DNA of 64,000 nucleotides from contig VJWM01000019.1 in NCBI GenBank assembly GCA_010909165.1, positions 1,240,001-1,304,000 of the forward strand, in the 5' to 3' direction. This document shows positions 1-64,000 of this stretch, in pieces. Source of the DNA: Anthoceros angustus. Its lineage: Eukaryota; Plantae; Anthocerotophyta. Below the pieces are notes generated by a model, which was not told where the DNA came from, did not search any database, and saw only the letters and a list, made by a program, of their open reading frames with translations. The stretch's first letter is position 1; every line of letters starts with the position of its first letter. The position numbers were made by a program, and so were the translations under genes.

Positions 1-1291
1 CTAGGGACCTTAGGATTTGGTTTTCCAGTGCACGCATCAGTGCCCGACCTTGTGGAGAGGTGGCCTATGAGGTATTATGAATTGATTTAAATGCGGTATG
101 GAGAAATGGAATGGAAGAGGTCGGAAAGGAGGTGCGAAATGGGCGACCTTAGGATTTGGTTTTCCCGGTGCACGCATCAAGTGCCCGACCTTGTGGAGGT
201 GGCCTATGAGGTATTATGAATTGGTCGATTTAAATGCGGTATGGAGAAATGGAATGGAAACAAGAATGGCGTTGTTCGGGATATCAACCGTGACGGAGAA
301 CCATGTTATGGCGTACTTGGCGAGGATGCGAGTGCCGGTGGAAGGAGAACCAAGTGCGGTAGTGAAGGCACAAAATGTAAGGGTGGTTGCGGTTGGGAAT
401 GGAGTGATGGTGCGAGCACGGGCTTATGATGAGCGTCAGCAAGCGACAACTTAGGCCATAGGTTCCGTCATGCGGTTCATGTAATTCGTTGGAACTGCGG
501 ATGACGATTTTGCGTTGCCGGCGGGCTGCTGCGATGCGGCGGCCGCGTGCGATGTACAGCGCCTAGTTGCGGATCGTTGTAAGTGCGATGCGTCGCGATG
601 CGCATTCAATGTTCTGAAAATACGTGAAATTTGAGTAAACTGCGCACATCATTGGCACCGCGGCCGGATCGGAAGTGCGGCGCGGATAGCACGATCAATT
701 TCGAAAATGCGAGAAATTTAAAGGCGGGCGTCATAGGCGGATCGTGGGATCAAGATGGCGATGCCGATGCATGATTTGCGTTCAAAGCGGGAGGTGGAGG
801 AGGAGGGCGGACGCGCGCGCGGAAGGGGCGCGAGGAAGAGGGGAGGGAGGGAGGGAGGGGTGGGAGGCCATGGACATCCGTTGCGATCGTCCGAGCGGAA
901 GGTGGAGTGGCCTGGCCGCGGTGGCGGGATCACCGATGGCGCACCACCTTGGGAGGCGTTTGGGCGTCGATCGTGGATGTGCACCAAGTGGAGACAGGTC
1001 GGCCCGTGGCGATCGCATCTGCGTGGGTCACCCATGAATTCTCAAACCTCGCTTGATTGCGGTGGATTGCACAGGCGGCGTTTTCCATTGCCCGACCATG
1101 CTTGGTTACGGCTTTCCGAAGGAGGCGTCTGACTCGCCCACAACGGCGGCAAGCGGCGGCTATGTGGCCTCCATGCGGAAATGTAAGCATTCGCGGTCGG
1201 CGTCTCGGAGCCTCACAAGCCTTGTGTGTGCGGTGGTATGATCCATTCGAGTTTGCGGCGACACAGGCGTGGGCGATGGGCCGTCGTCCTG

Positions 1292-4046
1292 CGGCGATCC
1301 GGCGGCGGCGTCGCGGGCGCGGGGCAGTAGCGATGGGAGAAGTGGAGGAAGGGCGGCGACATGCAATGTTTGTGGCATGAGGTTGGCGGGGATGTGGGGC
1401 TTGGAGCACGGTTGTATTGTCGAAGGCGCCGCCGTCCTCGGGAAGGCTCCATGCGGAGGACGATGCGCAGACGGTGGCGCGGGAGGCCGTGGGCGGCGGT
1501 GGCTCGCGCTCGGCGGCAGTGGGCCGGTGTGGGAGTGGGAGAGCCCGGCAATCACTCCACGGACTCGCATGCGAGGCGTACATAGCCGGGAGGCGAAATG
1601 TGTCTGCTGGTCCGGGAAATGGGTACTCATGGTATTGGAGGTTGCATTGTCCGCATGCACAAAGATTTCATTTTCTGTGGAGAAGACGATTGTGGCCTGA
1701 CCATTGAGGTGGGTTGGAGGTGGTGAAGGTGCCTCGGTGGGCGGTGTCATGAGCATGGGGCACGGAATCTTTGGAGCAGCAAAGAATTGGCATGGCACGT
1801 TGGTGCCGTTGTGGATGCACGCGAACCGGATTGCAATCTGCGTGCACGACCATCGAGATAGGAGCATGACCATGCTCTGTGAGAAGTCAATGGAGGCTTA
1901 CGTGTGGGAGTTCGTGTGAGAAGGGCGCCTTTTCGGCAATCACCGTCGCGAAAGTGGAGAGCGGGTTGGATGGCACCCTATGGTCGCGGTGGAGGGAATG
2001 ATAGCGATGGATGTTACGCAATCGGAGAAGTGGAGTTGGAAGCTAGTGGTGAGGCGGTTGGGCGGAATGGGACCGGCGTCACATGTGGGCCAAGACCCGG
2101 CGATGGAATATGCATGAGGCTCGTTTCTCGGCGGTGGGACATTGAGCATCCTCCCGAGTTGGATCAACACAATTTTTGTGGGCGCGTCATTGCCGTTCGT
2201 GTACAGCAGGGGGAGCATTTCATATGTTACTTGGACTTGAATCGAGCGAAGAGGGTATTCCAAACACTGGAAGCATGTGACACGATCATCGGGGCATGCC
2301 ACACAATGAAGTCGCACGGGATCGCTCGATAGCTGGAAGATCCCATGCCTTTTTGTTTGCGAGGGGCCGTCGTGGAACCCTGCGATTGAGGTAAGGCGGC
2401 GAGTTACATCGTTTCGGGTTTGCCAAGCGCTGAAGAAAAGCGGGAGGCGGGCCATCGACATTTGTCGGTGATGCGATGGGCGAGGAAGTGTGTATGCATG
2501 CGGCGAGCGGCCCATTTGTTCAGCAGACGGCGGTGTTTGTGCGTCTGGTTTGGAAGTGTTCTGGAGTGCACTTGCGCAGCACTTCAAACAATGAATGTGC
2601 GGAACCAAAAGTGAACCGTGATAGCTACGGCTTTGACGAACTTGCGGTGATCTACCTCGGCGATCAGGCGGCGAGGTGGTGCGCGCCGGGCAGGGGCAGT
2701 AGATGGGAGAAGTGGAGGAGCAGGCGGCACGGCGTCGCAATGTTCGCCGGTGACATGAGGTTGGGCGGGGATGTGGGGCTTGGGCACGGTTTTGGTATGG
2801 CCGTCCCGGAAGGAGCTTCCTCGCGGAAGGCTCCATGCGAAGAGGACGGCGGGATCACGGGGGCGGTGGCGCGGGAGGTGGGCGGCGGTGGCTCGCGCCG
2901 GCGGCCGTGGAGCCGGTGTGGGAGTGGGAGAGCCCGGCAATCACTCCACGGACTCGCATGTCGAGCGCGTCTACACCGGGAGGCGAAATGATCGATCTGG
3001 TCAGGAAATGGGTACTCATGGTATTGGAGGTTGCGGGATTATGTGCACAAAGATTTCATTTTCTGTGGAGAGATTGTGAAGCGAAGTGGGTTGGAGGTGG
3101 GCGAAGGTGCCTCGTGGGCGTGTGTCATGGCATGGGGACGGAATCTTTGGAGCAGAAGGCGGCATGGCACGTTGGTGCCGTTGTGGATGCAATTCGCGAA
3201 GACCCGATTGCAATCTGCGTGCACGACCATCGAGAGCCGGTGTGACCATGCTCGAGAAGTCAATGGAGGCTTACGTGTGGGAGTTTTCACGGAGAAGGAA
3301 GGGCCTTTTCGGCAATCACCGTTCGAAAGTGGAGGAGGCGGTTGGATGGCACCTATATGGTGCGGTGGAGGAATGATAGCGATGGATGTCCTGCAATCGG
3401 AGAAGTGGAGTTGGAAGCTAGTGGTGAGGCGGTTGGGCGGAATGGGACCGGCGTCACATGTGGGCCAAGACCCGGCGATGGAATATGCATGAGGCTCGTT
3501 TCTCGGCGGTGGGACATTGAGCATCCTCCCGAGTTGGATCAACACAATTTTTGTGGGCGCGTCATTGCCGTTCGTGTACAGCAGGGGGAGCATTTCATAT
3601 GTTACTTGGACTTGAATCGAGCGAAGAGGGTATTCCAAACACTGGAAGCATGTGACACGATCATCGGGGCATGCCACACAATGAAGTCGCACGGGATCGC
3701 TCGATAGCTGGAAGATCCCATGCCTTTTGTTTGCGAGGGGCCGTCGTGGAACCCTGCGATTGAGGTAAGGCGGCGAGTTACATCGTTTGCGGGTTTGCCA
3801 AGCGACTGAAGAATGAAGGGAGGCGGGCCATCGACATTTGTCGGTGATGCGATGGGCGAGGAAGTGTGTATGCATGCGGCGAGCGGCCATTTGTTCAGCA
3901 GACGGCGGTGTGTGGTGCGTCTGGTTTGGAAGTGTTCTGGAGTGCACTTGCGCAGCACTTCAAACAATGAATCAAGCGGATACCAAAAGTGAACCGTGAT
4001 AGCTACGGGCGCTTTCGAACTTCTGCGGTGATCTACCTCGGCGATC
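1292..4046 (+). repeat. ~1.37-kb tandem duplication (2 copies)
   Basis: ~2020-2410 matches ~3396-3790 almost base for base, and ORFs 1904 and 3342 share the peptide IGEVELEASGEAV...HGIAR. The junction at ~2658 shares CGGCGATC with both unit ends. Confidence 0.9.
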
Positions 4047-6623
4047 ACGGTGTGTGCAAACCCCATAGCGCCGGGGCCGTCCGTGGAACACAAATCGGAG
4101 TGGCATCGCTAACTGATCGAGCCGTCCACTTTGTCACGAAACCCTTGGCTGGACATGCCATTACTCGGAAAGTGTTAGGAGGATCGAAATCGGCCATTTG
4201 TTCAGGAGAGGTGCATTTGGGGTTTGAGCGGGAGGAAGGCGCATGGGCAAGGAAAAGCGCTCATGGGAAGTAGGCGGTAGCGGTCTGGAGGTGTTGAGGC
4301 CAGAAGTCTCCACCTTGGCCATCACGTGGGGCAAAAAGCGGCGTGAAGGGTGCCCATGGGGCCTTGCAGCCTTCGGGCAGCGGAAGAAGGAGGAAGATGG
4401 TGGGCGGTCGCCCGGCCGCGCATCAGAGGTCATGGCGGAAGCCCATCATCATCGAGACGGTGAAAACTTGAGGCAATTCTCGTGCGAGGCAGTGGGGATG
4501 AGGGGCTGGAAGGTGGAGATGAAGGGATGCATAGGAGGCAGGGGTCGCACACATAAGCGTATGATTTGGCGGTGCCACGCAGCAGGAGAGACCATTGAAA
4601 GGCCTACCCAGCTGGGCTGCGGCTTGAGCAGTGGCGAGGCTCCACACGCCGGCTGCGGCATGGCGCGGGTGTATGGGAGGTTGTCCGTGGAGGAGGTGTG
4701 CTGATTGCCACGCACACACCCATCACAGCAGCGTGAACGGAATGATTCGTGCGGGCAGCTGGATGGAATCGAAATCCCAAGGAGGCGGGTCACGAGGCTG
4801 CGTTTGATGCGGCCGGAGCACATACGACAGTCGGCGATGCGCATCCGCGCGTCGATACACCAATCGACACCCATGTACATGTGGCATATGGATTGTAAGT
4901 GCGTGATGCGAGGGGTATGCGATGTTCGCGGGTTGGCGTTGAGAAGTGAGGAGTTGTGGCGCAATCGGTAAGGTGCTGTGTTGCCTTGTCTTGCGACTTA
5001 TGACAAGATGTACCAATTCTACTTGAGTGCATGGGGCCATAGATGGGGCAACCCATTCGTCCCACAGTTGGTACTGGAGGATAACAAGCGAGCAGCGATT
5101 TTCAACGCCTATGTGGGCGGTGAGGAAGTTTGGGCATCCGCGGATTCGGTCGGACTACGCGAGCACAACTAATAAGGCGGATATGAGGCGAGGCCAAGGG
5201 CACATGGAAGCAACTTCATCCGGCCCCTCATGCACAACCGGGTAAAAGTTAGGTGCTTGGTCTCCGTTTTCCTTATGGCTGGCGGTGGTGAAGTCGATGA
5301 ATGCGGGATTATTGCGGAGGATTGAGCATTTGGCGGTCCTTGGGAGAAGTGGGCATTCCTCTACAAGGGTACATGATGGATATGGTGAGGAGCGTGACTG
5401 GACATCACCAACCCACAGCATCCATTCCACGTGACCTTCATGCCCACGATGAGGCGGAGCTCGGCGTTGGAGGCGGTATGGAATAGGCCTTGCGGAAGAT
5501 CGAGGCAGCGGAGACATTCCGGCCATGTGCTATCGCATTCAAGAAGAAGGTCGACTACAAGGGTGGGTGCGACCACCGCATATGGGGTGAGGAGGGCGAT
5601 GGCGAGGAGTTCGATGTGGGTGGCCCTCGGTATGCACAAAGCGTGGCCCCGAGATGCCACCACTCGTGACATAAATTGCTGAGGTGAGCAATACTGTCCA
5701 TTCATTTTATGCATGTTCTGACATTGTGGAGGAGGAGGGCGCGCCAGCGCCATTTGTGCGAGCACGGAGGCCCGGCTTCGTATGGGCCGCTTCTTGGGTT
5801 GTCAGAGCTGCAGATGGCGAGGACAATGCATATGCAAAGGGATTGCAGGACATGGACTTCCTCCGGACATGTATCGGTGCACATGGCACTAACAACACTC
5901 TGCGGTGCGAGAGCCACGAGGGCGCATTGCCCGAATACCTCCACCGGTGGGCCAGGTGAAGCCACCCGTGGGCGTGGGCCATCACCTGCTGCGGTCATGG
6001 TGCACGAGGTGTGAGGCGTGTGGCCCAGTTGCAGCCTTAGGAGCTAGGTGGTGGAGAAAATTGATTTGTCGCTCACCATGACACAGGAGGCGGTGACATT
6101 TTGCGCTCACCATGACTGGGAGGCGGTGACAATTTGGATTTGTTTGTTACGGCGTTTTGAGAGTTGAGCCCGGTGGTGGCTTTGTTGTGGTGCAATGTAA
6201 AGGCTGGTTTGTGAAGATGGTGTGCGCTTCATGAGGCTGTGTGGCCTTGTCGCCTGACGCCTTTGGATGGCTGCGATAGCGCCGTGGCGTACATAAGCGC
6301 ACGCTATCGAGCGAAGGGCTGTACACCTTCATGCCTCCCTGTCTCCTCCTCACGCTATCTCCCATCAAGCCACGGTGACGGTTCGTGATGGCAGCGGAGC
6401 AAGCGGCGGGCGAGATGGGGTCATGCGAAAGGATGTCCGATGGCCCATGCCCTCACAGCCTAAAAGCGAAAACATTGTGTGTCACACACAACCAGAAAAG
6501 ATTCGACACAAACACCATTAGTGACGAGATCGGGACACGAGGCGGCGCGCGCGATGTCGTCAAGTGTGGCAGAAGTTTTCCCGCCGTATGCGGCCGGAAA
6601 ACTTCTTTGGTCACAATGGAAAA

Positions 6624-6631
6624 AAACCCTA
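6624..6631 (+). promoter_or_regulatory. Telo-box (AAACCCTA) upstream of the SHW1-like gene
   Basis: Exact AAACCCTA followed by GGGCCC, about 190 nt upstream of ATG 6820. Confidence 0.4.
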
Positions 6632-6819
6632 AAGGGCCCGTGTGACGAGATCGGTATTCCATACGGAAGACACCACACGTCACGAACAACACGCGGCAGC
6701 TTTATGTGACTAGATAATGTATGTATGTACACAAGGGAAATACTTTTGGTGGATTTCCAGGCTGGAAGCCTGCCAGGTGCCAAAGATGAGATAACGAACT
6801 GGGCGCCAATGGCGTTGTG

Positions 6820-8023
6820 ATGTTCGACAACGCCATGTTGCTCCGCACTGGCCATGGAGCTCGGCCATGGCTACCTACTCCAACCCTATCTCTTGAAACT
6901 CGTCCCCGGCAGTGCATTGGGGTCAATTTGGATGTTGCGAGACCCTGTAATCGGTCTCGGCATTCTGCATGTTGTGGATTGCCTTCTCTTCCCGCCAGCC
7001 TGTTGAAGCCGGGCCCAGGCGTTGGTAGAGGAGGGCTTGCTGGACGCAAGCAGCAGGTTCGGGCTTGGAGGGTTCGATCTGGGCGGAGCAGTGTAAGCTG
7101 GACCTTGCAATTCTTGTTCTTGAGGGAATTCTTGCTCGTTAGGGTCCTACGTGGCATCGTCTTGGACGGCCTCTGTCGTGAGCAAAATAAATTGTGGGGA
7201 CTTGCTGAAATGGAATCCTGAAAGGTGCCCGAACTTGTTTTCCGAGATTGAATTTAGCTGCCTGTCCTGTCTGAATTTAAGATTGCATGTCAGAGCCACA
7301 AGCGAGTTTGGATGCGAGTTAGTGATGGACTTTTTCCAACCGACTCATCGATGTCTCAGCCATGTTGTTCATTGTGTTTGCGGTTGATCAGGTTCACTCC
7401 TCTTGACCTCTCGCTTTGGTTCACTAGGGCGAGCCAGGGCAGGAAGAAGAGGACAGTGAAGATGAAGACCCTGCTTACGAAAGCGTGGACTATGTGTTCT
7501 TTATGGCTCGTAAGAGCTTTTACCAAGTGTGTAGGTCATTGACGAAGTCTGCTCGAGGATGGCTTCCACCTATTATTTCGACCCAATTGGTACCGTATTT
7601 CAGACTTCGAGCTTGCCAGTTTTTCCTTTCTTTCGTTTTCCTGTAGCAAAGGGTTGAATCTCTTAATGCACGCCTTGCTGTAAATGTAACTCAATTTTCA
7701 ACTCTTGTTCTGTGGCAGATTTCGTTTACTGTAGGCGGAGTTGTGCTTCTTTCTGCTCTTTGGGTGTTCAAAGCTTTTCTTGAGGTCTGCTTCTGTGTTC
7801 AATGTACAAATTCTGCACAGGCTGCATGTTACTGTTTTGTATTGCTCTTGACAACATGTGTCGCATGTAGGTTGGGTGTGTGGCTGGAACATTTGCCTTC
7901 GTGGCCATTGTGGCAATCCGCATGGTCTGGTCCTTCATTGCTTACTTTGGAGATTCTTCGGTCAATGGAACCCCGCCTGACGATAAAGGCAGATACCGAT
8001 GGAGCTTTTCTCAACCAGAGTAG
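6820..8023 (+). CDS. SHW1: SHORT HYPOCOTYL IN WHITE LIGHT1-like protein (~217 aa)
   Basis: Exons 6820-7092, 7428-7589, 7719-7784 and 7871-8023 splice GT-AG in frame. The product has a transit-like N-terminus, an acidic EEEDSEDED...ESVD segment and LPPIISTQLISFTVGGVVLLSALWVFKAFLEVGCVAGTF, matching the SHW1 family pattern as recalled. Confidence 0.75.
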
Positions 8024-8460
8024 TCAAGATATCTCCTTTGTATAGATTGTGGACCCGCTGCCGTTCAATGAATGGCTATCACAAAGTTTAGGTCACTTGT
8101 TAGTCTTTGCTTCCTCAGTAACATGGCGCTCTGAATCCTCGTGCTCATCATGGATTCTTCTTCTTCTTAGGTAGATGAACGGTGGCACCTTCATGGGGTA
8201 ATGCCCATATCTGAATTTGGTTGTAACTCACGTGCGGGGCGAATTTTTTCTATCAACAGTTCAGTCAAAGCCTTGTTGCCTCCGAGCTATGGAAGGAAGG
8301 TATAGACGCAGCAGCAATGGATTGGGTTATCAGATACTTGGGCATGTTATCCTTCCAGTATAGCTGACGTTGGCGCATGCATATCCCTACTTGAGATGAT
8401 TCACAGTAGACCATACAGACTCACAGTTTAAAAGTGACTGGTAGTAGACGCTTTGAAAGC

Positions 8461-10066
8461 ATGCCTCAAGGGAAGACCTCTAGCTCTGGAGTTTTGAGTC
8501 TGCCAGACCAATTTAGAGACTCTTGGAAGGTGTTGCACCTGAGGAATCACATGCCTCTCTTGAGATGTTATGCTGTTCGCCTGATCCCTCCAACTGGCTC
8601 TGCGGTTACGTACTATGCAGCCCTCACCATGTCTCAGGTAACCTCTTCTCTTTGCCACCTCTGAAAGATAACCTGTTCCATCTATTTTAACAGGCTAGAG
8701 GGTTGAACCTCTGACTCGGCTTCACGTTTCTCGTCATCCAGTTACTGAACGTTTGCTTGTGAAGGTTGCAGGAATGGCTCTGGGAGTGTCATGTGCGACA
8801 CCTGTGCTTGGTCCAGTTCTGGGAACTCTTGCGGTTGCCTCTGCATCTGTGGCTGCTGCTCAGGTTCTCAATGCCTGGATTGGATCAATGTAGAGCATTT
8901 TTTTTTCTTAATGGTCAATAATGTTGAGTTTTCTATATCTATGTAGAGCATTTTCACCCTATGGATATCTGAGGTTGTATAGATTCTTAAGGAACTGTAG
9001 CAGACAATACGATAGAATCGCAGCACTGCAAACGGTCTGACAGCTCTGGTGGTTTGCAGGTTTCATTCACCCTCAGAAATTTGTGCAAAAGCTCTACCTG
9101 TAAGCAAGCACAACATTTTCTTCCCAGGAAGCAGGTCTTATTTTATGCTGTCTTCGGAGTTGTTGCATTCAAGGTTGGGTGCTAAACCTCTTCAGGGTTC
9201 TGTTCCCATTCTTGTTCTGTGATTTATGAACCCGTGTAGTGATTTTCTCCCGACAGGTGCTTGGGGGAAGATGTCGAAATCTGATGCCAAGTGATGTGGT
9301 TCACCCCGGGGCACTTGCGCGTGCGTCTGTTCCAGGTACGTATCAGATCTGATTCTGAAGGAAGTCCAGATTGGTAGGCATGGCCGAGACTGACTGTTCA
9401 ACTGGTTTATGCAGCTAAAGGACCCAAATACGTTGGCACAGGCAGTGCAGAGTCCCAAGTAATCAGAGAAGTTTACAAGCGGGATGGCTGTCACCACTGT
9501 GGCAAGCGAGCAGGAGACGCGTAAGCATCAGGCATTTGTCTGTTTTTGATAGTTGCGGAGTTCCCGTTGAACTTTTAGCAGTCCATAGAATGTGCTAAGT
9601 GGAGCTTTTTATTTTTCTTTTTTCTTTTTGGCAGAATTGCGGATCATATGCCCCCCAATGTCCTCGTTCATGGAAGGGGATGGTCCAAAACGTTTGTCAA
9701 TGGTGAAGGTGGAGCAGCCGTCCCACGCAGCGGCAAATCCTCCGTACTCACTGAGAATCTGGTGTCCTATCTTTTGCATGGTACACATGAACTAAGGCAG
9801 CGGTACTTTCCACAATGCGTGAACTGCATGAAGCTCCAAAGCGTCTCGCTGCGTCACGGGAAGCTATCTTTGGTGTTTCACTTTCGACGAGCATTTCCTG
9901 AAGTAAGCTTATTTCCGGACCGCTGTTCTGTGTTGCCTACAATCGGCTTTGACAATCAACACCAACACGTGTTTGGCGCATTTTGCAGCCACCTTTCCTC
10001 GCAGGATTCTGTCTGGGGACCCTGCAGCTGGACGACAGGGAAGATGGCAAAGACAGGGAGGACTAA
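8461..10066 (+). CDS. Uncharacterised membrane protein with C-terminal Zn-binding HNH/His-Me-finger-like domain (~306 aa)
   Basis: Seven GT-AG exons join in frame: 8461-8637, 8765-8863, 9060-9173, 9257-9335, 9415-9520, 9635-9902, 9989-10066. The product has hydrophobic segments, then LGGRCRNLMPSDVVHPGA, GCHHCG, IADHMPP and QRYFPQCVNC. Confidence 0.8.
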
Positions 10067-10466
10067 TCGGTAGCTGGGAAACGTAAGAAATAATCATTTT
10101 TTGATAAGAATCCGAGCTAGTGTAGCTGTCCCTTGCTTTCAATAAATCTGATGTCACTCGCTCACGGAGAATTCGACGTCGTTGGTTGTGCACGGAGATG
10201 AACGACCAACGACTCGAATTCAGGTGGGCAGTCTGTTGGACATTAACAAGAGGGAACGATGGCTGCCCTTCTCTTGTTTGCAATAATAGTTTCGTGTCGA
10301 CATCGAGTTTGCGATGGTGCTGTATGTCAGAATTTTCCTTCCTCCTGACTTCGGTTAAGATGTACAAAATGCAAGCCTGCAAAGCCTCTTGCGCCCAATG
10401 AATGCCCACTGTTCTCCAATGTGGCAGTGAGCCAAAACAGCGCCAGGAACAGAGTCGTAGGAGACG

Positions 10467-11309
10467 TCACCGTTCCCAGAGCGGTAGAGTAGAAGCTGGG
10501 TCCGCTTCAGCAGTCAATATCCGAGGATTCTGCACCACACCACAGCAGAGTGTGTGAGCTTCAGGCTTTCTGCTGTTTTGCGGTACAGGGGAGGAGTGCA
10601 AGGCAATCGAAAATACCGGCTTCTCGGAAGCTTCGTCCAGTTCAAACACATCGACAGTAAGCCTAGCAATTTCCTGGAAGGCAGACTTCTTCACCGCCTC
10701 ATCATCGCTCTCCAGCTCCTCAAACGCAGCATCAAAGCACTCGTGCCAAAACCTGCTGATCCGGATGTGCGGATCCTTGAGGTACTTGTCCCAAACCCAC
10801 CGCACGACCTCAGCTCTTGCCGCCAGCTCCTGCAAAAGCACAAGCACCAAAACTCTAGAACCGGCATCATACAGAACCAAGTGATGCCCCAACACACGAG
10901 AAAGGTAAAACAACACACCCAGCCAGCGAGTCCGGCTGCCTCCCGCTTCCCGCCGCCTCCAGGAATTCTCCCCTCCCGCCGGTCATCCACCTCATTCATC
11001 AGCAACGAGGCCTAAACAAACAAAACACCCGCATCAGCACAAACCAATTAAACGCATCGCTTCCTGTCCAAAACTCCATCAAAACAGTTCACACAGTTAA
11101 CTCACTAGGGCATCCATCCTGTGATCGGCCAGCCTGTCGCTGAAGGGGTACATCCCCACGGACCATCTGACCGCAATCCCTGCACTTCCAGAGAGAACCG
11201 ACCACACCGCCAGGCACAGGATGACAGTGAGGCCCCCTGTCTTGTACCGATTTTTCCCGACCCAGGCGCCCGCGGGAGGAGCCACACTCTCCTTCCCATC
11301 CTCCTCCAT
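10467..11309 (-). CDS. DUF1195 family plant membrane protein
   Basis: Exons 11309-11106, 10829-10617 and 10529-10467 (an extra 3' exon is possible). Motifs GKNRYK..ILCLAVWSVLSG..RWSVG and VVRWVWDKY..RISRFWHECFDAAFEELESD..EIARL. Confidence 0.8.
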
Positions 11310-11877
11310 CACGTTCCAGAGACCAATCGATCACCTACTCTACAGCCTCGTAGCATAGAATGTACATCCGCAGCTCCCTGACCAAAACCAGAGCCCCGGC
11401 ATCGCGCAAGCCTAGCAGCTGCGCTCCATCCTCCTCCTCGCTCGCGCTGCCTCCAAGAACCGGCTACCGGAACCTTCCTCGAAGAAACCTCTCCTCCATC
11501 TCCAGAAAACCGCAAAGAAAGGCCCCCCTATCCCCGCTCCAAGAAGAGGCCTAATGCGGCCCTTCCGCCGCCAGGACAAAATGCTGCTGTGCGCGGTGTC
11601 CCCGCCGCCAAGCCCTCCCGGGTCCCGGGACCCGCCGGTCGCCGCATTCTCGCGTCGCCGTGCTGCCTCTCGTCGACCTCCCGGCCCGGCAGCCTACAAC
11701 ATGGTAGCGCCACTCCAGGAGGGCGACAGCGGCAGCCACAGTTACCTGCCAGGTCCCAACTATCATTCCCCTCCCATGGCTCCACGGAACGGATACCAAA
11801 CGGAACAGGCGTCACGCTTTCTCTGCTCCCCGCACGGCCTGGCCATCTGGAGTCTGGAGTCCTGTGGCAAGCTTTTG

Positions 11878-12030
11878 TGGTGGGCGATTCTAAACAATCT
11901 GGTGGGCGATTCTAGCAATCTGGTGGGCGATTCTAGCAATCTGGTGGGCGGTTCTATACAATCTGGTGGGCGATTCTATACAATCTGGTGGGCGATTCTA
12001 GGCAAGCTTGGGGGCGATTCTAGGCAAGCT
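11878..12030 (+). repeat. Minisatellite, ~7 x 21-22 bp (TGGTGGGCGATTCTAGCAATC)
   Basis: Directly visible tandem copies with a few substitutions and indels. Confidence 0.9.
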
Positions 12031-12101
12031 GTTGGATTTGAATTCAATCCAAAGGAATTTTCTAGCGTTGGATCTTTTCGTTGTGGCTGGAGCTGCTGAG
12101 C

Positions 12102-13611
12102 ATGGAGCGTGGGACACTGGTTTGCCGGCACGTTACGTACTGCTCTCCTCCTATTGCGTCTGCGCGCTCTTCCGGGACGGTTGCGAAGGTTTGCCTCCGT
12201 TCGTCATTTCATGATGGAGGTGGGGCGTTGCTGAAGAAGCAGAGCATGGTGAAACTGCGGGCCGGCCTGGTACAGAGGGGAATTGTGGCAAGCACGACTG
12301 CTGGGGCTCCAGCCTTGACAGGTCCTGAGCTGGAGTGGTGCTCACTTTTGGGAATTGGTATGGCTTCTCAGCTCTAGGACTAATGTGTGGGCGCGTACGG
12401 GTGCAGAGACAGGAGTGCCAGAGCAGCTGAAAAAATCGCTCCAGGGAATCACAGTTTTGGACCCTTCTGGAACTTCTGTTCCCCTGGAAAGTCTCTGGAA
12501 AGACAGGACTGCTGTGGTGGGATTTGCACGGCATTTTGGGTAAAGATCACGCCGTGGTTCCTCGTTGCAGGAGTGGACTATTGTAGCGGATTCCTTACCA
12601 GCTGGCTTCGCTTGTCGTGGCAGGTGTGTGCTGTGCAGAAAACGAGCTGATTTATTGGCTTCCAGAAAGGTAGGCATGACCAGGAAGTGTGGAGATGGAC
12701 GGCACGCTGTTTGGGTTTCACATCCTCTGCTTTTGGCCATGTGTGATATCAGGCAGAACTGGATGCTGCTGGAGTAGCACTCATTCTGATCGGACCTGGG
12801 AAGCCGGATCAGGTATTGGGTATGCGCTTTTGGTCATGGAGGATTAGGTAGTGTCTGCTAAGGAGCAAAGGAGGTAGTGGGTACTGCTTCTGACCGCTTT
12901 CGCGGGTTTGCTGCGATTGGTCAGGCGAAGAGTTTCCTTCAGCAGACTAACTTCCCTGGAGGTTAGTCCCTCCACCCGCTCCACAGGACCTTCTACCCTA
13001 GCAGCACAAATAATCTCTGAACATTTTGAATTTGTGCTGTCAGAGGTCTACGCCGATCCGTCTCGCTCAACCTATGATGCCTTCCAGTTCGTGTATGGAG
13101 TCTTCACCACGTTCACCCCTAAGGTTATTGTCCAAAATCTTCCTATCAGGGCAAGGTTGTGGGATCCTCATTTTTACGCATGCTGTAATCTTTCTGCCAA
13201 TGGTCTTCAGGCTGGTTTGTCCATCATCAATGCCTACCGTGAAGGGTACCGACAGGATTGGGAGCTCTCCTTCGACACAGAGACTAGGAACACAGGCGGC
13301 TGGTTGGTATCTTTTCTTTTGCGTACTGTAAGAAATGTGTTTTCAAGCACTAAGAGGTTAAAGGACTTCGTTACACTTGCCTTCAGGCAAAATGGTGGGG
13401 TTGTGGTGATTGGACCTGGTACAGATCGCCTTGTTTTCTTACACAAGGTCAGCTCCTCCTCCGATGCAGTAGAGTGATGGTTTTTTTCCCCTCTGCATCC
13501 CCTTCTTCTGGTCGAACCACCTTCTAATTGTTTGGGAAACCAACTCAGGACAAGGAGGCTGGTGATGAGCCAGATATAAACGAGGTCCTGAAGGCGTGTT
13601 GCTCAAAATGA
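12102..13611 (+). CDS. AAED1: Thioredoxin-like AhpC/TSA-domain protein AAED1, chloroplastic
   Basis: Multi-exon gene: transit peptide, then LWKDRTAVVGFARHFG|CVLCRKRAD...LILIGPG...EVYADP...EGYRQDW...GGW|QNGGVVVIGPG...HK|DKEAGDEP...KACCSK*. Confidence 0.9.
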
Positions 13612-14521
13612 GATGTCAAGTTTCCGCTTACCTGAGAGGAGGGGACGAGGACTCTATCCACAGTTCATGCCATTGATTTGTACACACAAGAAAAGAGTAT
13701 GGTGTTGCACAGTTACAGCTAGGGACTGTACATACTGAATGAGAGGGGCCCAACGTATTCAAAGCTAGGTGCTGTGGTGTTGTAACTATAGTGAAACTAT
13801 CATTGTTCATCTTATTCAATTGATTATTTGAATTGTACATCGATCTTCTTCTCCTGGCTTTAGTCTGCGCTCTAGAGGGCGTTATAGCTTTGGATCTTTC
13901 ATGCGCCACGGGATATTTTATGTTTCTTTTTGCTCGTGTACGGTGTGGATTGCACAAGAATTCGCAAAGAAGCACTCATGAGTTTTCCAAGGCAAGGGGA
14001 TGTTATTACATATATATACATATGTGTGTTGTTATATACATATATATAAATCAATTCATATTCTACAATATGGGTTTAACTTGGTCTACAATATGGGTTT
14101 AACGTAGCAAGTCTGTGGCATTATTTTACTTTACATATTTATGAGTTTCCGGTATAAAGTAGGTTGCCTTGTTGACGTGCATTAATAAATTAAGTTGGCT
14201 TTTGAGTGCGTTCTTGGTCTATAATAAACTCTTTAAAAGGTTGCTTTAATAATACAGGTAAAGTCTTAGTCTTAGATTTACAATTTCACATGCATTGTAT
14301 ACTTGTTGGCGTAACATTTTCAAATTGTAACATAACCTTTGGGTAGTTTGAGTTTGATTTATGGTCTTCTAAAACATGTATGATGAAAAGTATATGGAAA
14401 CAAACAAAAACTTGACGCCCACGAAAGTATAGTTTGATCCGTGAATTATAAATGTATTAGGTATACAATAATATTAGTTACATTACATAGCAATGAATTG
14501 CACCTACAGTCCTTACAATTC

Positions 14522-15118
14522 TTACTCATTACTCAATTCGTACTTTTTACTTCTATAGTGTCCCTTTTCTCTGTTGGCTTTAAATTGTACCTGCATAAAT
14601 GCTTCGATTTTTTCCCTTGTGCTTTTGGGTGCTCTTGCACTTACATTTTTTTCTTCTTGCATTTCCCTCTTCCTCTTCTTTGCTTTTTGGATTAGTCCAG
14701 CTATACTTAGCGGTTTTCTTTCTGACACTTCACTTCCAATCACCTCATCTATGGATTTGGGCTCGTCTTCACATAGCGTCATTTTGATGAGCTCTTTTAA
14801 AGACTCTAGTTTGTCTTTAGATCTTGTTGTTCTGATCACGTCATCTATAGATTCTAGATCGTCTTGGGACTTTGTTGTGCCCACTATCGATAGATGCGTC
14901 TCACAGTTGCGTGCCCTAGGCCTCTTCGGTTCACATTCATGTTCTAATGGTAACCTTTGTTGTTCGCATTCTAGAATTGCCCGCTTTCTACTTGCCCGCA
15001 CAGCAAGAGGGCTTCTATCGCCTTTAGAGTTTTCGCTTCTATTTACCTCTTTCGTAAGAGAGTATTGACTATTTTCCTGCAAGATATTCCGATGAACCAT
15101 TTTCAGAGTGTCAAACAT
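14522..15118 (-). CDS. Intronless orphan ORF (198 aa, charged, NLS-like), possibly TE-derived
   Basis: ATG-initiated ORF inside an AT-rich island, with basic clusters (PKRPR, KAKKRKRE) and an internal ESIDDVI/KSIDEVI repeat. No family recognised. Confidence 0.3.
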   Translation of the reverse strand: MFDTLKMVHRNILQENSQYSLTKEVNRSENSKGDRSPLAVRASRKRAILECEQQRLPLEHECEPKRPRARNCETHLSIVGTTKSQDDLESIDDVIRTTRSKDKLESLKELIKMTLCEDEPKSIDEVIGSEVSERKPLSIAGLIQKAKKRKREMQEEKNVSARAPKSTREKIEAFMQVQFKANREKGHYRSKKYELSNE

Positions 15119-15312
15119 TTGTGTGCACCAAAGATAGACTTAGAGTATCTCTATGTAGTAAAGAGGTGGAAGCTACAGGATAAATACCTTATGGTGAAAG
15201 TAGTGATAACAATAAATAATAGAATCCTTTATATAGAAATAATATTTTATACTAAAAGCTTTATTGATATAGACTGAATTATTACAATTATAGTCAGCTA
15301 AACAATTAACTA

Positions 15313-15600
15313 TGTTCAGACTTGGAAGGCCGAATGTTAAGTTCAGACTTGGAAGGCCGAATGTTTGTTATAACGAATTGAGACTTGGAAGTCCGAATGT
15401 CAACAAGTTCAAACTTGGAAGGCCGAATGTTTGTTATAACGAATTGAGACTTGGAAGTCCGAATGTCAACAAGTTCAAACTTGGAAGGCCGAATGTTTGT
15501 TATAACGAATTGAGACTTGGAAGGCCGAATGTCAACAAGTTCAAGCTTGGAAGGCCGAAAGTTAACAAAGTTCAGAGTTCAGAGTTGGAAAGCCGAATGC
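15313..15600. repeat. Higher-order tandem array: 66-bp unit (36+30) x3, ~9 copies of core ACTTGGAAG(G/T)CCGAATGT
   Basis: Unit starts at 15360, 15426 and 15492, with partial or degenerate cores on both sides. Confidence 0.9.
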
Positions 15601-18600
15601 AACTCGACCCTGCTGGCTGATCGTGGCCGCATGACCTGAACACGACCAACTGAAACCGGTCTATGCTGTAGCGAGTCCGGAATCGGGGTCAGCAGATGAC
15701 CATCTTCACTTAGGTAGTAGAAGTTGAAATTGATCCGAGTTACAAGGTCCGCCAAATGAGGGAAGTGCCCGATATTTAACTTAAACGACAGCACCTGTCA
15801 GAGAACAAAGGGGCATCAGGAGTGCAAAACAGCAAGAAACGCGACATATATGTCGACTGCTACACAACAAAAACCCTTGTACCCTGAGCAAGAAAACCAT
15901 GCACTCGTCGAACTGCTTTCCAATTCGCTCGATCTCGGAGTGACATCTTGCAGGCACCGCCGGAGCTGTAGCATCGTCGGATAACGAACGCTGAATAGAG
16001 TAGAAGTCAAGAGCAAGCCCCAAAATGGTCTTCACTCGACTGGCTATCAGAGTCCACTGCCAAGCCCAAAACATTCGAGGCAGCCGTTAGACGTATGGTG
16101 GCACAGTGACAGACCGACCCAATCAACCATGCCCATCCAAAACCGTCTGTACCAGCTTATCTGGAGCGATGAGACACTGTCGTTGTAATGAAGCAAGGTA
16201 GGCATCATGACAGGCAATAACTTCATCCAGGGACCCTGCAAGAGACATCCCTTCACAGAGCTCCACCCACGCACTGTGTAGAACCTAATATCCAAACGCC
16301 AGTGGACAAGCTATAGACAATCAGCACACGTCTCCCGCTTGAGAACCAACAGCAGGGATGGTTTTGGAGAAACCATACTCTGTCCATCACATATTGATGG
16401 AGAGTGTTAACAAAATGCATTAACTTGTGTTGCAACAGGAGCCATCTTTTGTTAGTAGCCGCATATCCACCCCCATCCTGCACAAGGGATCCCGCAGAAT
16501 CTCAGGCCTTTCCGAGCATTCCAAACAAAAAACTACCTTCTATTTACGAAAGGATGAGAATTCGGGGAGATTTTTTTTCACGAATGCAGAAGAGAGTAAT
16601 GATGTTCCAATCCAGACACAGGTAACTCTAGTTGGTGCGCTCCGACGGCAAGGATGGAGTTTCCAACCGACCTTCCATGTGAATCGACAAGCTTTGTCTA
16701 GAACATGTTTGGCGCGCTTGACTTTTAATAAGAATGCCATCACCTGCACATTTTTCGTCACCAGCTTAGAAGCTCGCACAGCCTCACATTCCATGTCCAA
16801 GCATGCATCTCAAGTGCTCAGACCACTCAAGACTGTACAGCATGTTAAAAATTGCTCACCTGATTGTACCTCTTTATGGAATTCGTATCTATAATAAGCT
16901 CAAGCGGCCAAGCCACCTGCTAAAGGTTGCAGAGGAACATTAGATTGGTGATATCCCTGGCAAACAAACTGCTAGATGAAAAAAATGGGAACAGAAAGAC
17001 TACTAAGCAGCCAAAACATGCCTTGTAGACAAAGCACATGCGGTCTAAAGTGTCAATCCCATGCACCACAGTTCGGCCTAACAGCTGTGAGGTAGCCATG
17101 GCTTGCTCATGTGGCACAGTTGACAGGGGATCGACTTCTACAAACAGAGAATCCAAAGCTGGTAGTGCCACTTCAGTAGCTGAGCTGCGCATTGACTCCT
17201 GAAGAGCAACAATCAGAAAATCTACGGACAAGGGCAAACCCACAAGCTCCAAAATCTCAACGTCAGGAGACAAGACCTGCAACATAGTGTTTAGCTCATA
17301 GTAGTCATCCCATGGGTCCCCGCGATCTAGCTTATTAAAGAGGACTGTGGAGAACTGCTGTAACAGGTCCCCTGATAGGCACAGCACATATGTCAGGACT
17401 GCTGGCAGCCATCATGGCTTAATTATACCTGCACCCGTGACACTCATAAACTGAAGCATCAGGTGTCAAACTCACCGCAGCCTACTAAGTAGATAGTTCG
17501 TAGAAGTGCTAGTTCTTCCATTAGATGCCATTCCCCCATGAGCCGCTGCAGGAGTTGCTGGCCAACAACTTCCACCTGGTGAGACGCAGTGACACAAGAG
17601 ATTAGATTGACTGACTGCTCACCTAACAATAAAGTTAGACACAGACAGCAACGAGTCAGACCTTTCTGCTAGTCATCTTGCAAGCAAACATCAGTGTAGG
17701 ATACCTGTCTATCTGTTGCTGCAAGCAAACACTCTTGCATCAGGATTGCAGGAGATGGCGAGGAGATCAAATTTGCATCTTGAAACCAGTTGAGTACTTT
17801 GGGTATGAGCAGGTCTTGCACCTTAGTAGAAGTTACTTCAGAGAGAAGGAAACTCTCCTGCAGTGTCAATTAACCGTGTCAACTTGCAATAAACCACAAA
17901 GAGTGCAGTACAAGGGTCTCAAGGCTATAACAGCTAGCAGGCACTAGTTGCATTTCCATCTGCGATTCACTGAGTGTCTTGTACTCCAGCTCATCATACT
18001 TGGATATATTACTTGTCCAGGAGCAGATGCATTATATGAGAATCGTCTACCTTCGTACCCGATAATAAGGCAGAAGCGTGGGATATGGCAACAGCTGTGT
18101 CAACCACCCTGTGTCTTCTTCAGCAGCAAATGGGGCTCCAGAAGTGTTCTGCCATATTTTGATACCATCCAGGGCAGGTAATCTATCCTGTCTTGCAATG
18201 TTCAATCTACCATCCCAAAAATCGCCTTGACCGGGTTCCACCTGTGCAAAGGGCAGCTGCTTGCCTCCAGGCAACCACTGGATCTCACGGGTAGAAACAG
18301 ACTGCACAAACTCAAGGGCTTTCTCTCCTACCAACCTATGCAAGGAGAGAAGAAATTCTTCAAACAATGATGCCTGTTGAAGAAGCCCATCCACTCTCAA
18401 ATCCTGGAACAAATCAATTTTCCTGGAGTGAGAAATATTTTCAGATACAGCTTTTGGAAGGTGCCAGTTCCTATTAGAAATCCTCCTCTTTGGTGGGCTT
18501 GAGAGTAGTAGAAACCTTAGGGGATGAGGGTATGGATGTCTCATCAGCATTCAGATGCAGCACTTGGTCGTGGCGTTGAGTAAAATGGCGAGAGGCAAAT

Positions 18601-20225
18601 TGGAGGAGCTGTAAGGACTTTCCAGCCGATAGTATGGCCTTTGCATAAGGGTGGAGAAAGACTGGACACACAATATCTTGGGAACTAGCATTTGGCCCGA
18701 GCGACTTGCGAAAGAAGTCATCCATCTTGTTGGATACTTTCTGAGCAAATCTTGCCTTAGGCGTGACAGTTTCCAGGTAAAAAGAAGAGAGTGTGCCAAA
18801 AATGTGAGCAGATGGTTGTCCTGGCTCCTTTGCTGCCAACTGTGTCGTTTGCTCAAAATCGACTTCGGCAGAATGGGTGCGTAGTGTGTACCCATGCAAC
18901 CAAAAGGCATCGTTCTCCACAGTAACTCTCCCATCCGTGTAGAAGAAGAGCTGGAAAACAAGAGGTATAATTAGTGACCGTGTACGTGAAGGCTGGTTCA
19001 CAACAATCACCTGAGAGGAGCAGGTCTGAAAGCTTGGTGTTGTGATAGACAAGGGTCGAACATTGAGCTTCAAGGACAAAGAAAGTCCAGGAAAGTCTAT
19101 TACCTCGCCAGCTGCGTCGTTGAGAAGGCCTTCATGAAGCCAGGTGTGCAGTGAACTTGCCAAGGGTTGCAAGCTTCCAACAAAAAGTAATAGCAGAGTC
19201 CTGTAAGCTTGCGCCTGAATTAACGTGCACCCACACGCTGAGAACTGCACTAAAGTCAAAGCACGCGAAAGACAGCGGCCGACGGCAGATGCAACATACC
19301 TCTCCATCCTGAATGAGGCAAAACTCATTGAGCTCAATGTAGAGAGCCGACAGGATATGTGAGGCCAACTCCGCAGCAGAGAAGAGCTTCCCTGAAGATC
19401 CAGTATAATCTGGAATGGCCGTCATCACAGCATGTTCGAGAAACGCCGCACCTGAAGAAACCCTACCACATCAAAGTCAGTGCATGCAGCGAGATTGAGG
19501 AAGATTCACGAACACGACAATGGAATGTAGAAATCCCCAATCAGATCTGCAAAGAGAATGTTGTCACCAGGACAAGTCCGAAGCTACGCTCAAAAGAGTA
19601 ACCGAAAGTCCTGCTGGTGGTGCATTTGCGGCTTCCAGCTCCTTCTCAGAAGCAGCCTTTCGAAGGAACTGCAAAAGCGAAATTGAGACTTGATCAGAGT
19701 GAAGACGCACAGGCGGCAGAAATTCTGGGAGGCCGGGTGACCAACCTGGAGCCGCATGGACACAACATGTGCAAACGCTTGCAGTGTCGGAAAAGGCTGA
19801 GCCGGAGATTGCTGACAGCCAGCAGTTGCAACTTTTGTGACAAACAAATCCATTCTTCGCAAGCTGGAGGCGGCAGCAAGAAATGGCATGAACAGCTTGT
19901 ATAAGCTGGACTGTGACAAGTGCGGAAGGCGCACTCCCTTTCGGACATAGAATGCTTGAGCAGCTTCATCCCAAGGGAGGTTGTGGCTTTGAAATCCTTG
20001 AAGCATGCGTAGTAAGTCCGTCACCTACGACAGAAGAGATTCCTGCTCAGTTCAACGAGTACATCAACGAGCCAGCTCGCCATTTGGAGGAGCTGAGGAA
20101 CGGGTACAAACCAGAGCGCCTTCCGTGATTGTGCCAGAGTGCTTGGAGGTGGCGAAGGGAAGTGACTCGGCCCGAAGATGGTCGACGCGCTGCATCAAAC
20201 AGAGGCCACCGTGGTGTGCGGCCAT
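15579..20225 (-). CDS. GCP5: Gamma-tubulin complex component 5
   Basis: Multi-exon. N-terminus ESLPFATS..|VTDLLRMLQGFQS..WDEAAQAF..HLSQSSL..PTLQAFA; C-terminus ILGLALDFYSIQ..RC..EIERIGKQFDECMVFLLR|VLSFKLNIGHFPHLADLVTRINFNFYY. Confidence 0.9.
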
Positions 20226-20409
20226 CGCAGGAGGCCGGCAGACTCAGAAGCTTTCGCAGCAGTTTTGGGCGGGAAAAAAACAGAAGACGTCGTTGGTCGT
20301 GTGCTTTAGTTGACGTGATTTTCAGATCTCGTTTCAGACGTGCCAAAAGGCTCCTTACAGACAGTACACAAACAGCGAGAGACGAGTCTCACACAGAAGC
20401 TCACTGACC

Positions 20410-23400
20410 TTAGTTGGCATAGATATGTCTGCTTTCAGGGTGGCCTTGATCTCCCGCCACAAATACATGGGAGTTCCCTCTCAAGTCCGTCCACCAACTC
20501 CGACCTCGTTCCTTCCAGGCTTGAGAATCGACTCTCATGGCCTGAATCTTCTTAGCTTCCTCTGGCAAGTGAGCAGCCTCATAGATGTTGGACATCAAAA
20601 CATATGCTGCAGCATCACTTTTACTTATCTCCACAGCACATTCGAATGCATGTCTCCCAAGCTCAACATTTCCCCACTTTTGGCAAGCACTCAAAACACA
20701 TTTCCAGGAGGCGATATCAGGTTGTAAGGGCATCATCTTCACGATGTTCATGGCATTCCTGACTTGGCCTGCACGGCCAAATAGATCAACTACACAGTTG
20801 TAGTGTTGGATAGTTGGAGTGATGCCATAGTCTCTGCTCATAGCCTCGAAATACTTCTGGCCCATTTCCACTAAGCCCACGTGACTGCATACACTGAGAA
20901 CACCTAGAAACGTGATGTCGTTGGGATGGACGCCTTCCTGGTTCATCCTGCTGAACAAGTGAAAGACAATCTCACTGTCTCCTTGACGGGCATATCCCAA
21001 GACCAGGGCATTCCATACCACGATGTCTGTGGTGGGTACTGCATCAAACACCCGCTGTGCATCAACCATGCTCGAACACCTGCCGTACATGTCGATTAGA
21101 CTGCTTGTCACAAAGGAGGCACCTTCCAGGCCAGCTTCTAGTATCTGGGCATGTATTTCCTTCCCCTTCTCCAGTCCGGCGATGCTACCACATGCATTGA
21201 GTGCTGCAACGAACGTTCGGTGGTTGGGGACAAGACCTTCTTGTTGCATCCGTGTATACAACAGCAAAGCCTCGTTACCCTGCTCCATCTGGGCATAGCC
21301 CAAGATCATGATGTTCCAGGAAACCAGATCCCGATGGGGTATGTTCTCAAATACTTGCCGAGCTTTCTCCAGGCTCCCACATTTTGCATATGCCTCGACT
21401 AGCACGTTCCCAACAAATGCATTCCACGTGAACTTCGCATTATCCATATCGGTGTGGATCGCTTCAACAGCTTCCAGGCACTGGTTTTTCAGGACTGTTC
21501 CATTGTTGACTTGTCTCCTCCCCAATTCTGCGATGGCACTGCAAGCCTTAAGTGCACCAGCATAAGCCCTGTCATCCGGAACCACAGCTTCCCGTTGCAT
21601 CCGTTTGTACAGTTCCAAGGATTCCTCACCCTTGTCCATTTGGGCATAGCTCAATATCAATGTGGTCCAGGAAACCACGTCACGACGGGGCATCTTCTCA
21701 AACAACTCCCTTGCTTTCTCCAAGCTCCCACATTTTGCATAGGCCTCGATCAGCATTGTCCCCAGTATTACATCTGCCTCAAACCCCTTTTTAACAATAT
21801 CTGCATGCATAACCATCAGAGTTTCCAAGCATTGTTTTCTCACAAGCACCCCGTCACCACCATTCCTCTCCCCTGATTCGGCAAGAGTACTGCAAGCCTT
21901 CAATGCACCAACATACGTCCGGATGTTTGGTACCACACCTTCTTGTTGCATCCTTGTGAACAGCTTTAAGGCTTCGTCACCCTGCTCCAACTGAGAATAG
22001 CCCAAGATGATGGAATTCCACAAAACCACATTACGATGAGGCATTTCCTCAAACACCTGTCGAGCATCATCCAGGCTCCCACTTTTTGCATATGCATCTA
22101 CTAGTGTGTTCACTACAAACACATTCAATCCAAACTTTCCATTTACAAGGTCCGCATGAATAGCTCTCACAGTTTCCAGGCACTGTTTCTTGACAAGTAC
22201 TTCATGGCCACTCTTTTGCTCAAGCTCTGCAATGGAACTGCAGGCAGTAAGAGCGGCAACATATGTTCGGTCGTTGGGGACCACTTCTTCTTGTTGCATC
22301 CGTGTGTACAACTGCAGAGCCACTTCACCCTGCTCCATTTGGGCATACCCCAAGATCATTGCGGACCAGGAAACCACATTACGAGTAGGCATCTCCTCAA
22401 ACACCTGCCGAGAAGTCTCCAAGTCCCCACACTTTGCATATGCATCCACCAGCATAGTCCCTAGAAATACGTCCGAATCAAACTTGCCCTTCACTACTTC
22501 TGCATGGATAGTTCTCACAGTTTCCAGGCACTGCTGTTTCACAAGTACTGCGTCACCTCCATGCTTGTCCACTAGTTCTGCAATGGCACTGCAAGCCTTG
22601 AGTGCACCAACAAATGTTCGGTCATTAGGTCTCACGCCTTCATGTTGCATCCGTGTGTACAATTGCAAAGCCTCTTGCCCCCTTTCCATTTGGGAGTACC
22701 CCAAAATCATGGAATTCCACAAGGCAACGTCCCCGTGAGGTACTCTGTCAAACACCTGCCTAGCATCTTCGAGACTCCCACATTTTGCATACGCATCGAC
22801 TAGCATGTTTGCCACAAATACATCGGACTCAAACTTCCCTTTCACAATGTTGGCGTGGATGCCTTTCACAGATTCCACCAGGCAGCGTTTCTTCACAAGC
22901 ATGTCATCACCTCCATTCCTCTCCACGGATTCTGCCAGGGTACTACAAGCCTTGAGTGCAGCAACATATGTACGGTCGTTGGGTATCACACCTTCCTGCC
23001 TCATTTGCGAGAATAAGAGCAAAGCCTCTTCACCTTTCTCCATCTGAGCATACCCGGATATCATGGCAGTCCAGGACACTACGGTATGAACAGGCATTTT
23101 CTCAAATACCTGTCTAGCGTCCTCAAGGCTCCCACATTTTGAATAAGCATCCACTAGCATGTTCCCCACAAATTCATCTGACGCAAACTTCCCCTTACCA
23201 ATATCTGCATGGATAGCTCTCACAGTTTCAAGGCATTTCTTCCTCACAAGTATTCCATCACGTCCGCCTCTCTCCCTGCATTCTGCTATACTACTGCATG
23301 CCTTGAGAGCACCAACGTACGTTCTGTTACTTGGTACCAGACCACATTGTCGCATTCTAGCAAACAATTGCAAAGCGTCTTCACCCTTCTCCGTCTGAGC

Positions 23401-24071
23401 ATACCCTATTATCAGCGTGTTCCAGGCAATCACATCACGATGAGGCATCTCCTCAAACACCTTTCTAGCATCCTTCAGGCTCCCACACTTGGAGTAAGCA
23501 TTCACAAGCATGCTGCTCACATATAAATTATCCTCGACGCCGCTTCGAACAACGTCTGCATGAATCTCCCTAGCACTTCTTAGGTCCTGCAAGCTGCTGC
23601 ATGCTTTCAACAGAGAAACAAATGTGTGTGCGTTTGGTATCACTCCATAGCTCCGCATTTCCTCATACATCTCCAGAGCCAGTCTATTTTGCCCAAGTTT
23701 GACATGCTGCAATATCAGGGCCGCCCAGACATGCTCCCCCTTCTGAGATCCGCATCCACCATCGAAGGTGATGCCATTTCCAACGCTGCCTCTGCCAGCG
23801 TTTATGGACGAGATAGTCCTTTTCAAAGCCTCCGTTATCCATGGTGGTAAAGTCTTCCTTCCCTCTATCCACCGTGCTTCCTCAGGACGGACCTGGTCAT
23901 TGAAAGGCACCTCGAATCGTGAGTGCAACGGTCCCAAACATCAACATCAGAACATTGGTGTTGTAGTTGTCTGCTTACTTTGTCTTCCCTGTAAGCCCAC
24001 CAAATCTGGGCATTGCTCTGCAGCAGCGAATTCCTGGACAAGTCAGTTTTCATGCGACTGAATAATATCAT
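20410..24071 (-). CDS. PLS-class PPR protein (E/E+ type, no DYW), putative organellar RNA-editing factor
   Basis: The 1175-aa ORF of P-L-S triplets has E1/E2 and the PG box KERGRSWWTD..HVFVAGD..HP. It starts at TTG, so the probable first exon is 24071-23979 (ATG, GT donor) spliced in frame to 23892. Confidence 0.92.
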
Positions 24072-24245
24072 GCCAGAAACTCAAAAATGATGCATAGAAA
24101 CGACGACAGCAAACAAATTCAACCACGGCGCTAAGGCAAGCCAGTTGGAGCCCTTGTTCTAGTTCAGGTCACTGGCTGTAACTTCGACATCATCTGCCAG
24201 TGCGGGAAGCAGGAGGATGTTCAGCTGTTTCTGGCTGAAAGCAGT

Positions 24246-27200
24246 ATGATCATCGCTGTGAGTGAATACCCACAGCTCCAGCAACAGCCTAGGTGGCTCA
24301 GGCAATGCCTTTGGAGGCATGGCCTGAGCAGGCTAACATGCTGCTGCGTCACTGGCAGGCCTCAGCAGAATGAGTCTTTCTGGACGGCGCTGATATCGCA
24401 GAAGACCAGGTGCGGGAAAGGTGCTGAGGCTCTCAGCTTGTATGAGCTGATGCAGAAGGAAGGAGTGGAACTAGGGCCACACACATTCATAGCTCTCCTG
24501 AAGGCATGCAGCAGGGAGGATCTGAAAAGCGTGAAGCAAATTCATGCAGACCTGGTCAGACGTGGCTTGGACGCAGATCTATATGTGGGCACCATGCTAG
24601 TGAATGCTTACAAAAAATGTGGCAGCCTGGAGAATGCCAAGCGGGTGTTTGAGGAAATGCCTGACCGGGATGTGGTTTCGTGGACTGCCATGATCTCGGG
24701 GTATGCCCAGATGGGGAAGGGTGAAGAGGCTTTGAAGTTGTACGCACGAATGCTGCAGGAAGGAGTGGTCCCCGATGCCCAAGGGTATGTTGGTGCGCTG
24801 AAGGCTTGCAGTGTGGTTGCGGAATCAGGGGAGAGAGGTGTCACGGATACAGTGCCGGGGAAGAAACAGTGCCTGGAGACTGTCAGAGCCATCCACAGGG
24901 ACATTCGGAAGGGGAAGCTGCAGGGGAATGTTTTTGTGGGGAACATGCTAGTCGAGGCATACGCAAAATGTGCGAGCTTGGAAGATGCAAGGCAGGTGTT
25001 TGAGACAATGCGTCACCGTGATGTGGTTTCGTGGAATTGCATGATCCTGGGGTACTCCCGCATGGATAAGGGTGAAGAGGCGCTGCTACTGTACAGACGG
25101 ATGCAACGAGAAGGCGTGGTACCTGATGATCGATCACATATCGGTGCTCTAAAAGCTTGCATTGCCATGGCAGGGATGGCTGACAGAACTGCTGAAGATG
25201 GAGAACGTGTGAAACAACAAAGCCTGGAAACAGTGAGAGCTATCCACAAAGACGTGGGCAAGAAACAGGCTGAGCGTAACGTGTTTCTGGGGAACACGCT
25301 ACTGGATGCGTATGCAAAATGTGGGAGCCTGGAGGATGCTAGGCAGGTGTTTGACAGAATGCCTCACCGTGATGTAGTCTCCTGGAACTCGATGATGTCA
25401 GGGTACAGCGAGATGCACAAGGGTGAAGAAGCTCTGCTATTGTACACACGGCTGCAACGGGCAGGCGTGGCACCAGACCAACGCACATACGCTGCAGCAC
25501 TCAAGGCTTGCATTGCCATCGCCGAGTTGATGGAGAGAAATGGCAGTGATGCAGCAGCTGTGAGAAAGCGATGCCTGCAAACTCTCAGAGCTATCCATGC
25601 AGCTGCTGCGAAGGGAACCTCCGGGCTCGACATCCGCTTAGGAACCATGCTAGTGGACGCGTATGCAAAATGCGGGAGCTTGGAGGATGCCAAGCAGGTG
25701 TTTGACAAGCTCCCTCGCCAGGATGTGGTTTCCTGGACGACCATGATCTTGGGCTACTCCCAGATGGGTAAGGGCGAAGAGGCTCTGCAAATGTACAAAC
25801 TGATGCGACAGAAAGGAGTGGTTCCCGACACCCGTGCGTATGTCGGGGCTCTCAAGGCTTGCAGCACTCTTGCAGACTCCGGGGACTCCAGGAACGGCAG
25901 CAACAGCCAACCACTCAGGAAACAAACCACCCTGGCCACTGTGGAAGCCATCCACGCAGACCTTGCAACGACAGCCACTGACCTGGACGTATTCGTCGCA
26001 ACAATGCTGGTGGACGCATATGCGAAATGCGGAAGTCTCGATCACGCCAGGCATGTGTTCGACAGAATGCCTCACCGTGATGTGGCCTCCTGGAACGCAA
26101 TGATCCTTGCTTACAGCCAGGCGGCCGCAGCTGAAGAGGCCCTCAACTATACACCATCATGCAGCAGCAAGGCGTGGCACCAAACGACCGAACGTACGTC
26201 GCCGTCCTCAACGCCTGCAGCAGCCTGGCAGCACTGGACAAGGGGAGGCACATCCATACCCGGATCATCAAATCCGGCCTGGAATCCTCTCCCTTCATAG
26301 CAGCCAGTCTGATCGAAATGTACTCCAAGTGCTCCAGCATGGCGGACGCCCGACAGGTCTTCGACTCCATGCCCGTCAGGGACATCGTGCCATGGAACTC
26401 CCTCATCCTCGGACACGCCTGCCAAGGAGACAGCCAACTCGTCTTCCACCTCTTCCACCAGATGCAGCAGGACGGCATCCAGCCAGACGAAGTCACATTC
26501 ATCGGCCTCCTCCTCGTCTGCAGCCACGCGGGTCTGGTGGCCGCAGGCCAGCACCACTTCCACGCCATGACCAGAGACTTCCACATCACCCCCAACATCC
26601 AACACTACAACTGCCTGGTGGACCTCCTCGCCCGAGCCGGCGAACTCCGCAAGGCCATGGAGATTCTCCACACCATGCCCTTCCTCCCGACCCTCCGGCT
26701 GGAAATCCGTCCTCGCCGCCTGCCAGAAATGGGGATCCGTCGAGCTCGGGAGGCAGGCATTCGAATCCCTAATCCGCCTGGACCAGCACGACGCTGCGGC
26801 GTACATCCTCATGTCCAACATCTACGCCGCCAACGCCATGCGGGAGCTTGGAGGATGCCAACAGGTGTTTGACAAGCTCCCTCGCCAGGATGTGGTTTCC
26901 TGGACGACCATGATCTTGGGCTACTCCCAGATGGGTAAGGGCGAAGAGGCTCTGCAAATGTACAAACTGATGCGACAGAAAGGAGTGGTTCCCGACACCC
27001 GTGCGTATGTCGGGGCTCTCAAGGCTTGCAGCACTCTTGCAGACTCCGGGGACTCCAGGAACGGCAGCAACAGCCAACCACTCAGGAAACAAACCACCCT
27101 GGCCACTGTGGAAGCCATCCACGCAGACCTTGCAACGACAGCCACTGACCTGGACGTATTCGTCGCAACAATGCTGGTGGACGCATATGCGAAATGCGGA

Positions 27201-28265
27201 AGTCTCGATCACGCCAGGCATGTGTTCGACAGAATGCCTCACCGTGATGTGGCCTCCTGGAACGCAATGATCCTTGCTTACAGCCAGGCGGCCGCAGCTG
27301 AAGAGGCCCTCCAACTATACACCATCATGCAGCAGCAAGGCGTGGCACCAAACGACCGAACGTACGTCGCCGTCCTCAACGCCTGCAGCAGCCTGGCAGC
27401 ACTGGACAAGGGGAGGCACATCCATACCCGGATCATCAAATCCGGCCTGGAATCCTCTCCCTTCATAGCAGCCAGTCTGATCGAAATGTACTCCAAGTGC
27501 TCCAGCATGGCGGACGCCCGACAGGTCTTCGACTCCATGCCCGTCAGGGACATCGTGCCATGGAACTCCCTCATCCTCGGACACGCCTGCCAAGGAGACA
27601 GCCAACTCGTCTTCCACCTCTTCCACCAGATGCAGCAGGACGGCATCCAGCCAGACGAAGTCACATTCATCGGCCTCCTCCTCGTCTGCAGCCACGCGGG
27701 TCTGGTGGCCGCAGGCCAGCACCACTTCCACGCCATGACCAGAGACTTCCACATCACCCCCAACATCCAACACTACAACTGCCTGGTGGACCTCCTCGCC
27801 CGAGCCGGCGAACTCCGCAAGGCCATGGAGATTCTCCACACCATGCCCTTCCCTCCCGACCCCTCCGGCTGGAAATCCGTCCTCGCCGCCTGCCAGAAAT
27901 GGGGATCCGTCGAGCTCGGGAGGCAGGCATTCGAATCCCTAATCCGCCTGGACCAGCACGACGCTGCGGCGTACATCCTCATGTCCAACATCTACGCCGC
28001 CAACGCCATGCCGGAGCAGGCCGCGGGCATCCAGGCAAGGAGACGGAAATCTGGAGCACGGAAGGATCCGGGAAGGAGCTGCTGGATGGACGACAGCGGG
28101 CAGGCGCATGCATTCGTAGCCGGGGCCGGGATGGCTTGCAGACGAGAAAGGAGTCGTGAATCGCACCCGGTCCGGGGCGCGAGAGGCCAGGGAGCGAACG
28201 CTCCTCCGATTCACGATCCGACTCGTCAAGAAGCTGTTGGTGCAATGATGCCTCGGTGGGGCTGA
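24246..28265 (+). CDS. PLS-class PPR protein (E type, truncated PG box), interrupted by a tandem duplication and frameshifts
   Basis: ORFs 24246-26300, 26159-26872 and 26811-28265 all carry PLS/E motifs. The last ends KDPGRSCWMDDSGQAHAFVAG followed by unrelated sequence. Confidence 0.88.
25672..28017 (+). repeat. ~1.17-kb tandem duplication within the PPR gene
   Basis: 25672-26840 matches 26838-28017; identical ORF-track peptides occur at offset 1167 (25834/27001, 25754/26921). Confidence 0.95.
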
Positions 28266-28424
28266 CAAGGACCGGTCAGGCCTGCTCGCGTCCCCTCCCT
28301 GCCTCCGTCGCGAGACACTGCGCCGGGTGGCGCGCGAGCAAGAAGCGCCATAGCTGGCTGTGCCAGGCTTCACGCTCCGCTCAGAGCGTTCATCGCTTTC
28401 ACGCTCCGAGGAGCTTTCACGGCG

Positions 28425-29495
28425 ATGGCGATGGCGTCGAGCTCGGCGGCCTTGGCGCGGCTGCAGGCGGACGTTGGGAAGGCGTTGAGGAGCGGGGAGC
28501 AATGGCCGGGTGGAGGCGGGGCGCCGCGGAGCGTGAAGGTGCGGGGCCGGGGCTGGGGCGGCTCTGGAGCTGGAGCCCGAGTGCAGGCGCAGATGCGGGC
28601 CCGGCGGTCGGGTGCGAGCTCGGGGCGGACGAGTTTCGGGAGCCGCGGGCTCACAGGGGACAGGTCTCCGCTTTCAGTAGCGCCGGCGGTGCCGTCCGAG
28701 CAGCAGGAGCAGGCGGCGCAGGGAGCGGAGTCCGGTGCGGAGGGCCAGAGCGCGGCGGCGTACAGGGTGTCGTTCGCGTTAGGGCCGGGGCCGGTGGCAA
28801 ACAGGAGCGGGGAGGAGGGCCTGGGGAGGAGAAGGAGCGGGAGGTGGGAGGAGGGGGAGGATTTGGAGGCGGCGGTGGCGGTGACGGGGAAGGAGGAGGA
28901 GGCGGCGGCGGCGGCGGCGAGGAGGAGGAGGGGGCGAGGAGGAGGAAGAGAAGGAGCGCGGGATGTCTGTCTCGCAGAGGCTCACCCTGGCGTACGCGGG
29001 GGTGGTGGGAGGTGAGCTGCTTTTGCTGGTCTCTGATGTGGTGCCGTGGTTGGATTTGCGGCCGGGCTGATGGGAGGCTTGCTGGTGCAGCTGGTGGCTT
29101 GATGGGGTATCTCAAGAGCGGGAGCACCAAGTCCCTGGTGTCGGGGCTGGCTTCCGCCGGGGTTTTGTTGTATGTGTATACGCAGCTGCCGGTGAACCCG
29201 GTCTTCGCATCGTCGATTGGGCTTGGTGAGTGGGGGCTTTGCGCGATCGCGTGTTTGTGTGTCCTCCGTGTTGCTGTTAGCGGTGCTGATGTTGTATTTG
29301 GACGGTTCGGAATTCTGAGCGGTTTTGGTCCTGGATTTGGCAGGAGTGTCAGTTGCTCTTCTCACTGTAATGGGGACCCGGTTTCGGAGTTCTGGGAAGG
29401 TCATGCCTGCTGGAGTGGTCGCTCTGCTTTCTTTCATAATGTCCGGCGGGTATGTGCACGGGATCATCCGGAGTGCACATTCAGCTTCCGCCTGA
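28425..29495 (+). CDS. Fatty acid export / TMEM14 family protein, chloroplastic (FAX2-like); two apparent frameshifts in the Gly-rich linker
   Basis: Transit peptide, Gly-rich linker, then GMSVSQRLTLAYAGVVG|AGGLMGYLKSGSTKSL..YVYTQLPVNPVFASSIGL|..MGTRFRSSGKVMPAGVVALLSFIMSGGYVHGIIRS. Confidence 0.85.
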
Positions 29496-30342
29496 GTTGA
29501 GCGGCCATGGAGTTGATTCAGAACTGATCCAGGATGCCCTCTGTACTCATCCTACATTCTGCATTATGCGCTGCTTCAGCTGAAAATAGTCTTCAGGGTT
29601 TTTGCAGGGTGAGTAATCTGAGAATTGTAATTGCAGGGCTTTCGCCCTTAATATCAGGTATATATTTGTAAGCAGATGCAACAATTTTGTACAACTTAGA
29701 GCATGGCAGTTCTGTTGGCTTTTTGACGTTCTTTGAGCAATGGCCGGGTTTAAATCAAAAAGCTAAGAGAACTGCCATGCTCTACGCAAACAAAACGAAT
29801 TGTCCCGCGCTGCCTCCGGCTCATGCACAGAAAACAGAAAATGGAATGCTTTGCCCAGCTTGAAGATTGTTCAGTTTCAGAAGGAAATGCAAACAAACTT
29901 CAAAACCAAGGTCGCTAAATGCGTCTACCAGTCAAAAAAGGGGAACCGATCAGTCGTGCAAATTGTTAAACGGTTACAAGAACCGTCATATCCTGCAGTA
30001 ACATAGTTTCCCACAAGCCTCTGCAAATTCGAGTGTGCGACACAAGATTTGTGTGGCACCTCACATCATACGGATTTACTGTTTTCTTGTTTGCCAGAAA
30101 AGCAACCAACGAATTTCAGCAGCAAAGGCAGCCCTAGCCCTAGCCTCCAAGCAAACAAACTGGAAAGCTAGTCTCCAACAATCTTTCCAGCAGCTAGCAA
30201 AGGAGTTGCAAGTTTTTCATAGCAAAGAACAGAACGGACAATAAGGAACAACACAGCCGATAGATTCCCAAAGGAGTGGTGGTGTTCAAAAAACACCATG
30301 AAATCGACAGAAGCCGAGGAATCAATCGCAGCCCCACTCCGC

Positions 30343-30672
<330 letters not shown>

Positions 30673-32189
30673 TTACACTGGACCACGACGTCAAGCAAAA
30701 TTGAGGACTGTCACCCAGCTCTCCGCTCTCCCGCTTGCGGGCCTGCCGCGATCTACTAGTAAGAGGCAGACAGCTCAAGGAGACGAGAGAACGACGAGAA
30801 TCGGAGTAGCTCCCGGAAACGAGGCAACGCGCAGGAATGAGAATGTCGCCTTCCGCATCGTCTATTTATTCACAACAGGATCAAAGGGGTCGGGGCCGGC
30901 CCGGGTAGCAATGGAACCTTACTGCGACGTTTGAACGGCCGATTCCCGCGCCCACGCTCATTCAAAAGTTCGAAACTTTTGAACTCGCCGCGGGCTACAC
31001 ACCCATATGCTTCGCGTAACATACATACCTATATAAATGTATATGCTGTATTGAATATACATATCTACAGAGATATACAGGATAGATATATAATAAAACA
31101 ATACAAACAATTCTGTTTTGAGAGGTAAAATTGTATTTTATTTTTTTCATAATTATTTACATGCCTTAATAGCTCCAAAACAAGGGAATGTGACATGGCC
31201 TATCACAGCAGCAATTTGTCGCAATGGGCTTTCACAGGAAAAATAATTTTTTTAAATAATAAATTGATATTCTCATATTACAAATGGTCTAGTTTTTTTT
31301 CTTTTTGATTTTTAGTGCTGCTTGAAGAAAAGCACGAAAAACATATGGTACTCTTCGCATGAGTTCTTCTAAGAAATCCCAATGAAGCACCCCTAGGATG
31401 TACCTTCTCTCCAAGATCATGGAATGCTAAACATCTCAAAATGAAGCGTTTCTCGTCCTATCTTGCTAGTGAGGCATTGATGACATATTCTCACGGTTTT
31501 TTTCGTCTCGCTACATTGTTCCATCTAGATTTTCAAGAACATCAATTATTGGCGACGATTATTGGCGACGAGGTTGTATGTCAACATTGATGTAACACTG
31601 CATGTTGTATTCCTTCCTTGCCTTATCTTTAAAATAGATTCATATATTCTTTATTACTACACTTCTTTAATTTATACATATTGATTATATATTAATAATA
31701 TTGATTTTAAAGAAAATTAATAATTATTAATTATTATAACTAATATAGTATGGTTTATTGTTCCAAAAAATCTAATGCATGAAGTGAAATTTACTCATGG
31801 CCATAGGAATCCAAATAAAACATCAAATGTATACTACATCAAAACTTATCAGACAAATGCTTTATATAATAAGTATAAAGCATCAAATGTACATTAGATC
31901 AAAACTGACCACAAAGAAGATTTATAGAAAAATCACCTATGGTTATAAAAATATATCGTCTCAAATATCATTCAGATGGAAATCCTAGGGTAAAGTGGAA
32001 GGAATTGGCTTAGCCATAAGATCTAAAATAGAAGAACCACTAGTAGTAGATTAATACCATCATTTGGTAGTTAAAGTTTTAGCGAATTAGAAGACTTTAT
32101 ACATATTTCAAACCATACACCGAAATCCCACATTGGGATTTTTGATCTGGAGTAATCCTATATAGCACTAACATCTAAGCAACCCATAG

Positions 32190-34300
32190 GGCACTAACAA
32201 CTAGTAGCCTCGTGCACACTATGTAGACGTAGATGAGGGCACGATGTTTTTAGCAGGTAGCCTCGTATGGCCATGAACCTGGGATGGGTGGCACCCCATC
32301 CAAGAGGGCATGATGTTTTTAATAGATGGCCTTGTAGGGTCATAAGCCGGGATGGGTGACAATCCAATGGGTATTGATCCATTAGAAGGAAAAGGGGAGA
32401 CTTTATGTAGAAAGATAAGACATGGAAAAAACACCATTACTGATCCATTAGAAAGACGCACGCTGAACCATGGAGTTCCAATGAACTCATGTCTTGATGC
32501 CACATGACACTCCTTGAAGGAGGACTTAAGATCGTTTTTAACTCTAAATATTATAATATATATACTTAAATCCCATGAAAAGGAAATGCAAGAGTTGAAG
32601 CCGGCCTATATGTCTAGTCCTCTTATTAGACAAGAATTTGACTTCATACTTTTCTCTCGTCTTTGGAGAAAATTGCTTTCGGCTATTTCAATTGTTGCAA
32701 TAGCAGACCTAGAGACAGTAGTGTGAGCTCCAAGGTTCCAGTCGTGTGTATGTTCGTGCCATGGTGTGAGTGGAAACCTATTCATTGTATGTCTACGCCG
32801 TATCTTGAAGGTAGTTGTGCTTGAGGCGCCTTGTCTACATTCAGAGCCCGGCTTAGCCTATCGTTGGTTTCTTGTTCCATGTACGCTTTCTAGCATGTGA
32901 CTTGAGCTAGATACTGAACCCGGCTTAGCCTATCGTTGGTTTCTTGTTCCATGTACGCTTTCTAGCATGTGACTTGAGCTAGATACTGAACAATTAACGC
33001 CTTGTGATGTGAATGTATTCTTGCTTTGTGTATGCCCCAGTAGTCGTGAGACTTGAGCTAGACACTGAACAACTAACATGATGTGAACCTATTCTTGCTT
33101 TGTGTATGCCCTAGTTCCCGCTCGCCATCATTTGCCCAGTCCTGGTTCACCGTTCCATGTACACCGTTCCATGTACACTTTCTAGCCGTGTAACTTGAGC
33201 TAGAGACTGAATAACTAATGCATTGTGATGTGAATGTACTCTTGCTTTGTGTATGCCCTAGTTCCCCGCCATCATCTCGCGCCTAATGTGTACAACGACA
33301 ATCGCATAGCCATACTGCGGTGTGGATCGAGGTTGCCTCGAGCAGCTATACATGGTGTGAGGTTGCCTCGAGCAGCCTATACATGGGTAGGGTGTGAGGT
33401 TGCCTAGGGCACATGGGTAGGGTGTGAGGTTGCCTGGCGGCCCTATACATGGGTAGGGTGACCGGTGAACTTGCGACCCTTTGCACTCAAGGTGGCCCCT
33501 CTTGGAGCCGACATGGGTAGGGTGACCCGGTGAACTTGCAACACTTGCCCCGCACTGTCACCCAAGAAGAAACCAAGCAAACTTGGCTACTTATAATAGC
33601 CAAGTTTGCTACAGTTGCTAGTTGCATTCTTTTTAGAAAGCATGATTTTTTTATGATCAGCTTCTTCTATGGCAATACGAGCAGGATGCAAGGATGGCTG
33701 TAAGTTTAACTTGTCACCAATGTTCCTAGGCCTATACATGTCTCTACTTGTGGTATTTTCAATTGAGTTTACAATGTCATGAGCATGGTTTCGCGGCTCT
33801 GGATAATGCTCTCTGATTAATAGCCGCCTAGTTAAGGCGACCCTGCGGGATATATAAGGGCGAGAGCAAGGGCTTTGAGTAATCGTCATCATTATCATCA
33901 TTCAGTTCATGATGCGCTACAAGCCTTGCGTTGAGAGCTGTGGAGAGCCTAGCTAGTGAACTCGTCGTTGTTAGCTAGTGAACTCGTCGTTGAGTCAAGG
34001 GTAGTGGCTAGTTGTGCGTAGATAGTCAGACTCAAGTGTGTATTCCATCAATAAAGAGCAGCACCTCGAGGAGGTGACATAAAGAGCAGCACCTCGAGGA
34101 GGTGGCATAAAGAGCCAGCACCTCGAGGAGGTGGCGTGCAAGTCGTCAGTTGACAGCGAGCTACTTGGAGCCTAGTGCTGCGGGCCTGCGAGTCATCCGT
34201 TGACGGCAAGCTACTTGGAGCCTAGTGCTGCATTGTGAGGTTGAGAGCACGGCGAGTTGTTCAAGTCTCTGTGTGGAATGAATTGGCGAGGTACTAGACT
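32190..34300. mobile_element. Degenerate TE/LTR-like relic built from short tandem duplications
   Basis: Many local direct repeats (71-bp pair at 32847-32990, ACATGGGTAGGGTG x4, ATAAAGAGCAGCACCTCGAGGAGGTG x3) and a TATA-like GATATATAAGGG near 33850. No coding domain recognised. Confidence 0.4.
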
Positions 34301-34301
34301 G

Positions 34302-34900
34302 CTGGGAAGCCAACACTTGCCACTTCCTTATCGGCTGCGTAGTGAGAGACCTAGGAAGCCAGCACTTACAGCTTCCTTGCCACTTCCTTACTGGCTGCGT
34401 AGTGAGGGACCTGGGAAGCCAGCACTTGCAGCTTCCTTGCCACTACCTTAGAGACCTGGGAAGCCAGCACTTACAGCTTCCTTGTCACTTCCTTACTGGC
34501 TGCGTAGTGAGGGACCTGGTAAGCTAGCACTTGCAGCTTCCTTGCCACTACCTTGCCGCGTGGTGAGGGACCTGGTAGCACTTGCGACTTCCTTGCCACT
34601 ACCTTAGAGACTGGAAGCCAAGACTTACATGCCTTCCTTGTCACTTCCTTACTGGCTGCGTAGTGAGGGACCTGGTAAGCTAGCACTTGCAGCTTCCTTG
34701 CCACTACCTTACCGGCTGCGTAGTGAGGGGCCTGGGAAGCCGGCTGCGTAGGGAGGGGCCTGGGAAGCCAACACTTGCCTACGTAGGGGGGGGCCTGGGA
34801 AGCCAACACTTGCCTACGTAGTGAGGGGCCTGGGCAGCCGGCTGCGTAGGGAGGGGCCTGGGAAGCCAACACTTGCCGCTTCCTTACCAGTTGCGTATTG
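34302..34900. repeat. Satellite of ~60-bp units (CTGGGAAGCCAGCACTTGCAGCTTCCTTGCCACTTCCTTACTGGCTGCGTAGTGAGGGAC) and deletion derivatives
   Basis: Units visible at 34351, 34411 and onward; partly recopied at 35525-35800. Confidence 0.9.
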
Positions 34901-36430
34901 AGAAGCGTTACGTTACTGTGACACCCATTACTACCAATGGGTTTCTACGGTCTAAGACCTTTGACAACCCTTTTTCATACGTCAACTTTCCCAGGAAAAG
35001 GTCTTGGGGCATATGGGTGGCCGTTCCAAGTTTCATTTAGCTTCGGGATGGGCAACTCCTCCTTTTATGCATCAAAAGGAGGAAAAGCTTTTTCCGTGTC
35101 TTATCAATGTGAACAAAAGCATTCTACGCAAGTTACCTGGGAATCAGTATATTCAAAGTAAAGGTCCACCAGTTTGATTTCGTCGTTTGATTTTTTCCAA
35201 AGGCTCCCAGACATCCTTGGGTTTACCAACCTCAAAGCCTTGAAGTTTCACACGTGCACTTCCAAGGTTCTCGTCCCCAAACCAGTCCGCATCATAGCAC
35301 CTCAGCTTTAAATATTCTCCAATTACCTCGTGGAACTCCAAGCTTTGGTTCCCCACTGGGTTGAGGTCTTCATTGACAGTTTTAGTTTTCCTGACAATCT
35401 GATCCACCCCAACAAAGCTACCAACATCTGAATGATTTTTGTCTCATCCAAGTCAGATCTAGTACAACCATAAGCCTGCCAACCCCAGGAACCACAAAAC
35501 GAACCATCACGAGACAGTTGTGCTTAGAGACTGGAAGCCAGCACTTCTGCCTTCCTTGTCACTTCGGGCTGCGTAGTGAGGGACCTGTAAGCTAGCACTT
35601 GCAGCCTTGCCACTACCTTACCGGCGTGAGTGAGGCCTGGGAAGCCGGCTGCGTAGGGAGGCCTGGAAGCCAACACTTGCCTACGTAGGGGGCCTGGGAA
35701 GCCAACACTTGCCTACGTAGTGAGGGGCCTGGGCAGCCGGCTGCGTAGGGAGGGGCCTGGGAAGCCAACACTTGCCGCTTCCTTACCAGTTGCGTATTGA
35801 GAAGCGTTACGTTACTGTGACACCCATTACTACCAATGGGTTTCTACGGTCTAAGACCTTTGACAACCCTTTTTCATACGTCAACTTTCCCAGGAAAAGG
35901 TCTTGGGGCATATGGGTGGCCGTTCCAAGTTTCATTTAGCTTCGGGATGGGCAACTCCTCCTTTTATGCATCAAAAGGAGGAAAAGCTTTTTCCGTGTCT
36001 TATCAATGTGAACAAAAGCATTCTACGCAAGTTACCTGGGAATCAGTATATTCAAAGTAAAGGTCCACCAGTTTGATTTCGTCGTTTGATTTTTTCCAAA
36101 GGCTCCCAGACATCCTTGGGTTTACCAACCTCAAAGCCTTGAAGTTTCACACGTGCACTTCCAAGGTTCTCGTCCCCAAACCAGTCCGCATCATAGCACC
36201 TCAGCTTTAAATATTCTCCAATTACCTCGTGGAACTCCAAGCTTTGGTTCCCCACTGGGTTGAGGTCTTCATTGACAGTTTTAGTTTTCCTGACAATCTG
36301 ATCCACCCCAACAAAGCTACCAACATCTGAATGATTTTTGTCTCATCCAAGTCAGATCTAGTACAACCATAAGCCTGCCAACTCCCAGGAACCACAAAAA
36401 CGAACCATCACGAGACAGTTGTGCTTAAGA
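34603..36430. repeat. ~0.9-kb tandem duplication (satellite plus C2 pseudogene fragment)
   Basis: Identical ORFs at 34937/35836 and 35153/36052 (offset 899). Confidence 0.95.
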
Positions 36431-37350
36431 GACCTTTACACGAGGAAGCTTTCCAGCATGATCATGGCTACCCACAGAGAGACTGACCTTTCCATAATGA
36501 AGCTTGAGGTAAGGATCACTTTTCCATGTTTTGTCCATGGGAGCAAGATTGCGGCCTTCAACAGCTGTGATTCGAATTATCCTGCCACGCACAGATGGCA
36601 CACTTGATAGGCAGCCAATCATCGACTGCTGCAGAGAAGAGGCTGATGGGGTGTAATTTGCTATAGCTTTCGAACCGTCTGCAAACTGCCACTCCTTCAA
36701 AACCAACCATACAATCACCTGCCAAGAACCCCCATTTGGGAGCAGTAAGTGTCATTCTCACTGTCAGTTACTAAATGTGCCGGATGCCTCCTCCAAGTTG
36801 GATGCAATCTAGAAGCAAGAACCATTACCTCTCCTGAGTCAGCAGGTTCAAATGGAACTGTCATTATGACTTCTTTCCCACTGTTCCGCAAGAGCTGCTA
36901 CTATGCCACCGTCAGCACCATTGGCCCAGAAAATTGTTGGATCGTCATCAACGTATCTCATCTACATCTAAGCAAAAGGGTTTGAAAGTCTATGGGTATC
37001 CTGTCTCTACTGCCAAGATCTATTGCACCTTACTGCTGAGAGCATCTGCATTAATGATTAGGAGATGTGTTCACTTCCACCTGACGGCTGGAAGCTCTGT
37101 TGCAGACTTCACCTCTGGTATGGTCCAGAAAGAGTATAACACAGCCACAACCCGTGCAACAATCCAGCCTTGTGAATTCACCGTTCCAAAAATGCAACGG
37201 CTCGGAGATCCGACTGATTCTCCAAACTAAACCCAACAAGAACCATCTCCTCACGATGCAGAATCGGTCCTGGCAACAGGTGCAGTTACAGCGAATCCTG
37301 CCTGGAGAATAAGTCCCCACATTCCTGCTAAGCACCTTTCTTGTAGTTGC
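35095..37350 (-). pseudogene. Inverted, internally deleted copy of the SMP-C2 gene at 41.5-45.1 kb
   Basis: The reverse complement matches parent 41500-41720, 43345-43447 and ~44000-45130, introns included. It has frameshifts and substitutions (DKTWKSDPY vs DKTGKSDPY; NPVGNQS vs NPVWNQS). Confidence 0.9.
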
Positions 37351-37376
37351 TGTGTCTGCTGTGGAGGATTTCTTCA

Positions 37377-38505
37377 TCATGCATTAACTTTCGAAAGTCC
37401 AGACTCTCTTTCCTTCCTCCTCTTTAATATCTCATGGGCTGTGTTGAAAACCCCATTTGTAGCCTTATTACATACAAAGCAGAGCTTGTTCCTTGCATGA
37501 TGCTGCAGCAGATAATACACATCAGACCACAGACCAGGATCCACAACAAAACAAACCCCGTAGCCAGAACAGCAAGACCAACCTTCAGAGCACAGTGCTC
37601 GCAGAAATAGTGCTTGCAAAGAGTCACAACCGGCTCCTGAAAAGGCTGCCGACAGATAAAACAGGCAAAAGGAAGGCCATCGTCATCCTCCTCCTCACCC
37701 TCCTCCTCCTCCTCCTCCTCCTCACCCCCCGACCTTGCCAGCTTCGCCTTCCGTTCCTTCTCCTTCACCTCCCACTCCTTCTCTATCTGCCACCCCGACT
37801 TGTAATCACCTCTGTCATGCATGAACTTGCAGGAGTCCCCATACCCGCAGTACCCAGTCTCCTTGTAGTCCTTGCAAATGTCTGGCTGGTAATCAAATCT
37901 AACAGATGACCTAATATGGGCCGAAGCCCTGAGCGGCCCATGCGCACCCCCAGCCTTCTCCCCGGCCACAGTCTGCTCCCTCCGAAACCCGGCCTTGTAG
38001 TCCGTGTAGCCGTGAATTCCCTTATAAGTCTTGCTTTCCGTGGACGCCTTCCCTTTGAGCGCATCCTCCGCCTGCCTCAGCACCTTCTCCCGTATGGCCC
38101 TCGCATCCCTATCGAACGCCGTCTCCGTCTCGCGGGTGGCTGTGGCCTTGCTGTCGTTCTGCGTTTGAACCTCCTTGGACGACTCGAAGTGAAACGTCCC
38201 CTTCTTCCTCTCCTGCTCCCCGTCCTGCACCTCTGCTGCCGTCCTCTCGGGTCTCCTGGCCACCTTAGCCTTGGACACTACGGCAGGCTGGCCTGCCCCA
38301 GCTGCATCCTCCTCCCCGGCCTCGTCCTGAGTCCTCTTCCGCAGGTTCTTGTTGCGCACAGACTTCTTGAAAAAAGTGCAATCTGCCATCGCTCAGCAAA
38401 CAGAGCCGTCAGAAACAACGCTTCTGCACAGAAAAACACACACACAGACATACTTGTCTTAGAAGCCTCCGGTGCACCCGCTGGCTGCTGGGCTTGCTCG
38501 TCCAT
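37377..38505 (-). CDS. RNF113A: CCCH/RING zinc-finger splicing factor, RNF113A/Cwc24 homolog
   Basis: Short first exon MDEQ..., then [61 protein letters not shown] and [28 protein letters not shown]|[11 protein letters not shown]. Confidence 0.93.
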
Positions 38506-38743
38506 GCCCAAATCTGCGAGCTGCCGCCAACGCTTCTACACTCGCATACGTGCAAACGCTTCGACACTAGCATACGTAATAACGGCTCACAACAGTATCA
38601 CACCCAAGAGAAGAGAAGAAGAAGTGTATTATAGTCCACATGACGAAATTTTCCTCTCATGGGGCTTTGTACTTAAAGAACTCGAACCATGGTGTGCCTA
38701 AGCTATTTGCACAAAGGGCATCCACTCCCTCCAGGCACCCCAT

Positions 38744-38928
38744 CTAAGTACCCATCTAAACGCACAAAGGCGGTGTTTTTATAAATGTGTGGTCGTTCAC
38801 TCTTATAAGGCACCCCATTTAAGTTTGGATCGAAGCGCAGCATATTTAACAGTTCTTATAAATGTGTGTCCAATTAGGTAGCTTAGATGGGTACTTAGGC
38901 CAAATGGACACATTTATAAAGCTGTTAA
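38744..38928. repeat. Overlapping inverted repeats (MITE-like relic)
   Basis: A perfect 16-bp IR (CTAAGTACCCATCTAA 38744-38759 / TTAGATGGGTACTTAG 38883-38898) and a second imperfect IR (~38846-38875 / ~38902-38928). Confidence 0.55.
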
Positions 38929-41908
38929 AAAAATGACACATTGAAACCACATTAGACCATCTTTCCAATGCACAAAAGACCAGAACCATGGATAAGTTCC
39001 CCAGTAATTAGCCTTCCATTCTTGAGGGGTTATAAGTTCTTTACAAGATCCTTTCACATTTTCGATTCAATACATTGATATAAAAATATTCAATTAATTT
39101 TTATAATATGAAGGGCAGACTTAGCATATATTAATGTCTACAAAAATTGTGTACAATGTTAAAGAATATGAATAGATTGAACATTATGGATTTAATATTT
39201 ACCCCAATATCATCAAGGGTATGCGGTTAAGTAGCTGCCGCCATAGGCTGCTACCCCGAGCAAGCTTAGCCCCTATTGTAGACCCCACATCTAACAAAAA
39301 TTATTAATATATTATATATTAACTGAATTCTAATCTCTTTGTTTAGTTTTCATATTTATGTTGTAAATAGTAGTGTGAAAGTTGTACATAAGTGGGACAC
39401 CCCATAAATGGGAGTTGAGTCCTCTGTCGGGCGTTTGGCTTGCTGGGCTCGCATGTTCAGATCAAGATAGATGTTTTTAATTTGGTAATTTGAAAATAAA
39501 TCAGAACAAACCCTAGGGAGAAATCTTCAGCAAGGGTTTTGATTCCGGATGTTACACATCGTATTATCGCATCAGAAAGAGACGGTGCTCTTCCCACGTA
39601 TCAAAATAGATGTGTAGCACAAGCGATGTTGTCAAAGCCAAGAAACCCAAGTGAAAGCCTAGCCGGCTACAGCCTACCTACATCCAGGGTTATGTGTGTT
39701 GATGGGAGTGGATGTACAAACACCGGAATGTAGACGGTGGAATGGAAGAGAGCCTTCTAAAGCCTTGAAGCGAACGTTTTGTATCCGGCCGGCTTGGCGT
39801 GCAATTCCCATCTTGAGCACACTCCAGCAAAAATGCTGCCACAAACACCATGAGACCAAAGCACATGCCTACTGCTTGCGGCTGGTAACAGCTGGTAGCG
39901 GATGACTGTCACCGTTTGCAGGAGTAGATATGAAGTTTACATATTTGAAGGATTTGAGGACGGATCTCTCAAGTCAAGATCCGTGTTCCTGCATTGTCAT
40001 GCTTCCCTCCTGGCCGGTATTCCAGTGTCTCCGTGACGGTGGGGCACAATAGCACGTCACTCTGCATTGCGCTTTCCATGACTCAGCAGGACTGTCTCCT
40101 GGATATGACGGAACAGCGGCGACCTGAATTTGGTTCAATGCCTCTACCGCTGCAGGCGCTCATGCAGTATGCGCTACTGCCTCAGCTGTGATGACTGCGC
40201 GCTTGCGGGCGATGTCCGCATGATCTGCAGCGAGGGTATAATGCCATGAGAAACCCTACCTCGATTCGAATTTGTCGCTTCCAGTTCATTATCATGCTAG
40301 TAAGCCAGAGTACCGGATGCTGACGCAGTGCCCGTGCCGTGGCCAGCAGATACAGTCCTCTGTGCATGCCGCTGGTCGTCGCAGGAGCCTTTCAGCAGCT
40401 TGGATGTTTTTGTCGTTAGAGTGAAGCAGTTGCGAGGACACATCAGGCGACTCCACCTACTGTTAGACCAGATTCATCGGAGTGACAAAGGATGATGCTG
40501 ATGTATCTCTCAGGTTGATGCTACCCAATGGGATTCAGGCGGAGTGTCCCGTCCTCCCTTCCGGACGGGAACGTGTCTGGAACGGGGAAGCTTCCGAGGC
40601 GGCCTCGCACCAGCATATCCTTCAGCGGCAGCGGCATATGCTTCGGTGAGGGTGCCGAGCATTTTGACTGGCAGTGCTGGTGAAGGCCGACGTTATTAGC
40701 GGGTTCAACCTGGACTACCAAGTGGCTGGTCAGCTGAAACAGTCATGAATACGCGTTAGTTTCTGCGTATAACAGAAGGCTTAACTTATGCGCTTGCGCT
40801 AAACCACGGCGAGGACGAATGGTTGATCCATAGCCAGACGCATAATAAGGGGATCATATTCCGCTTCCTCTCCCTTTGTTAGACTGATGCCAACACGACG
40901 GAGTCTGGGCAGCGGCGTGCGTACCGGCCTGCTGCTGTGCTGGGAAGTTGTGCGGGCGGTGCCCAGGTACTGAGCAGGTGCGCAATTGAGGGGCCTGCGT
41001 TAGGAGTGCGGGAAGGGGATTCCGGAGCGGCGGATTCAGCCGCACCGAGAGGCAGCGGGGAGCCAGGGTTTCAGGAATTGGAGGCCGTGCATTGCATTGC
41101 ACAGCTGCTTGCAATTTGGTGCAATTGTCCACGGTAGGGCTGCGCAGATCGCGGGGCCGCTGACTAGACTTTCATTTTTGGATCTGATAGCGAGGATGAG
41201 CTGGATGGTAGCGGAACGGGGTGTGGCAGCAGCAGTTTTGCAGTAGAGACGGAGCTGGTGCGGAAGTCGGGTGGTGGATCTGACCTGCCGGCGAAGCCGG
41301 ATTTTTGATAGGTGGCGGGCTTAGCATGCCGTAAGGTGCCCGTCTCAGCGGGGTTGGGTTGAGCTTGAGCCTGGGCGCGGGAGGTTTGGATGACAGGTGC
41401 ACGTTTTGTGGAGCTGGTGGTGGGATGCAGCTCTGAATCAGGTGGCGGATTTGAGGATTTTGGGCAGCAGGGGAGGACATGTATATACGGGCTCGTGCTT
41501 GTTGCAGCGAACTGTGAAAGGCGCGTAGCAGGAATGCGGGGACGTATGCAGCAGGCAGATTCGCTGTGACTGGACCTGCTGCCAGGACCGGTTCTGCATC
41601 TTGAGGAGATGGTTGCTGTTGGGTTTTGGTTTGGAGGATCGGTCGAATCTCCGGGCCGTCGCATTTTTGGGACGGTGAATTCACTAGGCTGAGCCCATTG
41701 TTGCACGGGTTGTGGTCGTGCCCTTACCTTCTGCCACCTTCTATGACCAGACGTTGTACTAGATCAGGGGACGTGTTTGTACAGTCCTGCAAGCCTGCAC
41801 TCAGGTGCTTGCAGCTCGGCTGTGCGAGTGCGCGTTGGGTAGTGGAGAACATTGCGAGATCCCCAGCATAGGGCTTAGACAGGCGGAGCAAGGTTGTAAA
41901 CTATCGGA

Positions 41909-44900
41909 ATGGCACGAGGTGTGGTAGCTGGAGTGATAGCAGACGGGCAGGAGATGTGGCGTGACCTAGTTGAAGAAAAGCCTGTGCTGCCATATCTCCT
42001 TCCGATAGTCCTTTTTGCATGGTTCGTTGAGCGATGGATAGCTCCTCTATCAAATTTGATACCTTTGTTGGTCATTGTTTGGGGTATGCTGGAGGTACGT
42101 GATTTTTTGGTCTAAAACTGGCTATGCAGTTTCACGTGCTGTGTGTGTCTGATCATTTTGTGAAAGTCGTTAATATATTTGCTTTCACCTCTTCATCAGT
42201 ATGGAAAGATTAAGCGGAAGCAGACCATAGAAGAACTCCATCGAAGATGGCAACGTCAGTTCCAGCTAAATCAGGTGCGTGTCGGTTGTAATCTGGGTGC
42301 CATTGTGGCTGTGAGCCATTTTCCTGCATTCCGAGTCACATGAAATGTTCTCGGATTTGTAGATCGTACACATGGGCTTAGTTATGGTTCTTCTGTGACA
42401 GCCGACCACATCACCAGAATCTTGCGAGTGGCTGAACAAGCTCTGGTTGACAGTGTGGCCCAATTTCTTTGAGCCAAAGATTGTGAGGAAACTGTTGAAG
42501 ACTGTGCAGGTAAGGTTTCGAACTGCTTTCCAAACTTAATAATCAGATTGAGGATATTACACAGGATTTTGAGCTGATTGTTCGCTTTCAACTTTGTTTG
42601 AGCAGAAGAGAATAAAGGAGAAGCGACCAAAGCCTATTGTGAGTTGTAGCATACTTCACATTTAGGCCTCCACTCCAGTATGGCAATTCGCTAGTTCTCA
42701 TATGTCTGTAGTACTCATTCCTCCTTTGTTGTCACAGAAAAGCATTGAAGTACAGGATTTTTCACTCGGCACTGCTCCTCCAAGTTTAAGTCACATTCAT
42801 TGGACCACTGAAAATGGTGTGGTAAGTACCGTTATAAGATGGCTCTTTCCTGGTTCTTTCCCTGACCTTGTCTGCTGCCTGGGTAGATTGTTCCTTTGCC
42901 ATATTCCACTCAGATATTGTGCTATTCTTCCCGTTGCGGAGTTAGCTTTAAGCTTCTCACTAGGCGCTAGTGTGTTGAAGTGGGTCAGTGTGTTTCTCAA
43001 TGTGCAGGCTGCCTTAAATATGTCATTTGACTGGGTAACCAATGAGATGAGCATCCTTCTTGCAGCAAAGTTGGCTGGCCCACTTAGAGGGAAGGTGGCA
43101 CGGATTGTGATCAACAGTCTCCGCATAAAGGGCGATGTATGTATTGAGCTCTACCTGGGATTTGATTAGTCTCTTGAGTTTCTAGTCTCACCCAGTGGGC
43201 AGAACTTGAGCATCTTCGTGCTCCTTTTTGGCAATGCGCAGCGTTTGCTCTTCAGCATGAACAAGCTCCCCAGTGAATGTGGGTTATCCTAACACTTGTG
43301 GCTCCTGGTTTGCAGCTGCGAATAGTACCAATTTTGGACGGGACAGCCATGTTATACTCTTTCTGGACCATACCAGAGGTGAAGATTGGCTTAGCGTTTG
43401 GAAGTGGCAACCAGACATCGGTCCCTGCAACAGAACTTCCAGCTGTCTCTTCTTGGCTGGTTAGTGCACCTGTAGCCAACTATTGTTTCTGTTTTAAAGT
43501 TGCGAGTCAACACCTTGTCCAGTGGTCAGGCTGTGAGGTTTGTGGGTTTTGTACAATGCTCTAATGGTTTTTATTGTATGGTCTGAAATTTAGGAGAGGT
43601 TGCTCAGAGATACTTTGATTCGAACACTTGTTGAACCGCGGAGAAGGTGTTTTGCGTTGCCAGCTGTTGATCTTAAAAAGCATGCAGTCGGTGGAATCTG
43701 CTCTGTTAAGGTGCTTTCAGGAAAAGGTCTCAAGTTCAGACCAAACTTCACCAAGTCCAATTCTTCATCCGGGAGTTCACATGGTGGCCAGAGTTCAAAT
43801 ATTAAAGTTACCAATCCGTTTGTTGAGCTACAACTGGAAGATCTTATGAGAAAGTCACAAGTCTCCAGACAAGGAGGTGCATCTCCTGTGTGGGCAGATG
43901 ATGACGCTTTTGATATGGTTCTACATGAAAACACAGGCACTCTTACTATAACAGTATGCGAGGCAGGGGCTGTACATGTTGGATCTCTAGGAAGCTGTCA
44001 GATCAAAGTGAGCACAACTCCCAACCAGTAGGCTTGCATATGCTCTCAGCAGTAAGGTGCAATAGATCTTGGCAGAAAAGACAGGATACCCATAGTCTTT
44101 CTAACCCTCTTTTGCTTGGATGTAGGTGAGATACGTTGATGACGATTCAACAATTTTCTGGGCTGCTGGTGCCGATGGTGGAATAGTAGCAGCTCGTGCG
44201 GAGCACTGTGGGAAAGAAGTCATAATGACCGTTCCACTTGAACCTGCTGACTCAGGAGAGGTAATGATTCATGCTTCTAGATTGCATCCAACTTGGAAGA
44301 GGCATCCAGTACATCTAGTAAGTGCACTGGAAGCTCATTACTGGACAGTGAGAATGACACTTACTGCTCCCAAATGGGGGTTCTTGGCAGGTGATAGTAC
44401 GGTTGGTTTTGAAGGAGTGGCAGTTTGCAGATGGTTCGAAAGCTGTAGCAAATTACACCCCATCAGCTTCTAGTCTGCAGCAGTCGATGATTGGCTGCCT
44501 ATCAAGTGTGCCATCTCTGAGTGGCAGGAAAATTCGAATCACAGCAGTTGAAGGCCGCAATCTTGCTCCCATGGACAAAACAGGGAAAAGTGATCCTTAC
44601 CTCAAGCTTCATTATGGAAAGGTCAGTCTCTATGTGGCTAGCCATGATCATGCTGGAAAGCTTCCTCGTGTAAAGATCTCTTAAGTACATCTGTCTCGTG
44701 ATGGCTCGTTTTGTGGTTCTTGGAAGTTGGCAGGCTTATGGTTGTACTAGTTCTGACTTGGATGAGACAAAATCACTGAGATGTTGGTAGCTTTGTTGGG
44801 TGTGGATCAGATTGTCAGGAAAACTAAAACTGTCAATCAAGACCTCAACCCAGTGTGGAACCAAAGCTTTGTGTTCCACGAGGTAATTGGAGAATATTTA

Positions 44901-46053
44901 AAGCTGAGGTGCTATGATGCGGACTGGTTTGGGGACGAGAACCTTGGAAGTGCACGTGTGAATCTTCAAGGCTTAGAGGATGGTAAACCCAAGGATGTCT
45001 GGGTGCCTTTGGAAAAAATCAAACAAGGAGAAATCAAACTAAAGATCGAGCTGGTGGACCCTGACTTTGAATATGATGATTGTCAGGTAATATGTGTAAC
45101 GTGCTTCTGTTCACATTTTATGTGATGCCGTTCGGTATTGCAGTCCTGACTGGAAATTTTTCTGTCATGTAGAATGGCCGTGTGGAGGAGAACGGGACAC
45201 TTTCAAGTCGAGGTGGGATGGTAGAGATTGTCCTAGTTGAAGGTAGAGACTTGATTGCAGCCGATTGGGGTGGGACCAGTGATCCTTACGTTAGCGTCCG
45301 GTATGGGAACACCAGGAAGAGAACTAAGGTATGGTTTGGCCTTGTACACGAGATGCTCCCTTGGTTGACCAAATTTGATGATGTCCTGGAGTGTGGGCAG
45401 TCCTGATACTCGTCTTTGACAGGTGGTTCACAAAACGTTGGCGCCCCAGTGGAATCAAACCGTGGAGTTCAGCGATGATGGAAGTCCTCTGGTACTCCAT
45501 GTGAAAGACTACAATGCCATAATGCCAACCTCAAGCATTGGGCACTGCGAGGTTGATTACCAGAGACTGGGATTCAACCAGACTATGGACAAATGGATTC
45601 CCTTGCAAGGAGTAAGCAAGGGAGAGATTCATGTACAGATTACACGGCGAATTGCAGAGAAGGAGTTGAAGGCAATTGTTCCTGCACCATCCAGAAACGT
45701 GCAGTCCAATGGAAACATGAAGCTTCAAAGGACTGCAGGAAAAGTAAGTGCACCCTAAACTCCAAACAGGAGATCTTGTGACAAAATGTTCAGTAACGAT
45801 CGGTCGTTAGAGTTCTCCTAGTGGATGGCGCATCTCACACTGGAAGTGGCATATGCAGGTTCGTGCCTTAACACGGAAGGCACTGGCTTTAGCAGAAGAG
45901 GAAGAGGAGCAAGATGAAATCCGGCAGATGCTGGAGGAGTTGGAATCTGTAGAAGAGGAACGGGAGTCCTTGGCTTTGCAGCTACAGAAGGACAGGGACT
46001 TGCTTGTTGCCAAGGTGAAGGAACTTGAACTAGCTATGAATGGGCTAATCTAA
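41909..46053 (+). CDS. Synaptotagmin-like SMP + triple C2 domain protein (NTMC2T3/SYT6 type)
   Basis: N-terminal TM (EEKPVLPYLLPIVLFAWFVERW), SMP (ESCEWLNKL..VWPNF; IEVQDFSLG; PATELPAVSSWL; TLVEPRRRCF), C2 domains (VEGRNL..GKSDPY; EGRDLIAADWGGTSDPYV) and a C-terminal coiled coil. Confidence 0.92.
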
Positions 46054-46558
46054 GAACTGATATTGGTACCCCTGGGAGTGATACCACTCCAACACACTCC
46101 AGGGACGCTGTCAGCCTCTTTATTTCTGGAGCAATGCTTGATCAGCACCCAATGGCTCCAATTGTTGTCCAGCAAGCTCGGAATAACGGACTATGCTTTT
46201 GCAACGTGCAAGAGCTGTCCAAGTTACCCTGTGTACTCTGCGGACGCAGAAGCACCTTGCGATAGTTCCTGCCAACGTCTGACGGAGAGGTGAACCATTC
46301 ATTGGTTCCATTCACTTGTTTGTGAGCCGTCTCCTGTACACTCCGTGAATGTTGAAAATTTTTGACGACTTTCCTTGAGAAGTACTTTTTGAAAATACAT
46401 GTCGATGTTTCCATTCTGGACAGATGTTCCCATTCTGGACAGACGTTCCATACCAAGATAAATATTTGGGCGAGTTCACGGCGAATAAATCGAATGAGGA
46501 GCTAAAGACATCAGAGTAGTCGTCACCTACAGAACAATGGTTGCAAGCCAGAAGAGGG

Positions 46559-47298
46559 TCACAGGAGAACGTGAAAGGCAAATAGAGCAACAGTGGCGGC
46601 TGAGCCCCCTAGGAGAGGAGCTGCACCACTTGGAAGTGGTGCTGAAGCAGGAGCAGGAGCAGGAGCGGGCGCATCAGGACACTGCAATCCATTGTTTCTG
46701 TCTCCAAATTGTTGGCAGGTTGTTTGAAAGAATCCAGCAGGATATTTGCCAGCATACTCGAGGTAGCTGAAATACTGCGATGCGCAGTCGGTGGTCAGGT
46801 CGTTGATGACAACAACGTAGTCAGGGCAGGTGAACTTCAGAAAGGCCGTGCAACAGACTAACGGAGTGCTTGTACTGGGGTCGCACACGCTTGTGATAGG
46901 AGTGTAGTCCACGCCAGCGAAGTTAACAGAGCATGCTGTTCAACAGAGAAGAAATGAGCCTTCAACGCAGAAGCAATCTCAACATTCAGAAACTAACCAA
47001 GGTGAGAGCACCAACGTTTCTTTGTCTGAAGCAATCGTCGCTGAAAAAATCCAGCAGCATCACGCCCTGTCGTCACGAACAGGCCCCGCAATTCAGCCAG
47101 CGGAAAAGGACGCGGATTGAAACAACACACAAATGGTCTCAACAGGTTGCAGATCTGGCCACTCAGAATCTCACCATCCCAGGACGAGGACGAGGACGAG
47201 GACTCTGCATCAGCTCCCACACGCGGGCTCAAGGCGAGAAGCAACAGAGCGGAGAGAAGAACGAGGCGGCCTGAATCAAAATGGAGCGTCAGAGACAT
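46559..47298 (-). CDS. LLG: GPI-anchored LORELEI-like protein
   Basis: Signal peptide, RRLLQTKK, a Cys-rich domain (CSVNF..DYTPITSVC..CCTAF..C..INDLTTDCASQYFSYL..GKYPAGFF..C..GLQC), PA linker and hydrophobic GPI tail. Confidence 0.88.
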
Positions 47299-47690
47299 AA
47301 TGCACAAGCTGGACGGGCGCTACGCCGCCTCACAGCTGCGCAATGCAAAGGGGAAGCAGGATCCGGATTCGAAGGAGCCACCAAGATGCAAGGACGATGC
47401 CATAGCTCCAGCTAAAGCCGCTCCCGCTCAGTTTCTTCCGGAAGACGCGCCGAATGTCCAACGCGGCTGGGTCGAACCGCCAGTCGATCAGCCAGCGCAG
47501 GGGATTCGCGCATAAATAAATGGACCACAACTTCCACAAGGTGTGCATTTTGGAAAATGCATTTCATACCAGGCTGGAGGGGTGAATATGAGAAACTTCG
47601 CGCTCCAAGGGAATGGAGTCCGTGAGCTCCAGTAAGCTCGTCTCCGGAGTTTTTCACCACCCAGGAGCAGCCTGCTGCGGGCAGCGCGCT

Positions 47691-48576
47691 ATGAGGCAGT
47701 GCTTGCTGCGGTCGGCGAGAACCTTGTGCGGGGCGCAGGCGGCGGCGGGGACCCCGGGTGGCCGCGCGGCATTTGCAGCTGCAGGAGGAGGAGGAGGAGG
47801 GAGGGAGGGAGGTTTAGGCTTGTTGCAGCGGCGGCGCCCGGATGTCTCGTTTCTGCGGACGGTGGCGGGTGGGACAGGGTAGGGATCGGCGGGCGCCGGG
47901 GCTGGCGCGGCCCTGCTGCGAGCTGCAGCAGGCGAGGGGCTGTCGTGGAAGAAGCCAGGCGGAGAAGCCGGTGGGGAAGAAGGTCGGGGCGCCGCGGGGG
48001 CCGCTCTGGAGGACCAGGAAGTCCGTGAGCAAGGAGGTGGTGCAGGCGGTGCAGGAGCTGAAGCGGGCGCATGTGCGGAAGGTGGAGGCGGAGCTGGCGC
48101 AGGTGTACAAAACGCGCGTCTCGCGGCTGCTCAAGATCGACCTCATCGGGGTGCTGCACGAGCTGCAGCGGCAGAACGAAATTGAGCTCACCGTGAGGAC
48201 GTTCCAGCACATGCGGAACGAGGCGTGGTACAAGCCCGACGCGTTTTTGTATCGGGACTTGCTGGACTGTCTGGCGCGGAACAAGGCGGTGGCCAGGCTG
48301 GAGGAGGTGTGGGGCATTTTGGAGTCCGAAACCACGCCGGAGCTCGTGAATTGGACCGAGCTGGTCGGCGGGTATCTTAGAAATGGCATGTTCGACAAGG
48401 CTGTGGAGGCGTTTGAGAAGATGAGGGCGTCCGGCATTGAGCCCGACCACTTCACCTACTCCATTTTGATCAAGGCTTTGTGGAAGGCGGAGCAGTTTGA
48501 GGTTGCCTCCAAGTACAGGGATGAGAGGATGAAGGCTTTTCCGGAAATGGATGCCAGTCTCAGAATTCCCGCTTGA
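47691..48576 (+). CDS. Short P-type PPR protein, THA8-like
   Basis: PRGPLWR..SKEVVQAVQELKR..VSRLLKIDLIGVLHELQRQNE..WYKPDAFLYRDL. The ATG at 47691 (organellar presequence-like) is out of frame with the core ORF 47842-48576, suggesting frameshift(s). Confidence 0.8.
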
Positions 48577-48992
48577 ATATCAAAGCTTGAGCGACACCGG
48601 CAACCCTGTTCCATGCCTGGCCAGGTTGAGCAATGTTAGAAAATTTCCAGCAACGTTGTGTCTGTGGACACTTTCTAGCCTTGCTCAGCTCATCTTTTGG
48701 TCAAGCTCTCGCCTGATAGACTTGTGTGTGCACTACTCCTGAAAGCAATTGGAAGCAGCAAATTTTGATTCAGCTACGAAGATCCAAGATGTCAGTTTCA
48801 ACTCTAATCCCAAAATCCGCCTGGTGTTTTCACACAAAATGAAGCCTAAAAGCCGAGCTTGATAGGCCGGTTACCTACATAAATACATTTCACTGCGAAC
48901 CCCTTTGACTAGAAACTGGGCTTCGCAGAGAACATCTAAAGCAGAAACAGAACATGGGGCTGACCATTACGCCAGCCGACAACGTGGTGTTG

Positions 48993-51900
48993 TCAGTGCT
49001 GCCTTCGGCGATACACGCCATCACGGATTTCCAGCTTTTCTTCAGAGATGAGACGGGCCAGGAAGCTCTGGAGTTGCGGTAATGTCTTGTCGTATGGAGG
49101 GTCGGACACGAACATCTGCAGGGACGGTGTTCCCACGTCACGATTGCTGGGCGTCACCCGTAAGATGAAAGGAAACACAAGAAAGCATGTACCTTGAGCA
49201 TGTTGTGGATTCTATCCAATGCTAGAGACTCGAAGTTTGTCAGCATTCCCACCACATATGACTGCACCAAAACAAATGGTTAGGTCAAGCAGGCTGACGG
49301 CAGCTGCAGCGTCCAGTTGAGTCAGACAACAGACCTCATATACATTCATCTCCTGTTGCCACTGATCTTCCACTGATGCCACAGCACTCTCCCCTTCCTC
49401 GTCTCCCAGAAGAGGAAGTGCTGCTGCGCCACCCATGGAAGCCACGCCGCCTCCAGCATCTCCAATAGTTTCAATGATGGTGTACACCAGCTCTTCTTCT
49501 TTTGTTCCTCTGGATTCTATGAGGACCCCCTACACAGCATTGCACAATTTAGAGTAAGAAACGCTTTCAAGAACTGTGTGGCTGCCAAGCAGAGCTGTAA
49601 GACTAACCTGATTGACCCAGAGCATGATGCGCTTGCGTAAGGAGCTCACAGACACCCCCACGGCCGAGGCAAGGTCTGCTGCTAGCCACCTGCATTGAAG
49701 AAAACAGATGAAGTTAATGTGTACAGGACAGGTCCAGTACCTGTGGTGGCACTGGCTCTTACCTGGACTGTTGCTCAAACTGCATGATGATCGCAGCATG
49801 AACTGGGGAGACGACATATTGTGCAGATCGATCTTCAAATTGCAGCTCCAGCTGAAACACAAATATGCAACAGAACAGTCAGACGTATGAGAATGAACCT
49901 CCAAGAGCCTAAATCAAGCAGGCAAACTCTGGCAGGATACTCCACAAACCTTGACTGTGCCCAAATGCTTCTTCCACTGTAGCTTACGAGGAGCCTTCAA
50001 GGCATGATATCTCTCTGCATAGCTGTCAAGAAGCTTGTCCACAACTTCAGGTACCTTGATTGTTTCAGCCTGTGGTCATCGTGCCATGTGACTCATAAGT
50101 TTGACTTAGTTTAGCCATGTCTAAATACCACCAGGGCAAAACCTTCCTCTCTGACACACTCCTCAAAACCCAACGGAAGACACGAAACAGACTCACACAT
50201 TGCATGGTGTCTTAGTCACCTGAAATGGAGGCCAGAAAAGGGCGGAAATTATGGATGCATCGACAATATCCAGTGAAAGATCTCCTTCTGCAGCTCCAGC
50301 TGACTCGATCCTTTCAGGCTCAGACGTTGTTTGCACTGGAGTTGCTTGTCTGGGGCGATTTTCTGAGAGGGCAGTCAAAGCTGCAGACGTTCCTAATGCA
50401 GTATCCAGCCCCGTACTGATGCCAGGAGCAGGGCCAGGAGCAGGACCAGGTGCCAGTGCACTGCCGATGGGAGCCTTGATATTGGAATTGATCCGCTTAG
50501 AATCCGCTACATCCTTCAGCATGATCTCACAGCTATGCATGTTGTGCTCTCCAAACCGCAACTAAAGGGGAAAAGAAAGGAAATCAGCAAATGTAATAGG
50601 TGTTTTGCAATTGCACATTAGTGAAGGAATGTAAAAGTGGACTTCAACCTTCAGCAGCTCCAGCGTGCGAATCTCTCGGTCTGTGTCATAGTCAGACTTA
50701 TTCAGCAGCTTCTCTGCCAACATAACCCGGTACTCATTCACAAAGAGCTCTTTTGAGCCATATATACCGACCAGCATACTGATAATATCCATGAGTCTCC
50801 GGCTTTTGCTTGTTCGTGAAGGATCTGCTTCAATAGGATCAGGCTCCCATCTGCCTCCAACAAAGAGGAATCAGTGCTTGTGAGAACACACATGTCAACG
50901 GAGTCAAAATACCACCAAATGATATAAACATCTACCTTTCAGCAGCTGCCCAAGCCTCTTCACCATCGACATCGCCATCATCTTCACTGTCAACGTTGTC
51001 GACAGCAGACACACCCCTACTCAATTCTTCAAACAGACTCTCCCCTACCACACCTGGTACACTGCCTCCGCCCCCACTAGTATCATCAGTGAGCATAGTA
51101 ACAATGCACCTGATAGTATCCTTCCTTCCCCGTAAATACTCTTTGATAGGCTCCCCGACCGCCTCAAGTACCACTCCCGTGGGGTCCATTGTCCGCAAGG
51201 CTTTTATAGTTGACACATACTGAAGCAAAATATCAGTTGTTGCTGCACCAGCTGTCAACAGCCGTTGGCGCAATGCAGATCGGAAGGAGTCCACCAGCTT
51301 CGAATGCTGGCCAGTATTTTGCAAGCACTTTTGTAGGTCTTCAATTGCTGACATGCTGCTCAAGGACAAAATCATTCAGCTAGCAAAGTAAGTGCTACTG
51401 GGAGTTTCAGACTTCACAAAGCAAATTTGCATAAGGATGGCAAACAGCAGAACAGCACCTCTCGGGGTAGTCAACAATGATGTCAAAAAGCTCACTGATT
51501 CTCAGATCTCCAAGTGTTTCGTATGCAAAAAATTGGAGCCGTAATCGCCACCGAATAATCCGCTCATTTGAGATATCTCCATCTCCAGAGACCAGTGGAG
51601 ATAACAATGAAAGTGGACCACGAAACTCATGAGTGCTAGGAGCTGAAGATGCCAGAATGACGGATATGAAACACAAGGGGACAGCCTGCCAAGTGAAATA
51701 TTAGGTTCAGTAACTCGTACAATGGTCAAAATCCTAGCAACTATGGAACCTCGCAATAGGGATTGCAAAGTAAGCAAAAATATAAACCAACCTCAATCCA
51801 CTGACATATGGGACCCAAGACAGGCTTTTCATAATGCTTGTCTGCAACAGCCAGGATCTTCTTCTGCAAGACACATCAACAACAGCATTTGTGTGCAACT

Positions 51901-53506
51901 TAGCATAGTGACTTAAGGACCTCACTTGCACGACTGGCTGAGAGACGGACAAGCTTGTCGTCCAACGTACAAATGGATACCTTTAGGAGGGAGTATATGG
52001 CAGACGCATAGCCATCTTCGCTCATCGCAGCAAATCCAAGTTCTCGGAGGCATCGCACCACATTGCCAATTCCCATCACCCAAGCTTCACCAGCAACGTT
52101 GATGATTTCTTCCATGGTGGCCCCAGCACCAAGCTTGTAGTGACCAGCAGGATAGTTGATCCCTTCCATGTCCTGCACAACATCGTCTTCATCTCCCATC
52201 GTTGCCTTCTGATGGTCATTAGGACTGTGGCCAATAACATACATTTCTTCTGAGACTCCAGATGTTCCTCTACTACTCTGCAGGCTTTCCATCTCTTCGT
52301 CCTCATCAGCGCTAAGTCCTGGATCTAGAGGAGCCGATTCACCATCCTCTTCGCTCTCCCCACTTGCTTGAGAATTTCGGGCCTGGTTTTTAACCAACTT
52401 GCTGAACTCATCCAGTCGTCCCTTGAAGTACAAGTTTAGTATCTCTGCACAGAACATCCTTGCCCTGAGAGATGAAGAAACTGAAAGACGCAACAGGCTA
52501 AACAGTAATGGCTTCCCGCCCATTGGCAAAGATAGGAAGCGAGTGTGCTTCTTACAATGGCCTCTACTCCAATACTTGTAAGAAAGACCTGGCAGCATGC
52601 AATGCCTGTCTGAACAACCGCAGCTGATAGGCTTTAGAGAGCAGGCATTTGCGTAGCAAACGTACCAGAAAAATATTTTGGAGCACTTGCAAGGAGAAGT
52701 GCAGTTACGTTGGTTTGATACTGTGAGAGCAGATAAGAGAAATCTTGCGAGCGTGCAGGTCCCTCATCTGCAACTTGTAACTTGGGCCTCATGGCAAGGA
52801 CCAAGACAGCAAGGCAGGCCTCTTGTGACAACTTGACAGCGCACAACTCCGTAAGGCTTTTCTGAAGTGCGGATTGCACCCATCCATCGAGCTGCATCAA
52901 AGGTCAGAGGTCAATCTTTCCTCCGCCTGAAGTGGGCCCGGAACATCGCAGCACAAACTCCCAGCAGAGTTGAGCGTAGCACAGCATGTTGGTGGCAACC
53001 AGCCATCCAGCTGCAACAACATAGACCAGCTGATCACGGTTCCTCCTCCTCCTCCTCTCTTCCAAGCACAAAATGCACAGCTATAGAGGCAATGACAACT
53101 TGCCTTGGCCAACCCAGCAGCACTCCTCTGCGCTTCTGCCATCAAGCCAGTGAAATCTTCAAAATGACTCCAAAACCTCGAAACGTGCTGTTGCTTCAAC
53201 AATTTCTGCACCAAATCCGATACCGGATTGAAAAACAGAGCCTTCTCACACACAACCAAATATTCAAAACTCACTTCCCAACCGAAGCCTGACCTCCAGA
53301 GAATCCATGAAGTGCCCAGATACGAGGTAGCCCAGATCATGCTCGCAAAGCAGCTCCACGTTCCGGCGAAACTCCCCGTTGCAGAGCTCCTCCGCCTCCT
53401 CCTCAGACAGAACCTCCGAAGCCGCAGCCTTGGCGAATAGAGCGCTGGCATGGCGGGAATACACCTGCCATGCATGTGCTGTGAGCACCAGGCGAGCCTT
53501 GTCCAT
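48993..53506 (-). CDS. APC2: Anaphase-promoting complex subunit 2
   Basis: Multi-exon cullin-like protein: LRISELFDIIVDYPE, RLLTAGAATTDILLQYVSTIKALR..DPTGV, WEPDP, DIISMLVGIYGSKELFVNEYRVMLAEKLL, RFGE..CEIMLKDVADSKRIN, IHNMLKMF. Confidence 0.95.
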
Positions 53507-54000
53507 CTCCCGCCACAACGAATCCTATCCGCTCCGCTCCGCTCCGTCAGCCAAACTTCACCAATTCCCGCTCCCGAAACCTACGCTTCGTGCGCCCAAG
53601 GCTCGAAGGAGGCGGGAACGCTTCGCCACTGCCCCTTGAAATATTGCCGTGTGAACGGGCCGGGAAGGACGAGATCCTGCGAGATGGAACACAAGCTTGC
53701 CATGCCCTTCCGTCCCCGAATCAGGCTGGCTGTGAATTTTTCAATGCACCTACACATTCTCGGGAAGGAATTTCGAGTCCGGTGTCTCGCAATTTCCCAC
53801 TGCGGAGGCGGGGGGGGGGAAGCAGATGCATCAGTCCATGCTTTGCAGCCCGCATCCGCCGAGGACATCGTCCATTGCGTCGCGTGATGGAGCGTAGGGA
53901 TTAGGGTTGCGCCATCGATGCTAGCCGGAGGTGGGAGTTGGATGGCAATGGTGGTGGCAAGAGGTCATGAGGAGCAACAGCATCACGACCAGGGGAGTAG

Positions 54001-55654
54001 ATGAGAGGACTGCAGACTCGTGCAAGAGCGGCGTGGCTGGCCCTAGCGTCTCCGCTGCTGGGGTGGAGCGGGGGGAGAATCCAATCTGCCGAGAAGAAAT
54101 GTGCAGCCAGGATGCTGTACTGCTCTTCCCGGAGTGTTGTCGGAGGGCAGCAATGTCCGAGGCGTCTCAGCCTTGTGGAGACTCCCAGGCTGCAGCGGTG
54201 CATGAAGGAGAGGTTCCAGCCGGTTGCTGCAACCAGCACGCAAGCTGCTTCCGGCCGTAGATGGGGAATGGGTGAGTCTGACAAGGATTCTGCCAGCTCT
54301 TCGTACTCGGAGGCGGATGAGGCGAAGGAGGAGGCTATGATCTATCGTAGGACCGTGTACGAGCACGCAGACTGGATCCGGCACAGGAGCAGCGCAAGGC
54401 ACGTGCGGCACATTGTGTCCATCTTCTCTTCCAGGGTGGTTCACGCTCTGGGCTTGCCTGTGTTTGCGCTTACCGCCTTCGCTGCTTGGGTGGCAGCCTT
54501 CAATCTGGCTGTTCTGGCAGGCCACCTGCCTTCGTGGGTGCCGTTGCTGCAGGTATACATAGTTCCGTCCCGGCTTTGGTAGGTGATGGTAAGCATCCAA
54601 TTCTTGTCCAGTCCTGATGCTGCTCCGGTTTGCGCTTGTGGTAGGTGTCGTCCCTTCCGTTTCAGCTTACAGCCCCTGCGCTGGCCCTGCTTCTGGTTTT
54701 TAGGACGAACTCTTCCTACGGACGCTTTGACGAAGCCAGAAAGGCCTGGGGCATGAACGTGAACCGCTCCATGGACCTTGCTAGGCAGGCTTTGACATGG
54801 ATGCACCGCCCATCAGATGCTGAGAGACTCAAGGAGCTCCTGCGCCATACGGTTAGCTGCGATGCTCCTTGTTGCCACGTCAAAGATGCTGACGATGTTG
54901 CACTGCACACTGACCGACCGGAAGGGACTGCTGTAGGTGGCTTTCTCCCACTGCCTGAAGCACCATCTAGATGCAGAGGAGGGCTTAGAGGCAGCACTTC
55001 AATCCCTCCTTCAGAAAGACGAGGTGGATGCAATCCTGGCTGCTCCTCACCGACCCCACTACGTCCTTCAGAAGCTCACAGACATCATCGACAGCTCCGA
55101 CATGATACAGATGCACAAAGTCCTGATGGCAAGTTCCAAACCACCTTACCTTACACCTTCTCTCCTGGCTACCACCTTCTTCTCCCCCCTCAATTTTATC
55201 CACAATGCAATGCAGGACGCAAACTTAACCCAGCTGCACGACGTTGTGGGCTCATGCGAGCGGATCTATAGGACTCCTATTCCGTTATCGTACACCCGCC
55301 TGACCTCCCGCTTCCTCGTCTTCTGGCACCTGGCATTGCCCATGGCGCTGTGGGACGATTGCAACTGGTACATCGTTCCGGCTGTGTGCTTCAGCTCAGG
55401 CACGCTCTTCTGCATCGAAGAGGTAAGCCCACTCCACTCTCCTGCACCCGCTACCTTCATCCTGCTTCACACAACATTGCCCACTATCACCACAATCTCC
55501 ACAGGTGGGAGTGATCATCGAGGAGCCCTTCTCCATCCTGGCCCTGGGTCATATGTGCCTCTCGGTACGGCAGAACGTGGATAATCTGGTTCGCGCCTCG
55601 GCATTCGTTAAACACCAACGCTGTGCATCAGCGAGGGCCGGAGGCAAGGCCTGA
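54001..55654 (+). CDS. Bestrophin-like (UPF0187/VCCN-BST family) plastid anion channel
   Basis: RTVYEHADWIRHRSSARH, PFQLTAPALALLLVFRTNSSYGRFDEARKAWG, GSCERIYRTPIPLSYTRLTSRFL, IEEVGVIIEEPF; five exons. Confidence 0.92.
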
Positions 55655-57446
55655 AGGACAAACCCCAGCCCACCGCAGCACCGTGCATCCGATGCCCGCC
55701 ATAGCTGATCAACAAACACCAAGAACGAGAAATCCGAACAGTTCTTGGAACCGCCTCAGAGGTTGCTGTTCTCGCAGGCAACCAGAGTCTTCGAAGTGCA
55801 GCCGATTGCCGCGCGAGGCAGCGAGATGAATCTGCGACCGAAACCTTCAACCCCAGGACGGCAACGGACCTCCTGGTTTCGATGGAGTCACCATTTGCGT
55901 TTCTTGTTCACACGAGGCGAGTGAGAGCCTGTTGGAAAGAGTTTGGCGTGGAGCGTGGAGATTCTGGAGCCTTTTTTTTCGTAATTAAAAACCGTGAAAT
56001 TCGCCAGTTGAATATGTGCAACTAGTACTCGTTGCACATATTCAACATTTTGAATATAAATCGTCAGCGTAATTTGCAGAAACATTGGAAAAATTCTCTT
56101 GCAAGAAAGATACAAATACTGTTATTGTTATAGCTGGCTCCGAGGCTGATACTTGCCATGAGGTTGATTGCTGCCACTATTATGACACGGCCAAATAGAA
56201 AGCTCCAAAGGCACCCATTACGAGAATATGAAGATGACATGTATATTTATAACTCAATTATAATCCACCAATCATAATATATATTCTTCAGCCATCAAAT
56301 TTTTGTTCGTATCGATGTTTGTATACTTTTTGGGTCACTGCAAGAAAAATAAAATTCAAACTTTCGCATCTCGCAAAGCGTCCATGAGTTTTACAATGCA
56401 AGGAGACATGGTTATAAAATGATACAACAGAATTTAGAATTTACAACATAAGATTAGCTTGGTTTGTTGATGTGGCAACACCTTCTTCATGCATTCCAAT
56501 TCTTCCAGGCTATAGACCCTATAGTTTATACCATTATAGTTGATATTTCCATTCCATAGAACATAATTAGTTTATTCTTTTACCTAATAATATATATTTT
56601 TTCTTTTACACAAAAATAATTTTTTGCTTTTACCTACTGATATGGATATTATCTTGATCCGGGCCGAAATCTACAAACAGTATGCGCTTGATAATTATAA
56701 GCATATAATTAGAATTTATACTGTATATAAGTATACACATTTTCGGGCTGTCTAATTTTATAAGTTAACTCTTCACCCAATGGCCTACCCCAGAAAAACA
56801 AAATCTAATAGGTTGTGGGGTACCTGATAGCTATAGCAACTGTGATACATAATTACAGACTCTGGCCTTAGAATTGCAGCTTTCATAAAAAACAAATTTG
56901 GCGACAGGATGACGTGTGTAACATGTCGATGACGATCAAATAACGTGGCCGAAGTACCGCATAAAAAAACCCATAATATCGACCGTTCAAAAACAGTGCG
57001 CCAGAATCTTTCCCAGTCCCAGATGCTTGCCGTAAGCACAGACAGGTGTGAGCCCCTACGACGATTACCCGCCGCTGGGTGAGGAGAAAGGGCGCCACAA
57101 AGCGATTTCAGAAACCTGCCGTCTTCCAGTGTCTTGAATACTACCTTCAAAACCCGACAGCGATCCAGTTGCTCATCAGGGCCTTGACAGCTGCGCATAG
57201 TCCACAAACGTCAGTTTAAATGCAGAACAGTATGAACCTCCACAATATGGTTACACTAATCCCACCACTACCATAACCCTACAGTAATCCGGGACCGGAG
57301 ACAGAATTTCGATGCTCTCAGAAAACGATATGCTGGATCAACGGACCCCGCAGATATTTACCTTCAATTCCTGTGAGTCAGCTTCTGCCACTTAGTTCTG
57401 TTAGTCATGATGAACAAGCGCTGCCGGCAGGTTACTACGACCTTGA

Positions 57447-59175
57447 TCAGGAGATTAGATTAGATTTCCGGGAGCGTAAGAAGGCATCCAAACGATCCCA
57501 AAATTCTAGCACTGCCGTTCTATCTTGATGCCGCTTGTGTCTGCTCAGCTGCAAGCCCCATGAACTAACGTTAAGGATTAAGAATTTGATTATTCATACG
57601 AACTGACAGATTAAAGAAGGGACAAGCTTGGAACAGATATATACGGCCAGTGTCTACGGGCTTACGGATATGATCTTCACATTCCACTTCCGTACCGCTT
57701 TGGCAGATTCCACACTGTCATCCTCAAACCTGAGATGGACTCCCAGGGCTGCATCGACACAAAAAGATAAATACAGAAGAACCCAAGCTGACGGCGAAGC
57801 CAAGAAGAAAAAGCATACTAGGTGGCGATGTGCACTTACTCCGGTCGAAGATTTCCGCATGATCCTTGAAGGGCCAGTCCTTAAACTGCCATTCCTTACC
57901 CAGCACAAATACTGCGACCACTCGTTCCCAGTCCTTGGGCGAGAGACTGGAAGGCTTATCTCTGACCTCGTACTTAATGGGGTTCTCCCTCCCAATCTTC
58001 CGTTTTATAGAAAGCACTTCAGTCTTCTTCTTGGTCAAGTCCGGAGGCACATAAACGCCATCTTCAAGGAACTCCTTAGCGTTGAATGTGTTGAGCAGAG
58101 TCTGAGAAGCGCTGGGAACGAGGATAATGGGAACCCCCGGAGCAGCATCGTGCCTCTGCTGGCTGTGGGCCGGCCCGGAGCCCACGGCAGGTCTGTGGTG
58201 GTGCTGGTGGTGAGGAGGCCTCTGAGCCCCTCTGCCGTGACCCCAGGAGTCATGCTGCTGCTTGTGATTACTGCCATCAGTGATGAAGCCCTGCGTGGGG
58301 TCAATACCAAGGTCTTCGGCATCAGTTCCCAGATGATCTTTCCAGAAGGTCTTCTCCTCCGGATCCGCATACCTGTGGGCGGACGGCTCCCCTCCTGGAC
58401 CTGCTGCCTTTTCAGCTGCTCCTCCAGCTACAGCTCCTCCTGCTGCTGCGGGAGCATCCTTGGACCCACGTCCTGGCTGCTGCGAATCGTTGTCACTGCG
58501 TCTCTTATCCTCATCCCGCTTGCTGCCCAGACTTTCCAGAATGCTGCGAAAGCTCTTGGCGGGGCAGAGGAGAATGGTCTCCCTGTCCCGGACAGGCCGC
58601 TCCTGAAGGATATCCGCCAAGCTGTCATATATCGATGAGGCCTCCGTGGAGGCATCAATGCTCCCCGCTAGATTGTCCAAAGACGCTGCCGCCGACGCTG
58701 CTGCGTGAGAGAAACGGGAGCGCTTGTGCGGTGGTCCGTCCTCCTCCCCTGCTCCCGCCGCCGCCGTCCCCGCGGCGGCGCCAGCTGCTGCGGCCGCCGC
58801 CGGCAGCGGCAAATCGGCTGCAGAAGAGAGCGGCAAGGCAAGCGGAGCAAGCAGCTCTATGGCGTCGTTGGTGGACACCCTGCCTTCCAGATAATCCTGC
58901 AGCGGCTTGCGGTCGGTGAAGGTGACAATCTGCAGCTTGAGGGACCGAGCCTGTTGCATATACTCGGTGTGCTTCAGGTTGGTGTTCTTCACAAAGAAGA
59001 GCAGCGACTCCAGAGTGTAGTGCCCGCCCTGCTTGTTCCCAGCAATCCGGTACGCCGTCTCCAGGTTGGCAGGGAAGCGGTAGTCATCGCCGAATCGCAC
59101 CTCGCCGTCCACCAGCTTGATGTTGCCGACATCGTTGCGGACTGTGTAGTCCCGCAACAACCCCAGCGCATCCAT
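57447..59175 (-). CDS. CDC73: PAF1 complex subunit CDC73/parafibromin (PHP)
   Basis: MDALGLLRDYT..., GVPIILVPSASQTLLN..KEFLEDG, YEVRDKP..DWERVVAVFVLGKEWQFKDWPF, FEDDSVESAK..WNVKIIS|LSRHKRHQDRTAVLEFW. Confidence 0.95.
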
Positions 59176-59244
59176 GGATACCGCTGCTGCTGCGCTCGTC
59201 ACTACAGAGAAGCACTGCTCCTCCAGCTACCCGAGCTCCACATA

Positions 59245-59252
59245 TAGGGTTT
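59245..59252 (-). promoter_or_regulatory. Telo-box (AAACCCTA) upstream of CDC73
   Basis: TAGGGTTT on the + strand, about 70 nt upstream of the CDC73 ATG. Confidence 0.45.
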
Positions 59253-60362
59253 CGTCATGACCCGAGCGAGCTGTACCGAGGATCCCTCAGCCTCGCCCTG
59301 GAGCATTTCCCTCAGGCCAAGGGCCTATCGCATAACAAGCTCCCCTTCCCCCTCCTATCTTGCAACAATCCACATGCCTCTGGAACGGGAGTTTGGCATG
59401 GCAGTACTGTACCCTGGCAAGGCTTGGAAACCTAATAACCCTTGTTTCCTCGGATGCGTGAGCTCATGTTCAGCTGCAAACACGATCCCACAGCATCAGC
59501 CTTTGTCAGAACCCGTCAGAACGACATACAGCACGAGAACCAGGATCCAAAATACCCAAGTGCCCCGACCTGCATACGCTTGCAATCATAGTATGTCTCT
59601 CGCAGCCCTGCACACTTGCTTGGAACTGAAGGCTCTTGCTCCCCCACGCAGTCTCGCATGGACCTCCCCTCTACCTGTAGTCCAATTCACAACCCCATGA
59701 AAACCCAGCAGAAATGTTAGAAGCTTGAAGCAGCCTTTGTGATTTTACCCTAACACAGTCGGACTCGCTCAGGCACTTCACAAGCTCCTGCGCCAAACCC
59801 TTGCATGACTTCGCCATACTCACAGAGGGCGACACGAAAAACCTTCAAGGCTCCAAACTAATCAGAACCCTGACCAGACTAAGGCCAACCGCTCGCCCGA
59901 CTCTTGACGCTTTGGGGATTCTGTTTGCAAACCAGACCACCTCTTGCTCTTCCTGCATTTCCACATCCGATAACAACAAAGCCCTGGACGAGAAAGCCTC
60001 TGCATGTTCGAACAAAGCACCGCCCTTACAAACTTCACGCATCCATCGAGTCTGGTCTTGACGGCAATGCCTCTTCTCTTCTGCAAGAGTTTCTGCTTCT
60101 CCTTGAGTTTCAAACCCTCTTAGGAAACACGACGGAATGCATGGAACACGGCTTTGATTGTTGTCTCAAAGTGACATGCTCAGTCTTGGAGGTAGGCACC
60201 AAACAAGCCATGCGTCCCAAAAGCAACCTTAGATTTCACCAGACTGTCCACAGGGAACACCTCTAGTTCTTCTCCTCAGTCACCTGCTCAAGCTCCTTTT
60301 TAATTACCCGAGCTGTAGATTTGCTCGCACGCTCTCGATCTTCACCAACTGCCGCAAGCACG

Positions 60363-62022
60363 ATGGGCAAGAAGAAGCCGTTTGTGGACAAGAAGACTGC
60401 GGCTACCTACAGGCTGGTGTTCAAGAGTGGGGAGGATGGAGACGAAACGGACCGTGTGTTCGTGCGGACCGACGATGGCCCAGCCTGCGTTCCCGGCTTC
60501 GGGGATGAGGATGACGAGAGGCGTTCCCGATTCGCCGGCGACGCAGACTCCAGTGATGGGAGCTTTGCTGGGTACTGGGCAGGCTCTCGCTCACAGGAGC
60601 CTCCGCTTTCGGCTGAGCAGAGGCTGGAGCTGGTGGACGCGGGCTTCCCTGATGACGGCTACAACTATTTGCGGCACCTCAGGAGCATCTCAAAGCAGGG
60701 CACCTTCGTACCTGCCGCCGGCTTCACCTTGGACCGGCTCCGCCCCGACGTGAAGGTAGGCTATGATGTGCCGCTGCTTTCAGCGGATTCGGGGTTTGGT
60801 TTGGTTTGGTTTGGCTGCTGCTGATTGTGTTGGGGGTTTTGCAGGTTTATGCCGCGTCCCCGGAGAGTGGGGCGGCCAAGGCGGTGAGTGGTCGAGGGTT
60901 TCAGGAATTGGAGGATGACAAGGATTTTGAGGCCCAGTCCGATGGGGAGATCGAGGATGACTTTGTCTTGATTGCAAATGAGGGTGGAGACGGAGCACGG
61001 GATTCCGCTAGTGGGTACGACCGAGCGGAGGTCGAGGAGGGAGACGAGGAGGGCGTGTGGGATGAAGAGGCTGAAGCTGAGGATAGGCCCAGGCGCGATC
61101 TGGATCGTCAGTTTGAGAAGGTAGTGGGTCGATTGCTGAACCCTAACGTTTGCCTGGCATGGGAGGTGGATTTGTTTCTGATTTTGCTTGTGATGCTGCA
61201 GCTGGTTCTCCATGAGTACGAAGACGGTGATTCAGATGAGGATGGTGTCGTTCCAGACTTTGAGGTAGACAGCTCTGTGCTGGAAGAAGCCATGGCGGAG
61301 CTCACAACTGACCGGCAGTATGAGACACCTGCTGGGCTTGCTTCTGCGAGGAATGGGAAGAACGAGGCATCTACCAAAGCGGAGGGATTGTATGGGCTGA
61401 AAGAAGCTGGGGCTCCGCTTGTGCCAGAAAGGTTTCTTTTTGAGGATAAAGAGTCAGATAATGAAGTGGTGCTGGAGGAGATATCCGATAAGGAGGAAGG
61501 GTGGGACTGCGAAACGATCGTCTCCACGTTTTCCAATCTGGATAACCATCCTGCTACGATAGATGTTGTGCCGGTTAGGCGGAAGAAGCTGCAGACGGTT
61601 GTGAATGATGGGGAGAACAGGCCGACAATACGGTTGGGAGGCAAAGAGAAGTTACCACTGGATTATGTGGGTAGGAAGGGCGTGGAGAAACCCAGAAACA
61701 GAGTGAAGTTGCCGGCAATACATGAGCCTCCTTCATCAGACGAGACTCCTTTGCAGGGCGATAATGGGAGTAATAGGCGTGATTCCCCCGAACGTCGGAA
61801 AGCGCACAAGGTGAGGAGGTGGTTGTCTGACGTTGATTGCCGCAACGTGGAAACTGTATGGTGTGCCTTACGACACCCAAACTGCTTTTGCAGGCTGCCG
61901 TCAAATCGGAAAGGAGAGAGGCGAGGATTGCGAAGAAGGCCTTGAAACTGCAGTACAAGGCTGAATCAAAGCGGATTCAGCACGATGCCGCTCATGCGGT
62001 ACAGGTTGCAGTCCATCTTTGA
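60363..62022 (+). CDS. LTV1: Ribosome biogenesis protein LTV1 homolog
   Basis: MGKKKPFVDKKTAATYRLV, GFPDDGYNYLRHLR, EIEDDFVLIAN, WDCETIVSTFSNLDNHP, AAVKSERREARIAKK. Confidence 0.92.
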
Positions 62023-62772
62023 CTGACTCGTCTGCATCGACTTCAGGGGTTTGGAATGCCTTCTGGTGTACAGAGAACCAACAAATTTTGCCTGGATCCC
62101 GAGCACTGTCAGCAATTTATAAACACCCTTTGGATGGAAAGGGAGGGATAGAAGACAGGTACATCTATTGTACGATAGCTGCATCAACTCTTGTCATCCT
62201 CGGCTGTCCTCTGCCTGCCCTTCCGTAAGGCACCAGTGCCTGCACAGGTCTTCGGAAGGCAGGCTAAAGTAACCTCTTTCGATAATCTGCAAGTGCAGCT
62301 GCCTGCCCTTCTGTATGGCACCAGTGCTTGTGATCCAGCAGTCTCGTTGGAAGTGAAACGGACGCCCACAGGTGGCTAAATTCATGCAGGCACCGCAGTA
62401 GTCGTCTATGCTGGCAGCGTGCACTATGAATTACCCCAGAAATGGATGCAATCCATGCGCACTGCAGCTTACCCGGTAACAACAGCCTTGAGTTCGAGGA
62501 AGGTATTGGAAGCTTGGTCAGACCAGTTAACACTAGGAATCGGAAGTGTGCGGTTCGAATCCCTAGGACAGCGAACGCGGAGAATATACCTGTTATAAAA
62601 GTACATCTCGTGTCCAAGTATGCAAGCGTTCGTGGCAAAAGAATGGACAATTGAGACACTTGGCAGGCGACCGGCGACGACCAGTAGATAGAGGAGTCAT
62701 GTGGACATAGGTCAGGGTCTACGTCCAAGGGCAGGACACGCTAGGGCCGGGGTGGCTGGAAGAAGAGAGAGC

Positions 62773-64000
62773 ATGGCTGTGCCGTTGGTAATGCGGGCTG
62801 CAGCCTGGGCGCCCGCGGGAAGGAGAGGAAAGCGCGCACCATCGATCTCGCCTGCGCTCGTGTCCTCCCTCTTCTTCCCTCCCCACCGCCTTAGCCTGCC
62901 CCTGCCCCTGCCCCTGCGGCTGGACGCACGCAGGGGTGTAGTGAGCTTGTCTGCCGATCCTGCCAGATCCGGGGCGGGCGGCCCCGGTGTGGTGAGCTCC
63001 GCGATGGCGGAGGAGCTCAGGAACCTGAGGCTGGATGACGGCAGGAAGGAGGATGCGGGGAACGGTTCTGCTGCGGATTCGGATGCGGCTCCGAGCACCA
63101 GCGGGAGCGCCGCGGGTGGCCCGGGGCCGGGGAAGAAGAAGCTGGAGGATCTGCGGTGGGAGAGCTCGTTCGTCAGCCAGCTGCCGGGGGATGTGAGGGA
63201 GGGGGGCCCCGTGCGGCAGGTGCTGCACGCGTGCTACACCAAGGTGAAGCCCTCGGCGGTGGTGAGGGATCCGAAGGTGGTGGCGTTTTCGGAGCAGTGT
63301 GCGGAGCTTTTGGATCTTGATCCGCGGGAGTTCGAGAGGGACGATGCGGCGGCCATCTGGTCCGGATCCAAGCTGCTGAGCGGGAGCGTGCCCTACGCGC
63401 AGTGCTACGGCGGGCATCAGTTCGGAATGTGGGCCGGGCAGCTGGGAGATGGCAGGGCTATCACTTTGGGAGAGGTTGTGAATGATAAGGGGGAGCGGTG
63501 GGAGTTGCAGCTGAAAGGTGCGGGGCGGACGCCTTACAGCCGGATGGCGGACGGGCTAGCTGTGCTGCGGAGTAGCGTGAGGGAGTTTCTGTGTAGTGAG
63601 GCCATGTTTTATTTAGGGATTCCGACTACCAGGGCCTTGAGCATTGTCACCACCGGTGCTGGTGTGGAGCGTGATATGTTTTACGATGGGAATCCCAAGG
63701 TGGAGCCCGGGGCGGTGGTTTGCCGGGTTGCCCCGTCCTTCTTGAGGTTTGGTTCGTTCCAGATCCACGCGGCCAGGAGGGAGGAGGACGTGGTGCTCGT
63801 CAAGACCCTGGCGGATTATGCAATCCGGCATCATTTTCCTCAGTTCGAGAGCTTGCCGACTGAGCAGCAGGTGGAGCCGGAGACTAGTGAGGAGGAGTCG
63901 GACGAGAGCCCTAGCCCGCGGGTGGATCTGACTAAGAACAAGTACGCAGCATGGTTTGCTGAGGTTGCTGGCCGGACGGCTGCTACCCTGGCGAAGTGGC
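62773..64000 (+). CDS. SELO: Protein adenylyltransferase SelO (UPF0061/YdiU), organellar; 3' truncated by the window
   Basis: Open to the window end. PYAQCYGGHQFGMWAGQLGDGRAITLGE, ELQLKGAGRTPYSRMADGLAVLRSSVREFLCSEAM, FLRFGSF. Confidence 0.95.
   Translation, partial: MAVPLVMRAAAWAPAGRRGKRAPSISPALVSSLFFPPHRLSLPLPLPLRLDARRGVVSLSADPARSGAGGPGVVSSAMAEELRNLRLDDGRKEDAGNGSAADSDAAPSTSGSAAGGPGPGKKKLEDLRWESSFVSQLPGDVREGGPVRQVLHACYTKVKPSAVVRDPKVVAFSEQCAELLDLDPREFERDDAAAIWSGSKLLSGSVPYAQCYGGHQFGMWAGQLGDGRAITLGEVVNDKGERWELQLKGAGRTPYSRMADGLAVLRSSVREFLCSEAMFYLGIPTTRALSIVTTGAGVERDMFYDGNPKVEPGAVVCRVAPSFLRFGSFQIHAARREEDVVLVKTLADYAIRHHFPQFESLPTEQQVEPETSEEESDESPSPRVDLTKNKYAAWFAEVAGRTAATLAKW

What the first reader, a model, noticed from the sequence alone, without database searches (positions are those of the whole stretch)
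8461..10066. Intron-containing plant gene encoding a membrane-anchored, bacterial-toxin-like HNH nuclease domain
Seen: seven exons, fragmented in the ORF track, splice cleanly into a ~306-aa protein. It has about three hydrophobic Gly/Ala-rich helices followed by GCHHCG (CHHCG at 9489-9503), IADHMPP (9636-9656) and QRYFPQCVNC (9798-9827). Established: CxxC...DH..P...CxxC is the Zn-binding beta-beta-alpha-Me (HNH) arrangement. From recall, not searched: GCHxCG..DHxPP..QRxxPxCxxC occurs at the C-terminal tip of bacterial RHS/polymorphic toxins and in uncharacterised algal and protist proteins, and I do not recognise it from angiosperms. Inference: a domesticated toxin-type nuclease tethered to a membrane, perhaps acting in organellar nucleic-acid turnover, defence or cell death. 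This is the best candidate here for an undescribed system.
Basis: partly seen in the sequence, partly recalled or inferred. Interest (0 to 1): 0.85.

Follow-up and report, generated by a model that had tools for sequence, protein, structure and literature searches.

The report
Toxin-derived membrane nuclease of early plants
This spliced plant gene encodes a protein related to the tips of bacterial toxins and predicted to be a membrane-anchored DNA-cutting enzyme; relatives occur in mosses, algae and other eukaryotes, the group was likely already noted in 2011, and its job is untested.

Summary
Spliced contigs bridge all six GT..AG introns and give a 306-aa protein. It belongs to a conserved eukaryotic family (liverworts, mosses, lycophytes, green and brown algae, oomycetes, a chlorarachniophyte, diatom and cnidarian clusters; no named seed plant). 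Its C-terminal domain is homologous to tips of bacterial RHS/HINT toxins (HHalign 99.5%), which sit before Imm21 or Imm33 genes (16 of 23 loci). The motif CxxC, DH, CxxC, Q, these immunity partners and this eukaryotic range match the published NGO1392-like (Tox-SuFu-Nuc) HNH clade, whose passage to eukaryotes was noted in 2011 (PMC3113570, PMC3482391). NGO1392 itself was not compared. Not seen in the passages read: the conserved bundle of hydrophobic helices, the apparent loss in seed plants, any experiment. HNH fold support from my own searches is weak but consistent (Z 4.6; E 0.1, both PDB 4h9d). Best reading: a housekeeping, membrane-tethered endonuclease. Activity, substrate and location are untested.

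The parts
8461..8637 (+). Exon 1 (aa 1-59): start codon, variable N-terminus, first part of hydrophobic helix 1
   Evidence: the N-terminus aligns loosely with moss homologs
8765..8863 (+). Exon 2 (aa 60-92): end of helix 1, conserved SCATP loop, hydrophobic helix 2
9060..9173 (+). Exon 3 (aa 93-130): polar loop and most of hydrophobic helix 3
9257..9335 (+). Exon 4 (aa 131-157): end of helix 3, conserved PS and PGA motifs; start of the region shared with bacterial toxin tips
9415..9520 (+). Exon 5 (aa 157-192): first zinc knuckle GCHHCG (Cys182 at 9489, Cys185 at 9498)
9635..9902 (+). Exon 6 (aa 192-281): DH (9642-9647), variable insertion of about 40 aa, second CxxC (to 9827), Met257, invariant Gln260 (9837-9839)
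9989..10066 (+). Exon 7 (aa 282-306, stop): weaker fourth hydrophobic helix and charged tail
9287..9881 (+). Genomic span of the predicted zinc-binding His-Me (HNH-like) nuclease domain, aa 141-274, including two introns
8581..9268 (+). Genomic span of the three-helix hydrophobic module, aa 41-134, including three introns; no detectable counterpart in the bacterial toxins

Best explanation
This expressed, seven-exon plant gene encodes a member of a conserved eukaryotic family whose C-terminal domain is homologous to bacterial polymorphic-toxin tips, and it is likely a membrane-anchored, zinc-binding HNH-type endonuclease with a housekeeping job on DNA that contacts an internal membrane. Shown: splicing, homology, conservation, and that the eukaryote-type copies form one side of a branch. 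Inferred: (1) four Cys bind zinc, the His of DH activates water, and the Asp with the invariant Gln holds the catalytic metal, by analogy with HNH/EndoVII enzymes (chemistry recalled); (2) helices 1-3 cross a membrane with the N-terminus out and the nuclease on the cytosol-, nucleoplasm- or matrix-like side, and helix 4 packs on the bundle; (3) the domain was taken once, early, from bacterial toxins and fused to a new anchor; (4) it nicks DNA in repair or turnover at the nuclear/ER or mitochondrial membrane, and does not act as a toxin.
For: Splicing. Family: 68 homologs; 1860 representatives at E<=0.001, bacterial tips probably included. Homology: HHalign 99.5%, E 5e-23; a bacteria-only profile scores the window protein at E 3e-9 and 65 of 68 homologs at E<1e-3 (Z=1e6). 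Toxin context in bacteria: the tip ends within 30 aa of the C-terminus in 117 of 120 proteins; the next gene is Imm21 in 11 and Imm33-like in 5 of 23 loci scanned. Conservation over 200 eukaryote-type rows: C182, H183, C185, H196 100%; D195, C253, C256, Q260 99% of occupied rows. AlphaFold model of a liverwort-like homolog: pLDDT 88, pTM 0.80, strand-strand-helix core, helices at 8-59, 69-96, 110-126, 268-292. The solved HNH nuclease 4h9d is the listed match confined to the nuclease region (Z 4.6, rmsd 3.2, 68 aligned, rank 25 of 50) and the top sequence hit, motifs in register (E 0.1). Membrane module: no acidic residue across helices 1-2 in 122 of 164 full-architecture rows; loop 1 and the stretch after helix 3 are basic (K/R 1.4 and 2.9 against D/E 0.04 and 0.7), the N-terminus and loop 2 nearer neutral. 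Eukaryote-type rows form one side of a branch, 100/100. PMC3113570 argues from conservation for a non-toxin, DNA-repair role.
Against: No activity, substrate or location was tested. All fold hits are below significance: Foldseek PDB none at E<=0.001; the domain-only VIA search listed only helix matches; Pfam HNH hit 1 of 19 bacterial tips at E 0.044 and 0 of 61 eukaryotic members. The residue after the last Cys, Asn in 4h9d and a metal ligand in classical HNH enzymes (recalled), is Ser in 118 of 120 bacterial and 153 of 172 eukaryote-type proteins, but Met here and in 11 of 172. Helices 1 and 3 are only moderately hydrophobic (family medians 1.33 and 1.36; at least 1.6 in 12% and 16% of rows). 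The tree does not show eukaryotes nested inside bacteria (bacterial monophyly not rejected, p-AU 0.82), so the direction of transfer is inferred. Selection in exon 6 is modest: 10 changed against 6 silent codons over 202 and 65 sites.
Confidence: 0.5

Rival explanations
1. A defence or cell-death nuclease, held on a membrane and released or activated on infection or programmed death, like the toxin-related DFF40/CIDE.
For: The domain's bacterial relatives are toxins. The CIDE precedent is in PMC3417536. Extra copies exist: a second family member in run X1 and a duplicate in X7/X17. The distribution is patchy.
Against: Near-invariant core across green plants, stramenopiles and Rhizaria in one branch; one copy in the window; no inhibitor-like neighbour recognised among the ORFs scanned.
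Confidence: 0.17
2. In this land-plant branch the enzyme is weak or dead and serves as a zinc-stabilised nucleic-acid-binding or scaffolding membrane protein, as with the teneurin GHH domain.
For: Met replaces the family's Ser after the last Cys here and in 11 of 172 homologs; the classical Asn is absent family-wide; the teneurin precedent is in PMC3417536.
Against: D195, H196 and Q260 are retained at 99-100%, whereas teneurins lost their active-site residues; the bacterial toxin tips also lack the Asn.
Confidence: 0.15
3. The Gly/Ala-rich helices do not cross a bilayer; they form a soluble or surface-bound bundle, or a hairpin on lipid droplets, and the nuclease is peripheral.
For: Moderate hydrophobicity of helices 1, 3 and 4; the best VIA rows include soluble bundles such as Pex3 and dynamin stalks, Z 5-6 and not significant.
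Against: A 57-residue uncharged run in the window protein; helix 2 reaches 1.2 or more in 98% of rows; the charge asymmetry fits a three-pass topology.
Confidence: 0.13
4. The domain is a zinc finger of another fold and the HNH likeness is a motif coincidence.
For: No significant fold or Pfam hit.
Against: Structure and sequence searches both return 4h9d; the strand-strand-helix order is right; the clade with this motif is assigned to HNH/EndoVII in PMC3482391.
Confidence: 0.05

Closest known systems
NGO1392-like (Tox-SuFu-Nuc) clade of HNH/EndoVII toxin nucleases (PMC3113570, PMC3482391)
   Same: Motif CxxC, DH, CxxC, Q; Imm21 and Imm33 partners; RHS, HINT and MafB carriers; eukaryotic members in green plants, stramenopiles and animals.
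   Different: The passages read describe no membrane module, no loss in seed plants and no experiment (supplements of the 2011 paper not seen). The eukaryotic copies are much closer to the RHS/SitA5-type GCHxCG..DHQPP tips than to the MafB-HINT tip found here.
Geobacter HNH nicking endonuclease (PDB 4h9d)
   Same: CHxCG..DH..P..CxxC in register; structural match Z 4.6, rmsd 3.2 over 68 residues.
   Different: A soluble 112-aa protein with Asn after the last Cys; no membrane helices and no long insertion; 18% identity.
Other toxin-related eukaryotic HNH domains: teneurin Tox-GHH and DFF40/CIDE (PMC3417536)
   Same: A bacterial toxin-type HNH domain put to a eukaryotic use; teneurins are also membrane proteins.
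   Different: Different HNH clades. Teneurins kept the RHS repeats and lost the catalytic residues; this family has no RHS and keeps DH and Q. CIDE is restricted to animals.
DPD1 organelle-DNA exonuclease (PMC11164812, PMC12292046)
   Same: A plant nuclease of bacterial type; stand-alone DPD1 is reported in seed plants and absent from mosses and green algae, roughly the reverse of this family's range.
   Different: An unrelated DnaQ-like exonuclease targeted to both organelles; DPD1-like domains do occur in non-seed plants fused to MutS1 or RecG, which weakens the complementarity.

Membership tests
NGO1392-like (Tox-SuFu-Nuc) HNH clade | Motif CxxC, DH, CxxC, Q | tested here: met
   C182/C185, D195-H196, C253/C256, Q260 in the window protein, 99-100% conserved; motif as in Table 2 of PMC3482391
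NGO1392-like (Tox-SuFu-Nuc) HNH clade | Bacterial members are toxin tips on RHS, HINT or MafB carriers | tested here: met
   RHS and PT-HINT Pfams among the 120 listed of 998 hits; 117 of 120 C-terminal; one MafB-HINT carrier, L080
NGO1392-like (Tox-SuFu-Nuc) HNH clade | Immunity partners Imm21, Imm33, SuFu, Imm13, Imm38 | tested here: met
   Of 23 downstream ORFs scanned from 25 loci: Imm21 11, Imm33-like 5, DUF2199 1, none 6; no SuFu directly downstream. L080 is also followed by Imm33-like. Table 3 of PMC3482391 lists this clade as the only toxin partner of Imm21
NGO1392-like (Tox-SuFu-Nuc) HNH clade | Eukaryotic members in Viridiplantae, stramenopiles, metazoa, apicomplexa, choanoflagellates | tested here: met
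   Viridiplantae and stramenopiles named; diatom and Cnidaria clusters at 0.94. No named apicomplexan or choanoflagellate among the 30 clusters looked up
NGO1392-like (Tox-SuFu-Nuc) HNH clade | Sequence similarity to the prototype NGO1392 itself | tested here: inconclusive
   The prototype was not obtained and the 2011 supplement was not seen. A stand-in MafB-HINT tip matches at HHalign 95% and 91% and E 3.6e-6 with a mixed profile, but only 11.4 bits, E 18, with a bacteria-only profile; the A4 profile found 0 of 176 genomes of that family
NGO1392-like (Tox-SuFu-Nuc) HNH clade | Members in mycobacteriophages | tested here: inconclusive
   Only weak tblastn rows (E 0.02-0.5) in tape-measure and EndoVII genes; the one locus opened lacks the motif
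HNH/EndoVII (His-Me finger) superfamily | Beta-beta-alpha fold | tested here: inconclusive
   Order right in both models; 4h9d at Z 4.6 and E 0.1; no significant Foldseek or Pfam hit
HNH/EndoVII (His-Me finger) superfamily | Catalytic His at the end of strand 1, preceded by a metal ligand | tested here: met
   DH at the end of the first strand in the model, aligned with DH of 4h9d
Classical HNH family (Pfam PF01844) | Asn or His metal ligand right after the second CxxC, and a Pfam match over the cut-off | tested here: not met
   Ser or Met at that place; Pfam HNH 0 of 61 eukaryotic members, 1 of 19 tips at E 0.044. A classical-type tip matches the family profile at only 1.7%
HNH/EndoVII (His-Me finger) superfamily | Metal-dependent nuclease activity | not testable with these tools
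   Needs an assay
Polymorphic toxin system (the plant gene itself) | Delivery domain plus adjacent immunity gene | tested here: not met
   No RHS, HINT or other Pfam domain in the eukaryotic family at significance; the downstream neighbour is a DUF1195 gene on the other strand

The most novel reading that the evidence does not exclude
An ancient, unstudied eukaryotic enzyme class: a toxin-derived endonuclease built into an organelle membrane, kept from algae, oomycetes and cnidarians to mosses and lycophytes and lost in seed plants, which cuts mitochondrial or plastid DNA at the membrane and is the missing endonuclease of organelle-DNA elimination and uniparental inheritance in lineages without stand-alone DPD1.
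Probability: 0.08. Interest if true: 0.85.

Novelty: new member of a known kind. Interest (0 to 1): 0.42.

Why it matters
The family is wide and very conserved, has no Pfam model, and no paper in the library names its Marchantia, Physcomitrium, Selaginella or Chlorella members. A predicted nuclease fixed to a membrane and apparently dropped by seed plants is directly testable in Marchantia (Mp1g08910) and Physcomitrium. The surprise is limited because the domain and its passage from bacterial toxins to eukaryotes were very probably noted in 2011-2012; what this work adds is the confirmed gene model, the conserved membrane module, the distribution and the closest bacterial sub-branch.

Tried and rejected
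No whole genome is held for the window, so genome-wide copy number is unknown. No listed run is on record as RNA. Pfam on single exons: nothing of weight. NCBIfam: no family for 61 eukaryotic members or 19 tips. The atlas search with exon 6 alone returned trehalose-phosphatase fragments at 0.83 or less, rejected as noise. PDB hits of the N-terminal profile to NheA/MakA-type pore-forming proteins (E 0.02) were read as composition; no homology is claimed. The N-terminal profile finds nothing in 145 bacterial toxin proteins (best 6.3 bits), so the anchor is not shown to come from the toxin, although 41 of 102 bacterial proteins have some hydrophobic stretch before the tip. Foldseek PDB and BFVD: nothing at E<=0.001 (6 of the 50 BFVD rows are named HNH, all E>1). 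The domain-only VIA search was filled by the last helix. Homodimer prediction gave no verdict. Viral contigs: 10 loci, all bacterial-type tips. The first tree was discarded because its alignment lost the second half of rows with long insertions; it was rebuilt from 83 rows: the window, 16 chosen and 30 of 115 randomly drawn eukaryote-type rows, 22 randomly drawn bacterial proteins and 14 locus tips. Loci L019 and L025 (stop inside the tip) were left out of A4; the downstream ORFs of L018 and L021 were not scanned. The idea that NGO1392 is a classical GQVLC-type tip was considered: such tips occur in the same islands and do not match this family; it is less likely because they lack the Gln after CxxC, but it is not excluded. 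A plastid-specific role was rejected (oomycete and cnidarian relatives), and a cleavable transit peptide is unlikely (33 of 152 homologs have 20 or fewer residues before helix 1; some may be truncated calls). Earlier scan findings: none by sequence or place, eight unrelated by words. Paper search was uninformative.

Full report
1. The observation. Contigs of four runs laid on window 6500-11500 skip GT..AG introns at 8638-8764, 8864-9059, 9174-9256, 9336-9414 and 9903-9988. The best holder, X1, shows all five in one contig with no differing letter in the listed pieces; X7 and X17 show all five, X2 two. The intron 9521-9634 is bridged because the pieces on either side are adjacent in the X1 contig. 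The seven exons give 306 aa, and the three motifs lie at the stated coordinates. The runs are RNA by guess only, but intron-free contigs indicate transcripts. A family profile built without this protein hits six of seven exons and nothing else in the window at E<1.

2. The host. The window holds several PPR genes (two with E motifs), CDC73, a CCCH/RING gene and DUF1195, with short introns. The nearest homologs are 47-52% identical and liverwort-like; named mosses and lycophytes follow at 42-48%. It is a non-seed land plant; a hornwort is my untested inference.

3. The eukaryotic family. One relative found with exon 6 led to 68 proteins. Named ones are Calypogeia, Marchantia Mp1g08910, Riccia, Sphagnum, Diphasiastrum, Selaginella, a Chlat1 gene model (which I read as Chlorokybus), Chlorella and Chloropicon. 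The atlas gives chlorophyte, diatom and cnidarian clusters at 0.94-0.96 and no streptophyte cluster among the rows shown. No named seed plant appears; as most records are unnamed, loss in seed plants is likely, not proven. A profile search of 1.84 billion representatives finds 1860 at E<=0.001. Over 200 eukaryote-type rows, both CxxC pairs, D195, H196 and Q260 are 99-100% conserved among occupied rows; 164 of 200 carry both the hydrophobic module and the domain. No Pfam or NCBIfam family covers it.

4. The bacterial link. A weak tblastn row (E 0.07) fell on the tip of a Burkholderia RHS protein followed by Imm21. Seven such tips align to the eukaryotic family at HHalign 99.5%, E 5e-23, over 85 columns that include the PGA..S.PA segment ahead of the first knuckle. 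A profile of them finds 998 longer proteins; the 120 listed include RHS, HINT and SitA5 carriers, and 117 of 120 end within 30 aa of the domain. In 25 loci the next gene is Imm21 in 11 and Imm33-like in 5 of the 23 scanned; one is DUF2199 and six have no family. The N-terminal module has no detectable counterpart in 145 bacterial proteins. In an 88-column tree of 83 rows the 47 eukaryote-type rows form one side of a branch (100/100), but bacterial monophyly is not rejected (p-AU 0.82). One origin is compatible with the data; the direction is inferred from the toxin context. Rows without a name were labelled eukaryote-type by architecture.

5. Fold and chemistry. AlphaFold gives a confident model of homolog P0003 (pLDDT 88, pTM 0.80): three N-terminal helices, a strand-strand-helix core with DH at the end of strand 1, and a last helix. 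VIA-align lists the HNH nicking endonuclease 4h9d at Z 4.6, rmsd 3.2, 68 residues, on model residues 153-258, rank 25 among otherwise mostly helical matches. A sequence profile of 19 bacterial tips ranks the same entry first at E 0.1 with CHxCG, DH and CxxC in register. Neither is significant alone, and Foldseek found nothing. The residue after the last Cys is Asn in 4h9d, Ser in 118 of 120 bacterial and 153 of 172 eukaryote-type proteins, and Met in the window protein. The invariant Gln four residues after that Cys would sit where EndoVII has an acidic active-site residue (recalled). Between the window and run X9, exon 6 shows 10 changed and 6 silent codons (17 listed of 19 differences; 202 and 65 sites), none at an invariant residue: modest purifying selection on small counts.

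6. Membrane module. The window protein has a 57-residue uncharged run. Family medians of the best 19-residue hydropathy are 1.33, 1.66, 1.36 and 0.76 for helices 1-4. Loop 1 and the segment after helix 3 are basic, the N-terminus and loop 2 nearer neutral, which fits three passes with the nuclease on the inside by the positive-inside rule (rule recalled). Of 152 homologs starting with Met, 33 have 20 or fewer residues before helix 1, which argues against a cleavable transit peptide. Non-photosynthetic relatives argue against a plastid-only role. No transmembrane or targeting predictor was available.

7. What is known. [quoted passage not shown] PMC3113570 says the nuclease typified by NGO1392 occurs in animals, plants, stramenopiles and apicomplexans, is unlikely to be a toxin there, and may be a DNA-repair enzyme. 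Motif, partners, carriers and range agree with my results. The prototype itself I could not compare. Membership is therefore probable (about 0.85), with the eukaryotic copies nearest to the RHS-type sub-branch. What I saw of each paper: search passages of the main text for PMC3482391 (its one held supplement of 1,214 characters had no hit), PMC3113570 (supplements not seen, and they may already show the eukaryotic domain architecture), PMC4287609, PMC3417536, PMC11164812 and PMC12292046. Searches for lack of print: Mp1g08910, 0 papers; six accessions, 0; NGO1392, 6 papers, three seen only as listings; SuFu-Nuc, 1; two term sets, 2 papers each. The library lacks most subscription journals.

8. 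Mechanism and verdict. Most likely (0.5) the protein is an integral membrane, zinc-binding His-Me endonuclease that nicks DNA at an internal membrane in repair or turnover. Rivals are a defence or death nuclease (0.17), a weak or dead scaffold (0.15), a non-spanning anchor (0.13) and a different fold (0.05). The boldest reading, the endonuclease of organelle-DNA elimination outside seed plants, rests on a rough reverse match to the range of stand-alone DPD1 and on the stated need of DPD1 for an endonuclease; it is weakened by DPD1 fusions in non-seed plants, and I give it 0.08. Interest 0.42, for an unstudied, conserved and testable family with a membrane module not described in what I read.

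Noticed in passing
window 6770-11500: One 3449-nt spliced contig of X1 chains the upstream gene (+, joints at 7092/7428, 7588/7718, 7782/7869, stop near 8021), this gene, and the DUF1195 gene on the minus strand (CT..AC joints 10529-11105). X2 and X7 contigs also run from the upstream gene into exon 1. Overlapping UTRs or read-through in a compact genome; contigs cannot show a single transcript.
   Followed up: no
window 9255-9297, run X1 record 2: A second contig of 4954 nt matches 43 nt with 5 differences and continues with family-like codons: probably a second family member in the same run.
   Followed up: partly
window 9413-9853, runs X17 and X7: A second, diverged copy in relatives shares several changes with the ortholog but alters Pro251 (95% conserved) and appears shorter around the DH motif: perhaps a decaying duplicate.
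   Followed up: partly
window 8634-9057, run X17: A contig skips exon 2 (hydrophobic helix 2) through a GT..AG joint; the exon is 99 nt, so the frame is kept. A possible splice isoform or the duplicate copy.
   Followed up: no
P0243 and P0278: In two oomycetes (Pythium oligandrum, Lagenidium giganteum) the whole family protein is annotated as the N-terminus of a 1560-1710 aa HECT ubiquitin ligase; a true fusion or a shared gene-model merge.
   Followed up: partly
P0258: A family protein lacking its second CxxC is joined to a TPMT methyltransferase domain; probably a gene-model artefact.
   Followed up: no
L082-L091: Ten viral contigs carry bacterial-type tips, most behind a shared pre-toxin segment; two carry DN in place of DH. 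Possibly phage-borne polymorphic toxins.
   Followed up: partly
L004:3262-3630, L019:6102-6641, L022:3815-4183, L025:6255-6650: Four downstream ORFs of about 120-180 aa resemble each other and match no Pfam family: a candidate unnamed immunity family for this tip.
   Followed up: partly
window 20410-28265 and 47818-48576: Long PPR reading frames, three clustered in 8 kb, two with E motifs: a dense set of likely RNA-editing factors.
   Followed up: no
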